A DNA stretch of 64,000 nucleotides from Octopus sinensis. Lineage: Eukaryota. Of the stretch, positions 1 to 64,000 are shown in pieces (positions within the stretch are counted from its first letter, which is position 1; every line of letters begins with the position of its first letter). The notes beneath the pieces were generated by a model. That model saw only the letters and a program-made list of their open reading frames with translations. It had not been told where the DNA came from and did not search any database. The translations under genes and the position numbers were made by a program. The stretch is taken from the NCBI RefSeq assembly GCF_006345805.1, contig NW_021833028.1, positions 62,001 through 126,000 on the forward strand, written 5' to 3'.

Positions 1-1139
1 TCACAACTAATTTTGTCTCCAAATCTTTCAAGTTTTTCGGCGGTTTTTGCAATAATTTTCTCTTTATCATTGCCCAAACATACTCAATTGGATTAAGGTC
101 AGGTGATTGAGACGGCCAATTAAGAATTTTATATTTTCTATCGCATATAAATTCTTTAACTACTCGAGAACTGTGGCATGAAGCATTATCTTGTTGAAAA
201 ATACATGAGTTTAACCCCCTTTTTAGAGCTGATTGCTCCAGATTATTAGACAAAATGTTTAAATAATAAGCACTGTTCATTTTTCCATTTATAATAACAA
301 CATTAACGACGCCTTCATATGAGAAACATCCCCAAACAATTAACTTTCCTCCACAATACTCAACAGTAGGTACGATATTGGACTTTTCATAGGCAGTACC
401 GTTTTTTTGATGTTATAGATCCTTATTTTGCTGTTATAGACCTCAAAACATGACTCATCGGAGAAGATGACTTTCTTCCATTCGTAGTCAGATATGGCTA
501 AAAACTTTTTCGCAATTAACCATATGGATTCGATGTTTTTTGATGTTAAAAGAGGTTTGTGTTTTGCAACTCGGGCAGGTAATCCAAATGAATTTAGTAT
601 ACGACCAATTGTTCTGGGAGATACGTCCACATTAAATTGAGTTTTTGTTATTTCAGAAAAAGACACAGCAGAAATTGAGGGTTCATCTCTCGAGATTAAT
701 TGTATTGTGTTTTTTTGATCTGAAGAGAGTTTCGGTAAACGTCCAGATTTAATTTTTCGCGTAGTGATGCCTTTTTTAAAAAATTTTCTTGTCACAAATC
801 CCACGGTTGATCTGGGAATTTTCAGTATTTTAGATATCTCTTTAATTGTTTTTCCTGAAGACTAATATCCAATTATTACTCCTGTTGTAAAATCAGATAA
901 ATGGATTTTTGAATTACGCTTCATTTATACGAAAATCCATTTTTTTGTCCAAATCCAATTTTTTTTGTCCGGCAAATTTTAAAATCTGCTTTAAAATTAA
1001 ATTCTAAAAGCCAAAAATAATTTTAAAAATTAAAAAAATAATTCTAATTTTTCCAAGAATGATGAAAGAAAATTAAATTATAATTTATTTTTAAAAAAAG
1101 TCGATTTATTACAAATCCAATTTTTTTTGTCAGGCACTG
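1..1139 (-). mobile_element. Tc1/mariner transposon, left part; frameshifted DD34E transposase, runs off window edge
   Basis: Minus-strand motifs WKKVIFSDES, IFQQDNASCH, WPSQSPDLNPIE; terminal CAGTGCCTGACAAAA at 1139 next to TA; same end sequence at 62069. Confidence 0.9.
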
Positions 1140-1252
1140 TAGAATCAAGTCAATTCCGAGTAGCATTTTCAAATTTAGAAAAATTAAAAAAATCAACTTC
1201 TCTTAAATTGATAAGCGTATGTTTATTAATGATAATTTAGTTAGTATTATGT

Positions 1253-1612
1253 TTATGATAAATATGTAGCCTGGCGGATTGCCAAATTGTTTCCCCGGAT
1301 AATGGCGATCGAGAACCGTTGCATTAGCCAGTCCGCCTCCCGAGGATCATGGGTGCGCATTGAGATTTTGGCTCCGAGCTTGCGAAGGAACTTTTCAGTT
1401 TTTGGACCGAGAGCACCCGACGTCTCCGCCGCGATCGGCACCACGGAAAACTTCTCTAAGAGGGCAGAATATTTTGATAGCTTTAAATCTTCAGCCTTAT
1501 TAGCTGCAGATTTAGCCTCCAGAGCACACGAAGTTAAGTGAGAAGCAGAAAGGTGTCCCAGCAGGTTGCATCCCATACGAGGCCTTTTCCGCCTTCAAAG
1601 GGGAAAGGGTCA
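1253..1612 (-). mobile_element. CRE-type non-LTR retrotransposon 3' fragment (REL endonuclease)
   Basis: AANKAEDLKLSKY..VPIAAETSGALG..WLMQRFSIAIIRGN. Confidence 0.8.
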
Positions 1613-1799
1613 TCTCTTAAATTGTATTTGTAAAAAGTTTTAATACAATAAATAATCTTAGTTATTAGTAGGGCAACCAAAAGTCATATAATGCTTATCA
1701 CAAAATAAGGTCATTTTGTGTTTGTTTATATTAATTAAATATTTTAATTATATTTTTTAACTATTTAAACACTTATTAATAGGTCATAATAGGTCACTA

Positions 1800-1925
1800 A
1801 TCGGGAATCTGATCTCGAGAAGACGGAGAGAGCCTCGGGAGAAGCAATGGTTGTTCCAAAGAATATCCATTGCGATCCTGAGGGGCAACGTCTTCTCGAT
1901 CATCAGCAGCTTAAGATTATGATAA
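1800..1925 (+). mobile_element. CRE-type 3' tip nested in hAT subterminal region
   Basis: Translates EKQWLFQRISIAILRGNVFSII. Confidence 0.7.
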
Positions 1926-3641
1926 TCATTTTCGCTCATTTGTTTTCTTGCTTCATAGGTCATATAAGTCATATTCAATAATAAAGTCATATTATAAAAA
2001 TAAAGTCATATTCAAATTTTTGTATATTTTAATGAATTAGATTAATATTTATTTTTTTTAAATATAAATATTAAATAATAATATTTGAATTATTTTTTTA
2101 TAACTTGAGATATAATCGGTTTTTTGTTGAGTGAGATAAAGGTTTTTTATAAAAAAAGGTATATTAATAGATGCCTAAATCAAAAAAATCTAATGAATTC
2201 AAACTCTCTAAAATATTAAATAAATATCCGCACGAATTTACGAGAAGTACTAATGGGAGACTTAATTGCAAGTTCTGTTGTGTTCCGGTAAACTTTTCAA
2301 AAAGTTTTAACGTGGAACAACACAGACAGACGGAAATGCATAAAAAAGAAGTAAAACACACGACTTGCGTTAATCGAAATTGATTGCAATTCCAAATGAT
2401 TTTTGTTTTAAATTGGTTTCGATGATGACGGGCGTGAATATCCCTCTTTATAAGATTCGTCACAATCTTTTTCTAAGTTTTTCGACGATTTGGGATTCTC
2501 TGTTCCATCAGAAACCCATTGTCGCAAATTGGTATATGATAAATATCTTCTAAATTTTGAACGAATAAAAAATCTTATTTTAAATTTGAAAATATTTTTG
2601 ATTGTTGATGAAACCCAAATTTCAAATAATAAATTTGTGAATGTTTTGGGGGACTATTTGTAATCCATCGAAAATTTATCTATTAAATTGCATTTCTGTT
2701 GAAATATGTAATGCTTCAGTTATTTGCCAGATAATCGATGAAACTTTAAAGGATGTTAACGTCAAACGATTTAATTTTGTTTTATTGGTTACCGACGCTG
2801 AATCATGCATGATATCTGCTGCAGAAACATTGTCAATTATGTATAACAATGTTATACACATCACTTGTTTTGCTCATCTTTTACATAATTGTGCCTTAAA
2901 AATTAGTACACACTATGGGGATATTAATAATCTGATTGCCACGATGAAAACTGCATTGCTCAACAAAATCTCGAAGAGATCTTTTTGACAATATAGAATT
3001 ACCACCTGAAGTAATAATTACAAGATGGGGAACCTGGCTTAGTGCTGCCTTTTACTAAAAAAATGCATACAGTTTGCACTATAGTTTCTGGTCCTGAATT
3101 TAACAAAAAAGGGAAAATCTTAGATAAAGTAAAAACTGCTTTAAATTCAATTAATTTGGAAAGAAACCTTGCATTGATAAAATCATGTTATAGTGACATA
3201 TTAGATCAATTACATCAATGCCAAGAAACTTTTTTTTACCATTGAGGATGCCGTTAAATTTATTAATGTGATAAATTTTGGGGATTATCCATGTGGAATA
3301 TCTAAATATTTCCGTAAAAGAATAGATAAAAATCGATTAAAAGAAATTTATACTGCTAAGATTGATAATTGTTCACCAGAAATTTGTTCGATATTATGGA
3401 AATGTCCAGCAACAACTATTTCCATTGAAAGAAGTTCTTCTATGCTTCAAAAGATGTTGGAGAAGAATAGAAACTTTAAACATGATAACATTAAATATTA
3501 CTTTTCGTTATATTACAATAAATTTGAGTGATTAGTTCTCAATATAAGCCTTATTAAAACTTTATTAATACATAAAAATAAAAATTTATTAGGTCATATT
3601 AAGGGCATATATTTTTTCGTTTAAGGTCATATAAGTCATAT

Positions 3642-3885
3642 TTTTTTTTTTTTTTTTTTTTTTGTTGATAATCATTTAATTTATACAACCAAGACAAAAA
3701 TTACAGATAGCTAAGTTAGTTAAAGGCCTCACGAGACACCCGACCAGCCGCGCGAATGGCGAAGACGTTCCCTCGGATCACAGCAATCGACAGACGTTCC
3801 AGGAGCCAAGAAAACTCTCTTGGATCGTGACTAGTCCTTGAAATCCGTCGACCGAGCGAGCGAAGGAAGCGGAGTGTCTTGGGAA
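3642..3885 (-). mobile_element. 5'-truncated CRE-type insertion with poly(A) tail, nested in hAT
   Basis: WLLERLSIAVIRGNVFAIR on minus strand; poly(T) run 3642-3663; same subfamily at 50420-50600. Confidence 0.8.
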
Positions 3886-4012
3886 TTTATCGGTCATATT
3901 TTATCGGTCATATTTGAAATTTTTTAGGTCATATTTGCGGTTGCCCTAGTTATTAGTTAAATTATGCAAGAATTAGTCTAAATCTTTGATAATATCTCCC
4001 CTTCTTCTAGAA

Positions 4013-5898
4013 CAGGGGTCGGCAAATCGCGGCCCGCGGGCCAAATTAGGCCCAGGAAGATTTAAAAATGACCCGCGAACAAATTTTATAATACTAAGGG
4101 AAATTGGCCCGCCGACGACAAATTTTTCGAACTAACATTGCCCGCGGGCAAATTTAGTAAAGTACTAGACTTTTAGTAATATAGATTTATACATACATTT
4201 TATCTATTATTAGAAATTAAATAAATTTATAAACGTGTTAATAATTTTGTGTGGTGAATTTGAATGCCGAATTGTTAGAAAAGAACTAAAGATCTTCAAA
4301 CCCGTACGTTTAATCCAGATTGGACTCATGAATATTTCTTTATTGAGGATTATGGAAAACCTATATGCTTAATATGTTTCGAAAAAGTTGCTGTCAAAAA
4401 ACTTTATAACATCAAGCGACATTATGAAACTCGACATTACGAAAAATTCAGCAAGTTTACAGGAGAATCTCGCTTAAAGGAAATTAAGAGACTCGAACAA
4501 AATTACCAAAAGCAAACAACATTTTTTTTATAATTTGAGTTGTGAAAAAGATGATATCACACGTACAAGTTACGAAATTTCAAAGATAATTTCGAAAGTG
4601 ACAGGAACCGACGTTTTCTTGCATTTAATGCAACTTTTAACAGAATTAAATCTTCCACTTTCAAAATTAGTTGGAATGACAACAGACGGGGCTCCATCTA
4701 TGGTTGGGAACAAAAAGGGAACTATCACATTACTCCAAAATGAAATGGAAAAATTTGGAATTGAGCACAATTTGGTTAAGATTCACTGTATTGTTCATCA
4801 AGAGACGTTGGTTGCCAAATCAGTCAGGTTACGTGAGACAGTTAATGCAGTAAATTTTATTTTATCCCGCGGCTTGAATCATCGGCAGTTCAGGCAATTT
4901 TTAATCGACACTTAAGCAGCAGAATATGGGGATCTTTTATATTTTTGTAATGTCAGATGGCTTAGTAGAGGATATACGGGAAGATGTTATAATTTTTCTT
5001 GAAGAAAAGAATTATGATGCTTCATATTTCCGAAATACTGATAATATTTCCAAATTGGCATTTTTTGTAGACATAACTTCACATCTAAATGACTTAAATT
5101 TGAAACTGCAGGGAAGTAATAAATTTATACACCAAATGTATGCCGAAATCACTGCTTTTGAAAATAAATTGAAGTTGTGGGAATTACAGTTACAAAAAGG
5201 AAACATGACGCATTTTGTGAATTTTCTTTCTACAAATCCGACTGATGTTCCGGAATATGCAAACATAGTTATGGAATTGAGATCAGAATTTTCATCACGT
5301 TTTTTAGATTTAAGAGTAAAATGCGCATATATAATTTTTTAGGCTCATAAAAATCTTTTCAACATTTTTTCAATCCCATTTGATGTTGAAACTGAGACAG
5401 TACCAGGGTGTTATCAAATGGAATTACTTGAAATTCAATGCGACAGTACACTTAAATCAAAATATTTTTCTGAAATGGATATTTTGAGCTTCTACAAAAA
5501 TTTTGTATGTGTCAAAAAATATCCGCAATTAACCGACAATGCTATGAAAATGGCTTGTATATTTGGAAGCACATTTTTATGTGAACAGTTATTCTCTAAA
5601 ATGAATAATGTAAAAAATTGTCTGAAAACGAGGATTACCGACTCACATCTTAACGATATATTACGTTTAGCAACTAGTCAGATTAATGAGTAAAATAAAT
5701 TCACTTCTTTATAATCATTTTTAACTGATAAATTTTTATTTCGCAAGAAAGTTGAAAAAAAAAACTTGATAAAGAAAGATCGCAATGTGCAAGCGTTGCC
5801 TTATTTTTGTGACCGATAAGGATTTTTTCTCGTTTGGCCCGGATCGCATACAAAAATAAAATTTTGGCCCGCGAAGACAAAAATCCTGCCGACCCCTG
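4013..5898 (+). mobile_element. Buster/SPIN-type hAT transposon (GTF2IRD2-like), internally deleted
   Basis: TIR CAGGGGTCGGCA; TSD TTCTAGAA (4005-4012, 5899-5906); TTDGAPSM, HCIVHQE, FGSTFLCEQLFS; 27-nt intron 5316-5342. Confidence 0.92.
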
Positions 5899-6756
5899 TT
5901 CTAGAATAAGACTTTGTTGCCATCTCCTTTTTCTCTGAAATTTCTTCGTCAGAGGGAATCATTATATCTATGTTAGAATTCTATGCAATGTCCCCACAAC
6001 ATGCCAGTTTCACAAGTTATTCGGAAACTGAGGCGTGCTTCTAATCAGATACCTTCATCCGTTGTTTGTATTCGATTAGCATGCCTTCAAAAGTCATTTT
6101 CATCACATCTGATTGAATACAAGTTGTTACTTTAATAGATAATTATTGTGACATTTCGGGATAAATCCGTTCCAGGTCATAGGAATTGCATTTTATTCCC
6201 AGTAGTAAAAAAGTGCAAGTTTACTTTCAAACAGATAAATTTCGAAAACTTCAATATGTTAGTCAAACCACGCATCAATTCTGAATGTAACATTTTGTGT
6301 CGCAGATATTGACTTATCAGAATTCCCTTCTTGCTTTCTTTGCATAATAAATTTTCTAACTTTATTGTGTGTTCAAAGGCATTCATTTGCAGTATTTTAA
6401 TACATACATTGAGTAGCAAAATGGTCAATCGTTTTTCTATTTTTTGCGAAAATCCATGAGACGAAATAAATTTCTATCTCATATCAGAGAGTCAATTTAA
6501 GAACATGGAGTTAAGAATTCCGAGAGGACAATCAAATAAATAAAATAAGAAACCAAAAGCCTGGGATATATTTAATCATTACAAAAAACAACAAAAACAC
6601 CAATAATGTGTAACTTGTCCGATTTCAAAATTTTTTTCAATCCAAGCGCTCGCTGTTTTGATCTTCTTAGTTAATGCACAAGGAGAAGCATAAATAATGT
6701 CACGAATAGCACGAACGGATTATTAATCGCTAATTCAATCAATACATCATATTGAA

Positions 6757-7409
6757 GATTTTTTTTTTTTTTTAATAAAAATCAATTTAATTAAAATGGG
6801 GAATAAGTTATACACGAATTAATAAAGAGCCTGGAGGTCAGCTCAAAGTCGCCGCACTGCGTATCGAGTGGCAGTTTCCGCGGAGCACTGCGACCGAGAT
6901 TCGGTGGGAGAGCCAGCTCGTCTCCCTCCGGTCGTTGGTCTTCTTGGCGATTCTCCTGGCAATGTCGGCAAGAAGGCGAGTCGCAGACCTGCCGACAATT
7001 CCAGATGTTTCGAAGGCGAGGGGGACAAACTTGTAAGAGTCCGAAATATTTCCATACTTCGACCTCTTAGCCTCCTCAGCCTGAGCACTGGCGGAACCCG
7101 GGTTAGTGATGGACTTGAGTAACACCGACGCGGAGAACGAGTCAACACAAGTTGCGTCCCAAATCAGGGACTTGCCTTCCCTGAAAGGGAAGGTAGTCAT
7201 CCCGTCAGGACGCTTTCCATCACTCCGGCAGAGACCGACTGGCTCTAGAGTGGAGGGAACCTGCCGACTCTAGAGCCCTTTTCACGACGTCATTGAGGTG
7301 ATGTGGCGAGGAATTCTGCCAGCACTCTTCTTGCACGAGAGGGCGTGCAAACCGTTCGGAGAGATCGTGGACCCGCACCGGCATGGGTGGGGCCTTTCTT
7401 TTTGGGGGT
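6757..7409 (-). mobile_element. 5'-truncated CRE-type retrotransposon with poly(A) tail
   Basis: [30 protein letters not shown]; poly(T) at left end; TSD ATATTGAA (6749-6756, 7410-7417); close inverted copy at 22444-23127. Confidence 0.9.
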
Positions 7410-7767
7410 ATATTGAAAATAGCCTTTCTTTTTGGGGGTATGTTTTCGAACTTCCCTGAGATTTGTTTTAATTTCCTAATTTACTCTCCGAATACTTCAC
7501 ATTGTAAATACTCAAAGACAAGACTTTAAAAGCACTCCAAATTCTCCAAATCTTTTATTCGCGAAATACTTAATCTGAGATAGCTATATAGCCTCAGAAA
7601 CACAATTGCCGTCCATATAAAGGAATGTAAGTATGTTAGGACGAAATATGTCAATATTAGTTATTGTGCCGTCATTCAATCGCAGGAATGACAGCCCGCT
7701 TCAACCTAAAGACGCCTAAACATTTCAGTTCATTAACAAACAAAAAAAAGGCCGTTTTAAAATAAAT

Positions 7768-8780
7768 TCAAAATAAACTTTTAAACATTTTGATCAATTT
7801 AGAAAGCGAATATTTAACAGATTTGTATGGACCAGCCGTCACCAATCCCTTGACTGTCTGCGAAAGACTGGCCCGGGAGACAATAGCCTTTATAGAGCTC
7901 ACAATCATCTGACGTGAAGGCTGATGAGCCAAAGTCAACAAAACTTCCTCCATGTCGGGATACTTCTGGTCGACATTCATTCTGTGCCACAACTCCAACT
8001 GCAGATTTTTAGGCAAATGATTCAAATGATGAAGTCTGGAGGAATACACGTGCTGTTGCTCGAAAATCCCCTCTTTTTGATGCCAGCACAAATGTCCTTC
8101 AAATCCATTTATAAGTGGACCGTAAAGATCTCGAAAATTCTGAATATGCCCACGAAAAATGTTTTTTATTTTATTTTTATCTTCTCCAAACTAAATAATA
8201 AATAAATAATTAAATTACAATTAATCTAAAATCGCCACTATAAGACAACCAAATAATCATGCTGAACAAATCCTCTTCACTAAACGACTCAGGAAGGAGA
8301 AGAAGCGCAGTATGCAAAGCAGAAGAAAGATTACTGTGCAAAGCAGTCTTTAAATCCTCAGGAAAAACATCCTTCAAAGCCCAAACAGGCTTTTGTAGTC
8401 TACTCCTGTTATAGACCACGTGACCTTCCACTGGCATAAAGGCAATCCCAGTCATACAAGTCGGAGATCAGGTCCTCGGATGTGATGACTCCATATTTGT
8501 AGTATAATCCTTCGTGGGGGATCAGAGTATTGTAGAACATCTTTGAGCCATGTTTACGTTGGAGATTGGCTAGTTTGGAGGGGCCTGCGAGACTGCAGAG
8601 GGAATAATGTTTAGGATTTGTTCTGAGGTTGGAGGTGTGGAAGAGGACTGCGTCTTGTACTACGACTATGAGGTCAATCATTTTGGATTGTTGAGGAAGT
8701 ATCCCAGATCCGTAGGCGAATGCCATTGTTATTGGATCAGGGAGAGTAGATAGGAAACCACGACACTTCTCAAGTGTCAT
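7768..8780 (-). CDS. TAMM41: Mitochondrial phosphatidate cytidylyltransferase Tam41
   Basis: AFAYGSG, MIDLIVVV, YKYGVI, LYASGR|LQKPV, SYSGDFR, SLSQTVKGLVTAG; introns 8400-8424 (25 nt) and 8191-8218 (28 nt) restore frame. Confidence 0.95.
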
Positions 8781-9368
8781 GTGTAAAATCTATTAAATTT
8801 AAATTATTATTTTTTTCAACTTTTTTTATTATTATTAATAATTTATACAATTAAAAAAAATCTAGCTATTAGGTACCAGATTCTAACCTTAACGTACAAG
8901 TCATGTCTTCTACCTTTTTGTGTTTTGGATATGAAATTTGTAGACATTTAGAAACTCTTGCAATAATCCTCGTAACTAGCTTGAATGAATCCAAACGAAG
9001 GAAAAAGTAAAGAACTCAATAGAACAAGTAACCAGGAAGAAAAATCCAAAAAAGAGTGCATTCACAGTTTCCTAGAAATCTTAGCAAAACAAATGTGAAA
9101 ATGGCACAAAACAATCAAGGAATGTCTCATTTTTATAAAACATGTCGATTTGATTATTCCGCAAATAATGTTGAGAACCCACGGTAAATATACGTGGGAT
9201 ATGGCTCAGGATCCTCTGTTGGCTAATCAGCAAAACACGTTTTGAGAGAATGTCTCATCTGGAAAAACAGATAGACTAAAAGCATGAGTTTAAATAATAA
9301 TTATAATCTAAGTAAAAGTTTAATTTTAAACTACTGTTTTTTGAATTGATTATAATTGTGGTTGTGTT

Positions 9369-10169
9369 ATGGAAGTTGCTTCAGACATTCCGACATTTCA
9401 TTTCAACGGACTAGAAAATACCGAACGCCCTCCAATCGCGGAAATTAATAAAATCTTCAAAACCAAAATCCTACATGGAACAACCACCATGGCTTTCAAA
9501 TACAAAGACGGCGTGATAGTGGCTACTGATTCCCGGGCAACTGCTGGAGCAACAATCGGTATTTTCTGATTATAACTCTCAGGGTCCCAAACGGTGAAAA
9601 AAGTAATTCCGGTGACTCCCAACGTTATTGCCACTATGGCCGGAGGGGCTGCCGACTGTCAATTCTGGCTAAGAATAATGACTTCTAAGGCTCAGTAAGT
9701 TAAAAATCTCAACCCAATCAATCATAGAGCATACAGGATCCGACATAACAGAGAAATGTCAGTTGCGGCGATTTCATTAATGCTGGCCAACTCTTTGTAT
9801 CAATATAAGGGGTATGGACTCAGCATGGTAGTTTTGGGCATGGAGACTGAGTAGGGGTCGACGATTGTGGGGTATGATAAGACTGGATTCCATATTTACA
9901 TGGTGGAGGACAGTGGACTGAGATTGGAGGTCGATATGGGCGGATATGGCTCAGGATCTCCGTATGCTTATTCTGTGATGGACAATAAGTACAAGAGGAC
10001 GGATCTCCCCTTTGAGGATGCTGTCCAATTGGCGAAGGAGGCTATTTCGAATGCCACCAAATTCGATACGATGAGTGGAGGACATGCCAATATTTATTGT
10101 GTCACCAAAGATGGCTATCGACAACTTTGCTTTACTGATGTCGATGACTTATATGCCCAGGGGTTCTAA
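9369..10169 (+). CDS. PSMB5: Proteasome subunit beta type-5 (propeptide plus catalytic Thr1)
   Basis: [35 protein letters not shown]; introns 9559-9582, 9695-9727, 9828-9854. Confidence 0.95.
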
Positions 10170-10816
10170 TTTTACTTTTGTTTTGGGTTTTTTGATTTGA
10201 TTAAACTTTTTTTTGGCCATTCTAAGCGAACAATTTTTAAACCAAAAGTTGGAATTACGAAGCTATTAGTGCATTGCTTAGTGCATTACGTTTGGTTGTA
10301 CCTGATGGCACGAACCGTCTCAATGGCCATGCCACGTATAAATACATTATTTAAATTTGTTGTTTGTAACTCTCGTGAATTCTTTAATCGCGTCAGAACT
10401 GTTGTAGAATTGTTTCGGGTTTTACAAGCATTGAACTTTCGCTTAATTTCCCAAAAATGTGAACTTATAAACATTTCAGTTGCGCATGTTCAATGTAATA
10501 AATAATTTACTCTCGGTCAAGATCACCGGGACCCGGTTGACCGTTCCGTAGATCTTGTTTGTTTAGATTCCCCACTCCTGGAATGCATCAATAACATTCA
10601 GGCATGACTATCTGTTTCAAATAATAAAATACAAATATGAATTTAGTTTCACCAAACAAGAAAATGGTTATTGACGAATAGCCACGGCACTACTAATGAC
10701 TCTGACCAAAAAGACTTGTTCTGCTCGAGGGATTGATAACAATTTTGTTAATAAATGATAAACAAAACTATATAAATTATTAATTTAGTGGATATTAATA
10801 GATTAATAAGTGTATT

Positions 10817-12870
10817 CTAATTATCTTCTTCCTCACATAAGTCAATTTTACAACTGAAAATGTCGATTGTCTTCTGCCTGCTCACAATATTCTAATTTTA
10901 ATCAAAATAAACAGATTGACCTTCGCAGTTGCATTCTCGAGATATGTTTTGATTAGATCACGTGCCGACTCTACAAAATCCTCAGATTTGTCATATGCAG
11001 GTAAGATTAATTGCTCATCCAAGTCCATCTCCTGGTTAAATTCTACAAATTTCTCATGTCCCAGCTTAAAGTAACTAAATAATCTTCCAAACCAATATTT
11101 GAGGTGAATGGAAAAAATAAGAAGGGAGATATGAAGCGAGGGTCGTAACAGAATGAGCGTAAATATCAGCGAACCTCTGAACCTGATGAAAAAAGTAGCT
11201 ATGCAATGACCCTGAAATGATCCCAAAAATACAACCTGACCGAAATGCGCTTCCAAAAATTCCGTATTGGGCATCAATCATTTGACTAAGGGACTAAAAT
11301 GAGCCATTTTCCCATTACCTTGTAGGCAGATGATGCCCAGATTGCTATATTTTTATCTTCGTGTTTAGAGTGACTATGAATGAACTAAACGTGGTACAAT
11401 GTATTTTTTTGAATTTGGTCGAGTCCATCAAGCATTTTGTAGGACCTGTAATTAGACCACCACTGTTTGATTTCTTTTTTGAGGTCTGGTATGATCAACA
11501 TGGTTTTCCAGAAATTTTTTTTAGATTTTAATATGTCTCCATAAATAGAATCTCCGACATAAATAACAGACCGAGTTTTTGCTCCAGTAAGACGACAGAA
11601 CTCGGAGGCAGAGCCTCAAAAAATAAAGTCACAGTCAAAACCTCCAGAGTAAATAAACCCAGGTTTTAACTCGTTCAATTCACATTTAAGAGTTTTAGAT
11701 TTTTCCTTCTGCGCATCACATGTATCACTTTACTTGATCAATTAAACAAAAATGGTCTTTTTTAGATGTAAAAAATGCAGGTTTTTTGGAATCTACAATG
11801 ACGTAATCAAAATAATCTGTCCACTCAAGGTCGTCCTCATCCAGCAAATAGCGCATAATTTTCTATTTCTAGTAAAAAGTGGACAAACCTCGACGTAGTT
11901 ATATTTACTGTTCGTCAAGAGAAATGTTTTGCACCCGCATTCTCTCAATCTTAATTCAAGAAAATAACACAAAACTGAAGAAGGACCTTCCCAATGAGAG
12001 GATCTTTGTCCAAATATTTCGAAATGTCGGCCAATATTGCTGGTTTTAGTTCCTTGACATTTGGATAAAATTGTCACATTTTTGTGAACGTAGACAACAT
12101 TCTCGTCAATTTCACGATACAAGTCAGCGTAGAAGATCATGTAATCTCCCTCTACATACAGTCCCGTTTTTTCACTAAGATTTATTATTTAATTTGGACT
12201 ACTCTGACTCACTTCCGATTGTCATGTAGTAATCCACGACTTGAGAAATAAGCGAAATGACTTAAAATAGTGTGGAAAATATCCAAACCACTTTGGCAGT
12301 ATACTGTACTGAAAATGACAAAGTTTTTGTCACTCAAATCAATGTGACGATTAGGATAATAACAGTCGATCTCCTGCCTAATCATTAAAGTAACATGTGC
12401 ACTGTTCAAAAAGTCTTGTCCCGTGAGTAGCCACCAAGATGTGTCCGTAGGCATCCACCTTAAGGAAATTTCCATGAAATATATCATAGCATACTCCACT
12501 TTCATGTAAAAAATATAGCAAACCGGACTGCAAATGATTTGTCGTATTCAAACTCGCGTATTTCTCTTGGAAAACCGATTTGTACTAATCTTTGTTTGAT
12601 TAAATCAAATATCAGAGTTTCCATTTCTGGAGACTTGTACACTGTTCAAAATCATTAAAAAATCTGAAACAAGCAAGTGTATAATCCATGTCAAATCCGT
12701 AGTACTCCAGTTTGTCCAAACGAAGATTAGAGTTTGCATAAATTCTTATTTTGAAAAGTTTTTTTTTACTTTTCGGTATATTTGTCCTCAATAGAAATGC
12801 TCGGATTTTTGGACATTTGCATCCTTTGCTTTAGAATATGAACCAGTGATTCTTTACGTGTGGTGCTCAT
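10817..12870 (-). CDS. NT5C2: Cytosolic purine 5'-nucleotidase (HAD family)
   Basis: [53 protein letters not shown]; many micro-introns; one probable homopolymer error near 11760. Confidence 0.92.
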
Positions 12871-13170
12871 TGGTCTACTAAAGTTTATATTTTAGTATTT
12901 AAATAAAAAAATTATAAGTTTGAACGCAATTGTCAGATAAATTTGGACGTAAAAATATTTCGATTTTTTAATTAAAAATTGATTATTACAATTATCCGAT
13001 CATTATAAATTTAAATATGTGGAGATTGAAAATAAGAAAATAAAACTTTTAATCGATAAAGCTGAATTAATTTATAATGAAAAAAATAAAATATACTTAC
13101 TCAATGATAATAATTTAAATATAAATAAACAGTAGTCAAAGTGGTTTGATCGTGATAAATTTAATCTAAA

Positions 13171-16100
13171 ATGAATTATTCTGGAATTAAAAACGTTTCA
13201 AGTTTCACAGAACAGCCAAACCTGCTAAACGAATTTGACAGGTATTATATTTAAATATATCAGCACTTTCTACGGAATAAAGATAAGCCAGGAACTTTTA
13301 CTCCGGCTAGATCGAGTATACTCTTTCTCTCTTTTACATCAAGACTGTCAATATTTTGGAAGAACAGCTTCGTATATCAGAAATAAATGGAGCCGAAATA
13401 GCCCTCAAACTCGGCCATTTAAACCTTATTCTTAAAAGCTATCGGAAATGTAACTTTTTGATAATATTCTAAGCACTTTCTGCATATCAGTTATATTTCA
13501 AACTGAACAAAGATTCCTGGAGAAATGAAAATTTTCTCTTTGGAATAGGAATTTGCTACTACCGTTTCGGATCAATAGAAAAGTAAGTCAACATTCATTC
13601 ATATTTTAAGTGCCCTCAAAGTACTTCTTCAACTGCTGTTCGAATGCCCTCTTTTTTGTCGCTTAGTGGATGTTTATTTTATTCTGGCTCTTATATACCG
13701 CGTAAAACGGAATTATTCGAGATATTTATACGTTTTTTACTGATTGTGAGTATATTTAGTTCCTCAAACTAACTCTTCATCAATGCAAGCCTTACAGCCT
13801 CCAGTACTACGAAGGTAGGCAGTATTTTTATATTGAAATAGTCAAGCTATTCATGGTTCAAGGCTACGTTCACAAAGTTGTTAGAAACAAATGTTTTGTA
13901 GGGAAAAATCAATTTGGCTGGAAAATTTTTACAAGAAATTTTGGAATCGAGTTGTCCTCAGAAGGTCAAGTCTCAGGCGATGCTTCAAACTGGTATTTGA
14001 GTGGCATGTCAGAATAGCCTGGATGCTCTTCACTGGGATAGACATGTCGGGAATTGCCAGGAAGGATGAGGTCGAGGACTACCTCCGTCTGGCTATCATG
14101 TCTGACCCCTCCAACATCACTGCCTGGTACTTCTTCGGGCGGTAGGCGTAAGTGGACTATTCAGTAGATATAACTCAGAAGTAGGCAATATTGGGCTGGC
14201 CTTGGATATTTATCTTAGCACAGTGGATAACATTTGGGGTACCTCCAAGATGTGGTGTTCTGTCGGGTTGTCTACTTTATCAGCATTTCAGACTTCTCTA
14301 TCACGGACAAAACCAGCACAGCGACGCCTTGCAAGCATATGTGTGTGCATTGAAATTAAATCATTGCGATGCTGGCACGTGGATAAATATGGCCATTCTG
14401 TATGAGCAGAACATGCAGATTAACGACGCCGTCGAGTGCTATCGCCATGCACTCAAGTATTCTAGTGAGTGCTTGTTTTGCTCATTTGAAGCACAAAAGC
14501 AACAAATTCGTAGCAAAATATACTCCCTGGCCAGCCATAACGTAGTTCCACGACAAAACAAGTCGTTTTGTTTCAATTTTTAGGCTTCTCTCAATCCGTG
14601 AGGTTGTAAACGACGTTTTTTTCAAATCGGTAATTCATAAGAAAGTTGTTCTTTGATTGTTCCAATTTAGTTGAGGAATGACGGCGGAGAGTACACCAAA
14701 TTGCTGTTTAAAAAGACTTCAACTGTCTATTGCGTTGATCTGTCGTTTAATCGTGGTAGGAGAATTTATCTGAGTTGTCCAGTCGGCTTTACAGTTTCGG
14801 ACTTAGTCAAGAAAATATTGACAATCTAAAAAAAATGGAGGGAGTGCCTTTAAATTCGCTTGTCGTTTTTTTGGTAATTTTTTTAGTCAGATACGTTTCT
14901 CCGTGGATATGCCTTGATCTGTCGGTCTGACGAGTTGGTTTGCCCTTCAACCCGGTTTTTTGATGCTGAGGAAGTATTGTTGTTATATCAGTAATACAAG
15001 CTATCACACAAATCTTGTTCTCATTACGGAATCGACTCGAGTGATTTAAAAATGCTTCCAACGGGTATTTTTGTGGCTAATTTGTTGATGTCGGATGTAT
15101 TTCAGAGAAGTCTCCTTTTAATAACTCGTCCATCAAGTCTTTGGGAATTCCGTTGCAAAGACGTACCAAAATAATTAATGTGATTTATATTCTTTATTTT
15201 TAGTTTGATTCCAAGTTGGAGTCAGCCTGGATTGAGCTCAGAAATATTTGTTATCGAAATGACTGCGCTGTGATTAAAAATTTATGTTTGCATACAAAAT
15301 TTGGTAGATTTATTGAAATATCCAGATTGTTCTGCATTTTCTTCATCTTTGTTACAAAAGTTGATTGCACAGAGAGAAACATTAGTAAAAATCCACGTTT
15401 ATTCCAAATTTACAACTGTTGGTAGGCCTATCATGGGACTCCAGAAGAGAACGGGGATTTTAGTGGGGAGAATGGATGGAGAATGACACAAAAACATATC
15501 AAATCAGACGTGTTTCGTTCTGCAGCTTATCAATTTCGTAGTTTCAAAGATGCGTCAAAAGTTTGTGAAATATGCGTCATTCTAAGGCCGAATCGTGCGG
15601 ATTGGAAATATCGGATTCTTTTCAGGACAAGGAAATCCACATATCCAACGTTGAGCTTTTTGCTGAAGGAGAATCCAGTAATTTATGGTCCCAACAAAAG
15701 CATGAACTTGACAAATTTCCGTCATTTTTGAGGGTCTTTTAGCTTTAAATGATTTTAGATAAATTCGAAATTAAATATGCTCACGTATATTAATTATTGG
15801 CCTGTTCACGCTGGGCCTTGTTTAAATATGCTTGTGCCGGGTTCTCGGCTTACTGGTTTGTTTACTTTTTTATTCCCAGCTCGCCGAACTTTAGGGGGGT
15901 TAGTGTCCGTTTATCTCAATACGGGACCTGGGAATGTCGAGTGGTTTTGTATTCCGAGCGAATTTTCATCCGAATTTAATTCTGCCTGCGAATTGTTGTA
16001 AATTATGTACTAAGAATTAGTTATGGGATGAGCTGTTTTGACTCCAATTCTTCGATATGGCCAAATCTGGATTCGTTGGGCGAATTGAATATTCCATATC

Positions 16101-16785
16101 ATCGATTTATTCAAAAAAGTGGGGATTTAATCTGGCTGAATTCTGGCTGCATTTATTACTTCCAATCTCATGTGGATTTTCGTTTGATAAAATAGGGCTG
16201 GGCGAACACGGTCTCTTGGTGTTTGGCACCAATGACGCGCCAGCACTTGCAATCGATCGTAGCGTGTTATGAATTTGACAGATATAACTATTATAAGCAG
16301 ACTGTCCCAGCTGTACATTTGTGTTGGACACTGAGACAGTCACTGCGATTTGTCGATGAACAGTTTTTTAGTATTGTCAAGTATTTTTTACATATATTCG
16401 AGAAATGTGTTGTGGAATTCTCTAATGAAGTGCCAAAGAATTTCCGAATATGTGATTTCCGCTGGGTATCAGTCCAGGATGAAGAGAATGAGTGATCACT
16501 GTTTTAAAGACGATAAGTTTAGAGTCTATTTTTGCATTGTTTGCCGGGTTGTGGGTTTTACTTTGACTTGGATAGTGTGAAATATTCAATTTTATATTCG
16601 CGCCTGTAGATTCGAGTGATATTTCTGTCAATCACTCATCAATGAGTGACAAGATTACTGTGAGTGTAATGTGTCATCGTTGTGTTCTTCAACGGTACTC
16701 CAATTTAGATAATGTGATTATAATTATGGATCGAGAAATGAGCGAATTAACGAATATTCATGATTCATTCCAACGTGTTGTTTAA
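13171..16785 (+). CDS. KDM6A: KDM6/UTX orthologue (TPR + JmjC + Zn finger); JmjC catalytic residues substituted
   Basis: LGHLNLIL, LSAYQ, WYFFGR, WCSVG|LLY, DALQAYVCA, VPGSR, GPGNVEWF, RFIQKSGDLIWLN, CIVC..CHRC; many 22-35 nt introns; linker 14600-15200 not fully resolved. Confidence 0.92.
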
Positions 16786-17144
16786 TTATTTATTTTTGCA
16801 TAAAAATGTCTTTTTTGATATTTTTTGACTTATTAAATGAGTTTAATTTTACTCAAATCTTACTATGCATATAAAGAAAATCTATCTTTTCAGGTAAGCC
16901 AAATGAGAGTTCGATAAGTTGTAGAGTTCTTTACGTCGCCGACTGTAAATCTTGCGATGCTAGTTCAACTAAGACTGAAAACATGGACTATATTCACAGT
17001 ATATCGTCTAGAACTGCATTTTTATCAAATTTTCATAAACAAGCTCAGATGGTTTCAATCACTTAAGTTGTATAATTCAGAAGGGACAAATGTGTTGTTG
17101 TTTACAAAACAAAGCATTGCACTTTAGAAGCAAGATAGGAACTT

Positions 17145-18619
17145 TGCGGACAAGATTATCTATTCGGAGACTGGAGTCCAGCAAGGGGACCCGCTTGGTC
17201 CACTTCTCTTTGCGTTGGCAATCGACGAAACTGTACGTTCCATCAGCGCGGAACTGAACCTCTGGTATCTTGATGATGCCACGATTGGAGGGCCGTGGGG
17301 AAAAGTTTTTGACGTTCTGTCACAAGCCGTGCCTGTACTACGAAAACTCGGACTCGATATAAATATAAAGAAATCGGAGCTGATAAATATCACAACAAGG
17401 GTCTTTCTAGAGTTACGGAGAAACTCTCCTTACTCAATGCTCATACTGCATTCTTCCTTTTGAAAAATAGCATTGGCTTGCCTAAACTCCAATACGCTCT
17501 CCGTTGTTCTCCCTGCTTGGAACATCGAGACATTCTACAGACACTGGATAGAACTTTGAGAAGTTCAGCTGAATCGCTCTTGAACATCCACTTTGACGAA
17601 CCTGGTTGGAATCAATGCAAACTTCCTACACGCATCGGAGGAACGGGTCTCAGGTCGGCGCTGGATTTCGCATTCCCGGCATATCTGTCATCGCTTTCAA
17701 GCTGCAGTCATCTCGTCCAGGAAATCCTACGTAACACTACTGGACTCTCCTTGGACACAGTATTTGACAAGGCTTGCTTGCCATGGAAAGAAGCCGGACT
17801 TTCAATCCCGGATGATGTCTCGAGACAGAATTGTTGGGACGCAATATCATGCAAGTTGAACCAACACCGGCTCGTCTGTTTGCTATCCGGGGCACAGCAC
17901 GGGAGTGGTGCATGGCTCCACGCATTTCCATGCAGTTCATTCGGTACGCTTATGGACGACGATTGTGTGAGAATCGGTGTTGCACAACGCTTGGGTCTTG
18001 ACGTCTGTCAGGAACACAGATGCCGGTGTGGAGGAATAGTCGATTCCAAAGGACTACACCTTTGTCTTGCAAGAGGAGTGCAGGTCGCGCTCCCCGCCAT
18101 GCCGCACTCAACGACATAATACGACGGGCCCTCGAGAGCGCAGGATTTCCAGCACACCTGGAACCCGTCGGGCTTGACTGGGGAGATGGCAGAAGGCCCG
18201 ATGGGATAACTCTTTTCCCGTACTCGAAAATCACTCGCATGGGATGCGACGTGCGTAGACACGTTCTCCCAGTCCATGATTCTTCGGAATATTCATTCGC
18301 CCGGTTGGGCTGCTAGTGCAGCAGAAAAGGCGAAGATATCTAAGTATTTGGAGATCGGAAAACTTTTCCGTTTTGTCCCAATCTCGATAGAGACGTCTGG
18401 TGTAGTGGGATCCAAAACCGCGGAATTTCTCAAGGAAATTGGGGCGATGCTGGCTAAACGAAGGAGGGACAGTCGCGAGGGGTATTGGCTCCGCCAACGT
18501 ATCGGAATTGCAGTTCTTCGTGGCAACACGCACGCGATACTGGCTGCCGGAGCGTGACGATTTATAATATAAAACTAATCTAGCTTCGTTTTGGTTAATA
18601 AAATTAAATAATAACACAA
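17145..18619 (+). mobile_element. 5'-truncated CRE-type retrotransposon (RT C-terminal part + CCHC + REL)
   Basis: [41 protein letters not shown]; 13-bp TSD AAGATAGGAACTT (17132-17144, 18620-18632). Confidence 0.92.
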
Positions 18620-19179
18620 AAGATAGGAACTTGTTTTCGCATCCACTGGGTCATTATGCAATTATTGTAAAAAAACATAAAAACTTTTGACCATTTTCCA
18701 GCTCTAGCGTTCGGGTTTAAGTTAGGGTTAGGATGAAAATCATATGCGAGTTCTCCTTGTGGATGCAACCAATCTATTTGATTTTTTAGGAGACCCGTCT
18801 CCGTTATTGTTGACTTTATTAACTTGTTTACTTCCTCTGCACCCTCCCTATCATCTTAAACTAAGGATTTATGATATGTTGTCTCAATATGTGATTGTCC
18901 AGTTAAAAAAAACTTGCACTATAACCTATTCAAGCCGCTGAAAATAATACGTCGATACTCCATAAGCGCAGATATCAACAAATGGGAAAGTGCGTCGCCT
19001 TCTGTATAAATTCGTCTTAAAATTTGTTTTCGTGGATGCTTTTGTGTGATGTGGCTATTATTTTTCTTATTTAAATACTCATTTTCAAAAAATCAACAAA
19101 TCCAAAAATACACTGAAAACATGGACTAAATCAGAAATATGATTTATTTAGGAAACAATAAAAAGTGTCACCGTGCGAT

Positions 19180-19600
19180 CTAAGACAGCTCAATTCCAAG
19201 ACAACTACGTTTGGATGGCTTGTAATCCCCCTCCTTGTTGGCCAACAACTTCTCAATCTCCTTCTCTTCTCAATATCCGTTTAAACCTATTTGAATATAT
19301 CGATGTTCGTTATTTTTAACGTCCGAAGGATTCTCAGTAACCTCCTTAAACACCAAAGTTCAAAAAATCAATTTTTCGTCCATCCGCCTTTTTCAGTATT
19401 CATGTTTCCGCGCTTTATAGAAAAACCGGAAGCACAATTGCATTGCCCAGTATGACTTTGATCCTTAAGCAAATATCCCTGCTCTTCCATATACTGTCCA
19501 TTTTCAAGAAACAACTCCGTCCCATGCCAGTAGCTTTCTTCATCCCTCCTGGCAGGCATTTTGAATCTTGAGTTAAGCTTTCTTTGTCAGAAGCGCTAGC
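19180..19600 (-). mobile_element. RTE-clade LINE remnant (RT C-terminal region)
   Basis: Broken frames give MDSIWKSRDI, NAIVLPVFL, FELWCLRRLLRI. Confidence 0.6.
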
Positions 19601-19739
19601 AATTTTAAGAGCCTGAGCGGTGATTTAGGTGTTGACAGAGACCCGCTCGGAGCTCTTAACAGCCATTTTGTATTTGAAATGTTTTATTGCAGCACTCCTG
19701 ACAACCAGTTGGATATCGTTCCACAATTCATAAGGCATT

Positions 19740-21150
19740 CAGTAATCCAATATTTTGCTTTTCATTTTGCGATTTTTGGAGATCGACTTAATATTTATAT
19801 CAAAAATTTTATTTTACAATTAAAAATTAATGCGATTTTTGGCATGTAATTCACTTGCGATTATCAAATTCTGGCTCGTATAAAGCTTATTGCTATTCTC
19901 ATGCAATCCCCAAGATGGTCATCCGTTAAAAACGTGTCCTGTATTGAGATTTTATCATTTTCATACTTGAAAATGATGTTTTGGATAAATATGTGCTTCC
20001 AAAGCATGAAAGAATTCGTTGATACGAATCAATCAAAATTGGATATTTTCCTGAGACATAAATTTCCACATGTTGACATTTGAATGTAATTTTAAAGTGA
20101 TGTCATTTTTTAGATTTATAATTTCTATTTGACTTTTTCTTCGATCAACGTCAAAAATCTTGCTAAATTCTTCTGAAATATTTTCGATGTCTACATCCAT
20201 GAACGGAGAAACAAAGAAACTGCATAATATAGTAATTTCTTGAAATCGCTAAATGTTATAAACTCGTTCATTATTTTTAGTACCATAGCAATTCATTGAC
20301 ATAATGATTTTTATTCACAAGTTGTTTTGTGAATTCATCTTCAATGTTAGGAATGGGTAAAATTTTCTTTTCTGATTTGAGATATCCATAATTCCAACTT
20401 CATTATGAAAGCATTTTTGAACTGATCATATCGATAATATATATTTCTTTCCCTGTAATTCTAAATTGAGAAAAACACGAACATGCGTAAAGATTCCTTT
20501 TTACTGCGAAAGAAGATTTTCAGAAATGCTTTCAGCCCTTCTGACAATTGACTGTTTTGAGAGCTGAAGTCTTTGATGCAATTTGAAATTTCCTGTTTAT
20601 TTTTCATACCATCAAATAGTGAATCGGCAGCTTCCAAAAAACAAGATTTTAAAATTCCCCCATCAGTGAAAGGTTTTTTATGTTTTACGAAGAGACGAGT
20701 CACTCGCAATGATGCAATTGTTGCAGATCTGGACGAATTAATAAACTTTTTCAAAATTGTATGTTGTGAAAAAAAAGATTTTTTAATTGTTCAACTTTCT
20801 CTTCCCGTAATAAGGAATTTAAAGGAAAGTGTTTGTTGAACTCGGGATGTAAAGAATTAAAATGCCGACAAAGATTTCCCCTTTTTGGTAATGAAATGAT
20901 TTTATTGCATAGCTACATGTGCATTTTTCCATGTGCATCGTAAAAATATAGTCTTTTTCCCATTTGGCATTAAATTTATATGATTTGGACTTTTTGTTAC
21001 ACCTCATAACAAGACACGTGAAAAATACTTACTTAATATTGATAAATATTTTTTTTTATAATAATTTAAATACAAAAAAAAATAATTAGCATTTATATAT
21101 CGAGCGATCGACCACGAAACATGCCGCGATCGACCGGTTGGCCACCCCTG
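19740..21150 (-). mobile_element. Degenerate Buster-type hAT transposon
   Basis: TIR CAGGGGTGGCCAACC at 21150; FNAKWEKDYIF, KHKKPFTDG; shares end sequence with 46023-46279. Confidence 0.8.
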
Positions 21151-21152
21151 CT

Positions 21153-21620
21153 CTAGCAGTGACCAAGCTTTTTTGACAGTCTCCATGTTTCATAGCTGGT
21201 ATCCGAACGTGATACATCGACAACGTTGGTCTTGTCCGTGTTCATAATTAAGAAACATTCTCTAAGTTCTCCCGGTGCAATCTCCAATAGTCTAAGGTGC
21301 GCGGATTTGCCGGTCGACACAAAGTAGACGTCTTTAGCGTAAATTGTTTCGCTGATTGGCTTCTCGTATAGGCTTCTCAACTCTCTCAATGAGGCCTCGA
21401 GGTAAATCACAAACAGAAGAGGTGAGGGATAGTCGCCTTAAGGGGTTTCCACGTTTGTCAGCAAAAGTCTGGACAATATTGTTCCAAGGCGATCAGTGAG
21501 TTCCGTTTTTGTCAGTTACACTCTTATCATTCTGATGTCATCTTCGTTTGAGAAAGTTTCAGGACTCTCATGAGTGAGTCTGGACGGATAGAGTCAAACG
21601 CTCTTGACATATCGATCCAA
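21153..21620 (-). mobile_element. RTE-clade RT fragment
   Basis: IDMSRAFDS, SPLLFVIYLEASLRELR, IYAKDV. Confidence 0.7.
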
Positions 21621-22443
21621 GTATTTACTAGTTTTAGAATATTAACATTACTCACATTAAGTCAAAAAATTTAAAACGGAAAATGTCTGAAGTTTTCTGA
21701 AAGGATTCTTTGAAATCATGGTATTTGACGTGTAAGACCTAGACTCTAAATGATCATGTACTTCATATGAGTACAAATTTTCTATTTATCCCGTTGTTAC
21801 GCATTTAAATGAAACAAAAACCTACCAAAAATGAAAAATCAAACCAATCGAGTCGTAGAATTCACCCGATTAAATCTGAAATCAAAAACGGTGGAGTAAA
21901 GACAAATAAAAGCATAACAATATATTGAACCCTTTTTGCTCTATCTTCTGTGGATGGAATTCCGCTAATGGGTCTGCTTTTGGTATTGGAAGAGTCTTTT
22001 ATTTCGATAAAAATTAATAATTTGGTTATTTCCATCGACGAAAATATATAATAAATATTTTAAAATTTTTGATGAAATTCGGAAATTTTCCATTTTTCAA
22101 ATTTGACAGGAACCAAAAATAGAAACTTAAAAGTGTTTACTGTCTTTCCATTTTATCCGCTTTTTCATCTTTTCTCCAAATTTTACAATATTTCCGAGGG
22201 CTATTTTCCTTTTTTATGAACTTCAGAATTTGTTAGATTTTTTACTTCCTTTTTGAGATCAATGCCGATCAAGAAGTCAAAAGGCTTTTGTTTTGTAGTT
22301 TCATGAATTGATTAATTGTATCTTTACTATTTTTTGACGCATGTTTATAGAGGCGGTTCTCAACCTGGGTTCGATTCGAAAACCAAAAGTCGAAAATCAA
22401 CTCAGATCAATCGTAAAATGGTAAAAAATAAATTCAATAGTTT

Positions 22444-23127
22444 AAGAGTGCTGGCAGAATTCCTCGCCACACTTACCTCAATGACGTCGTGAAAAGGGCA
22501 CTGAGTCGGCAGGTTTCCCCTTCACTCTAGAGCCAGTCGGTCTCTGTCGGAGTGATGGAAAGCGTCCTGACGGGATGACTACCTTCCCTTTCAGGGAAGG
22601 CAAGTCCCTGATTTGGAATGCAACTTGTGTTTGACTCGTTCTCCGCGACGATGTTACTTAAGTCCATCACTAACCGGGTCTGCCAGTGCTCAGGCTGAGG
22701 AGGCTAAGAGGTCGAAGTACGGAAGTATTCCGGACTCTTACGAGTTTGTGCCCCTCGCCTTCGAAACATCTGGAATCGTCGGCAAGTCTGCGACTCGCCT
22801 TCTTTCCGACATTGCCAGGAGAATTGCCAGGAGACCAACGACCGGAGGGAGACGAGCTGGCTCTTCCAGCGAATCTCGGTCGCGGTGCTCCGCGGAAACT
22901 GCCACTCGATACGCAGTGCGGCGACTTTGAGCTGACCTCCAGGCTCTTATAAATTCGTGAATAACTATGGTATTTGTCGAACTTATGGTACTTTTGTCGA
23001 TTATAAATTAAATATCTATTTTTTCACTAAAAAAATTAATTAATTTTAATTATCTTCTAAAAAAACTGCGACCACTTCGACAAAAGTACCTAACTTATTC
23101 CCTGAATCAAACCTAATAAATAAAAAA
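22444..23127 (+). mobile_element. 5'-truncated CRE-type retrotransposon, close copy of 6757-7330
   Basis: Near-identical reverse complement of 6800-7330; A-rich tail; probable TSD AATAGTTT. Confidence 0.88.
22987..23090. mobile_element. Small MITE (Merlin-like) in CRE 3' UTR
   Basis: 14-bp perfect TIR GGTACTTTTGTCGA; flanks GAACTTAT/TAACTTAT; absent from sister CRE copy. Confidence 0.7.
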
Positions 23128-23182
23128 AATAGTTTTATTTTTTTTCGTTTAAATTGTCAATATAAAAAAACTATTATTTGAC

Positions 23183-24219
23183 ATGGACAAACAGGTCCTA
23201 TGTAATGAAGTTTAAAAATTAATTAACATTTAACAGTTATTTATTAATTAACATTTGAAAATTCGGCCATTCTCGCGCGGAAATCTCGCTCTGTCTACTG
23301 TCGATCCTGGGCACTCTTTGAGGCTGGCCGAAGGTAGCAAGATTCCTAAATTTCAGAGCTGCAGTCTATATAAAACAATGGAAGTAACATTCTACTAGGA
23401 AAGAAGTAAATAAAACTTTTCAAACAAAAAAGCCAATTTTAGGTAAAACAAATGCTCCCGACGAAAGCTGTAATGAATTTTTGTATTAAAATATCAGATA
23501 CAAATAATAACATCAAAATTTCCCAGATTGCCAATAACGCCATCATTGGTTTTTCTGGGAACATGTATGTTTTGGATTTCTTGGAGCAAGAATTTTCTCG
23601 TTATTTTCTGTATTTTTTGAATTAATTTGTTTTCTAGACGGTCTTGGGATGTATATCCAATGTTTTTGAAAGATTTCATTAAAAAAATTCTATCAAATTT
23701 CATACTTCCACACCAATTATCGGTATATTTGAGTTCTTGTTATATTTTTAGACCGTTATTCTCTTATGTGTCCATAATGCAGGAATTTATCAATTTGCAA
23801 TAAATTCCTTCTCAACTGTAGACTGCACATGTCGCGTTACGACAATCGGGTCAGGCGGAATAAGGACGCGTACTTGGATAAATATGCAGTATTTTCTTTT
23901 ATAATCATTGCCAGTTATCGTGGAATTCATACAACACAGAGTGAGGCTATTGAGTTAGCCCACAATGCCATTAAACATGCAGCACTGACTGATCGATTTA
24001 CTGGAGGATTTTCCAATAGTATATTTGCATATATAATACTTTAGTTGAATTTATAATTTATGAATTTATAAATGAATATAATGAGGAAAGTTAATTATTA
24101 TATATTTAAGATATGAATATGTTTATATTAATAAAATTTAAATAAATTATTAGTATACTTTAGTTTATACAATCTCGATTCTTGGAATAAATTTTGTCGT
24201 CCTTTTTCAGCTTTTTTAA
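23183..24219 (+). CDS. Divergent proteasome beta5-like paralogue lacking propeptide and Thr1
   Basis: Spliced ORF with SAILARKSR, IKISQIANNAIIGFSG, TTIGSGG, EAIELAHNAIKHAALTDRFTGG; three introns match PSMB5 phases; 5' exon structure less certain. Confidence 0.72.
24061..24157 (+). repeat. 97-bp direct copy of 25041-25138 (RPL41 upstream region)
   Basis: Identical apart from one A; insert flanked by duplicated ATACTTTAGTT. Confidence 0.9.
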
Positions 24220-24419
24220 TGCGTATCGATTCTAATCTTCATTAATTTTTTATTGTCATACATTTTTCTTAAATTATTAAAACTAGCTAATAAACAATTC
24301 CGTGAAAAGAAAAAAATATTAAGATAATATCGAGCAACATATATAAAAACTAAATATGACAAAGAAGTCAGACGTTCTTCAGGAAAAGTTGTTTGTGGCT
24401 GTTAAACAGAGCGCTGCGG

Positions 24420-24845
24420 ATACTATCGGTTATAGAGACAACCGTTCAAGCATCTTCAAAAACAAGGCCCGTCGGTTCCAGAATTGAAGGGAAACCAGCT
24501 CTTTTCAGAGCTTTGTGAATTAGATTGTTAATTTCAGTGTGCCGAGGAAATCGGCCGGCGCTTATTCGGATGTAGCCAAAGGCGTCAACTTTATCCCCAC
24601 AACAACAGAGGTGAGGTCTGCAGACAGGGAGTCGAAGGTACCCAAGATACCCAAACGGAGTGAATCCCTATCGAGGACAGTATCCAAAGGTGGAGAAGGG
24701 AGTACATTCAGCCAGGAGCCTGAGTATGGCTGACAGGCGGAACGGAAACAAGTCAGTCTGTGTTGGTCGAGGAGTGGTTCCAAGTCAGTTGAAGGTCGAC
24801 GGCAAAGAATTTTGTCCCAATCTCGCTGAGAAAAGACATCGGAAG
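24420..24845 (-). mobile_element. CRE-type internal fragment
   Basis: DQHRLTCFRSACQPYSGSWLNVLPSPPLDTVLD; RHTEINNLIHKAL. Confidence 0.75.
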
Positions 24846-25146
24846 GGACTTTATTTCCACTAATTTTAAATTATCGATTGAAGTAACACTCACTTCCACA
24901 TTAATTGGCTTATTTGTAGAGAAATATATTAGATTTCTATTTCAAAAGTGATAGAGCATGCTCATTAATTACTCTTAAGTCGATAAGCTTACTTTCCTAA
25001 AGTCTTCCTATACACTTTTGTACTTCCTTTTTAATATTTTTGAATTTATAAATGAATATAATGAGGAAAGTTAATTATTATATATTTAAGATATGAATAT
25101 GTTTAATATTAATAAAATTTAAATAAATTATTAGTATAACGTGTTG

Positions 25147-25280
25147 ATGAGGGCTAAGGTTGTGTCATGTTAATAATTTTTAGTGGAAAAAGAAAAGGAT
25201 GCGAAAACTCAAACGCAAGCGTCGTCAAATGCGGAATCGGTTAGAAATTTCCCCTTTAAATCATTTTTAGTGCAAAGTAG
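25147..25280 (+). CDS. RPL41: Ribosomal protein L41 (eL41), 25 aa; missed by ORF track
   Basis: Exons 25147-25158, 25184-25239, 25271-25280 give MRAKWKKKRMRKLKRKRRQMRNRAK*. Confidence 0.96.
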
Positions 25281-25585
25281 TTAATTTTCACTGATTTGAT
25301 CTTTCTGTTTAATAATTACATCTTTCCCATTCTTTTTGATCAGATATATATTTCTTTAAATTAGATGCTTAGCCCTCGTTAGCCTACACGTGAATAAGCA
25401 CTTAGGCCATTAGAGCCATGCATTGAGAGGCATCTACAAAAACCTTCCTAGGAAAGAGTCTTTATTATAGTTTCAGTAGAATCCTCATAATGACTTACAA
25501 AGTAAGTTAGAAAAATAAAATTATTTAAAGAAATTTTTAAATCATAAATTTTAATAAAATAATGTTAATTTAAATAGATTTTTAT

Positions 25586-28399
25586 ATGGAGTCTTGTGAG
25601 TTCACGTGCAAAATAATCGAAAGTATAAAGAATTTTAAAGTATTAAATTCATTTAATAAAAGAACGAAATTGAAGATAATATCAAATACGAGAACTTGAA
25701 GTCTGCAATAAGAAATCATCTTAGCCGGCCTTTAAAAAACATTATCAAATCAGTAGACACACTCTCATCTCAAGAAAATGCTCACAACATTTTTTTCGAC
25801 ATTATCCGCCTGGATATTGGCAATGTTTCAGAGAATTCTATTCTTCTTCGTGCTTATTTCGTCATAGTTCTCCAGTTTGACTGGCTAGATTACTTTATCA
25901 AAGTAATTTACTCAAAAAACTCTTAGAAAAGTGGTTCGTTGAGCCCCGCTGAGCAAATTCCACTTTACGCGAATCTTATTTCTGTCTTAAACGAAAGTGA
26001 ACCTGGAAATTCGCTGTTTCCGGCAAAATTTCAGCAAATTTTTATTTTCATATTTTCCGATGAAAACAGCTTTGTTTTTAAAAAACCGGAAACTGATTAT
26101 TTCACTTTGATTGAGGCCGCAATGACCACATTGATGGATAGATTTACTCCCAAATTCGTGCTCAAAATATACCTGAACTACTCTCTGCTTCTCAATCAAC
26201 AGGAATTAAAATTTTTCGATATTTTTACCCGCAATGTTGGCATTTTAGTCAAAAATGGACGGGTTGGTCTTGATTTTGTACTTTCTCTAATCCTCGATAT
26301 GTTTTTAAAAGTCGATTCCTCTTCTTTTGCTCAGTTTCTGGTCCTTCGCAGTGTTCCTGTCAATTTCTCATTTTATAAGTGCATTGAGCCTTTGATAAAA
26401 TTCTTTGATTTGTCAACCAGTGACCTCATAAACCAGCTTCCGTGGGAACCAAGACAAGTTTTATTGTCCGTCAAGTCGGTTGTTGGGCTGTGTGGAGGAT
26501 CTGTACCAACCTGTGGAGATATTTTATGTTGGCTACTCGAATTTATTCCCGGAAAGACCTCAAAGAATGAAGTTATGAGGGAAATGTATCTCTCGTCTGA
26601 TCATTGCTTAGTTTTGATGCCATTCATTCAGCATTCAATCAGAATTTCCGAATATTTGAGGATATTTCGACCTGGCTGCTCCTCACCGACTTGATGAGAC
26701 TATTTAAGGACCAGGGTGGACATCGAGTTAAATTTTCTGGTTAATTTTAGTTATTACGGGATCTTTTTAAAAAACAGTCCCCCAAATTCCGGTCCTCACT
26801 CCCTCCCTTGGAATGTCCGTTGGATATCGAGACTTTGTGTGAGAAGGGACTATCGACTTGTAGTGATTGGTCATTGGAGTGGTCATTTTTTGCTTCTTAT
26901 TACAAAACTGCGGTCAGACTGGTTCAAGAATTTATTAAAGCTAAACCAGAACACGTCAATTTGACTAGAATTTGCAGAGAATTTACCAAAAGGACTGATT
27001 TGCTGAGAATTTTGGGAGAAAATGTAACAGTCTTCTGTTCAGACGAGTCCCTGTTAACAAGTCGACTCGAGTTTTTGATTTCTGTTTTGTAATTTTTGAT
27101 ATTTTTAGAAAAATTGTCTCGTCGATGGATTTTTGGACAGTTTTTATGATTTGGTTGTCGCCCCTGTGATTGATGCATGTTCCCTCAACAGTCCCAAGTC
27201 GGCAATTTATTCCACTCTTACTGTTGCAGAGGTAGACTACTCAAATGACTATTTTAGACTTTTTGTGTCAGCTGTGATAAGAATACGACTGAAGTTGTCA
27301 AGTTTATACTTTATTTGTTGGATTTCACTCATTTTTTGTTCAAAAACTCAGAGAGTGGTGAGATGGTGCCCAATCCTTCCCACTTTATGTACGTCAAAAG
27401 TAGGGTTTTGGGGTCTTTGGTGTGCATTTCTAAGGTGGAGACAGTCCGCGAAGCTGTTTCAAGTTGATTGCAAATAAATCGAATTTAGACGTGTTAAATG
27501 ACATTCATTCCCCCACACTTTTGACTCATTTCTACGTAAAACAAATATTCGGAATATCGTCACACAAACTGACAACCCAGTTGACTATGTTTGCTAATAT
27601 TTAGTGAGTTGTCTGGACAGGATTGCCTGGGAGTGGCCGATCTGGTAAACCTTGCTCGCTCTGGCTGTTTACAAGCACACGTTAAGGTGGATTACTGTCA
27701 TTTGCTGTTGGCTGTTTCGTCAGTTAATGACTTTTGGGGTTGATTTTGATAGATTGTGCCGCATTGCACGTCTCGGGAGTTTAGATCAGTTGTCGAATTC
27801 TGTTCTTCTCTCATCTGTCCAGACACCTGTTGTGAAAACCATTTGGCATGTATTATTCAATATTCTGACCCACTAATAGCTGCAGCCACGTTTTCGTCAG
27901 TTTCGACATTCTTGTGTCATTTGATGTCTGTGCTGTTGCCCAATTTGTCTGATTTTGGCGACTATCGACGACAGCTTACGGGATATTATTTAAGCTTCGT
28001 TCGAGTTAGTTTATGTGCTGATTGGACAGAAGAAATTGTTGGTGGATGCTCAGTGTTTTGTCAATGAGACGATTCGAGGACTAGTGCTGGACGAATTGAA
28101 GCATCAGCTTACTAATCTTGTTGCGTTGCTGATGGACAGGGACTGTGATGAATTCTCTATGATCAACTCGGTTATTTTTTCGTTGACTCAATGAGTTTTT
28201 GAATGTGTGGTTTTTTGAGGGGTTTAAAATATGCGACTGAGTTAAAATTTTTTGTTAATTTGAGTAGCTATGGACTTTTTTATAACACTGATTTTCACTG
28301 AATGATTTAATTATGTAATAATTTTGCTCAGCTGAGTATCCTCGTGACATGCCAGCTCCGCAAGTTGATCTTCGTTATCAACCTGGATTATTGAATTAA
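25586..28399 (+). CDS. Uncharacterised multi-exon protein (Leu/Phe-rich, probably helical)
   Basis: Successive open exons joined by GT-AG micro-introns; 3' exons not fully resolved; no family recognised. Confidence 0.6.
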
Positions 28400-28483
28400 T
28401 TTATTATAATGAAGGTATGTTTTTAATTAAAATACTATTAATTAAAACACGATAATAGTCTCAGTTTTTAAAATACACTCACA

Positions 28484-31257
28484 ATGTGGCACCGAAACAT
28501 GGTTTGTTTAAATCAGAAAAATTATTATTTGTAGAAGCTAGTGAAATTTTTTCCAGATAAATTAAAAAATTTTATACGAAATGTTAGCCATCAAATAGAG
28601 TATGGGAACAGGTTTTTAATAAAAATTACCTCAAGCATTCTAACAGTGGAAACCGATAAAATAGGACGACAGGCTGCCGGGTCAGTCTTGGTTCAAGTAA
28701 ATTATTTTTGAATTATTTTGAGTGCAAAAATTGCACAATGATAAGTTCAATCGTCGCTGTCAATCAAGCAGCCGCCGTCGGACCATCTTTGAATGTTTTT
28801 TGTACATTTAAATATTTTTTGGTCGATTTCAAATCACGAAATAAACAGGAAGGGCAAATCAACAATAAAAGGAAACCAAATGTCAATATTGAGACCCAAG
28901 TTCTGACAAGCAGACTGATCGGTTTTTGTATTTTTATCACATTAGACCGATCAATCAGACCGATTTTGGACCCTCGGATGGACTTTGCTCTCAACGTTAG
29001 TATTTTGTTTTGTAATTCCAAAGATGCACGTTAAATCTCTTTCTACTGACCATACATTTGATTCCGAGGTTTTGGGCATCAATGCGGGTTATTAAAATTT
29101 GGTTTTCTTTTTTAGGATCTCTGAGTCTGGTTTCTTCCCATTTGCCCATTAACCGAACAGTCGCAGCGATTCGGTTGGCTTTGATGCCGAATGGGTCAAT
29201 AATTTTGTTTCCCTCAAAACAAGAGCTTTTAGAATGTTCAGGAAACATTGTCATGGTCGTGGACTCGAATGGAAAGATAAGTAATTGGAATTACCTCAAT
29301 GAGTAGTCATGTTGGAGGGGGCCATGGATAACCAACCAACTTCCGTGGTGATGCGAGCCATTTCCACGGCCTGGGAAAACTGTGTGCTTCTTGCAGGACG
29401 TTTTTTGAGAATTCAGAAGGAAGTGATACATTTTGATGATACAAATTCTGAAATCAACGTTCGAGAAATTTCAGGGTTTGGTCAATTTGATATAAGTAGA
29501 TGTCTTAAAGACTATTTTTTGGAATTTCTAAATCTTCCGCCTTCCGATAAGGTAATTTTGTGTGCCACCTGTAGAAAAGTGGAGTTGAAGCACTCTCATT
29601 GCTCAAATCAAAGTTCACAGAAAAGGCCATTGGTTTGTAAATATACGTCTTTAGCCAAGAACTGAACATTCCTTCTGACTCTCATAACAACATATTTAAC
29701 AATCTACTGACTACTCATTTCCGTGATCACATTCTTCGGTCTGAAGTGAGGACTGACGGAAGGACCTTTTCTCAAATTAGAGACGTCTCTTGTGAGGTAG
29801 ATATAGCACCAGGAATACACGGTTCTGCCATTTTCCGACGGGGGGAGACACAAGTATTAGAAAAGATTGTTCATAGTAGGTTTTGAGTTGTGTCGAGTTG
29901 TTATCCCCATATTCCACGTCACGGAGACATCCATTTTCCGCGATTACCGGGTTGGTGTTACCTGCTAATCGTGTCTCAGTGCCTGTGTCGATAAGCAATT
30001 CGAACTGATCTATGAAGTATATATTTTTTATATTTGGCTTAGTTTCCGCCTTATTCGACAAACGAGGTTAGACAGAGTGGAAACTTGAATCGAAGGGAGA
30101 TGGGTCATGGTAAGAGTACTGTATGACATGTCAGGGGCACTGGCGGAGAGAGCTCTCCTTCCGACCATTCCAAAGGCGGGAAATCGGTTTTTTAGTGTAT
30201 CTTGTGACGTCACGGATTCCCATGGTGTGAAAATTCGTGATTTATTCAGGCTCATCTTCAATGGCTTCCGTATGTGCTGGATCGTTGGCGTTGATGGACG
30301 CGGGAGTTCAAATCACGGAATTGGTGGCTGGGATTGCCATGGGGGTTGTGAGTACGTCATGTGGGAGACGGTGGAAGGTCATCACCGACATCACTGTTGA
30401 TCAAAAATGCTATTTTTAAGGGAATGGAAGACTCCCTTGGAAACATGGATTTTAAAGTAGCTGGAAGTGTCCGTGGATTCAATTCTATGCAGGTTAGTGT
30501 TTGTGACCATTGGGTAGTTGGATGTCAAGGGAGATGGAATATGCTTAGATATACTAGCAGACTCGCTGGAGAAAGGGCATGGTTTGTTATTGCAGTTATA
30601 ATCTTTTTAGAGGCAATTTGTCGTTTGGTAAATCAAATGAAAACAGCAATTGATAAGCCACGGGAATCAGTAAAGGAGTGCTGGCCTGTCAGCAGAGTAT
30701 TGGAAGTGACCTCAAGTCAGCGAGCCCGCATCATTGGATCGGGGGGACAGGGACTCAGACGACATTTCAGTCAGTCTGGTTAGGCATATTTAATTATTTT
30801 TAGGTGTACTTGTTGAACCTCTTGACGAGAATTGTCTTTTTTTATTTGCTCCTTCTGTTGAGGCCTTGGAATATGCTCGAGAGGCACTGAATGAGACGAT
30901 CCTTCAAAACGTATTCTAAACGATATATCATTTTCTAGAAAGAAGTAGATTTAAAATTGTATCAAGTCTATGATGCCACAATAGTTGAAATGACGTTTGT
31001 TTTTTGAGTTATTCGTAGTGATAATGGTGTTTGGGTGAGAGTCTACAAAACAATGCAGCCAATTTTTCTTCACTGTAATCACCTTTCTCTCGACAATGTA
31101 TTTATTTTGTTATATTTTTGAGACTAAGAAACCAGCTGATCTCGGATTTTATGAAGGGTTGAATATTCGAGTACAATATTTTGGGATTGATTCGATGACT
31201 GGCAATCATCGTTTGTCTCGGAAATTGGCTCTGACAAAAGAAATGGAAATTAATTGA
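28484..31257 (+). CDS. PNPT1: Mitochondrial polynucleotide phosphorylase (PNPase)
   Basis: LTSRLI|[31 protein letters not shown]|[47 protein letters not shown]1 HRLSRK. Confidence 0.95.
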
Positions 31258-31499
31258 TTGTTGTGATTTATTGTTTTTATTGAGATAGTATTCAGTGTTG
31301 ATATTTAGTTTTGCTTTTAGAGTTATTTGAATCTAGTTTGGTTCAATAATGTTCAGAAAAACCACTTCGTAGTTGTTTTTCGTTGTCTTGAATATTCGAA
31401 TCTCATTGTCTCCTTGTTAATATCTATTCCTTGTTAAATATTTAATCAGTCAATTAACTTTCATAAGCTTTAATTGCTTTTCTCCATTTTGGTCTAAAA

Positions 31500-33816
31500 C
31501 AGTGATTCTTAACGGGGGCGCTGGCGCCCCCCTGGGGGCGCTGGAACATATTAGGGGGGCGCTGGAATTTTAATTTTTTTTAATTATTATAAATATTTTA
31601 TTAGTTTTTGTAAATCATTATCACGTGCTTTTCTATTAATTCTAAATTCAAATTGTCTTGTGTGTACGTAAAAAAATTATTCACTGATAATATTTATAAA
31701 TATTTGTTAATTGTATTTAATATTTTAGAACTTTTTAATAAATATTTTAATTATATTTTATAGATGTCTGATAAAAAAGTAAAACGACGTATATATTCGG
31801 ATGAATACCTAAAGTTTGGAGTGATACCCTACGACCATAACAATTCACTTCCAATGTGTCTTATGTGTAAAAAGGTCTTTACAAATGAAGGAATGAAGCC
31901 TTCAAGAATGCTAAATCATCTTAAGATTTGTCATCCTGACAAACTTGATGCGGATATCAATTATTTTTCTAATCTGAAATATAATTATGAAAATCGTCTT
32001 ATGATTAATCAACTATTTACAAAAAATTCGAAGATGCTTGAAAAAGGCCTATTAGCATCATACAAAATATCGCAATTGATAGCGAAATCAGGAAAACCTC
32101 ATACTATTGGAGAGTCATTAATATTACCAGCTATCAAAGAAGTGTTAAATTCAATGGTTGATTGTGATTCTGAACAAATAATTTCATCAATTCCTTTGAG
32201 TAATAGTTCTGTTTCTTCCAGAATTGATGAAATGGCATTTGATATCGAAGAAACCCTATGTGCATTTTTAAGAACAACAAAATTTTCAATTCAGATTGAT
32301 GAATCGACATTCAACGATAGTGTTGCACTTTTATTAGTTTACGTACGTTATATTAATCAAAATGATGTAATTCAAGAAGAATTTTTATTTTCTGAACACC
32401 TTGAACTCGATACAAGAGGATTAACAATTTTCAAAACTGTTGAACAATATTTTTTGAAACATGAAATACCCCTTAGCAATATTTTTGCTTGTTCAACAGA
32501 TGGGGCACCTGCGATGGTTGGAGTTCATCGTGGGTTTTTGGCATATATGAAGGAAAAAGTACCGAATATTTTTACAATCCATTGCGTCATTCACAGACAG
32601 CATTTAGCTGCGAAAAATTTAAGTGAGAGGCTGAATGAATCACTAAATGTTGTCATATGTGCAATAAATCGTATTAAAATGCACCCATTGAATTCGAGAA
32701 TATTTCGACATATTTGTGAACAAAACGATGAGCATTATGAACGACTTCTTTTGCATACCCATGTTAGATGGCTTTCAAAAGGAAACTGTTTGTGTCGATT
32801 TTTTGAATTGTATGATTCAATCTTAGAATTTTGTCAGTTACATGAGCAGAGAATTTTTAGGTAATTATTCCTTAATCATTTTAGTAAGTTGATTTTATTG
32901 AAAGCTGATATAGCTTATCTAGCTGATATTTTTTATAAAATCAACCAAGTAAATATTAGCTTGCAAGGAAACAATATCAATTTAATAAATGTAAAAGGAA
33001 TTATTATGCCTTTTATTGAAAAATTACAACTTTATGAAAACAATATTAAGAAAAAGATTTTTATTAATTTTCCAAATCTACAAAAATTTGGGGTTATTTT
33101 TTGTAATAATATTTATTAGGTCGAAAAATTAACGGATTCTGACTGTGAATGCTTTTGCTTGCATCTAAAAATGTTAAAAGATGACATGAAAATCCGCTTT
33201 GAAGATTTAGAAAATTTAAAATTTTTTGATTGGTATATAAATCCATTTGAAACTGAAAACGTTAATTTATCTCAAGAAATAACAGAAAATTTATTAAATC
33301 TGAAATATGACTTTGAAGCTAAAGTCATTTTCAACAAATATGGATATCAACAATTCTGGGTTACTCATAGAAAAAAATATCCTTTATTGTGGAATGAAAT
33401 TGAAACACTTATAATAGCATTTCCTTCAACATATCTAGTTGAAAGAGGATTTAGTGCAGTCTCTAATATTTTGACCAAAAAAAGAAATAAATTACAAATT
33501 GTGAATAGAGGAGATTTGAGACTAAGTCTGTCGACTATTGAAGCTGACATAAAACGATTGACAAATTCCCATCAAGCACAAGGCAGTCACTAAAATTTTT
33601 TTATATAAAAAAGTTTGGTTTGTGAATACCCTTTTTAATTCTAAAAAATAATAAGTAATATTCGAAAATATTAAAATGAAACAATTGGCGAAAAAATTGC
33701 CAAATAAATCTATAATTGAAAAAAAATAAATTAAATAATAGGGGGGCGCTGAAATTTTGAAGCTTCGAAATTGTGTCAAAAGGGGGCGCTGACTTAAAAA
33801 AGGTTAAGAACCACTG
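31500..33816 (+). mobile_element. Complete Buster-type hAT transposon, apparently intact
   Basis: TIR CAGTGATTCTTAAC vs CAGTGGTTCTTAAC; TSD GTCTAAAA (31492-31499, 33817-33824); GGGGGCGCTG subterminal repeats. Confidence 0.95.
31764..33593 (+). CDS. hAT transposase (TcBuster/ZBED5-like), 592 aa after splicing
   Basis: Exons 31764-32860, 32885-33092, 33120-33593; BED finger CLMC..H....H, IDEST, TDGAPAM, HCVIH, VRWLS, YLVERGFS, ends QAQGSH. Confidence 0.92.
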
Positions 33817-33868
33817 GTCTAAAACATTTAGAGTTCAGACAAGGTAAACGGACAGGTAATCAAAAATA

Positions 33869-36654
33869 CAGTCGGACCTCGTTATGAGCCAGACCTCGGG
33901 TATGATCCATACTCGCTTATGATACAAACTCTATTTTTGAGCCACGTTTTTTGAAACTGCTTTTTTCCTAAGGGGTTTGTAAAAATCAATTAAAAATAGA
34001 CCTCGTTATGAGCCATCTAAAAATTGCTATAAACTAAATATTTTGTAATATAATTATTTTTATTTTATATATTTTATCGTTTTTTTTAAAGAATTTTTTC
34101 CTTGCCGCGTTGTTATCTTTGTTGAAGTATTTTTCACTGTTCTATGTTTTCTAGATGCCTAAAATGAAAATTGATCACGAAAAAAAACTCGAAATAGCCC
34201 AATATATTAAACGGAACCAGCTTTCAGAGCGCAGAATTGCGGAAATTTTCAAAGTTAGCAGGGCTACAATTTCACGTATAAAAAAAGATTTCCCTTTTCT
34301 TGATAATGGAACTATTTATTCTGATTTATCCGAGCAAACTAGTGATTCTGAAAAGCTTAAAAATCTCGATCTTTAAGTTTTCGAAAAATTCACAAATTGC
34401 GACTTGAAAAAGTTCCCTTATCTGGACCGACCATTAAGAAAATTGGGTCGATGGTCGCTTCAAAATTATCATTGAATAATTTCAAATCGTCTAATGGTTG
34501 GCTTCAAAGATTCAAGAAACGACATAATTTACAATACAAAACATTGTGTGGTGAAAAGGGTTCCGCAGATACATCCATGCTCCCTCATTTTTTCCAAGAA
34601 TTAGATACAAAAGTTGTTTATTATGGTAAAGAAAATGTATTTAATTGCGACGAAACTGCACTTTATTTCAAAAATACACCAATTAAGTCATTTGTACAAT
34701 GTGGTGAAAATTCGTTTGGTTTTAAGCAGCACAAGGAAAGGTTTAGCCTGCTTCTATGCTGCAGTTATCTTGGAGAGAAACTGGAGCCTTTAATTATCGG
34801 CAAATATCGAAACCCTCGGTGCTTAAAACAATTCTATTCTGATGTTTTTAACGTCATGTACTCTTCTTCTAAAATTCGTGGATGACAACTGAAATTTTTA
34901 AAAGCTGAGTTTTTAAATTAAATACCAGAATGCTTTCTGAAAACCGAAAAATATTAATGTTGTTGAATAATGCTAGTTCTCATAGACCAGGCCTGGCCAA
35001 CCCAAATCGCATCGCGGGCCACTTTGTCCAAATGAATCCTTTCCGCGGGCCGCATATACATGTACATACTAAGGATAGATATCAAAACAACACAGATAAG
35101 ATTTTATTTAGTAAAATAGCATTCAGTCCAATTATACGTATCAATGAGAAATCTGTTTTTCTTTATCTTCACTTAATTTTTTCAAATCAACTTCACAATT
35201 ACTAGTTGCACATCTTAATTGGTTTTCTAAGTTTTTATCTGTTAAAGAAGATCTATATCTACTTTTACTAAACTTAATTTCGAAAAGAATGATTCACATA
35301 CGTAAGTAGATCCAAAGGAGCTTAAAACTCTTTGTGCAAAAATTCTTAAGTTGGGATATTTTTCTGCAGTCACATATTGTTATAAAAGTCAATTTTGGAT
35401 ATAGTAGGATAAACAAGTCTTAGTTCACTGTTGCACTGTAGGTCAATTATTCCGTCTGCAAAGTATTTGAAACAATAGAAAACGTCAACATGAAATGGAG
35501 AAGAAAATGTTTCAAACATTTTCTCATATTTTTTTAGTTCCGAGAATCGACTGTCAAATGCTGCAGCAAGATTTTTTTATTCATCAGCGTACTTGAAGAA
35601 ATTTTTACAATGGCTGATTTTAATTGATTTAGCGTTGGAAAATGTTGATCATTTCCATTTCTTATTTGACATTCAACAATGACAATTTCATTCGAAATGC
35701 TTTGACTTGATGGCATGCATTAGTAATCAAATTATCCTGTCCTTGTAACTCCTTGTTTAATTGATTAATTTTTTCGGTTATATCTAACAAAAGCACAGAT
35801 CTAGCATCCATTCTTCATCATTTAATTCAGGTAATGTCATTTTCTTATGCATCATAAAACTTTTGATTTCTTCTCTCAAGTCGAAAAAACGTTTTAAACA
35901 TTTTCCGCGACTCAGCCATCTGACATTGGAAAAATACACAAGATCACCATAGTGAGAATATAACTCGTTCAATAATTCTTTAAACTGGCGATGTTGAAGT
36001 GCATGAGAACGAATGAAGTTTATAGTTCTTACAACCACACTCATAACATGGTTCATAGACAACACTTGCGCGCACAAATTGTGTTGATGTATCAAGCAGT
36101 GTATTACCAAATAATCATTTTTTATGCTTCTTGACTCCATCTCATCCATTATTAGCTTTACAACTCCTTTATTTCTTCCAATTTCACAAAATTTCTCTCG
36201 CGGGCCGCGGCCTTGGGTTGGCCAGCCCTGTCATAGACTATCCGATTATTCAAACATTGAATTTTTATATTTACCTAAAAACACTACATCGTTAGTTCAG
36301 CCATTGGATATGGGCATAATTAAAGCACTGAAGACAAATTACAGTAATTTACTTATCGAATTTGTATGCATTTGTGAAAATAGAAGCAATTTTTTGGAAG
36401 CAATCAAAAGTCTCAAATAAATGATTTCTACGCCCTAAGGAAAAAAATAATGATTAATTTACGGGATTAAAAATCGTTTTGGAGAAAAGATTACGCATTA
36501 TTTCAAAAAAGTATAACTTATGAACTGTTTCTATCTGTTTCTTGTGAACTATTTTTTACTTAAAGTACTGTTAATTAGGATTATTAGCGAACCTCGGTTT
36601 ATGATACAACCTCGGTTTATGAGCCACCAAGTGGCTCAAACCGAGGTCCGACTG
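33869..36654 (+). mobile_element. Tigger/pogo transposon, disrupted
   Basis: TIR CAGTCGGACCTCG, TA flanks; SNGWLQRFKKRH, FNCDETAL, QPLDMG; ORF rejoined as NASSHRLSDY when nested hAT is removed. Confidence 0.92.
34988..36230 (-). mobile_element. Internally deleted Buster-type hAT nested in Tigger ORF
   Basis: TIR CAGG(C/G)CTGGCCAACCCAA; TSD TCATAGAC (34980-34987, 36231-36238); HCLIHQ, VRWLSRG, FGSTYVCE. Confidence 0.92.
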
Positions 36655-36717
36655 TACTTAGAAATCTACAATTCATAAACAGATTTTGATTCAGTACGAT
36701 TTTGACTAGAAGTGATA

Positions 36718-37095
36718 TGTTATTATTAACACACTTATTGTAGGGCTATAATAATTATAGTTCCACCTGTGCAACATCCAAAACAATGTTAGTAACGAGT
36801 CTCCTTCATTTTCCTCGTTTAAGCGCTGTGAGCCGCAGCCTGTCCAAGTCATCATCGGTCTTGAGACAGGATTTGATTTTGGCGAGGTCCGCTTTCAGAA
36901 AGACAGGTAACGTAGTGTGTAGGCGTTCCCGGAACCGTGGTTTGTCGCATTGGAAGTAATCCTCCATCACCGTATTTGCGGGTGCGGACTGGTCCATTTG
37001 CAGTATGTGTCCAAATAGCTTCCAGCGGGATTCAGCAACGTCAATGCAAAGTGGCCTTGTAGAACACTTTATATATAACGACTCCCGGGATATTC
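36718..37095 (-). mobile_element. RTE-clade 3' end
   Basis: ESRWKLFGHILQMDQSAPAN; AAT-rich tail; sister copy 63590-63755. Confidence 0.75.
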
Positions 37096-37127
37096 TATAA
37101 AGACACTCGGGGTAGCTCTATTGCACA

Positions 37128-40000
37128 ATGTCTGGAAAACGCCTTAATTCACTGTTGGGACTATCTATCGTCACTTTTAATGTCAGGGGAATCTCCAATA
37201 CATATAAAAGAAAACAATTGTGCAAAGATTTTGAGAGATACAATGTATCAATCGGATGTATACAAGAAACGAAGGTCTTGGAAGGGGCTGATGAATCATA
37301 TGGAAACTACCGTCTAATACTACTTCCCAGCATATCGAAGCACTATGGGCAGGGATTCATTGTCCATAAGACTTTAGCCCCTGGAATTCATCGTGTATGA
37401 TGTGTAAATGATATAATCTGTGTTTTGCAAATAAAGACATGTGACAAAGGAAAATCGAGGGGAATTATCTCCATTATTAATGTCTATGTCCCACATTCTA
37501 GGATGTTGTGAAAGACCAGAAGTTTTAATCATATTCTACTCTGAGCTATCCAAAGTCTATACCGAACTTGAATCCTCTTTTATAATATTCATTACGGGTG
37601 ATTTCAATGCCAAAGTTGGCGTTCAAAAAGGATTACAATTCATGGGAAGACATGGATGCGGTATAAGAAACTTATCTGGGTGCTTCCTCGCGAATTTTCT
37701 GTTTGTTATGTGACTTATTTATATGTAATACTGCTTTTCAGCACCCTGCACGTCACAAAACGACATGATGAATCAATCTATATATACAATCAAATTGATT
37801 ATATTCTCTGTCGGATGAATGACAAAAGCTTTCTGCTTGACTCACGCTCTTATGGAGGATCAACTGTCGACAGTGATCACAAATCGTTATGGCTATGATT
37901 AGCATTAAAATCCAATCTCGTGTTCTTAAAAAAGACTATACCAAAAATTCTCGAGAAGCCGGATATATGATCGGAAAGCAACCTTTAATCTACCAGTTGG
38001 GGCAAAAAAGTCATGGCACCTTTGCAATTTTGACTAAATTTAACATTCTTTGCCAAAAAAAATATAAATACATTACTTTAAAAATAAATTAGTACTATAG
38101 AACTTTTTAGAAAATATTATTGAAAAAACTATCTTAAGGGAATTATTAATATTGCACTAATTAACGATTTATTTTTAAAAGTCAATTTTTTAAGGGAAAA
38201 AAGTAATGGCACGAATTCAATTAATATTTAGTTGCATCCCTTTGCTAGCAGAATGCTTCCAATCGTTTTTTTGTAAGAAAAAATTAGTTTTTGACATTCT
38301 ACTTTAGAAATATTTTTCCATTTTCGTAGCAAATTGTTTTTAATTCCTGGATATTTTTTGGTTTTAAGCCAACTTTTATTTTAAATATTTCCATAAGTTT
38401 TCGATGGATTCAGGTCTGGCGATTGACTTGCCATTCCAAAACATTTATTTGTTTTTTTTCTAACCATTAACGGTTACTTTTGACTTGTGCTTTGGATCTT
38501 GTCATGCTGAAGTCCAATGTTGTGTCAAATTTAAGTTCGCGACGAAGGTAAAAACATTTTTCCAAATTTCGCAATTTTAGGAGAATTCATCATTCCATCA
38601 ATTACAATAGTTCACAACACCTGTTGATGAAAACAACCCACAACATGATACAACCTCCCGTGCTTACGGTAGGTATGGGCATTGGGATATACGCCTGATT
38701 TGATTTGAGCCAAATTGAAACGTGTAGGTCAGTCCGAAAGTAAGAAATCAATGAGGACTAAATAAATGAAATCGAAAACTAAAAGATGGTGCACAAATGT
38801 TTGCAGGAGCCCGTCTGCTAAAAAATAAGGAACAAAAAACTCACCTAAGAATACATGACTTTGAGGAAAGAATTATACTTTACCCTCAGTAACAAACAAA
38901 AGTCATCGAAAACCACTTTGAGAAGCAATTTAACACATTAAATGGATCTCTGGATGCTTTTGTCGGACCCTAAAGAGAATTAGTAATTCCGATTACGTCT
39001 GAAGAAGTGCAATCAGCAATTTTAAAATTGAGGAACAATCGATCTTCGAGACCCGATAACATTAACCCCGAACTACTGAAATACGGGCCATATATACTAT
39101 TTGAAATTATTGCTAAATTGCTGAACGATATGTTCACATCGAATTCTTCTCTACCTGTGGGGAAAGGCATTCTAATCCCAATTCAAAAGCCACATAAGCC
39201 GAAAGGCCCTTTGGAGAACCTACGGCCGGTCATTCTTTTAGACTCTCTTCAAAAAGTGCTTGCACTGATCATCCTGAAGCGAATAAAAGAGCCTGTCAAC
39301 GAATACCTCTCTGCCAGTCATAGTGGGTTCAGACAAGGGAGATCCACAGCGGATATTGTATGGAGCCATCGATGGAGATGCACTATATCTCAAAGATTCA
39401 AATGTGCAACCACGCTTTTGGGAATTGACATGTCCAGGGTCTTTGACACAATAATCAGGGCAAAGCTGATTGAGGTGTTATAACGCTTTTTGGATGAAAG
39501 CTCGGTTAGAGTAATTAGATTGCTTTTTGCCAACACTGAACTTGAATTAAGAATATACTTGGAGTCTGCATTACGAGATCTAAGACCATATTACAAAGGT
39601 GGAACCAAGAAAACAATTTATGCCGATGACGTGGAATTGATATCCGAAGACAGATCCTCATTAATAGAACTTCTCGAACTTGCACCGGAGCAATTAAGAA
39701 AATGGTTCCTTTATGTAAACAAAAAAAAACTGATCTTGTGGAAGATGGCGCCATGTACAAAAACTTGGCTCTCTTCTGGGAAACAGTGAGGATATTGCAA
39801 GGAGAAAAATGCTGCCATCTGCAGTAATGCACAAACTCTGAAAGAAATGACTATCATATGAATCAGCGAATGTTCAACTCCGGACAAGCTTTACAATGCC
39901 TTTGTGAAATCCGTGTTAATGTATAACTCCGCCATTTGTGGTTGCACAGATACGGAACTGACACGTTTTAACAGTTTCCACAGAGGACAATTGAGAGTGA
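37128..40000 (+). mobile_element. RTE-clade LINE (APE endonuclease + RT), degenerate, split by Tc1 fragment
   Basis: TFNVRG, IQETK, GDFNAKVG, QIDYIL, SDH; NLRPVILL, GFRQGRST, IDMSRVFD, IYADD. Confidence 0.85.
37994..38740 (-). mobile_element. Tc1 right-end fragment (IR/DR type)
   Basis: Degenerate LEW-SQSPDLNP; repeated AAAAAAGT(C/A)ATGGCAC motifs near 38005 and 38197. Confidence 0.7.
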
Positions 40001-40129
40001 TATAACTTATAGCAATTATACGTAATCGAAATGAAAATTGATTTTTATTTTCATATGAACAATTTTCAAAAAGTTCTTAAGTTCCTGGCGAAGTTTCTAG
40101 ACCAATTTTTACAAAAGCTGGTCATCCCA

Positions 40130-41990
40130 TCGGTCTTTCCCCATCTCCACGATCTGGGCTTACTGGCCCTAGCACCAAAAGAAGCTCGCTGACTCAAAAG
40201 CTCGTAAGATAATATTATTAACAGCGGATACCGATGAGCTTGTTTAACACTTCGTTTGCAAAGAGTGAGTTGACATTTCTAACGTCTATCATTTTTTTTA
40301 CATCTTCGACGATTTTGTTTGCAGATTTCAAGTCCATTTTTCAGTGCAGTACTAATGCGCATGCAGTCATCCAAAATGTTCCGAGGCCGATTATTGGCAT
40401 AGAATTCAACCATAACCCGGTGTTTGGCACAGTTACAGAGCATAAACAGACGAGTCGATGCAGGTTAAGCCTCTTTGAAAGGTTTCTGACGTGGATTGGG
40501 AGCGTAAATTTTTCCAGGTTTGTTAGAATGATGTTTGGAATGGGAATTTTAATCCTGAATCTTTCCACAGCATACATCCATCTTCAAAAGGCTTTTCCAA
40601 AGAAGATTCTGGGGATTTATGTAGAATCTCCAAAGATAGCCTTTGGATGGATAGTGAGATAACAAAAAGGCGCGAGGACAAGCTCCAGGGCAAATCTTGA
40701 GCCAGCTCCGCCAGAATTAAGTAGTAGTTCACATTGCGTTCACCTATCATCATAGAAATAAATGTTTAAAATAGACTCGGCGCACAATCTTAACGTATTA
40801 TCGATAGATTGCAATATTTCATCTTGTATACGGCAAAGAGAGCATCTTAATAAGCATAATAAGTCGGGACGTGGATGCAATTGTTGAGGAGGAAAAAGGC
40901 CGTGTAGGAGTCACGTAGAGAAAGGCGTTAAGAAAACGGGTCATTTAGCTCGGAGGTGGTTTTGCAATCCGGACTCTCCAAAAGAATCATTAAGGTGTGT
41001 TTGTTTTGTGCCTGCCAAGATTTCCGAAATATTCGCTATTATTAAGTCAAAATGTTGGGATTGAAATTTTTATGATGTCAGTTTTTTGTTGTTGACTTTT
41101 AGCCTTATTTTTGCTAGGGCAGGAACAATTTTAGATAACTCATTCATGAACATATCAACGGGGCCTCCAATAGTGGCATCGTCGAAGTACCAGCGGTTGA
41201 AAGGTGTCTTAACATTACGAACTACCTCGTTGAATTCCTGTCCGGGAATGAATTATTTGTTTGTCAAAGACATGCAAAATTTCGGACTCGTAATTAAGAT
41301 GATCCAGTCTCATGATTTCAGGCGTACACTGCAAGCACGATTCCAACATACAATTCTTCCTCAGGCTATAGAACGCGTTTGAGATATCCAGCTTTACTGC
41401 GAAGGTATTCGGGAAATTCTTACGTCGGTTGAAAAAAACCCTTGTCGCATAGACAGCGGCTTCATATCCGTTGAGAACACTAACTTCCAATTGACCTCGA
41501 GATAATTCAGCAGCAACACGGAGACATACTCTTTGGGCTGCAATTTTATAGACATTACCGAATGCAATAGAGTGAACACCGCCATCATTTTTTCGAAAAG
41601 CAGTAAAATGTGAATTAAAAAGAAGATCCCTAGCTAAGCATGGGATCTCAGCATTGATGATCGGTTAGACAAGTTTGGTAATAAATTTGATCAGGTAGAT
41701 TCCAACTTCCATAGTCAATTGAAAAATCATGTTCTTATATGACTCGGCTAGAGACTATTAATTCCCCCACTGTTACTCGGTCTGAAAAATCCCTTCCGAG
41801 ATTTCTTGGTAAGAAATTGACAATGTAGGAGCACTGTCTCGTGTTGGAAACTTCCCTATGTCATCAGAGGGCATTGGATGTCTGTTTTTTGAGGTGCTCA
41901 AAAGTCTCGGCAGTATATTCAGCAAGTGAATCTGCCGACAAAAAACTCAAACGGCTGCAGGGATGTTGCAATCCGTGAGTTCACGACTGA
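40130..41990 (-). mobile_element. Degenerate CRE-type retrotransposon
   Basis: GYEAAVYATR, KLDISNAF, WYFDDATIGGP, GLWLNSMP, RPMG. Confidence 0.8.
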
Positions 41991-42059
41991 CTTGGGTTTC
42001 GAACCACTGACGGGATTTTTCAAGAAACTAAGTGCATTGTTTGTTCAAAGATCAATCAG

Positions 42060-43005
42060 ATCTTCCTTGGGTTCATGATCATCTGACATAATTTTCAGAT
42101 TATAAGAAAATAGACTCAGAATCCATTCATTCAAAATATTTAGATCCGTTCTAAAATATCCTTCCAAAGATGTGGAAAATACTTATAAATGAGACATCAT
42201 TCCTCTACGAAGAGTAGGATTTATTGAATTGTCGACCACTTTTGAAGGTTGGGAAATTCGTGAGATTGTATATTTCTATTCTCCGACGTCAGAAATAATT
42301 TATTTTTGAATGCAGCCATTTTAACTATGTTAAAGACATCTATTCCTTTTGTGGACATTTATAATTTTTTACAAAACAAAAAATCTTCTTTCAATGCACC
42401 ATCATGAAAATACTTAACTAGTGCAATAAGTTTACCACAATAAGAGACATCAGTTGATTTGTCCAACTAAAAAGATATAAAAAAGACTTGATTTGATCTC
42501 TAATAATTTTTGACAAAATATCATTGCTTAACTCACATATTCGACTGTGAATCATATTATTGGATAGCGGGATTGATTCAATCTTTTGTCTTAACTCTGT
42601 TCCGAGTATTAATGAGAGCATTTCCAATGCACATGATTTAATCAAATTTTTTCCGACTGTATATGGCTTTTTAGACCTTGCGGTGTTATAGGCCAATTTA
42701 TAAGAGGCAAAAAAATCGGTTTATCAAAATATACAAATCCTTAGTTAGGAAGAGTCACTTGCGAATGCAAATCATATTGAGTTCCCTTGATTTTTAGAAA
42801 TTCAAAATCATTTTTGCTGCTATTAGTTCCACCATGTTTATTTAAAAGTCCTCTTCCATTTTGGAATGTTTCATATTCTGGTTAGAGAATATAACATCAC
42901 ATAAGAAAAATTTGGGTCTTTGGAGATTATCGATTTTAGTATATGTAAATCCAAAACGGACATTATCATCATTTTACTTTATTTTTTCATATTGTGCGTC
43001 ATGCT
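42060..43005 (-). mobile_element. hAT (ZBED8/Buster-like) remnant
   Basis: KKPYTVGKNLIKSCA..IESIPLSNN..RICELS. Confidence 0.75.
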
Positions 43006-43230
43006 TTTAATTCTTTAAAATGAATGTAATTAACTAGTATTTTATTGAAAAAATAATGTTAATCATGACTAATCTAGTAAGTTTTTTAAAGTCATCATAT
43101 TTATAAAATTTTCAAAGCAAAAAAAAGTTTTTGAATCATTTTTTGGTCAAGAATTGTAAACTCTAAATCAAATTCTCTCATTAGTAATAATAAATTTGAG
43201 GGTTTAAATAAAATAATTAAAGATAACATA

Positions 43231-44684
43231 CAGTGCGACCTCGAATTGGGGAAATTTTTCCCCAATTTTGAGGTTTTCCCCCAAAAAAAGGTTTTTCATT
43301 AAATTTAGGTCTCGCCTGTTCGATATCTCTCTTAATAATATAACCGAGACGGATAACTACAATTTTTATTTTTTAATAAAAAAATCAGTTAATTTTAATC
43401 GAGTGTTTTGTTTTTTTCGCATCGAACTCATAATATTTGCTTTGAATCTGAATAGATCAAGTACATTTTCCGGAGTCTCTTGCTTTAATAACATTTAGCA
43501 GCATTGTGAATGCGCATTCCGCATTGTTTATAACTTGTTGATCATCCAAATGTTCCATAAATTGTTCGCTGCAGTCCTCTTAAAATGATTCTTAAATGCC
43601 TTTATTATCCCTTGGTCACATGGCTGAATTAAGGAACTTGTATTTTTTGGAAAAAATATTACGTCGACGTTTGAAAGTTTGAGAGAAACAGCATGACAAG
43701 TTGCATTATCAATTAACAATGCTATTTTCCTTCTTTTCTCTCTCATTTCCTCGTTAAATCGAGATAACCAATTTTCAAAAATATTTTTTGTCATCCAGGC
43801 TTTGCACGAAGCATCATATTCAATGCCAATTTCTCTCAGATTCACACCTTTTAATACTCTTGGTGACTTCGTACGCCCAATTATAAGCGGTTTATATTTT
43901 TCTCCTGTGTAACTGCAACACAAAAGAAGTGTCATACGTTCTTTTCTTATTTTATGTCCGCTGTGTGACTCATTTTTTTCAACAAAACTCTTTTTGGAAA
44001 CAGCTTTATAAAATAATGCAGTTTCATCACAGTTGAAAATGTTTTCTCCCCCATAGTTTTCAAGCAAATCATTGAAAGTTGATCGGAAGTTTTCCACACC
44101 TTCTTTATCAGCTGATCGTGATTCGCCATGTAATATTCTGAATTTTATTTCGAATTGTTTCTTAAATCTGTAAAGCCATCCATTAGAAGCAGTGAAATTA
44201 TGATTTGAATTTCTATACGCAATTTTACGTGCAATAAGCTTTAAGGTTGGCCCATTAATTGGGAAACCTTTCGACCTGAGATTACGAAAAATCTCGTAAA
44301 CTTGGGCATTCAATTCGTATCCAATTGTCCCTTCGGATGTTGAGAAACCTTGAGCTAAGATTCCTTCCCTTTTCTTTTTTAGTCGGTATAGCATTCCTTT
44401 AGAGATGTTAAATCCTTCACAAATCATTTTGTCCTTATGACCCGACTGTATATCCTTGCAAATTCTGATCTTTTCACTTTGATTTAGTTTTCTAGGCATT
44501 GACTTTCTAAAATTTATAAAATAACTTTAAAAATTGATAATTTCAATTTTTTACCAGGTTAATTATTTCATTAAAAATCATCGTATTTTATAGGGATGGC
44601 AAAAATATTTCCCCAAAAGCAAGGTTTTCCCCAAAAAAGAGGGTTTCCCCGCTACTTGGTTTTCCCCAATTCGAGGTCGCACTG
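43231..44684 (-). mobile_element. Tigger/pogo transposon with perfect TIRs
   Basis: 24-bp TIR CAGTGCGACCTCGAATTGGGGAAA, TA flanks. Confidence 0.95.
43528..44499 (-). CDS. Tigger/pogo transposase (CENP-B HTH + DDE_1), 323 aa
   Basis: SNGWLYRFK, FNCDETAL, LIDNATCH, IQPCDQG (catalytic triad present); C-terminus may be truncated. Confidence 0.88.
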   Translation of the reverse strand: MPRKLNQSEKIRICKDIQSGHKDKMICEGFNISKGMLYRLKKKREGILAQGFSTSEGTIGYELNAQVYEIFRNLRSKGFPINGPTLKLIARKIAYRNSNHNFTASNGWLYRFKKQFEIKFRILHGESRSADKEGVENFRSTFNDLLENYGGENIFNCDETALFYKAVSKKSFVEKNESHSGHKIRKERMTLLLCCSYTGEKYKPLIIGRTKSPRVLKGVNLREIGIEYDASCKAWMTKNIFENWLSRFNEEMREKRRKIALLIDNATCHAVSLKLSNVDVIFFPKNTSSLIQPCDQGIIKAFKNHFKRTAANNLWNIWMINKL

Positions 44685-44689
44685 TAATT

Positions 44690-44850
44690 AAGATTGGGCC
44701 GGCTGAAAAGAGGATTCTGGCTATAATTTAGAAACTAATCGGAAAGAAGACCTTTGATCACCTGGAAACCAACTGGCTGTACCAGAGAATATGTATACCA
44801 ATCTTGCGAGGTAAATCGTTGCTATTCGCGGTGCAGCCACTGGCGAATCC
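44690..44850 (+). mobile_element. CRE-type 3' tip
   Basis: ETNWLYQRICIPILRG. Confidence 0.6.
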
Positions 44851-45459
44851 GAATTGTTTTACCATTCCATACTTTAAATCAGTTTAATATTAAATTCAAG
44901 ATACAATTATTAAAAATGAAGTAGAAAATGATGACGAGAATATATCTTATTTGGAAACAATAACCGCAATGAATACACTTGAAGAGAACATTTTCAATTT
45001 GTTTCCAAAAGCTTTGAAAGATTATTAAATTTCAGAAAAATATTAGGAATGAAACAAAAAAATCTGCAACCTGAGGGAAATTAACTGACTATTTTCTTAT
45101 CTTTTTTAATAAATTTGTTTTTAAAATCTATAAAAAACATTATTTATTAATAAATTTAATAAAAAGCAAATTTAAATCGGTAAACTGTAGATAAATCTAA
45201 AGAAAATATCGAACCTCAATTTTTGGGACATTTTTTAAATAGGTGCTCCAAATAGAGGTAATACTTTATAATGATCTGATTTGGATTTATGAAGCTAAAG
45301 ATACTTATGTGCCACACGACAAGCTTAATGCTGTGAAACCATAAATCCGGGTGAAGCCATAGAACTTCCAGCAAAAAAGTAATTTCACTGCGGGTTTGGT
45401 AAGATGTGCACAGTTAATATGCCATAATTTATTACACGTTGAACAGAAAACATCACATT

Positions 45460-45765
45460 TCCTTGTGTTGTTGAAACCCATTCCAAAACTAACATGGTCT
45501 CTTCTGCAGTTTCAGCCTCTACTGCAGAAAAAAGAAAAATTGCCAAATATGCAAATCTTGGTCAACGGTATTGTTTCATTTCTATCTCTGTGGAGAAATC
45601 TGGGGTAACCGGTCCTCTAACGACTTCTTTCATCAAAGAAATCCGAGGAAAAGTCGCTATGCGAGGTGGGGAGCCTCGAAAAGTGTTATGGTTGTTCCAA
45701 GAAATCGGAATAGCTGTTGTTTGAAGCAATGCACACTTCATCAAACGTGCAGCTCGTAAAAATCG
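45460..45765 (+). mobile_element. CRE-type REL fragment
   Basis: AEKRKIAKY..FISISVEKSGVTG..WLFQEIGIAVV. Confidence 0.75.
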
Positions 45766-46022
45766 TAAATAGCTTTGCCGCAAATGAAAACGACATGTTG
45801 ACATATCGCCCATCTTGCTCAGGCCGGTTTGATCACTAGCTATATTTTATTATTTGAATTATCTTTCTCTAAATTTAAAAAAAAAATAAATGTCCCTGGT
45901 TTTTGAACAGACTGGTTTCAATTGTAAAGCAGTCAACACCAGATTCCTTTTGTATGATTAGAATTGAGTTCAAATCTTAATATAAATAGCGAGAAAAAAT
46001 TAAAAATCCAGTTACTCCAGGG

Positions 46023-46279
46023 CAGGGGTGGCCAACATTTTTCACCGGCGATATATTTTAATAACAGAATTTTTATTTTATAATTAAAAGTTAATGGGAT
46101 TTTTGGCATTGTAATTCTCTTGCGATTATTTTGAATTCTGACTTATATGAGCTTAGTGTTATTCTCACGGAATCATCAAGATCCGTTAAACAGGTCCTGT
46201 ATTGTCTTGTATCCCGTATTTATATAGCAAAGGCGATTGACCAAGAAATGCGCCGCGATCGACTGGTTGGCCACCCCTG
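46023..46279. mobile_element. Non-autonomous hAT derivative (MITE) of the 19740-21150 family
   Basis: TIR CAGGGGTGGCCAAC at both ends; interior resembles 19810-19945. Confidence 0.82.
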
Positions 46280-46939
46280 GTCTAGAGAATGAAATTATTG
46301 GAACTTAATTAATTATTTTAATTTTCATTCAAAAATTACTACATAAATTTGTTTATCCGAATACAGCATCGAAGCTCGAGAGAGATCAATTCCTAGTTTG
46401 TGGAATTTCTGCGTTGTGACTATCTGTGTTTCCATACGACTTTTACATAGAAATATGACTTGTCTACTCTGGAAAAAATTCTATCAAATCAATCAGGAAC
46501 AGTAGTTTTGTGGAGTCGTTAGAAAGATTATTGATCTGAGATTTTCCTCCGGTCAAACTTAGCCTAATCAACCTCCTGGGAGTACTGCTTAAGTGTTCTT
46601 TAATAGAGTGGCCATACTCTTTTTTATGTTACGAAGAATAAAGTTCCTCTTTCCTTTTAATAGGGCTGTCTCAAAACTTTGTGTGTTCTTGATACTGAGT
46701 TTATTTGTTTATTGTATAGATTATCGTCTTCTTGAGACACCTTTCAACAGAGACCTGATAATAGTCCTAACCCCAACATTTATTAGATAAACATGTTTTT
46801 TAAACAGTTTCTAAATTAATGTAAAAACAAAACTACTACAATTTTTAATCTATTTTCTGTTAAAAATATTCATCAAATGAAAATAAAACAATCAGACACA
46901 AATAAAATACCAAACAATTTTTAAGAAGTGCTTTTCCAC

Positions 46940-48360
46940 ACTTTTATAGGAAGTGCGATACACCGTCGGGTATTTGCCCGTTGTCTCTTGAGAGGCCCGG
47001 TGGTTCGAGATGCGAGGAGACTCCAGAGGCCTCGAGGGCATTCTTGACAATGTTGTTCAGCCCCGAATGGCGTGGGAGTCGGCCTGCACTCACCGGCAAG
47101 ACAGAGGGTGGAGGCCCTTTACGTTGACGTTATCCCCGCATCGGCATTCGTAAGGAGTGCAGATTTTTAAGCCGAGTCGGAGAGAAATTCTGATTCTTAA
47201 GCATTCTGGGTCTAGCAAGTTTCCTGCTGCAGGAGAGGGATAGACGTTAATCCAAGCGCCCGTACGTGGAGATGCTCCTGAAAACGGAAACAAGGTGAAG
47301 TACGGAGTGGGTACTCCAACAGCAATTAGGCGAACACCGCTGTCTTTTTTTAAAAAAAAGAAACAGGTGGGCTGAGAAAGAGTCTACGAGCAAAAGCAGA
47401 CAAATCTGAGAGAAAAAGGTTGTTGACTAATGCCGTGATCAAGTAATGAACAGCGGGCCTGTTGGGCCAATTACGGAGGAAATTAGACTGCAAAGGTGAC
47501 TTGGGCGTAGGTCCTCAATCCCTGCACTGCTGCTAGGCGAAAAGGATTTAAGAGCGCGGCTGCCCACATTTTTCGTGGATTTCTAAGGGAAGTGCGTAGC
47601 TTCGATAGCTAGAAATGGCCCGAGGTTGCAGGTGCTGGATGGTGTTTGGTCTTCAAAGTGTTAATTACATGTTTGGTCGATGGGAGTATGCCGCTATTGG
47701 AGGCCAGAACTCTCATGGCTGCTCTGTTGTCGCCCTCGATTAATTTTGACATGATGTGGGACCCAAGAGAGTTGGAATCGAGGACTGTAGTGCCGGCGAC
47801 TTCGACATGGCTTGCAAGAATCGAGCTGAGAAAATCGTCCTTGGCAAATTGATTCATACAAACCGAGATGTTGTTTTTTACGCCTGTGGCAAGAGAGCGA
47901 TCTGATTTCACGTATTCTAGACTAAAACTAAGTGCCAAAAAAGGAAATAGGATGATTTGGACCCAAGCGGATTAGGATAGAGACAAAAAGATGTCATTTA
48001 TTAGAAAGGCCAAAAATTCGAAAGCAAGCGGCCTTAAGGATTTTCACGAGCACAAAGCGGCTGCGGCGGAGAAGGAAAATGCAGGAAGGACGTCTTCTGC
48101 GGAGAATTTGTCCGGGCAAATAGCGTCCGCAAGGGGTTTCCGTGATGGAACTTTTGGGTTTCAGAGGGGCTGAAATAGGCAAGAAGGACAGGACCAGCAT
48201 TTTAGTGCCAGTGCCTTACGTTTACAAATGTTTGGCCAGTACAAGTGGAAATACTTGTTACAGGAGAAGCAGCGAAGTGCGTTATTTATGAGAGCTGAAG
48301 ACAGACAGTCCTTGTTAAGCGTAGATTCACGGAGGAAACTGCGGGTGGTTGTGATATTTA
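46940..48360 (-). mobile_element. CRE-type retrotransposon 5' part with PHD-like finger, internally deleted
   Basis: CFSCNKYFH..WSCPSC, KLIEGDNRAAMRVL, GAWINVYPS, CRCG..HPLSC. Confidence 0.78.
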
Positions 48361-48631
48361 TGTCATATAAATAAGAGAAAACAGAATGAATGAAAAGAGG
48401 TGAAAGGATAAGTGGAAACGAGGGTGAATTGAAAAGAGTAAGAAAGAAAAAAAAGATGGATAAAAAGGAAAAGGATCAAAGGGATGATAACAACTGAGCA
48501 AAGATGCTACAAAAAGACAAAGACCAAAAATACAAGAATCAAGACACCACAACTACAAAGAATTTAATAAAATAAGACACCCAAAAACCAAAATCCCCAA
48601 ACGATATTAGTAGATGTTAGTATAAAATCAA

Positions 48632-50338
48632 TTAAGAATACTTGGAATAAACTCAAATGGAAACGTCTGATTTTTTCAAGCATACCCGCAAGACTTGGAT
48701 ATCTTGCAAAATCGTAGTTCGGAAATGGTAAGTTCCCTCCTTCTGACAAAACCCAGTACCGGGAACCAGGCAAACTCCAACGTTTTTCAACATTTCAAAA
48801 CAGTAAAATCCATCAGGACTAAGATTTCGTTTCTATTTTAAAACTATCAAAATGCCAACCTCTGCTTCTTTGACGAGTTTATCCGGAAGGTATATCTGCG
48901 GGAAAGAATACATTGCCCCCCTTTAACTCAACACAAGACATATGCTCCATGGATTGAAATGATTTAGTCACCAAAATAGACTTTTCCTTCAGCTCGTTCA
49001 ACACTTTCTCCTTTTCCTGCGAGAACATTCATGAAGGCTCTCCTGGAGTGGGATGGTTGACCATTGCGTCAACACCACCTAGAAAAAACTCAATCACAAA
49101 ACCTGTCCAAACACAGTACAACACAGTCGAGCCGTGAAGACTTGTTGGATCTGAAAAGCCACCTCCGGGTCAACATTGAACATTTCAAAATATCCTCCAC
49201 GTGCCCCACATCTGTAAAGTTAAACACAATATTGAACTCTCCCATGTATCCCTTAGACACGGACATGAAGGAAAAGAGTTCGACGGAACTGTACTCGGGA
49301 CCCATTTCACAAAGCACTTTTTTGAACGACCAAAACTTTGCATTTTGTGCGTACACTTTGTTTATGTTGGTAGACCTTTTCGGTGAAGCGGAATTGAACC
49401 TCATCAGCAAGAATGGCCAAATTGGGTCTCCTGGCAAACTCAATGATGAGTTCAATATTCTCTTTCTCAAGGACCGACCCATGGGGTTTCCAGGATTGAT
49501 TACGACAATAGCACGTGGAGAACACTCCTTTTTTGAATCGGCAATGGATCTCTCAAGTTCTTGAAGTGTAGCGACCAGTCTTTCTCTTCGTTTAATAGTA
49601 GTTTATTTGATTAAGATTGAGTTGGTGAGTGGTGGCACTGTACAGAGGGTACTGAGGGATTGGAATCATCACCCCCGACCGAGGACCCTCTTCTGATATG
49701 AACATACTCAACACAGTCTTGCTTAGTCCGTGAATATACCTTAATTCCATCGCTTGCTCCGTTTGTGAGGATAATGTTGCCAAAGTCTGAGGGATGCCCG
49801 TCTCTATTTTCAATGTATTGGGCCACATGACGTCGAATTATTTCAATTCCTGGACTTGGGCTGTATGAGCCTAGGAATGTTCATTTTTGAATATTTTTGC
49901 CTATGCTTGAACCACCACAGCCCGACAGGATGGCCTGCGCCCGTTCAACCACGTCGGAGGGGAAAATGCCGGATTTCAGAGACCAGAAGGATAAGAACAG
50001 GCGGCGGACAACTACACAGATTGGACTAATTAGGTTACCTGTCTTATAAAGGAAATTGGTTTTTGACCGCAGGCATGACAGTCTCCGACTTGGCCATCAT
50101 TACAGTGTCGAAAGGATGAGTTTTCCCCTAAAATTATATTTTTGATAACTTGTTTAAGTTCAGATGTGAGTTCATTTGCCAGAGTGACAATCGGTCCACG
50201 GACGGCATATTCCATTTTTCGAGCGTGGGGATTCATGTTATTAATTGTTAGGGACTTGTATCGTTGCGGGGTAAATTTCCTTTTATAAAAAAAGAATAAA
50301 AACCATCGAATAATATTGCAAGTGAAAGATCGTGACAT
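48632..50338 (-). CDS. GPT: Alanine aminotransferase; several single-base frameshifts as assembled
   Basis: [70 protein letters not shown]; GC-AG intron 49871-49900. Confidence 0.88.
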
Positions 50339-50419
50339 TACAGGCGTAATTTATATTTTTTTAATATTTTTAATTAATACAACAAATATATTCTAATTAA
50401 ATAAACAAAAATAAAAATC

Positions 50420-50600
50420 GCCTTGGAGTCTTCCGGGATCTTCGGCCCCAAGACACTTCGCTTCCTTCGCTCGCTTGGTCGACGGATTTCTAGGACAAAT
50501 CAAGAGTCATTTGGCTCCTGGAAGTCTGTCGATTGCTATGATCCGAGGACTTCGCCATTCAAAGGCAGGCCGGGTGTTTCATAAGGCAATTAATTATTTA
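50420..50600 (+). mobile_element. CRE-type 3' tip, same subfamily as 3642-3885
   Basis: Nucleotide similarity to reverse complement of 3720-3885. Confidence 0.75.
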
Positions 50601-51959
50601 GCTAGCTTTTTTTTTCTTACCTATATAACGGTTTCTTCATTCTCAGAAGCAATTCCTGTTTCTTGCAAATGGATCTAACCTTGCATACGACGTAATTCTG
50701 AAAAAAGCTGCTGAATCAGTCCTCAAAGTCCACCTCGATGCTCCGGGATGGGCCCAATGCTCGCTTCTGCTGAAATTCGGAGGTGCGGGAATCCGTACTG
50801 TATCCGATTTAGCACTCCTGGGATATCTACCCTCCCTTTCGATGTACAACAACCTGGCCTCGGAGATTCTACTCAAACCTTTCGGATCTTGCCTGGACGG
50901 TGCTTTGTCGAATGGGCTTGCTACCTGGGATTGCTCCTTTTCTGAAATATTCTAAATATTCCATTAATTTCGTGAATTTTAAATTTTTGAATATTTTAAA
51001 AGCCAAATAACATTCGTTCAGACAGTTTAATAAATAGCCTGCGGTCTTCCTGGAGCCTTAAAGTGAGTTTTCGTAGATCACTAGCTAACTCCGAATATCC
51101 ATTTTTAGATCTTTTTGGGTAACCCAGTTAAAATCAATAATTTACTGACTGGTTAGTCCAGAATATCGTTCTGCTATTCTTATGTAGTTATTCTATTTAA
51201 AAGTCGTTGTTATGTTTTGCCATTTTTTAGAGATTTGTGACTTGGAATATCAGCTTTCGTTTAAAAATGTTCTCCGAGACTCCACGATAATTTCATTAAA
51301 GCTAGCTTCCCGGGTAAACGACCTGAAGGGGTTCATGTCTTTCATTGACCAGACTGGACATATTTTAGGCCTCCTTAAAGTCTTGTTGTTACCTTTCGAT
51401 TTCCCATATACCTTGAGGTGTGTCTCCCCTTTATTAGTGACATGCGGCTAAGAAAGAATTATTTGGAGGCCGCACATTTTGGAAAAGGCAGTGAAAGTAG
51501 TGATGACCAAGTCAGTAAAGGAATTAGTTGAATTAAATAAAGTCAGTCAAGCATGTTGGAATATTGAATAAAGAGCGAGTTGAGTTATGAATGTGATTTA
51601 GTGGATGGTGAATGTCTTGCTTTTCTCATTAGTGATGTCATGTGGACATAATAGCACAAAAATCCATTATGTGAAGTATAAAAAAGTTTTCATACGAAAT
51701 GCCTTGATATTGGTGGATAGTGAGGTGGGTCACTACCGCAGTGATATGATAAGATTGTTGCATCGTTGTGGTGAATATGGTCAAATATTAAAGGAGTGCT
51801 CTTCTGTGCATACTCTTTCTTGGCCATAAATCAATTTTTTGCACCAATAACCGTAGGGATCTTCGGTCCGGAATCACTTTCTTTTTTCCGTCGGCTAAGA
51901 CGAAGATTGTTAAGAAAAGGAAAAATCCCAAAGAGGCTTGTCATCTACTCTATACTAAC

Positions 51960-54900
51960 CACATTCTCTTGAAAATCTCAAACTTCTAGATAGCCAGGAA
52001 GATCCCAGTAAAAATCCCTAAAGGAGTACAAATTGCCGCAGCAATATGCCTTTCAGATATCATTGATCACGCACTGTCCTCTGACAGTTAGGAATCCTGG
52101 CTAAAACTTATTTGCTTTGTCGCACTCGGAATAGTTATAACGGAATCTGATAATTTATTAAACCAAAATTTAATTAAGGTTAAGATATTTAATTAGGACT
52201 TTCAATCCTAATTGGTAGTCTCTCTTCTCCTTTTGGAGAAGAGTCTGCTGCTTGTTCCTCTTCATTCTCTATCTCTCGTCAGTTGTTGTGCGTCTTTTAT
52301 CTTTGAATGGAGTGTCCTGCGGCATGCCATTTCTACTAGTTGATCGGTCGCAGAGGCATATTCCTCGCCAGTTATCTTCATTCCATGCTTGTGTTCAATT
52401 ATCATGCTCTCTAGCGTCCTTTTGAGCACAACCGATTGGATGTATGTCATTGTGGATTTTTCAATATATAGTTTATCCATATAATTTTTGAAGCATCTTG
52501 TGACAACACCATCCCAGGTCAGAACCACGGAATAATTTTAACTTGGCATTCGTAGAGTAGTGAGTTCATTTGCAAGGAATCATATTTGTGAAGTTTCTCA
52601 ACTTCCACTTGTTTTAAGCGGTCCTGAGATGTTATGCCCCCTCGATTAAGGTTATTTCCTTTTTAATCTTGTCATAAACAAAGATATCCGGTTTATTGAA
52701 GTTGACTTTATTTTCTGTTATAATTGACGTGTCAACTCTAATTTCTACATTTTGAGTTGACAATATCGACTGAACTGAATGAGTCTTTAATTTCCTGTTC
52801 TTTTTGATTCCATACATTCGACAAATATGAAGATGGACACATTTAACCACCTCGTCATGTCTTCGGAGATAATCGCTATTGAGCATTTTACCACACTGAG
52901 TGGCCAGATGATCAACAGTTTGTTTACTTTTTATACAATGATTGCATAACGGCCTCGTGTTTGCAAAAAACAAATTTCTATCTTGCAGAAGGCAGTATAA
53001 TGCTTCACTTCGGGGGCCATTATTTCCTTTGGCTAACCATTCTGAGGAAGTAGAAGATCGACATTTGATTCATCCAGGCATTTGAACATAACAGAGTGTA
53101 GTGACTTGGACTTATTTTGTTTAGCAAATATTTTTTCTGAATGTCTTTGAGAGAATTAATATCTATGCTTCTGTGTCAGCAATAGCGTATTTAGAGGTAA
53201 GAAATCCTGCGATTGTAGCCAAATGCCATTTCTTTGTTTTAATAACTCGCAGAATCCCCGACCTTCGCAAACACACAGCCGACTGTTTTTCCAAGCTTTT
53301 AAGGAATTGCATGAGTATTAATTCGCTCTTGAACGAGATGGAGGCAAGTCCTCTTCCAAAAGTTTTGCGGTCTAATACAGCCTTTCTTTATTTGCAGGCT
53401 GGAGATGTAACTTGAGTGTCATGAGCAGTCGACGTATTTGTTTATCAATGTCATCAAATTCATATGGCTCAATATTATTAGCCCAATATAATAATTATAT
53501 AGGGACAATGCATATTCATTTATGGCATAGAATAAGTTCACCGAATTCAATTTTGTTTTTGACAACATAGTTATTCTTTTTTTACATTCATTCTCCATTA
53601 TTGAATTCATAACTTTATTCTTGAGGACATTACTTCCTCCATCTTCAAATACGCCCAAATAGCGATATCCATTGATTCCTTCCAAAGTCTCACAGCATGA
53701 TAAGATTTGACATTAGAGGCCGATTTTTCAGAGTTCATCTCCAGGCCAACGATGTCAAAAATTCTTTAACAGCTCCATCATTTTAATAACACTGTCCTCT
53801 TTAAGAGCAAATATCTTTAGATCGTCAATAAAAAATAGGTGATTGGTAGAATATGTCAACATATTTAGATCCTCCTGATTAATTTGCAATTTGGGGAATT
53901 TAGAGTTCAGGATCCTGCTTAGGGGATCCATTACCATAACAAATAGCAATGGGGATAATGAATCTCCTTGTAAAATTCCTCGGGTTAGCTTTACTGAACC
54001 ATTTTCCTTCCATCAAGATGTAGATTTACTTTCCACTTCTTGACTATACTTTTCACAAAGTTAATAATCCAGAGTGGAATTCCAGAGCTGTCCAATATGT
54101 GGAATAAAATTGGTGATCAACCGAGTCAAAGGCTTTCTTTACATCCACCCAAGCAGAGTACAACAGACTGTTTCCATATTCCTTGTTCAAGCATTGATTA
54201 ATAAGTGCCTGCTCTTTCGCACCCTGACATTGCTTTCTTGTTCCAAGTTGATTGTCTGAAATCAGCCCAAATCCATCCACAAAATCAGAGAGTTTAACAT
54301 TCACACACTTCGTTACAAGCTTGTACAAAGTTGGCATACACGTTATAGGCGTAAATCCTTTGGATTCTCACAATCATCCTTTTTTGGAATCAAGTAAGTT
54401 AATCCTGTGTAAAACCAACTCTCGGGCATGTACTCACCCTTGATTATCCGGATTACTTCATTACACAAGAATTCGTAATGATTTCATTTTCTTGATGAAA
54501 AAGTTATATGTTCCATCGCATCCGCACGCCTTCCAATCAGGCGCATATTTGAGCATATCTTTAACCACTCATTGTGAATTGAGGTTCCATAGCTTCACCA
54601 CCGGTAGACCTCACATCCACACAATTATACGAAACGTGATCCATATTTTTCTTTCTCCAGACGTTCTCCCCAGAATAACAAGCAGTCATCATCATCAAAG
54701 CCATATAAGGTTACCTCATTATTCGACGATAAGTTTCGGTAAAACCTTCTACGGTTTAATTCGAAGCACGCATTGTCTTTTCGGACTCTTTCTTTCCTCG
54801 AGTTATAAATGGATATTTGTTTCTCTTTAATTCTGATTAGGTCATTCATAAGGCCTCAATTCTCATTAGCTCTCCCTTTTTAGATTTTTTATACCCGTAG

Positions 54901-57640
54901 CGGCAAAGAATATCCATTACATTTTTCTTTTCAGATTGAGGTAATGCTTGTCTCGAAAAGGAATTCACTAATTTAATTTCAGCTGCTAATTTCGAAATTT
55001 TGTTTTCTGTGTTTTCCAACCATGTGCTTTTTGTTTTTGGTCTTATATTAAGGCCAAATAAGCACACTGTACAGCATATAATATGTCTGTAATCTGATCC
55101 ATATTTTGTGGAGGATTATCTTCTGTAATACGATAAATTGCAGAATTCAATCCAGACAGAATATTAGTTTTCACTCTATTTTTTTGGATTTTTGGGGTAG
55201 GTTTTCGAGACTCTCTAGGAATAGATTTGATTCTTTCGAGTTGGACTTTGAGTTCTTCTAGACAATTCTTGAAGTTAGAAATTTCAATATTCATGTTAGA
55301 TTTTCCTTCACTACAATCGCCTCTTTTCCCTACATTTTGATTCCCATTTAGTGGTTTGACCATTTTTTTTAGTTGATATAGACTTGAGCACTTTAAGTAT
55401 TTTTCATTGAACTTTTCAGAATGAGATCCCAGCCACCTCTAGGCATCCTTCCAATCTTTCTTTGATAGCATAGAACACCTGAGACACCCATTCAGTCTCA
55501 GAGACACACTTGACATCCTTAATAATGGCGGACATGGAATGAAAGTTAGTTGGTGCAGCACGACTTCCAACTGTAGGATTATGTTAATATTTGTTCTTGT
55601 GCCGTTATCCAGCCCCAGAGACAACACTCCTGCATCCACTACTGTTTTTATTATTTTGATTCTGCAGAAAGGCCCATGGGATTCGTTTTCTTGTTATTGA
55701 TAAAAACGGACATGCACAACACCACAACAACAAAATTATTTTTTACGGAATCTGATAACAATAATAAAGAAAAAGAAAATTTAACCAGGAAACTGAATAT
55801 TAAGCATGAATTTTAGCAGTTATAAGATATTAACATACGCAATACCTGAACAGCCACCTAATGTCAATGAGGTAGAAACCAGAGGAGCATACACCAAAGA
55901 TTGACAAGAGAGTAATTCAGAAACTATTGGAGGCGATGAGTGGGTTATCACGTCCGATGACACAGTATTGTCTTTATTTGTAGTCTAGACTGTATACCAT
56001 AATACTGAAGCACTCAAATGTATCGACTGATTATAAAGTTATTGAATCTTGAAAGAACCCAGGAGAGTATCATTTCCGAATCAGAAGTGGGCCACAGAAT
56101 TGCTTCCTAGCAGCGGCGAAGGCTAAAGACCTTACGTCCATTTACACCTCGCTGGGCGGTGTTTTGTCAAATCAATTACCGATCTAATCAGAAAAATGGC
56201 TAACGGAGACCTTCCAGAATTTTCCAGAGAATTGCTCTTCTCCGCAAGGTTACTTGCTTGTAAAAAACCCAATGAAGGAATCCGCCCCGTTGGGGTTGGG
56301 AACTATTTCAGAAGCCTTACAGCAAAGGTACCATAGACCCTGGTGAGCCGACAACATGGAGATGAATTTTTTCCTAAAAAATGGGTGTTTGTATCCAGTA
56401 CGGATGTGAGGCTGCGGTTCATGCTACAAGGCGTTTCTTCACACAGAGAAATATTTCAAATGAATACATTTAATCAAGTTGGACATAACGAATACATTCA
56501 ATTCTCTCAGAAGAGAAAATTATAAGAACGTATTGAAAGATGGTTCCAAGGCTTTTTCCTTTTTTGTCAAATGGTCATATGGGAATGATACGTCTCTCGT
56601 TTTTGAAAATAAAATTAGTAAATCAAAAACGGGTGTCAAACAAGGAAATACGCTCGGACTTCTCTTATTTGCCCTGACTATTAACAATGTTGTCAGATCA
56701 ATTGATGCACAGCTATATCTCTGGTATCTCGACGATGTCACAATTGGAGGATCATTCAAGGAAACATACAATTTATTACGTTAAGCGCTACCCGCTTAAA
56801 AAAACTTAGGATTTGCCATCGATATTAATAAATTAGAGCTAATGAATGTCTTATATCCAAACAACAACTTTCTCTCTATCAAAGAGTCCTTTAACGAACT
56901 GCTTCCTGAAATCTCTTAAGAAACATCTACTTTTCAAAAATGAAAAATTAACACGCTTCGCGGAAGATTTTCATGCTCAGACTCTCACACATCCTTCTTC
57001 CTAATGAGAAACAACACCGGACTACCCAAGCTTTTTCTACTCCGATTTTCACCCTTTTAACAACAATAGGACAGTCTACTTTTGTTTGAAAAATCTCTCA
57101 AACAAAATGTTGAGTCAACGCCTGCATCGACGAACTTGGTTGGAAGCAATGTAAGCTTCCTTCTGGATTTGTGGTGTCGGTCTAAGATCAGCACTGGAGG
57201 TCTCTCTCAAGTTGCAGCCATCTGACACGGCAAATTATTTAAACTACGCAGCTTTGAACGATGTGATCGTTCGAGCTCTGAAGGCTACAAGCTTCCCAGC
57301 AAAACTTAAATCAGTTGGTCTCAATCGAGGAGATGGAAAGAGATATGACGGGATGATCCTTTATTTTTTCATATCCGGAAGATCTTTGATCTGGGATGCA
57401 ACTTTTGTTGACACGTATTCAAACACGAACCTCCTTAAATAAGTTCAGACTTTTGGTGCAGCTGCTTCAATAGCAGAAAATCTGAAAATTAAAAAATATT
57501 CCTCCCCTGTGGATCGCTAAAGATTTACAATCTGTGGCAGCCAAGTCAACGGGAGCCGTTGGTTCAAAAACTACTGAGTTCTTGCTCGAACTCGAAGGAA
57601 TGCCTGTCGTAAAGAAGAGAGAGATTACGATAAGGGCTTT
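51960..57640 (+). mobile_element. Degenerate CRE-type retrotransposon interrupted by R4-like element
   Basis: KIPKGVQIAAA..ESWLKL left of insert; GIRPVGVG, GVKQGNTLG, WYLDDVTIGG, GKRYDG, WDATFVD right of insert. Confidence 0.8.
52154..55744 (-). mobile_element. Apparently full-length R4/Dong-like REL non-LTR retrotransposon
   Basis: 14-bp TSD ACGGAATCTGATAA (52140-52153, 55745-55758); DVKKAFDSV, GILQGDSLSPLLF, FIDDLK, CNHC..DHLATQC, RRHD, KPDI. Confidence 0.9.
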
Positions 57641-57996
57641 CTATAATAGTTGTACTCAGAAGGAACTCGTTTTCGATCCAGGCAGCAGGCTTGTTCAACT
57701 ACCCTTTGCCTTTTTTATAACTATTTGACACTTTTAGTTAATAAAATATTATATTAATAAAAGGTGCATTTTAAATTTCACATCTTTTTTGAGATACTCC
57801 CCATTATTGGTCAAAATCTCAATTCCTTTTCATTCTACACCAGTGACTTTAATGCAAAAAGAAAGCTTAGAATGAACTACTCTTAAAAAAAGGAATGTAC
57901 TCGGATCAAAGAATTGCTAGGAAAACAAATCAATATTTTTCTAATAAAACAAGAAAATTGAAACATGTTAGTAAATTGAGAAATCACATTAGTGGG

Positions 57997-58429
57997 TTAA
58001 TAGTGATTAGCACGGCATTCCTTTAGAAGATCTGCAAATCCCTGGCACAGAGACACGTCTTCAGAGTAGTTTTGAACACAGTTCATAAAACGTCCCATCT
58101 CTTCGCTACAAACTTTAACATTTTCTGGCTGTGGTTGCTCAACGTGGGATGTGCCTCCAAAACCGCTGGTAAGAGCAGCCCCTACTGTATGTCCCTAAAA
58201 TTAATTATATGACGTAACAATTGCTGATCCGACTGCTACACCACCAGCTGTAGCTGCCATTTGTCCCATTAATCCGGGCCCGGACTGTGGTGTTGGCACA
58301 GCCGGAGATGTTTGATGATTTCTAGTTGTTGGTAAATTTCTTGATCTGGTTGGACTTGAAGATCTTTAAGTAATAGATTGTAACATTAAACCTGGAAGAA
58401 CCACGAGATGAACCACCACGACGACCCAT
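57997..58429 (-). CDS. CHCHD2: CHCHD2/CHCHD10 (Mix17) twin CX9C mitochondrial protein; missed by ORF track
   Basis: MGRRGGSSRG..PGLMGQMAATAGGVAVGSAI|GHTVG..CSEEMGRFMNC..CQGFADLLKEC; two introns (28 and 24 nt). Confidence 0.93.
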
Positions 58430-58869
58430 TTCTAGAATTTTCTTAAAATTAATTATTAATACAATAAGATGAGAATTATAAAATTAAATAATATGAAATT
58501 AAAAAAACTAAAAAATTTGTATATTCACTTTGAAAGTAAAAAGAATTGATAAATGGGAGATTACATAAGTCAATTTTTTCCATATTTGCAAGTTCGAGAA
58601 ATCTTGATAAAGGCAATCTCATGACGTCTTCTACCGTTGATAATTCGGTCGGCCGGGACTTTTCTTCCCAATAATATTGCTCAGCATAACTGTTAATTCA
58701 GATGAATCAGAACGGGCGACATGTCCTAAAAACGTGTTTTACAAGTTTGACCGTATCTACCCGTTTGAGTACATCGATGTATTTTAGAAAATTAGATTCA
58801 TCTAAAAAAACGTAATTACAATTCTAGAATAATTATTTTAATTTTTTTGGGGGTGTCAATTTTATTAAA

Positions 58870-60340
58870 TTGTAATCTTTGCTAAGTGATCCACGATGTT
58901 AATTCTTTGATTGAGAGGACGGGCGAATAGATAGGCAGTTTCCGCGCAATATCGCAAGCGAAATGCGCTCAAAAGGCCAGCTAGAATCACGTCTCTCGTG
59001 ACTTTTCCTCAAAATCATCAAACCGATTTTTGAAAGGAACTCCAGGGCTTTTGGGCCGATTATCCCACTCGTCTCGAAAGCCAGGGGGACGAAAAAGCAG
59101 GGGTTCTCCAATGAGGCGTACTTTGCGATTTTTTTTCGTTTCGGCATGTGCGGAACCTGAGCCAGGGCGAATACTTTAATAGCCCAGGGGTCGGCAAATA
59201 CTTTTGGAGAAGAGCCAATTTTAAACATTTTTGGAAATTTCGAAAAATTGAAGAGCCACCTTTTACCACTTGTCAAAAATTTAAATTCATAAAATTAAAT
59301 AGACATTAATTTAAAAAATAATTAAGAATTCATTCTAAAAAATTAAATTCCGAATATTGTCAAAGTTCCGTATGCAAATTTTTTTAATTCATAATAAGAA
59401 TCTGGAAGAGAATTGCAAGTTTCAAAAATCACATCTTCAAGTTTCTTTTTTATAACATTAATATCATTTTTAATTTTACCAGACAATGTTTTTGTTCCAA
59501 GTTTTCAAGTAATTCTGAAAGGCGAATAAACTTTGATGTCCATAATTTCTTACATGTCAAGTCCAATAGCTGCATTTCGAACTCAGCTGCGTTAATTTCA
59601 AATGGCAATAAATTTTAAGTGCTGACTTTAGCACATAGGGGGTTTATAACGAACGATAGAGTTGCCTTTTCTTTTCTAAAATCCTTAAACCTTTTTATAT
59701 TTAAACATTCATTTTTAACCTGGCATTGAAAGATTTCTTCATATACAAAAGAGCATTTTTAAAATAAGTTTTATTTATAATTCGATCATTTTTTTCCAAA
59801 TATTGACGTAATTTACGAAAATGTAAAATATTTTGTTCTATATCCTCTTCAAACAGAATTAATTTGTTTCAAATAATATCACTTCCTCATACATGAAAAA
59901 TGCAATATTTCCTTTGGAATTTTGAATTAAGTTTGTTTAATTCTGATGTTATGTCAACCATAAAATAGAATTTTGCAGCCATTGGTCATCACTTAATTCG
60001 TCATAATGAATTTTTTTCTCATTTAAAAAAAGTTTGACTTCTTGCAAACAAGAAGCAAACCAATTAACAAAACAAAAAAATAGTTAAAAATTGAAAGAGC
60101 CTACTTAAGAGTTAAAGAGCCTCCAAAGGCTCCCGAGCCCGCTTTTGCCGACCCCTGGTCTAACCCAATTGGCTCCAGGACCGAAGGGAATCCAGGACTG
60201 TAATAGCAGACATGCGGGACCGATCTCCTGAACGAAGCTGATTGCCTTACTGCCCAAGGAACCGGAAGTCTCAACCGCGAATCAAAGGAATTGGAACTTC
60301 TCCGTAAGTGAGGAGTACTTCCGCATCTTTTTGCATTCCA
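58870..60340 (-). mobile_element. CRE-type REL fragments flanking a hAT remnant
   Basis: KIAKY..FVPLAFETSGIIG..FERISLAILRGN; second piece 60158-60340. Confidence 0.7.
59185..60156 (-). mobile_element. Internally deleted Buster-type hAT
   Basis: TIR CAGGGGTCGGCAAA at both ends; decayed transposase (FYFMVDITSELN); TSD degenerate. Confidence 0.8.
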
Positions 60341-60633
60341 TTATTTTAATTATGTCTAGTATTGACAGTAATCAATAGTTTATAATCCGAAGTTTTTGTT
60401 TACAAATGGAACAACGGCAAAACCTTTTCTGAGTGTGGCCATTAAGTCGAACTTGAGAAAGACCACAGAGAAGGCAGGCCCTGTGATTTGGTTGAGTGTG
60501 CCCATCAAAGAGATTTGTCCTGACTCGAAGAGGAGGAGAATCGAATGAATGAAAGCAAATGCATTAATTAAAAATTAATTATTACTTGTTGTTGTGGTTT
60601 ATAAGATCTTTGAATTTTAAAACTATATATATA

Positions 60634-61576
60634 ATGTATTTAAAGATTTGTAAATGTATAGTGATTGTTATATTCGGCACGCTGCTATTAATAAATTTTT
60701 CAAAATACGAAGAATCAGTATCATTTATAAAATATAGTTTTAAAGTTCGACACCATAGAAAGTTCAGAAGGAGAGAAAGAAGGCGAGAAAATAGTACTCG
60801 TGAGTGCTTACTACGTGATTGATTCCTTCACAAAAGTCGGCGGAAAAATCCGCACAAAGGAAAACTATTACACGTGGTTAGATCGATTCCGTTTTATAAA
60901 CAACGACCTGATATTCTTTTCCGACAGTTATGAACCATTGCGTCATGTGAGGAAGATAAGAAAGTCGAAACCAACATTACTCCTGTTCCTAAACCGATCA
61001 GAACTTATCGGATTCAAAAACATTGACAAAATAAATCACATATTCACACTCCCTGGATATCGACGGGATTTAACCGAAACAGCAAACTGCCACTACTCGG
61101 CTATCATGCACTCCAAGCATGACCTGATTGAACGAGCTATTAAATTGGGTGGAAATTTGTCTTATTATGCGTGGGTCGACGCCGGGTTGTTCCGCTATAC
61201 TCCCTTTTCTGAAGACGTCATATTGAGGGCCAACAAATACATAGACAAGACACGGTTGGTGATGTCCCAGATCTATGACTTCCGTGACTACTCTATTGAG
61301 GAAATTACCAAGGGTCCCCATATTTGGGTCTCAGGGGGGTTTTTGGTGGGATATGTCAATGTTTTGCTCAAGTTTTGCGAAGTTTACAGAAATTTCTTTT
61401 TTAAATTGCTGTCGATGAACTTGATAGCCACTGACGAACAAGCTATCTACTCGCTCTATTCGAGTCAGGGAAGGGCTCTTATGAATGACAGTGTCAAGTT
61501 ACAAGTTTTTCAATGTCAATATTTCGGACTATATTCCCTGTTTGGTAGAGTTGTTGCGGTTGAAAGCTGTCCATAA
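60634..61576 (+). CDS. HtrL/YibB (WlaTC)-like putative glycosyltransferase, type II membrane protein
   Basis: N-terminal TM, 28-nt intron 60718-60745, then LVSAYY, YSAIMHSKHDL, YAWVDAGLFR, VSGGFLVG, TDEQAIY. Confidence 0.75.
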
Positions 61577-61747
61577 ATTTTACTCTTATTTCGTTTTCAT
61601 TTTTGAAATTTTATTTTAATATGGTTAGATTAGACTTAATATGGTTAGGATAGCCTGTTTTTCGAAGATGAGTCTTTGTTTCTTTTTCATAAAAATGCTC
61701 TAAATATAAAAAAAATAAATTTTCTGTACACTTTAATTACTTTTTTA

Positions 61748-62798
61748 ATGTCAGATACGAAACAATTCAGGTGTGAATCTTATGTTAAATATGGATTCAC
61801 AAAATATCTATTTTTTGAAAACAATTTTGATAAGGCTTAATGCATGATTTGCCATAGCATTCTTAACAATACTTCACTTAAGCCGGCAAAGTTAAAAAGG
61901 CATCTGGAGTCTGGTGATCTATATTAAAACTTAGCTTTGAGGAGTTCTCCGCTAAGCAAAAAATTTATCATTCCACGCCAAAAATAACTTCTTTTTTTTC
62001 AATCCAAACCTACTGTTTGCACACAATAGGAGGTTTTTTTCTTTTTTAATTTAAAGATAGCTTATATACAGTGCCTGACAAAAAAATTGGATTTGTAATA
62101 AATCGATTTTTTTTAAAAATAAATTATAATTTAATTTTCTTACATCATTCTTGGTAAAAATACAATCATTTTTTAATTTTTAAAATTATTTTTGGCTTTT
62201 AGAATTTAATTCTATGCAGAATTTAAAATTTGCCGGACAAAAAAATTGGATTTGGACCAAAAAATTGGATTTTCGTATAAATGAAGCTTAATTCAAAAAT
62301 CCATTTATCTGATTTTTGATGAAACAATACAATACAATTAATCTCGAGTGATGAACCCTCAATTTCTGCTGTGTCTCTTTCTGAGATAACAAAAACTCAA
62401 TTTAATGTGGACGTATTTCCCAGAACAATTGGTCGTATACTAAATTCATTTGGATTACATGCCCGAGTTGCAAAACACTTTGTCAGTTGGTTTTTGTACG
62501 TTTTGTCGAGGCAAACAAAATCGTTGAGGATTTTCTTTTTTGTATCGAGCTGAATGGAAGAACATGAGTTCAGGATATTTTTGCTGTTCTTGACAAATTT
62601 ATAGAACTTAACTTTATTGACTTGAATAAAGTCCGATCAATTTGCACTGACGGAGCTCCTTCAATGCTTGGATATCGGTCAGGAAAAAAATAAGATTTGA
62701 TTTAATTCTTGATTAAGATAAAATCGATAGTAGAGGGTCCCTGAAATTTTTTTAAAGCACTTTGAGGGTCCCCATTAAAAAAAGGTTGAGAAACCCTG
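61748..62798 (+). mobile_element. hAT remnant split by Tc1 fragment
   Basis: YVKYGF..CMIC..LKPAKLKRHL; ICTDGAPSMLG; right TIR GGTTGAGAAACCCTG. Confidence 0.7.
62069..62480 (+). mobile_element. Tc1 left end with internal deletion, same family as 1-1139
   Basis: TA-CAGTGCCTGACAAAA; high similarity to reverse complement of 555-1139. Confidence 0.88.
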
Positions 62799-62799
62799 G

Positions 62800-63510
62800 T
62801 ATAGACGGTCTCCGAGCCGAACACGTTAAAAACATGCTCTCTCTTCAAACCTGTGAAGCTGGTCATCGCTTCCTATTCTTCCTAGCGCTTCTTACGAACC
62901 GAATTTTGAATAAAAAGATCTCCGAGTATGCCCATGACTTATTTTTCGCCGCTGAGCTCACCACCCTGAGCAAAAAGGAAGGCGATGTCCCTTCTATCGC
63001 CGTGGGTTGCCTCTTCCTCCGTGAATTGTCAAAATTAGCTTGCAGACAAGTTATCAAGTTGCTGAGACCCAAATAACGCCAAATAAAATTCGGTGTAGGG
63101 GTTCGGGGTGACTTTGAATCAGCAGTCCACGCCACGAGGAAGTTTTTTTTACCTCACAAAATCGGCGAGAAAAGCCTTGTCTATTTATCAAGATAGACTT
63201 GACTAATTGTTTTAACCGTGTGCGTCGTGAGACTTTTTTAAATCTGTTCCCCGTCGCTGTCCAGCAATCTCCCGTCTTTTCGCCTCCGCCTGTCTTGTCT
63301 GCTTGTAGGTTTTCTGAAGTATTCAGGAGTCTGCATGATAGCTATCCCAATGCCGTCAGTTGAGACCTTATAACGCCGTGGAGACATCCGGGGTCATCAG
63401 CCAGAAATCGTTTTTTCCTTCGTCGACTAGGACGAAGATTACTAAGAATCACTACGAGACTCGCCATCTTTTCGAAAGATTCTTGTTGGAAACTGCCAGA
63501 CCATCGCAGT
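62800..63510 (+). mobile_element. CRE-type RT/REL fragments
   Basis: IDGLRAEHVK, KKEGDVPSIAVG, IDLTNCFN, AVETSGVI. Confidence 0.72.
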
Positions 63511-63589
63511 TCGAAATAATTTTTGTCTGTGTTCTCTTTTTCCCTTAAAAAATTGTTAAAATTTAGTTAGTTAGTAGCCCGAACACGGA

Positions 63590-63755
63590 CTTCGCCCAAA
63601 TCAAATCCTGTCTCAAGACCGGTGATGACTTGGACAGGCTGCGGCTCACAGCGCTTAACTGAGGAAAGTGGAGAAGACTCGTTACTAACATTATTTTGGG
63701 TGTTGTACAAATGGGACTATAATTATTATGGCCCTACAATAAGTGCGATAATAAT
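63590..63755 (+). mobile_element. RTE 3' end, sister of 36718-36900
   Basis: Nucleotide similarity; AATAATAG tail. Confidence 0.75.
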
Positions 63756-64000
63756 AGTAGCCCCGAACTCCCTGACATGCAGAAAGCCGGCGGTTATTAA
63801 GCGACGCACAGCGTGGACAGGTCGCTTCAAGAAATCCCGAAGCACTGCGTGTGGTAGCGATATTGCCGGTGGTCCGGGACAGAAGAAAAAGTGATGGACA
63901 GAAATCGGATTGAAGTTACACACGTGGCAGGACCTTTTAGTTTTTTTCTCATGTAATCGCGTCCAAAGCAGGGGTGATGTCCGCAGCGAAGTTTTCAGAA

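Follow-up and report, generated by a model that had tools for sequence, protein, structure and literature searches.

The best described relatives of the gene discussed here are human UTX/KDM6A (PDB 3AVR) and the Utx/UTX-1 proteins, in which a TPR region, a JmjC domain, a helical domain and a GATA-like Zn finger follow one another. In human UTX the substitutions H1146A, Y1135C and T1143I each abolish activity, and Y1135 contacts the methyl groups of K27me3 (PMC3459986); the set of JmjC ligands is described in PMC4140284. The N-terminal TPR region of UTX binds MLL4, an HMG box helps to stabilise UTX (PMC7608747), and the disordered UTX linker drives the formation of condensates with MLL4 (PMC11241480). 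It is disputed whether UTX matters as an enzyme or a scaffold: in experiments, worms and mice can do without catalysis and flies cannot (PMC3342935, PMC3459986, PMC5788527). Catalytically dead UTX-1 rescues worms and remains in the SET-16 complex (PMC3342935), whereas in Drosophila the catalytic activity of Utx is essential and is needed for HOX activation (PMC5788527). A natural KDM6 of low activity (UTY) and pseudo-JmjC subunits of chromatin complexes (JARID2) are already known. In mouse UTY (KDM6C), Y1135 and T1143 are naturally changed, and the protein has a demethylase-independent role (PMC3459986). The H-E-H triad is still present in UTY, some activity remains in the human protein (PMC4140284), and active paralogues, UTX and JMJD3, are found beside it. 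JARID2, a member of the KDM5/JARID branch, is an inactive JmjC protein kept as a subunit of the PRC2 complex (PMC11241480), where it serves a repressive writer.

The window analysed here is a stretch of 64,000 nt from a 207-kb unplaced contig (C9499) within the 2.7-Gb Octopus sinensis assembly. It contains a gene whose product has the domain order of UTX (Table 1) and, unlike UTX/KDM6A, is without the Fe ligands, the 2-oxoglutarate ligands and the K27me3-contacting tyrosine, its linker also being much shortened. As in mouse UTY, Y1135 and T1143 are changed and the role would be independent of demethylation; in contrast to UTY, the protein has lost the triad, and no active paralogue turned up among the best candidates scored. 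Like JARID2 the product is a pseudo-JmjC protein, but it is a KDM6 and would serve the activating MLL3/4 complex.

Table 1. Features of the KDM6-type gene in the window (positions of the window; residues numbered as in human UTX).
Feature	Position	Strand	Basis
UTX/KDM6 orthologue	13171..16785	+	model: 28 exons, 27 GT-AG introns, 962-aa open frame; tblastn homologues
TPR region, exons 3-11	13344..14464	+	Pfam TPR_1, E 5e-10; aligns with UTX homologues
Shortened linker, about 125 aa	14584..15179	+	most of the long disordered central segment seen in other UTX proteins is missing
JmjC exon with Y1135N, K1137L, T1143L	15759..15855	+	PDB-structure alignment, codon read-out
24-nt phase-1 GT..AG intron	15856..15879	+	position as in host KDM6 gene
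JmjC exon with H1146R, E1148T, N1156Y, C1164V; S1154 and W1166 kept	15880..15994	+	
JmjC exon with H1226Y	16021..16171	+	
End of JmjC (C1234A, N1236T) and KDM6 helical domain	16196..16380	+	Pfam KDM6_C-hel, E 3.5e-10
GATA-like Zn finger, four cysteines kept	16403..16785	+	CxxC 16533-44, CxxC 16672-83; stop 16783-5

The modelled introns range from 22 to 41 nt in length (median 26); those of the linker are the least certain part of the model, homology support being absent there. No single exon covers an entire domain. The protein is considerably shorter than a fish homologue (P0192; 1402 aa). Its TPR, JmjC (PF02373) and KDM6_C-hel (PF21322) domains reach the Pfam cut-offs, and KDM6_GATAL falls below (E 0.06). 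Direct matches of the Zn finger to UTY/UTX are weak (E 0.08-0.24); both CxxC pairs align with the Zn domain of the homologues. Exon by exon, the best PDB matches are UTY, UTX and KDM6B. All ten C-terminal introns agree by eye in position and phase with introns of the host KDM6 gene; in a variable segment the latter has one further intron or more. Thus all the features of KDM6/UTX orthology are present (TPR array, JmjC plus helical domain, four-cysteine Zn domain, ancestral introns), and judged by sequence the gene descends from UTX as an orthologue. Its protein has diverged strongly: phmmer against 1.84 billion representatives returned 73 matches, each with at most 41% identity; identity to other animal UTX proteins is about 30%; and its branch measures 4.2 changes per column in a quick tree, in which its placement is unreliable. 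When the helical exon was used as query in a word-based search, there was one candidate and no match. A retroelement lies about 360 bp downstream of the gene in the window haplotype.

Several properties set this contig apart from the chromosomes of the octopus. The contig and five others with short introns have a CpG observed/expected ratio of 0.73-0.96 and are without dinucleotide microsatellites (the window itself: CpG 0.94, microsatellites none); loci on chromosomes have a ratio of 0.28-0.31 and 1.7-8 dinucleotide microsatellites per 10 kb. Leaving out 10 loci that lie on the contig of the window or on its haplotype, repeats of the window and its upstream neighbour recur at 9 loci, every one on an unplaced contig (9/74 unplaced versus 0/85 chromosomal loci). 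Among these is the contig with SUZ12 (96.6% identity over 469 bp); the stretches with Pax6, EZH2 and KMT2C/D are absent from the loci that share window repeats. The assembly contains two types of SSU rRNA, one of 1,667 nt (C1618) and one of about 2,600 nt on chromosomes. The paired domain of Pax6 on a short-intron contig (C9061) is 98% identical to Pax6 of Dicyema acuticephalum, with the runner-up among the 12 matches listed at only 77%; the window contig is tied to this one indirectly, through the CpG content, introns and repeats common to short-intron contigs. Published dicyemid introns have a mean of 26 or a median of 27 nt, in agreement with the median of the window gene, and only myxobolids are reported to have equally short introns (PMC2222250, PMC6543705, PMC13644364). 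The short introns, the CpG content and the likeness of Pax6 together indicate that the window is not host DNA but most likely Dicyema DNA, from a parasite sequenced along with its host, which from the biology of dicyemids would be a cephalopod. Such undeclared parasite DNA within a host assembly deserves to be flagged.

The first-pass annotation, which was made from the letters alone, had proposed a 24-nt intron in front of the first metal ligand and, beyond it, a dismantled JmjC active site. Both proposals hold. Read unspliced, the intron gives an insertion of exactly eight residues relative to the UTY/UTX structures, and the host KDM6 gene has an intron at the same codon in the same phase. 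The Fe ligands are replaced by Arg at H1146 (CGC, 15882-4), Thr at E1148 (ACT, 15888-90) and Tyr at H1226 (TAT, 16154-6), and the 2-oxoglutarate residues by Leu at K1137 (15831-3), Leu at T1143 (15849-51) and Tyr at N1156 (15912-4). We take K1137 and N1156 to be 2-oxoglutarate ligands of UTX. Four changes come in addition to those noted earlier, at Y1135 (Asn, 15825-7), C1164, C1234 and N1236, so that ten of twelve pocket sites are altered, S1154 and W1166 being the two left unchanged. The numbers of H1146, E1148, Y1135 and T1143 are those of PMC3459986; those of H1226, C1164 and C1234 are the UTY numbers of PMC4140284 plus 53. The features of an active KDM6, namely the HxE..H triad, T1143/K1137/N1156 and Y1135, are hence absent. 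The TPR region, the JmjC fold and the Zn finger have stayed open, as the same annotation had stated, in one frame of 962 codons with both CxxC pairs intact.

Two routes by which the ligands might be restored were considered and rejected. Alternative splicing is ruled out, as none of the 10 enumerated in-frame GT/GC-AG splice paths, nor the unspliced read-through, places a His at the active site; A-to-I editing cannot produce His or Glu from these codons, by reasoning from the genetic code. A second contig (C6108) has the same codons at the active site, which argues against sequencing error.

Near-invariant columns are kept at 1/10 pocket positions and at 51/91 positions elsewhere (Fisher p 0.007, for a pocket set chosen by the analyst; 52/101 overall in the C-terminal part), and the loss in the pocket is thus selective. 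The parasite KDM5 keeps HxE..H and the SET domain of the parasite EZH2 is open, from which it follows that rapid evolution is not enough by itself to remove active sites in this organism. By minimal codon paths the ten pocket changes require at least 15 base substitutions, yet all 28 exons are in frame; the loss is therefore old and the gene has been kept. The pseudo-demethylase proposed at first pass is well supported by the replaced Fe triad and 2-oxoglutarate pocket, and the prediction is that the protein cannot demethylate H3K27, the loss of catalysis being close to certain.

The C6108 contig matches the window collinearly at about 99% and was taken to be a second haplotype. In the coding sequence, 7 synonymous and 4 non-synonymous differences separate the two (pN/pS 0.15, binomial p 0.0025); the four indel events fall, without exception, within modelled introns (p 0.0016, a test that is partly dependent, since this haplotype was seen before the gene was modelled). 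No stops, frameshifts or broken splice sites occur in either haplotype, and the polymorphism is not neutral. The gene is intact, spliceable as modelled, and retained. The differences are unevenly distributed, the N-terminal half carrying all 7 synonymous and the C-terminal half all 4 non-synonymous ones (p 0.003), and for this reason the polymorphism does not demonstrate present-day constraint on the JmjC/Zn half. That half could be a vestige under relaxed selection, carried along by its fusion to a needed TPR region or by an effect on protein stability, and both its lack of synonymous differences and the very long branch of the protein would agree with this. We regard such a vestige as improbable: neither haplotype has a stop or a frameshift in it, the 52 near-invariant columns and the Zn cysteines have outlasted an old loss of catalysis, and four changes are too few to build upon, the chance of finding no synonymous change among four under neutrality being 0.41.

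An intact KDM6 gene does occur in the assembly, on the chromosome-scale sequence C1. The first-pass annotation had named a decaying duplicate beside an intact paralogue as a case that would speak against its reading; the intact gene exists, but it belongs to the host. Its kilobase introns, CpG ratio of 0.28 and microsatellites rule it out as a paralogue of the window gene. Apart from this gene, only the loci of the two haplotypes were found as KDM6 loci among the best candidates scored (23 for the JmjC family, 40 for the KDM6 helical family and 7 for an intact host exon), and none of these was an active KDM6 on a parasite-type contig. The sole other JmjC gene found there on unplaced contigs is a KDM5; a KDM3-like query matched chromosome copies only. 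A single UTX/KDM6 orthologue, in two haplotypes, was thus found on dicyemid-type contigs. In the protein atlas, one weak JmjC cluster was seen.

The parasite genome is an accidental and possibly incomplete part of the assembly, and an active parasite KDM6 might have been missed, either lying outside this by-catch of unknown completeness or being too divergent, with the window gene as its dead partner. Mouse Uty, which is found beside Utx, offers a parallel. Short introns reduce the sensitivity of such searches, and copepods have both intact and eroded KDM6 sequences. Against this, the same searches recovered both dead haplotypes and no third parasite-type locus, although an intact copy would be expected to score above them, and EZH2, SUZ12, KMT2C/D, SET1, NSD, SETDB1, SUV39, SETD8, KDM5 and Pax6 of the parasite were all recovered. 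We therefore consider a missing active paralogue decidedly improbable.

The earlier suggestion of a link to a lost PRC2/H3K27me3 system did not survive, since EZH2, the VEFS box of SUZ12 and K27-bearing H3 are encoded on like short-intron contigs. The EZH2 found there has MCSS, CXC and an open SET domain, with EZH2 as its best PDB match (E 3e-24). Eleven divergent H3 loci were fetched, three of them unreadable around K27; in the other 8, K27 is present throughout. P30 is missing in these 8, two show R26L, and the main parasite H3 type is also without A29. Residues R17-L20 are conserved in the parasite H3 types. A search with a short H3 pattern was dominated by a host repeat, and one with a longer pattern matched only host-type H3. 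As for reading of the mark, a chromodomain protein without a chromoshadow domain (C6303) weakly prefers CBX6/CBX4 (E 0.002-0.005), with HP1 close behind, and is a candidate for a Polycomb-like reader only; the other chromodomains on parasite-type contigs are mostly HP1-, CHD- or SUV39-like. SET1-, NSD-, SETDB1-, SUV39- and SETD8-like genes, named by eye, also occur on short-intron contigs. It is highly improbable that the window gene is a decaying pseudogene or that the whole H3K27me3 system has been lost. The retroelement near the gene and the diverged flanks of K27 in H3 may point that way, but the 28-exon frame is open in two haplotypes with the pN/pS ratio given above, and EZH2, SUZ12, K27 and the Polycomb-like chromobox candidate are present.

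The partner expected of a UTX scaffold, an HMG-box KMT2C/D, is present on dicyemid-type contigs. Its gene (C9073) has introns of 24-25 nt and encodes a KMT2C/D-type SET domain (E 2e-28, best match KMT2D/C), PHD/ePHD fingers and an MLL3-type HMG box (E 3e-5). The TPR region of the window protein is predicted from its sequence to be the part that binds MLL3/4. Since the TPRs and a KMT2C/D with an HMG box occur together, a role as COMPASS scaffold gains in probability, and we think it moderately probable that an old pseudo-demethylase has been kept as a structural scaffold of MLL3/4-COMPASS. Of the scaffold- or reader-only UTX put forward at first pass, the scaffold would be the most likely role; the reader is weakened, Y1135 also being lost. 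Some findings speak against a scaffold: the condensate-type linker is mostly lost from the window protein, conservation of the TPRs does not clearly exceed that of the JmjC core (43/83 versus 40/92 conserved columns), the polymorphism is split between the halves as described above, and in Drosophila catalysis is essential (PMC5788527).

A competing explanation holds that the dead JmjC domain and the Zn finger are kept mainly as a module binding the H3 tail or the nucleosome, as a reader or competitor, the TPR/COMPASS function being secondary. Residues of the fold, the helical domain and the full set of four Zn cysteines survive, as do 14/25 conserved columns of the Zn domain; this domain reportedly binds H3 R17-L20, the very residues conserved in the parasite H3 types. 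The module has lost its K27me3-contacting tyrosine, however, the parasite H3s have changed at P30 and in the main type at A29, and the module lies in the half that carries every non-synonymous polymorphism. We rate it rather unlikely.

With the COMPASS scaffold as the preferred reading, events may have run as follows. The dismantling of the Fe and 2-oxoglutarate pocket in an intact and presumably expressed gene would have ended H3K27 demethylation by this protein, while its TPR region would still bind KMT2C/D and the protein would persist as a structural subunit of MLL3/4-COMPASS. H3K27me3 would then be removed by replication dilution or histone exchange rather than by an enzyme. The body of Dicyema japonicum consists of about 30 cells, and its four Hox genes are unclustered (PMC6736024); given that the fly needs the enzyme for HOX genes, so few and unclustered Hox genes might have released catalysis from selection.

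If this is true, evolution has itself made a catalytically dead UTX knock-in and kept it. An animal in which the only detectable KDM6 has no metal site, with PRC2 and MLL3/4 remaining, is a natural test of enzyme versus scaffold. That dicyemids write and read H3K27me3 without a KDM6 eraser, and that repeated, independent erosion of this pocket in copepods, tapeworms and a nematode, frequently through an identical His-to-Arg change, would mark the scaffold rather than demethylation as the indispensable function of UTX in animals, stands in our view at an even chance. No report of a UTX without its triad in dicyemids, copepods or tapeworms came up in searches of the openly accessible literature.

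Erosion of the KDM6 pocket recurs in other animals. The H-E-H triad is kept in 145 of the 160 homologues that span the JmjC core, and 15 depart from it, in a set of 201 collected sequences that is biased, 119 having been collected with an eroded copepod sequence as query. The exceptions include proteins of Caligus (QQP38964.1, R-E-T) and Lepeophtheirus (H-E-Y), six further copepod-clade proteins, two entries from hymenolepid tapeworms (H-E-F) and one protein of the nematode clade (P0065, R-A-Y); the rest comprise an ant protein, in its second JmjC copy, two other proteins and what is probably a mis-prediction. In the quick tree the eroded proteins nest within their own taxonomic clades, and the losses of the site consequently look independent. 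The first ligand has changed from His to Arg in 5/160 homologues and the third from His to Tyr or Phe in several; a single transition suffices for His-to-Arg and likewise for His-to-Tyr, and the convergence may therefore reflect mutation and not adaptation. The eroded KDM6 proteins of copepods, tapeworms and the nematode clade resemble the window protein in having lost Fe ligands, one to three of them, but they keep 72-91 of the 101 invariant columns as against 52 in the window protein. Several proteins annotated in databases as JmjC/KDM6 are thus predicted to be unable to bind iron in the normal way.

The unplaced contigs of the Octopus sinensis assembly (G000) hold a Dicyema-like genome of substantial size, co-assembled with that of the host and including its own SSU rRNA of 1,667 nt; the longest contigs reach 1.29 Mb. 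Among these contigs are C9499 (the source of the window), C6108 (the second haplotype of the region), C1794, C8703, C9073, C9061, C8320, C1618 and others, and findings from them are not to be attributed to the host.

KDM5 and the dead KDM6 are the only JmjC genes recovered on the parasite-type contigs, within the limited sensitivity of the search; at that same sensitivity no KDM3, KDM4 or JARID2 was recovered there, matches being confined to host chromosomes.

The H3 genes of the parasite (loci L115-L125) share only 71-79% identity with the H3 of the host. ARKSVSQF is the sequence in the main type, the intron-bearing type reads ARKSATA with K37R, and R26L occurs in two copies. P30 is gone from every copy readable at that position, and this loss may be linked to the loss of KDM6 activity.

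HP1-like genes are numerous on the parasite contigs, some as tandem copies. A small chromodomain protein of ~125 aa on C6303 lacks the chromoshadow domain and is a candidate miniature Polycomb/CBX; Pfam returned no match to a Pc-box in it.

Eroded KDM6 active sites occur in copepods and hymenolepid tapeworms, in one protein of the nematode clade and in the duplicate domain of an ant protein (proteins P0025, P0071, P0087, P0091-P0095, P0065, P0067/P0074 and P0084); no report of them was found in the literature searched.

Locations of features in the window and on other parasite contigs of G000
Feature	Location	Strand	Remark
TAMM41	window 7771-8789	minus	
Proteasome beta subunit	window 9345-10169	plus	
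NT5DC-like gene	window about 10885-12830	minus	named by eye
Non-LTR retrotransposon	window 17145-18629	plus	frameshifted; RT and restriction-like endonuclease
Open frame, 255 codons	window 25927-26691	plus	
Open frame, 366 codons	window 31764-32861	plus	
Open frame, 281 codons	window 60731-61573	plus	HtrL_YibB match, E 2e-7
H3 genes (examples)	C9082:279126-279530; C7512:190866-191302		L115-L125
Small chromodomain gene	L158:289-790 (C6303)		
HP1-like genes (chromodomain and chromoshadow-like)	C8320, C12669, C8460, C8593, C9497, C12596, C8901, C8702, C8695 and others		

TAMM41, the proteasome beta subunit gene and the NT5DC-like gene neighbour the UTX gene, the last of them head-to-head with it. 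The nearby retrotransposon, CRE-like in its motifs, has a target-site duplication of 13 bp and is absent from the C6108 haplotype. Neither the 255- nor the 366-codon frame has a Pfam match at E 1e-4. The 281-codon frame matches a bacterial family of unknown function and may stem from horizontal transfer.

Follow-up and report, generated by a model that had tools for sequence, protein, structure and literature searches.

The window analysed here, a stretch of 64,000 nucleotides, is eukaryotic and carries many transposon remains. Its 49 predicted introns have a median length of 25 nt (range 22–38 nt); as this training set was drawn from a search restricted to introns of 20–40 nt, it gives no measure of how rare longer introns are. 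Among animals, introns this short belong only to myxobolid myxozoans and a dicyemid, according to an excerpt of PMC13644364, which makes an origin of the window in one of these groups plausible. The features on which the analysis centres are collected in Table 1. An intact proteasome beta5 gene (PSMB5) lies head to head with TAM41, which aligns without a break over residues 9–317 and has an insect protein as its best match (38%). The last exon of PSMB5 is 49% identical to its best relative among cluster representatives, and a homologue search with the same exon at the very strict cut-off of E 1e-15 retained none of 35 candidates. Elsewhere in the window are a KDM6/UTX-like gene (13644–16785, +) with TPR, JmjC and C-terminal helical domains and about 20 predicted introns of 22–35 nt, a spliced frame of about 600 codons (25586–27584, +) with a weak Thg1 match only (E 3.5e-4), and a 281-codon frame (60731–61576, +) with a Pfam match to HtrL_YibB (E 2e-7), a family described as bacterial. 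Positions 23183–24219 hold a further gene, hereafter the candidate gene: it is a genuine proteasome beta-subunit gene, but in the assembled sequence its frame is blocked close to the beginning.

Table 1 Features of the candidate gene and its neighbours in the window (residue numbers are those of mature beta5; z, score against shuffled sequences)
Feature	Position	Strand	Remarks
TAM41	7768–8780	−	Head to head with PSMB5 (9369–10169, +), gap ~590 nt
PSMB5, intact	9369–10169	+	Short propeptide (37 residues), Thr1, Asp17, Lys33; introns 9559–82, 9695–9727, 9828–54; likely sister copy
Repeat fragment	22444–22966	+	94% like 6806–7329; ends ~220 nt before ATG 23183
Putative first exon	23183–23201 (donor 23202) or to 23209 (donor 23210)	+	Short extension, no recognisable propeptide; tentative
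Putative first intron	23202–23236, 35 nt; alternative 23210–23236, 27 nt	+	From intron scores
14-nt direct repeat	23218–31 (in putative first intron) and 23243–56	+	From repeat listing
TAA at mature position 5, LTFENS frame	23245–23247	+	From reading frame
Beta5 residues 6–19, first strands	23248–23289	+	Lys at 17; Ser18-Arg19 kept; z 5.0
Region after Arg19	23290–23469	+	158 nt more than PSMB5; insert of 5–31 residues
Intron, codon 27, phase 1	23470–23497	+	As in PSMB5 and loci L003 and L075
112-nt exon, residues 27–64	23498–23609	+	Lys33, Gly47 kept; length equals PSMB5 exon 2; z 4.5 (residues 28–63)
Intron, codon 64, phase 2	23610–23637	+	As in PSMB5
85-nt exon	23638–23722	+	Shorter by five codons than the PSMB5 exon; least similar segment, z 2.0 (best of 10 registers)
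Phase-0 intron, codon 97 or 98	23723–23751	+	PSMB5: 98
Exon with GSG motif (129–131)	23752–23888	+	z 1.9 (residues 98–112) and 3.0 (residues 113–141)
Intron, phase 2	23889–23914	+	Absent from PSMB5
Best-conserved exon, residues 143–176	23915–24018	+	His163, Asp168, Gly172-Gly173; z 8.4
Original last intron, 26 nt, phase 1, codon 177	24019–24044	+	Absent from PSMB5
108-nt AT-rich repeat	24047–24154	+	Inserted 2 nt into last exon; second copy 25030–25138
Last exon (residues 177–194) and TAA	24164–24219	+	Reached by distal acceptor only; z 3.4 (residues 178–194)

An earlier note on this DNA had described the candidate gene as an open frame interrupted by seven introns. The six introns for which it gave both ends all run from GT to AG at those coordinates, and the seventh, starting at 24019, can end at 24163 and lead into a last exon closed by TAA 24217–19. 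The open frame itself does not survive inspection: from ATG 23183 the model reads MDKQVLCNE-LFIN-stop, and its 689 nt are not a multiple of three. The DNA after acceptor 23236 holds one base fewer than LFINLTFENS needs, the note having included one base in excess. The frame that encodes LTFENSAILARKSR starts at 23248, with a TAA just upstream, and is shifted by one base relative to the frame of ATG 23183 in that model; from 23248 onwards the same introns leave 216 codons open to the terminal TAA. Two donors are available to the putative first intron, of which 23202 scores better (4.0, versus 2.1 for 23210). With donor 23202, LTFENSAILARKSR lies in frame behind a single TAA at mature position 5, whereas donor 23210 produces a one-base shift and a TAA at 23249–51; either way the frame is closed at 23245–51 as assembled. 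Beyond acceptor 23236 all three frames are closed by 23258 and there is no separate GT before 23293; consequently, no canonical splice links the ATG to residues 6–19, and among models from ATG 23183 with up to one intron of 20–45 nt none reaches LTFENSAILARKSR. A single base is nevertheless sufficient to open the frame from ATG 23183, in any of 25 ways (17 insertions and eight substitutions).

Other starts and decodings were considered and set aside. For a start at ATG 23452 without an intron the score is negative in each of the 13 registers, and residues 6–19 are missing from starts at ATG 23378. Stop reassignment, in which TAA would be read as sense, was rejected in view of PSMB5, KDM6 and the candidate gene all terminating in TAA. 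An imperfect inverted repeat and the 14-nt direct repeat (copies 25 nt apart) occupy 23207–23264 and overlap both the first intron and the lesion. Downstream of Arg19 the extra DNA that had been read as an additional loop is present, and the size of the loop depends on the model: across four open models the insert has 5, 21, 22 or 31 residues, and the models listed for 23290–23469 include one with a 65-nt intron, one with three tiny introns (23334–56, 23364–98, 23406–42) and one with a single 143-nt intron. One loop model for this region uses introns of 23–37 nt only.

The homology of the candidate gene to proteasome beta subunits extends along the domain (PF00227). LTFENSAILARKSR ranks third among the 59,826 stop-free 14-mers of the window when compared with beta5 residues 6–19 (the first being PSMB5 itself) and is the best of 197 in 22950–23500; six of the seven exon segments tested score in the order expected of a beta subunit, against a profile of 56 full-length matches, 53 of them beta5-type and three archaeal-type. 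Identity to the local PSMB5 is low (28 of 149 aligned residues, 19%), and the candidate gene keeps 16 of 42 near-invariant beta5 columns, compared with 36 of 42 in PSMB5. Against the PDB, the exon for residues 28–63 has no match, whereas the matching 36-residue exon of PSMB5 has 69 (best E 2e-11), which marks the candidate gene as far more diverged than PSMB5, the one ordinary subunit gene compared. Single-exon PDB searches with the exons at 23248, 23500 and 23752 returned nothing relevant (one unrelated lectin at E 1.3), and exon 23916–24017 gave three matches only, each to chain L of an entry whose name reads beta5 or beta (E 0.75–0.8). Pfam searches with five single exons gave no match. In Atlas searches the exon at 23752 had no usable match, and that at 23916 returned unnamed clusters first (0.94), followed by a set in which 21% of members carry PF00227 (0.90) and 62% PF12465 (0.87), a result that serves as a lead only.

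To assign the gene to a class, it was scored on profiles of beta5, beta6 and six archaeal-type sequences only. It scored 35–37 bits on beta5, 27–28 on a second beta5 set (n = 74), 11–12 on archaeal beta and 6–8 on beta6, the last profile being built from 103 mostly fungal beta6 sequences taken from 120 proteins seeded by the beta6 of metagenome contig L014. On that contig a beta6 frame (1–486, −), with chytrid proteins closest, and a beta5 frame (643–1332, +) stand head to head about 160 nt apart; a distant Thr-starting proteasome-like protein, 27% identical to the beta5 query, was also seen on viral contig L081 (3001–3480, +). A beta6 control scored 330 bits on the beta6 profile, 86 on beta5 and 98 on archaeal beta; as it scores higher on the archaeal profile than on beta5, the beta5 excess of the candidate gene is specific. 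The hhalign probabilities agree (beta5, 96–97%, with 96.75% over 169 columns; beta6, 12–13%). It is the C-terminal half that supplies the beta5 signal; its N-terminal counterpart yields about 2 bits on beta5 and beta6 alike. Among 20 columns that separate beta5 from beta6, the candidate gene follows beta5 in seven, beta6 in two and neither in 11. The best tree, which comprised 40 beta5, beta6 and archaeal rows with the loop removed, places it inside a beta5 branch with 100/100 support and gives it a very long end branch, 6.5 versus 0.85. The AU test does not reject a placement with beta6 (p 0.227, 5.8 log units worse), nor does it reject the candidate gene as the sister of the local PSMB5 (p 0.204), a grouping absent from the best tree.

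These comparisons bear on whether the gene could be an extremely diverged but ordinary orthologue of beta3, beta4, beta6 or beta7, or a dead beta1 or beta2, with its stop an error. A short N-terminus and the loss of Thr1 and Asp17 are typical of non-catalytic subunits, and both the AU result for beta6 and the set of classes profiled leave room for such an origin; however, a score of 6–8 bits on beta6 falls far from the 330 of a true beta6 and below the level of an orthologue, and introns and diagnostic columns point to beta5. We consider this origin improbable. The grouping against other beta subunits that the earlier note had proposed as a check was run against beta6 only, where the profiles speak clearly against beta6 and the AU test is not decisive. 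Taken together, profiles, diagnostic columns, intron positions and the best tree uphold the beta5 ancestry that had been suggested, and the candidate gene is most likely a highly diverged copy of the neighbouring beta5 gene. The second half of that suggestion, an intact hidden subunit, is unsupported, because in the assembled sequence mature position 5 carries a stop or a shift of one base and the last exon has suffered a further, recent insertion, described below.

Intron positions were compared in the same way. Three introns had been said to match those of PSMB5 in position and phase; two, 27/1 and 64/2, do so exactly and enclose 112 nt in both genes, and the third agrees in phase (0) but falls at codon 97 or 98. 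The candidate gene therefore shares beta5 intron positions, and its retention of at least five introns argues that it did not arise as a retrocopy. In human PSMB8, exon sizes place the introns at 27/1, 64/2, 108/0 and 176/1. The last of these would, we presume, correspond to the final intron of the candidate gene, which is missing from the local PSMB5, and on this match the duplication would predate the loss of that intron from PSMB5. Of 81 beta5 loci from elsewhere, only three bear introns; 27/1 occurs in two of these and 98/0 in all three. As 20–35% of the introns of LECA, the last common ancestor of eukaryotes, are common to ancient paralogues (reported in part of PMC9120149), the shared positions support the beta5 assignment without proving it.

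Alignment of residues 6–19 bears out the reported replacement of Asp17 by Lys, and the GSG and DxxTGG motifs are in place; Lys33, Gly47, GSG with its Ser, His163, Asp168 and Gly172-Gly173 are all retained, with Ser171 replaced by Thr (local numbering). The claim that propeptide and Thr1 are absent holds whichever of the 25 single-base changes is used to open the frame, each of which yields a protein with Lys17, only a short N-terminal extension and Leu, Glu, Gln, Lys or Val at position 1, and it depends on a 5′ end that is itself tentative. Read without splicing, the frame has a Thr codon at position 1 (23233–35), with His at −2; this codon falls within the putative intron, several stops precede it, and it is taken as chance or a relic. 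None of the opened models has Thr1 following a propeptide, or Asp17. Catalysis needs both residues: in yeast, beta5 T1A and D17N are crippling, T1A being lethal or nearly so (according to part of PMC4792962), and assembly has an absolute or almost absolute need of the beta5 propeptide (as an excerpt of PMC13022661 has it). From this requirement, the predicted product of the candidate gene could not cut peptides. The loss of catalysis is supported, at the level of the predicted protein, by Lys17, and Thr1 and the propeptide have probably been lost as well. With only 16 of the 42 near-invariant columns kept, it is doubtful that the product would find a place in the 20S particle.

The divergence of the candidate gene from PSMB5 carries the mark of selection on protein. 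Over 140 codons, identity at the first, second and third positions is 0.36, 0.52 and 0.27, the second being best conserved, and GC content is 0.15 in the introns and 0.35 in the exons. In neutral simulations of PSMB5, none of 1000 runs remained open at 35, 25 or 19% identity (8–11 stops were acquired), and at the divergence of the candidate gene none of 1000 kept its splice sites intact. Together with the codon-position bias, the absence of open runs indicates that the divergence occurred in a translated gene. These results largely refute a long-dead, neutrally diverged PSMB5 pseudogene or an accidental patchwork of AT-rich sequence, for which the broken frame, the transposon-rich surroundings and the lack of Pfam matches for single exons might otherwise be cited and against which the ordered similarity of the segments also speaks; we rate either origin as highly improbable. 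The same simulations bear on the age of the damage: the core stays intact under neutral change with a probability of 0.42 at 2% divergence, 0.11 at 5% and 0.015 at 10%, so that any death of the gene would have been recent.

A second alteration is present at the 3′ end. What the earlier model treated as one last intron reaching to 24163 is a 26-nt intron (24019–24044) together with a 108-nt repeat that had been missed there. The repeat is bounded by 11-nt direct repeats (24036–46 and 24155–65), which duplicate the last acceptor, and differs from a copy 980 nt downstream by three substitutions and one indel in 109 nt. The tiny intron may have been lengthened by a mobile insert. Either acceptor produces a tail of 16–17 residues, with a profile score of 7.6 for the distal and 2.0 for the proximal site; as the proximal acceptor supplies a substitute tail of 16 residues, the insertion may be tolerated. 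This second, young lesion also agrees with recent death of the gene.

The evidence on whether the 5′ lesion is real points both ways. With the better donor, 23202, the lesion is a stop codon, and hence a substitution rather than an indel, so that it looks real; TAM41 and PSMB5 are moreover unbroken. Against this, the lesion sits inside the 14-nt local repeat, and homopolymer-type indels separate repeat copies in the window: five pairs of copies, 1219 nt in all, show 14 short indels, of which 11 are homopolymer-type, a sign either of frequent indels or of errors left in the assembly. Many such indels of 1–2 nt are seen among the copies at 889–1141, 6806–7329, 22444–22966 and 62067–62316, of which the fragment at 22444–22966 is, to judge from a motif, presumably retroelement-like. 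The stop may be an assembly error or the property of one allele.

If that were so, or if an unusual splice bypassed the lesion, the gene could be intact in the organism and encode a dead beta5 paralogue that replaces beta5 in a specialised proteasome. A good deal is compatible with this: one base decides between closed and open, with Lys17 in all of the 25 single-base openings and Thr1 in none, damage spares 211 of roughly 225 codons and every downstream splice site, homopolymer-type indels are frequent between repeat copies, and a loop model exists that needs introns of the usual tiny size only (23–37 nt). However, no canonical model puts residues 6–19 behind an ATG, no comparable breaks were found in TAM41, in PSMB5 or, by eye, in one NT5C2 stretch, and the insertion at the last exon is independent of the lesion. 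The near-essential roles of the beta5 propeptide (PMC13022661, in part) and Thr1 (PMC4792962, in part) in yeast also count against it, in that a dead, propeptide-less subunit could then be only a minor or stage-limited component. We therefore regard an intact gene as rather unlikely, although deserving of serious weight. Its fullest form is more doubtful still: an animal lineage with tiny introns in which beta subunits would number eight, the additional one being a dead beta5 that lacks a propeptide and has an insert at the substrate channel, which would form part of a stage-specific proteasome lacking the chymotrypsin-like site and would be intact in the living population or a sister species.

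The explanation we favour, and hold to be on balance probable, is that of an old, non-catalytic beta5 duplicate that was recently disabled. On this account a beta5 gene would have been duplicated on the same strand, to give copies 14 kb apart, and in one duplicate Asp17 would have disappeared, probably along with Thr1 and the propeptide, with rapid evolution thereafter under constraint at the protein level. Its product would most likely have served for a long time as a non-catalytic filler of the beta ring, probably in the beta5 slot, in a proteasome restricted to a stage or cell type, from which the chymotrypsin-like site would thereby have been removed. A nonsense or one-base lesion and the insertion of a young repeat would have followed, leaving a young pseudogene or a null allele.

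Such a duplicate resembles several known systems in part. With beta5/PSMB5 (PF00227) it shares the order of motifs, Ser18-Arg19, Lys33, Gly47, GSG, His163, Asp168 and GG, and introns at 27/1, 64/2 and ~98/0, and it differs in Lys17, the insert after Arg19, 19% identity, the closed frame and the lack of Thr1 and propeptide in any near-open model. Like vertebrate beta5i (PSMB8) and beta5t (PSMB11) it would be a beta5-derived paralogue; those are active with altered specificity, whereas the candidate, judged from its predicted residues, cannot be active. Beta5i and beta5t are described as active variants, and beta5t as fast evolving, in an excerpt of PMC12650242. Beta3, beta4, beta6 and beta7 likewise combine the beta fold with the absence of a catalytic N-terminus, but they are ancient, conserved and fixed members of the ring, whereas the candidate, at 6–8 bits on beta6, would be a lineage-level offshoot of beta5 whose incorporation is putative. 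Drosophila offers invertebrate duplicates of core subunits, testis-specific ones with restricted expression (reported in part of PMC6154878), to which the candidate would be comparable as a duplicate. Few pseudogenes occur among proteasome duplicates, according to a portion of bioRxiv 10.64898/2026.09.09.750301. No dead beta5 paralogue was found in the titles and abstract openings of the literature searched, which, with most subscription journals outside it, is weak evidence of novelty.

The beta5 paralogues covered by the reviews cited here retune the active site, and in yeast both the activity and the propeptide of beta5 are close to essential (PMC12650242, PMC4792962 and PMC13022661, each in part). 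If a beta5 copy without Asp17 was kept for long, it would amount to a natural experiment on whether shutting down the main site is a way to specialise a proteasome, and equally on whether a subunit without the beta5 propeptide can enter the ring. If the gene is dead here, it would say little about the present proteasome of the organism; it would stand as the record of such an experiment, and predicts that an intact version exists in relatives.
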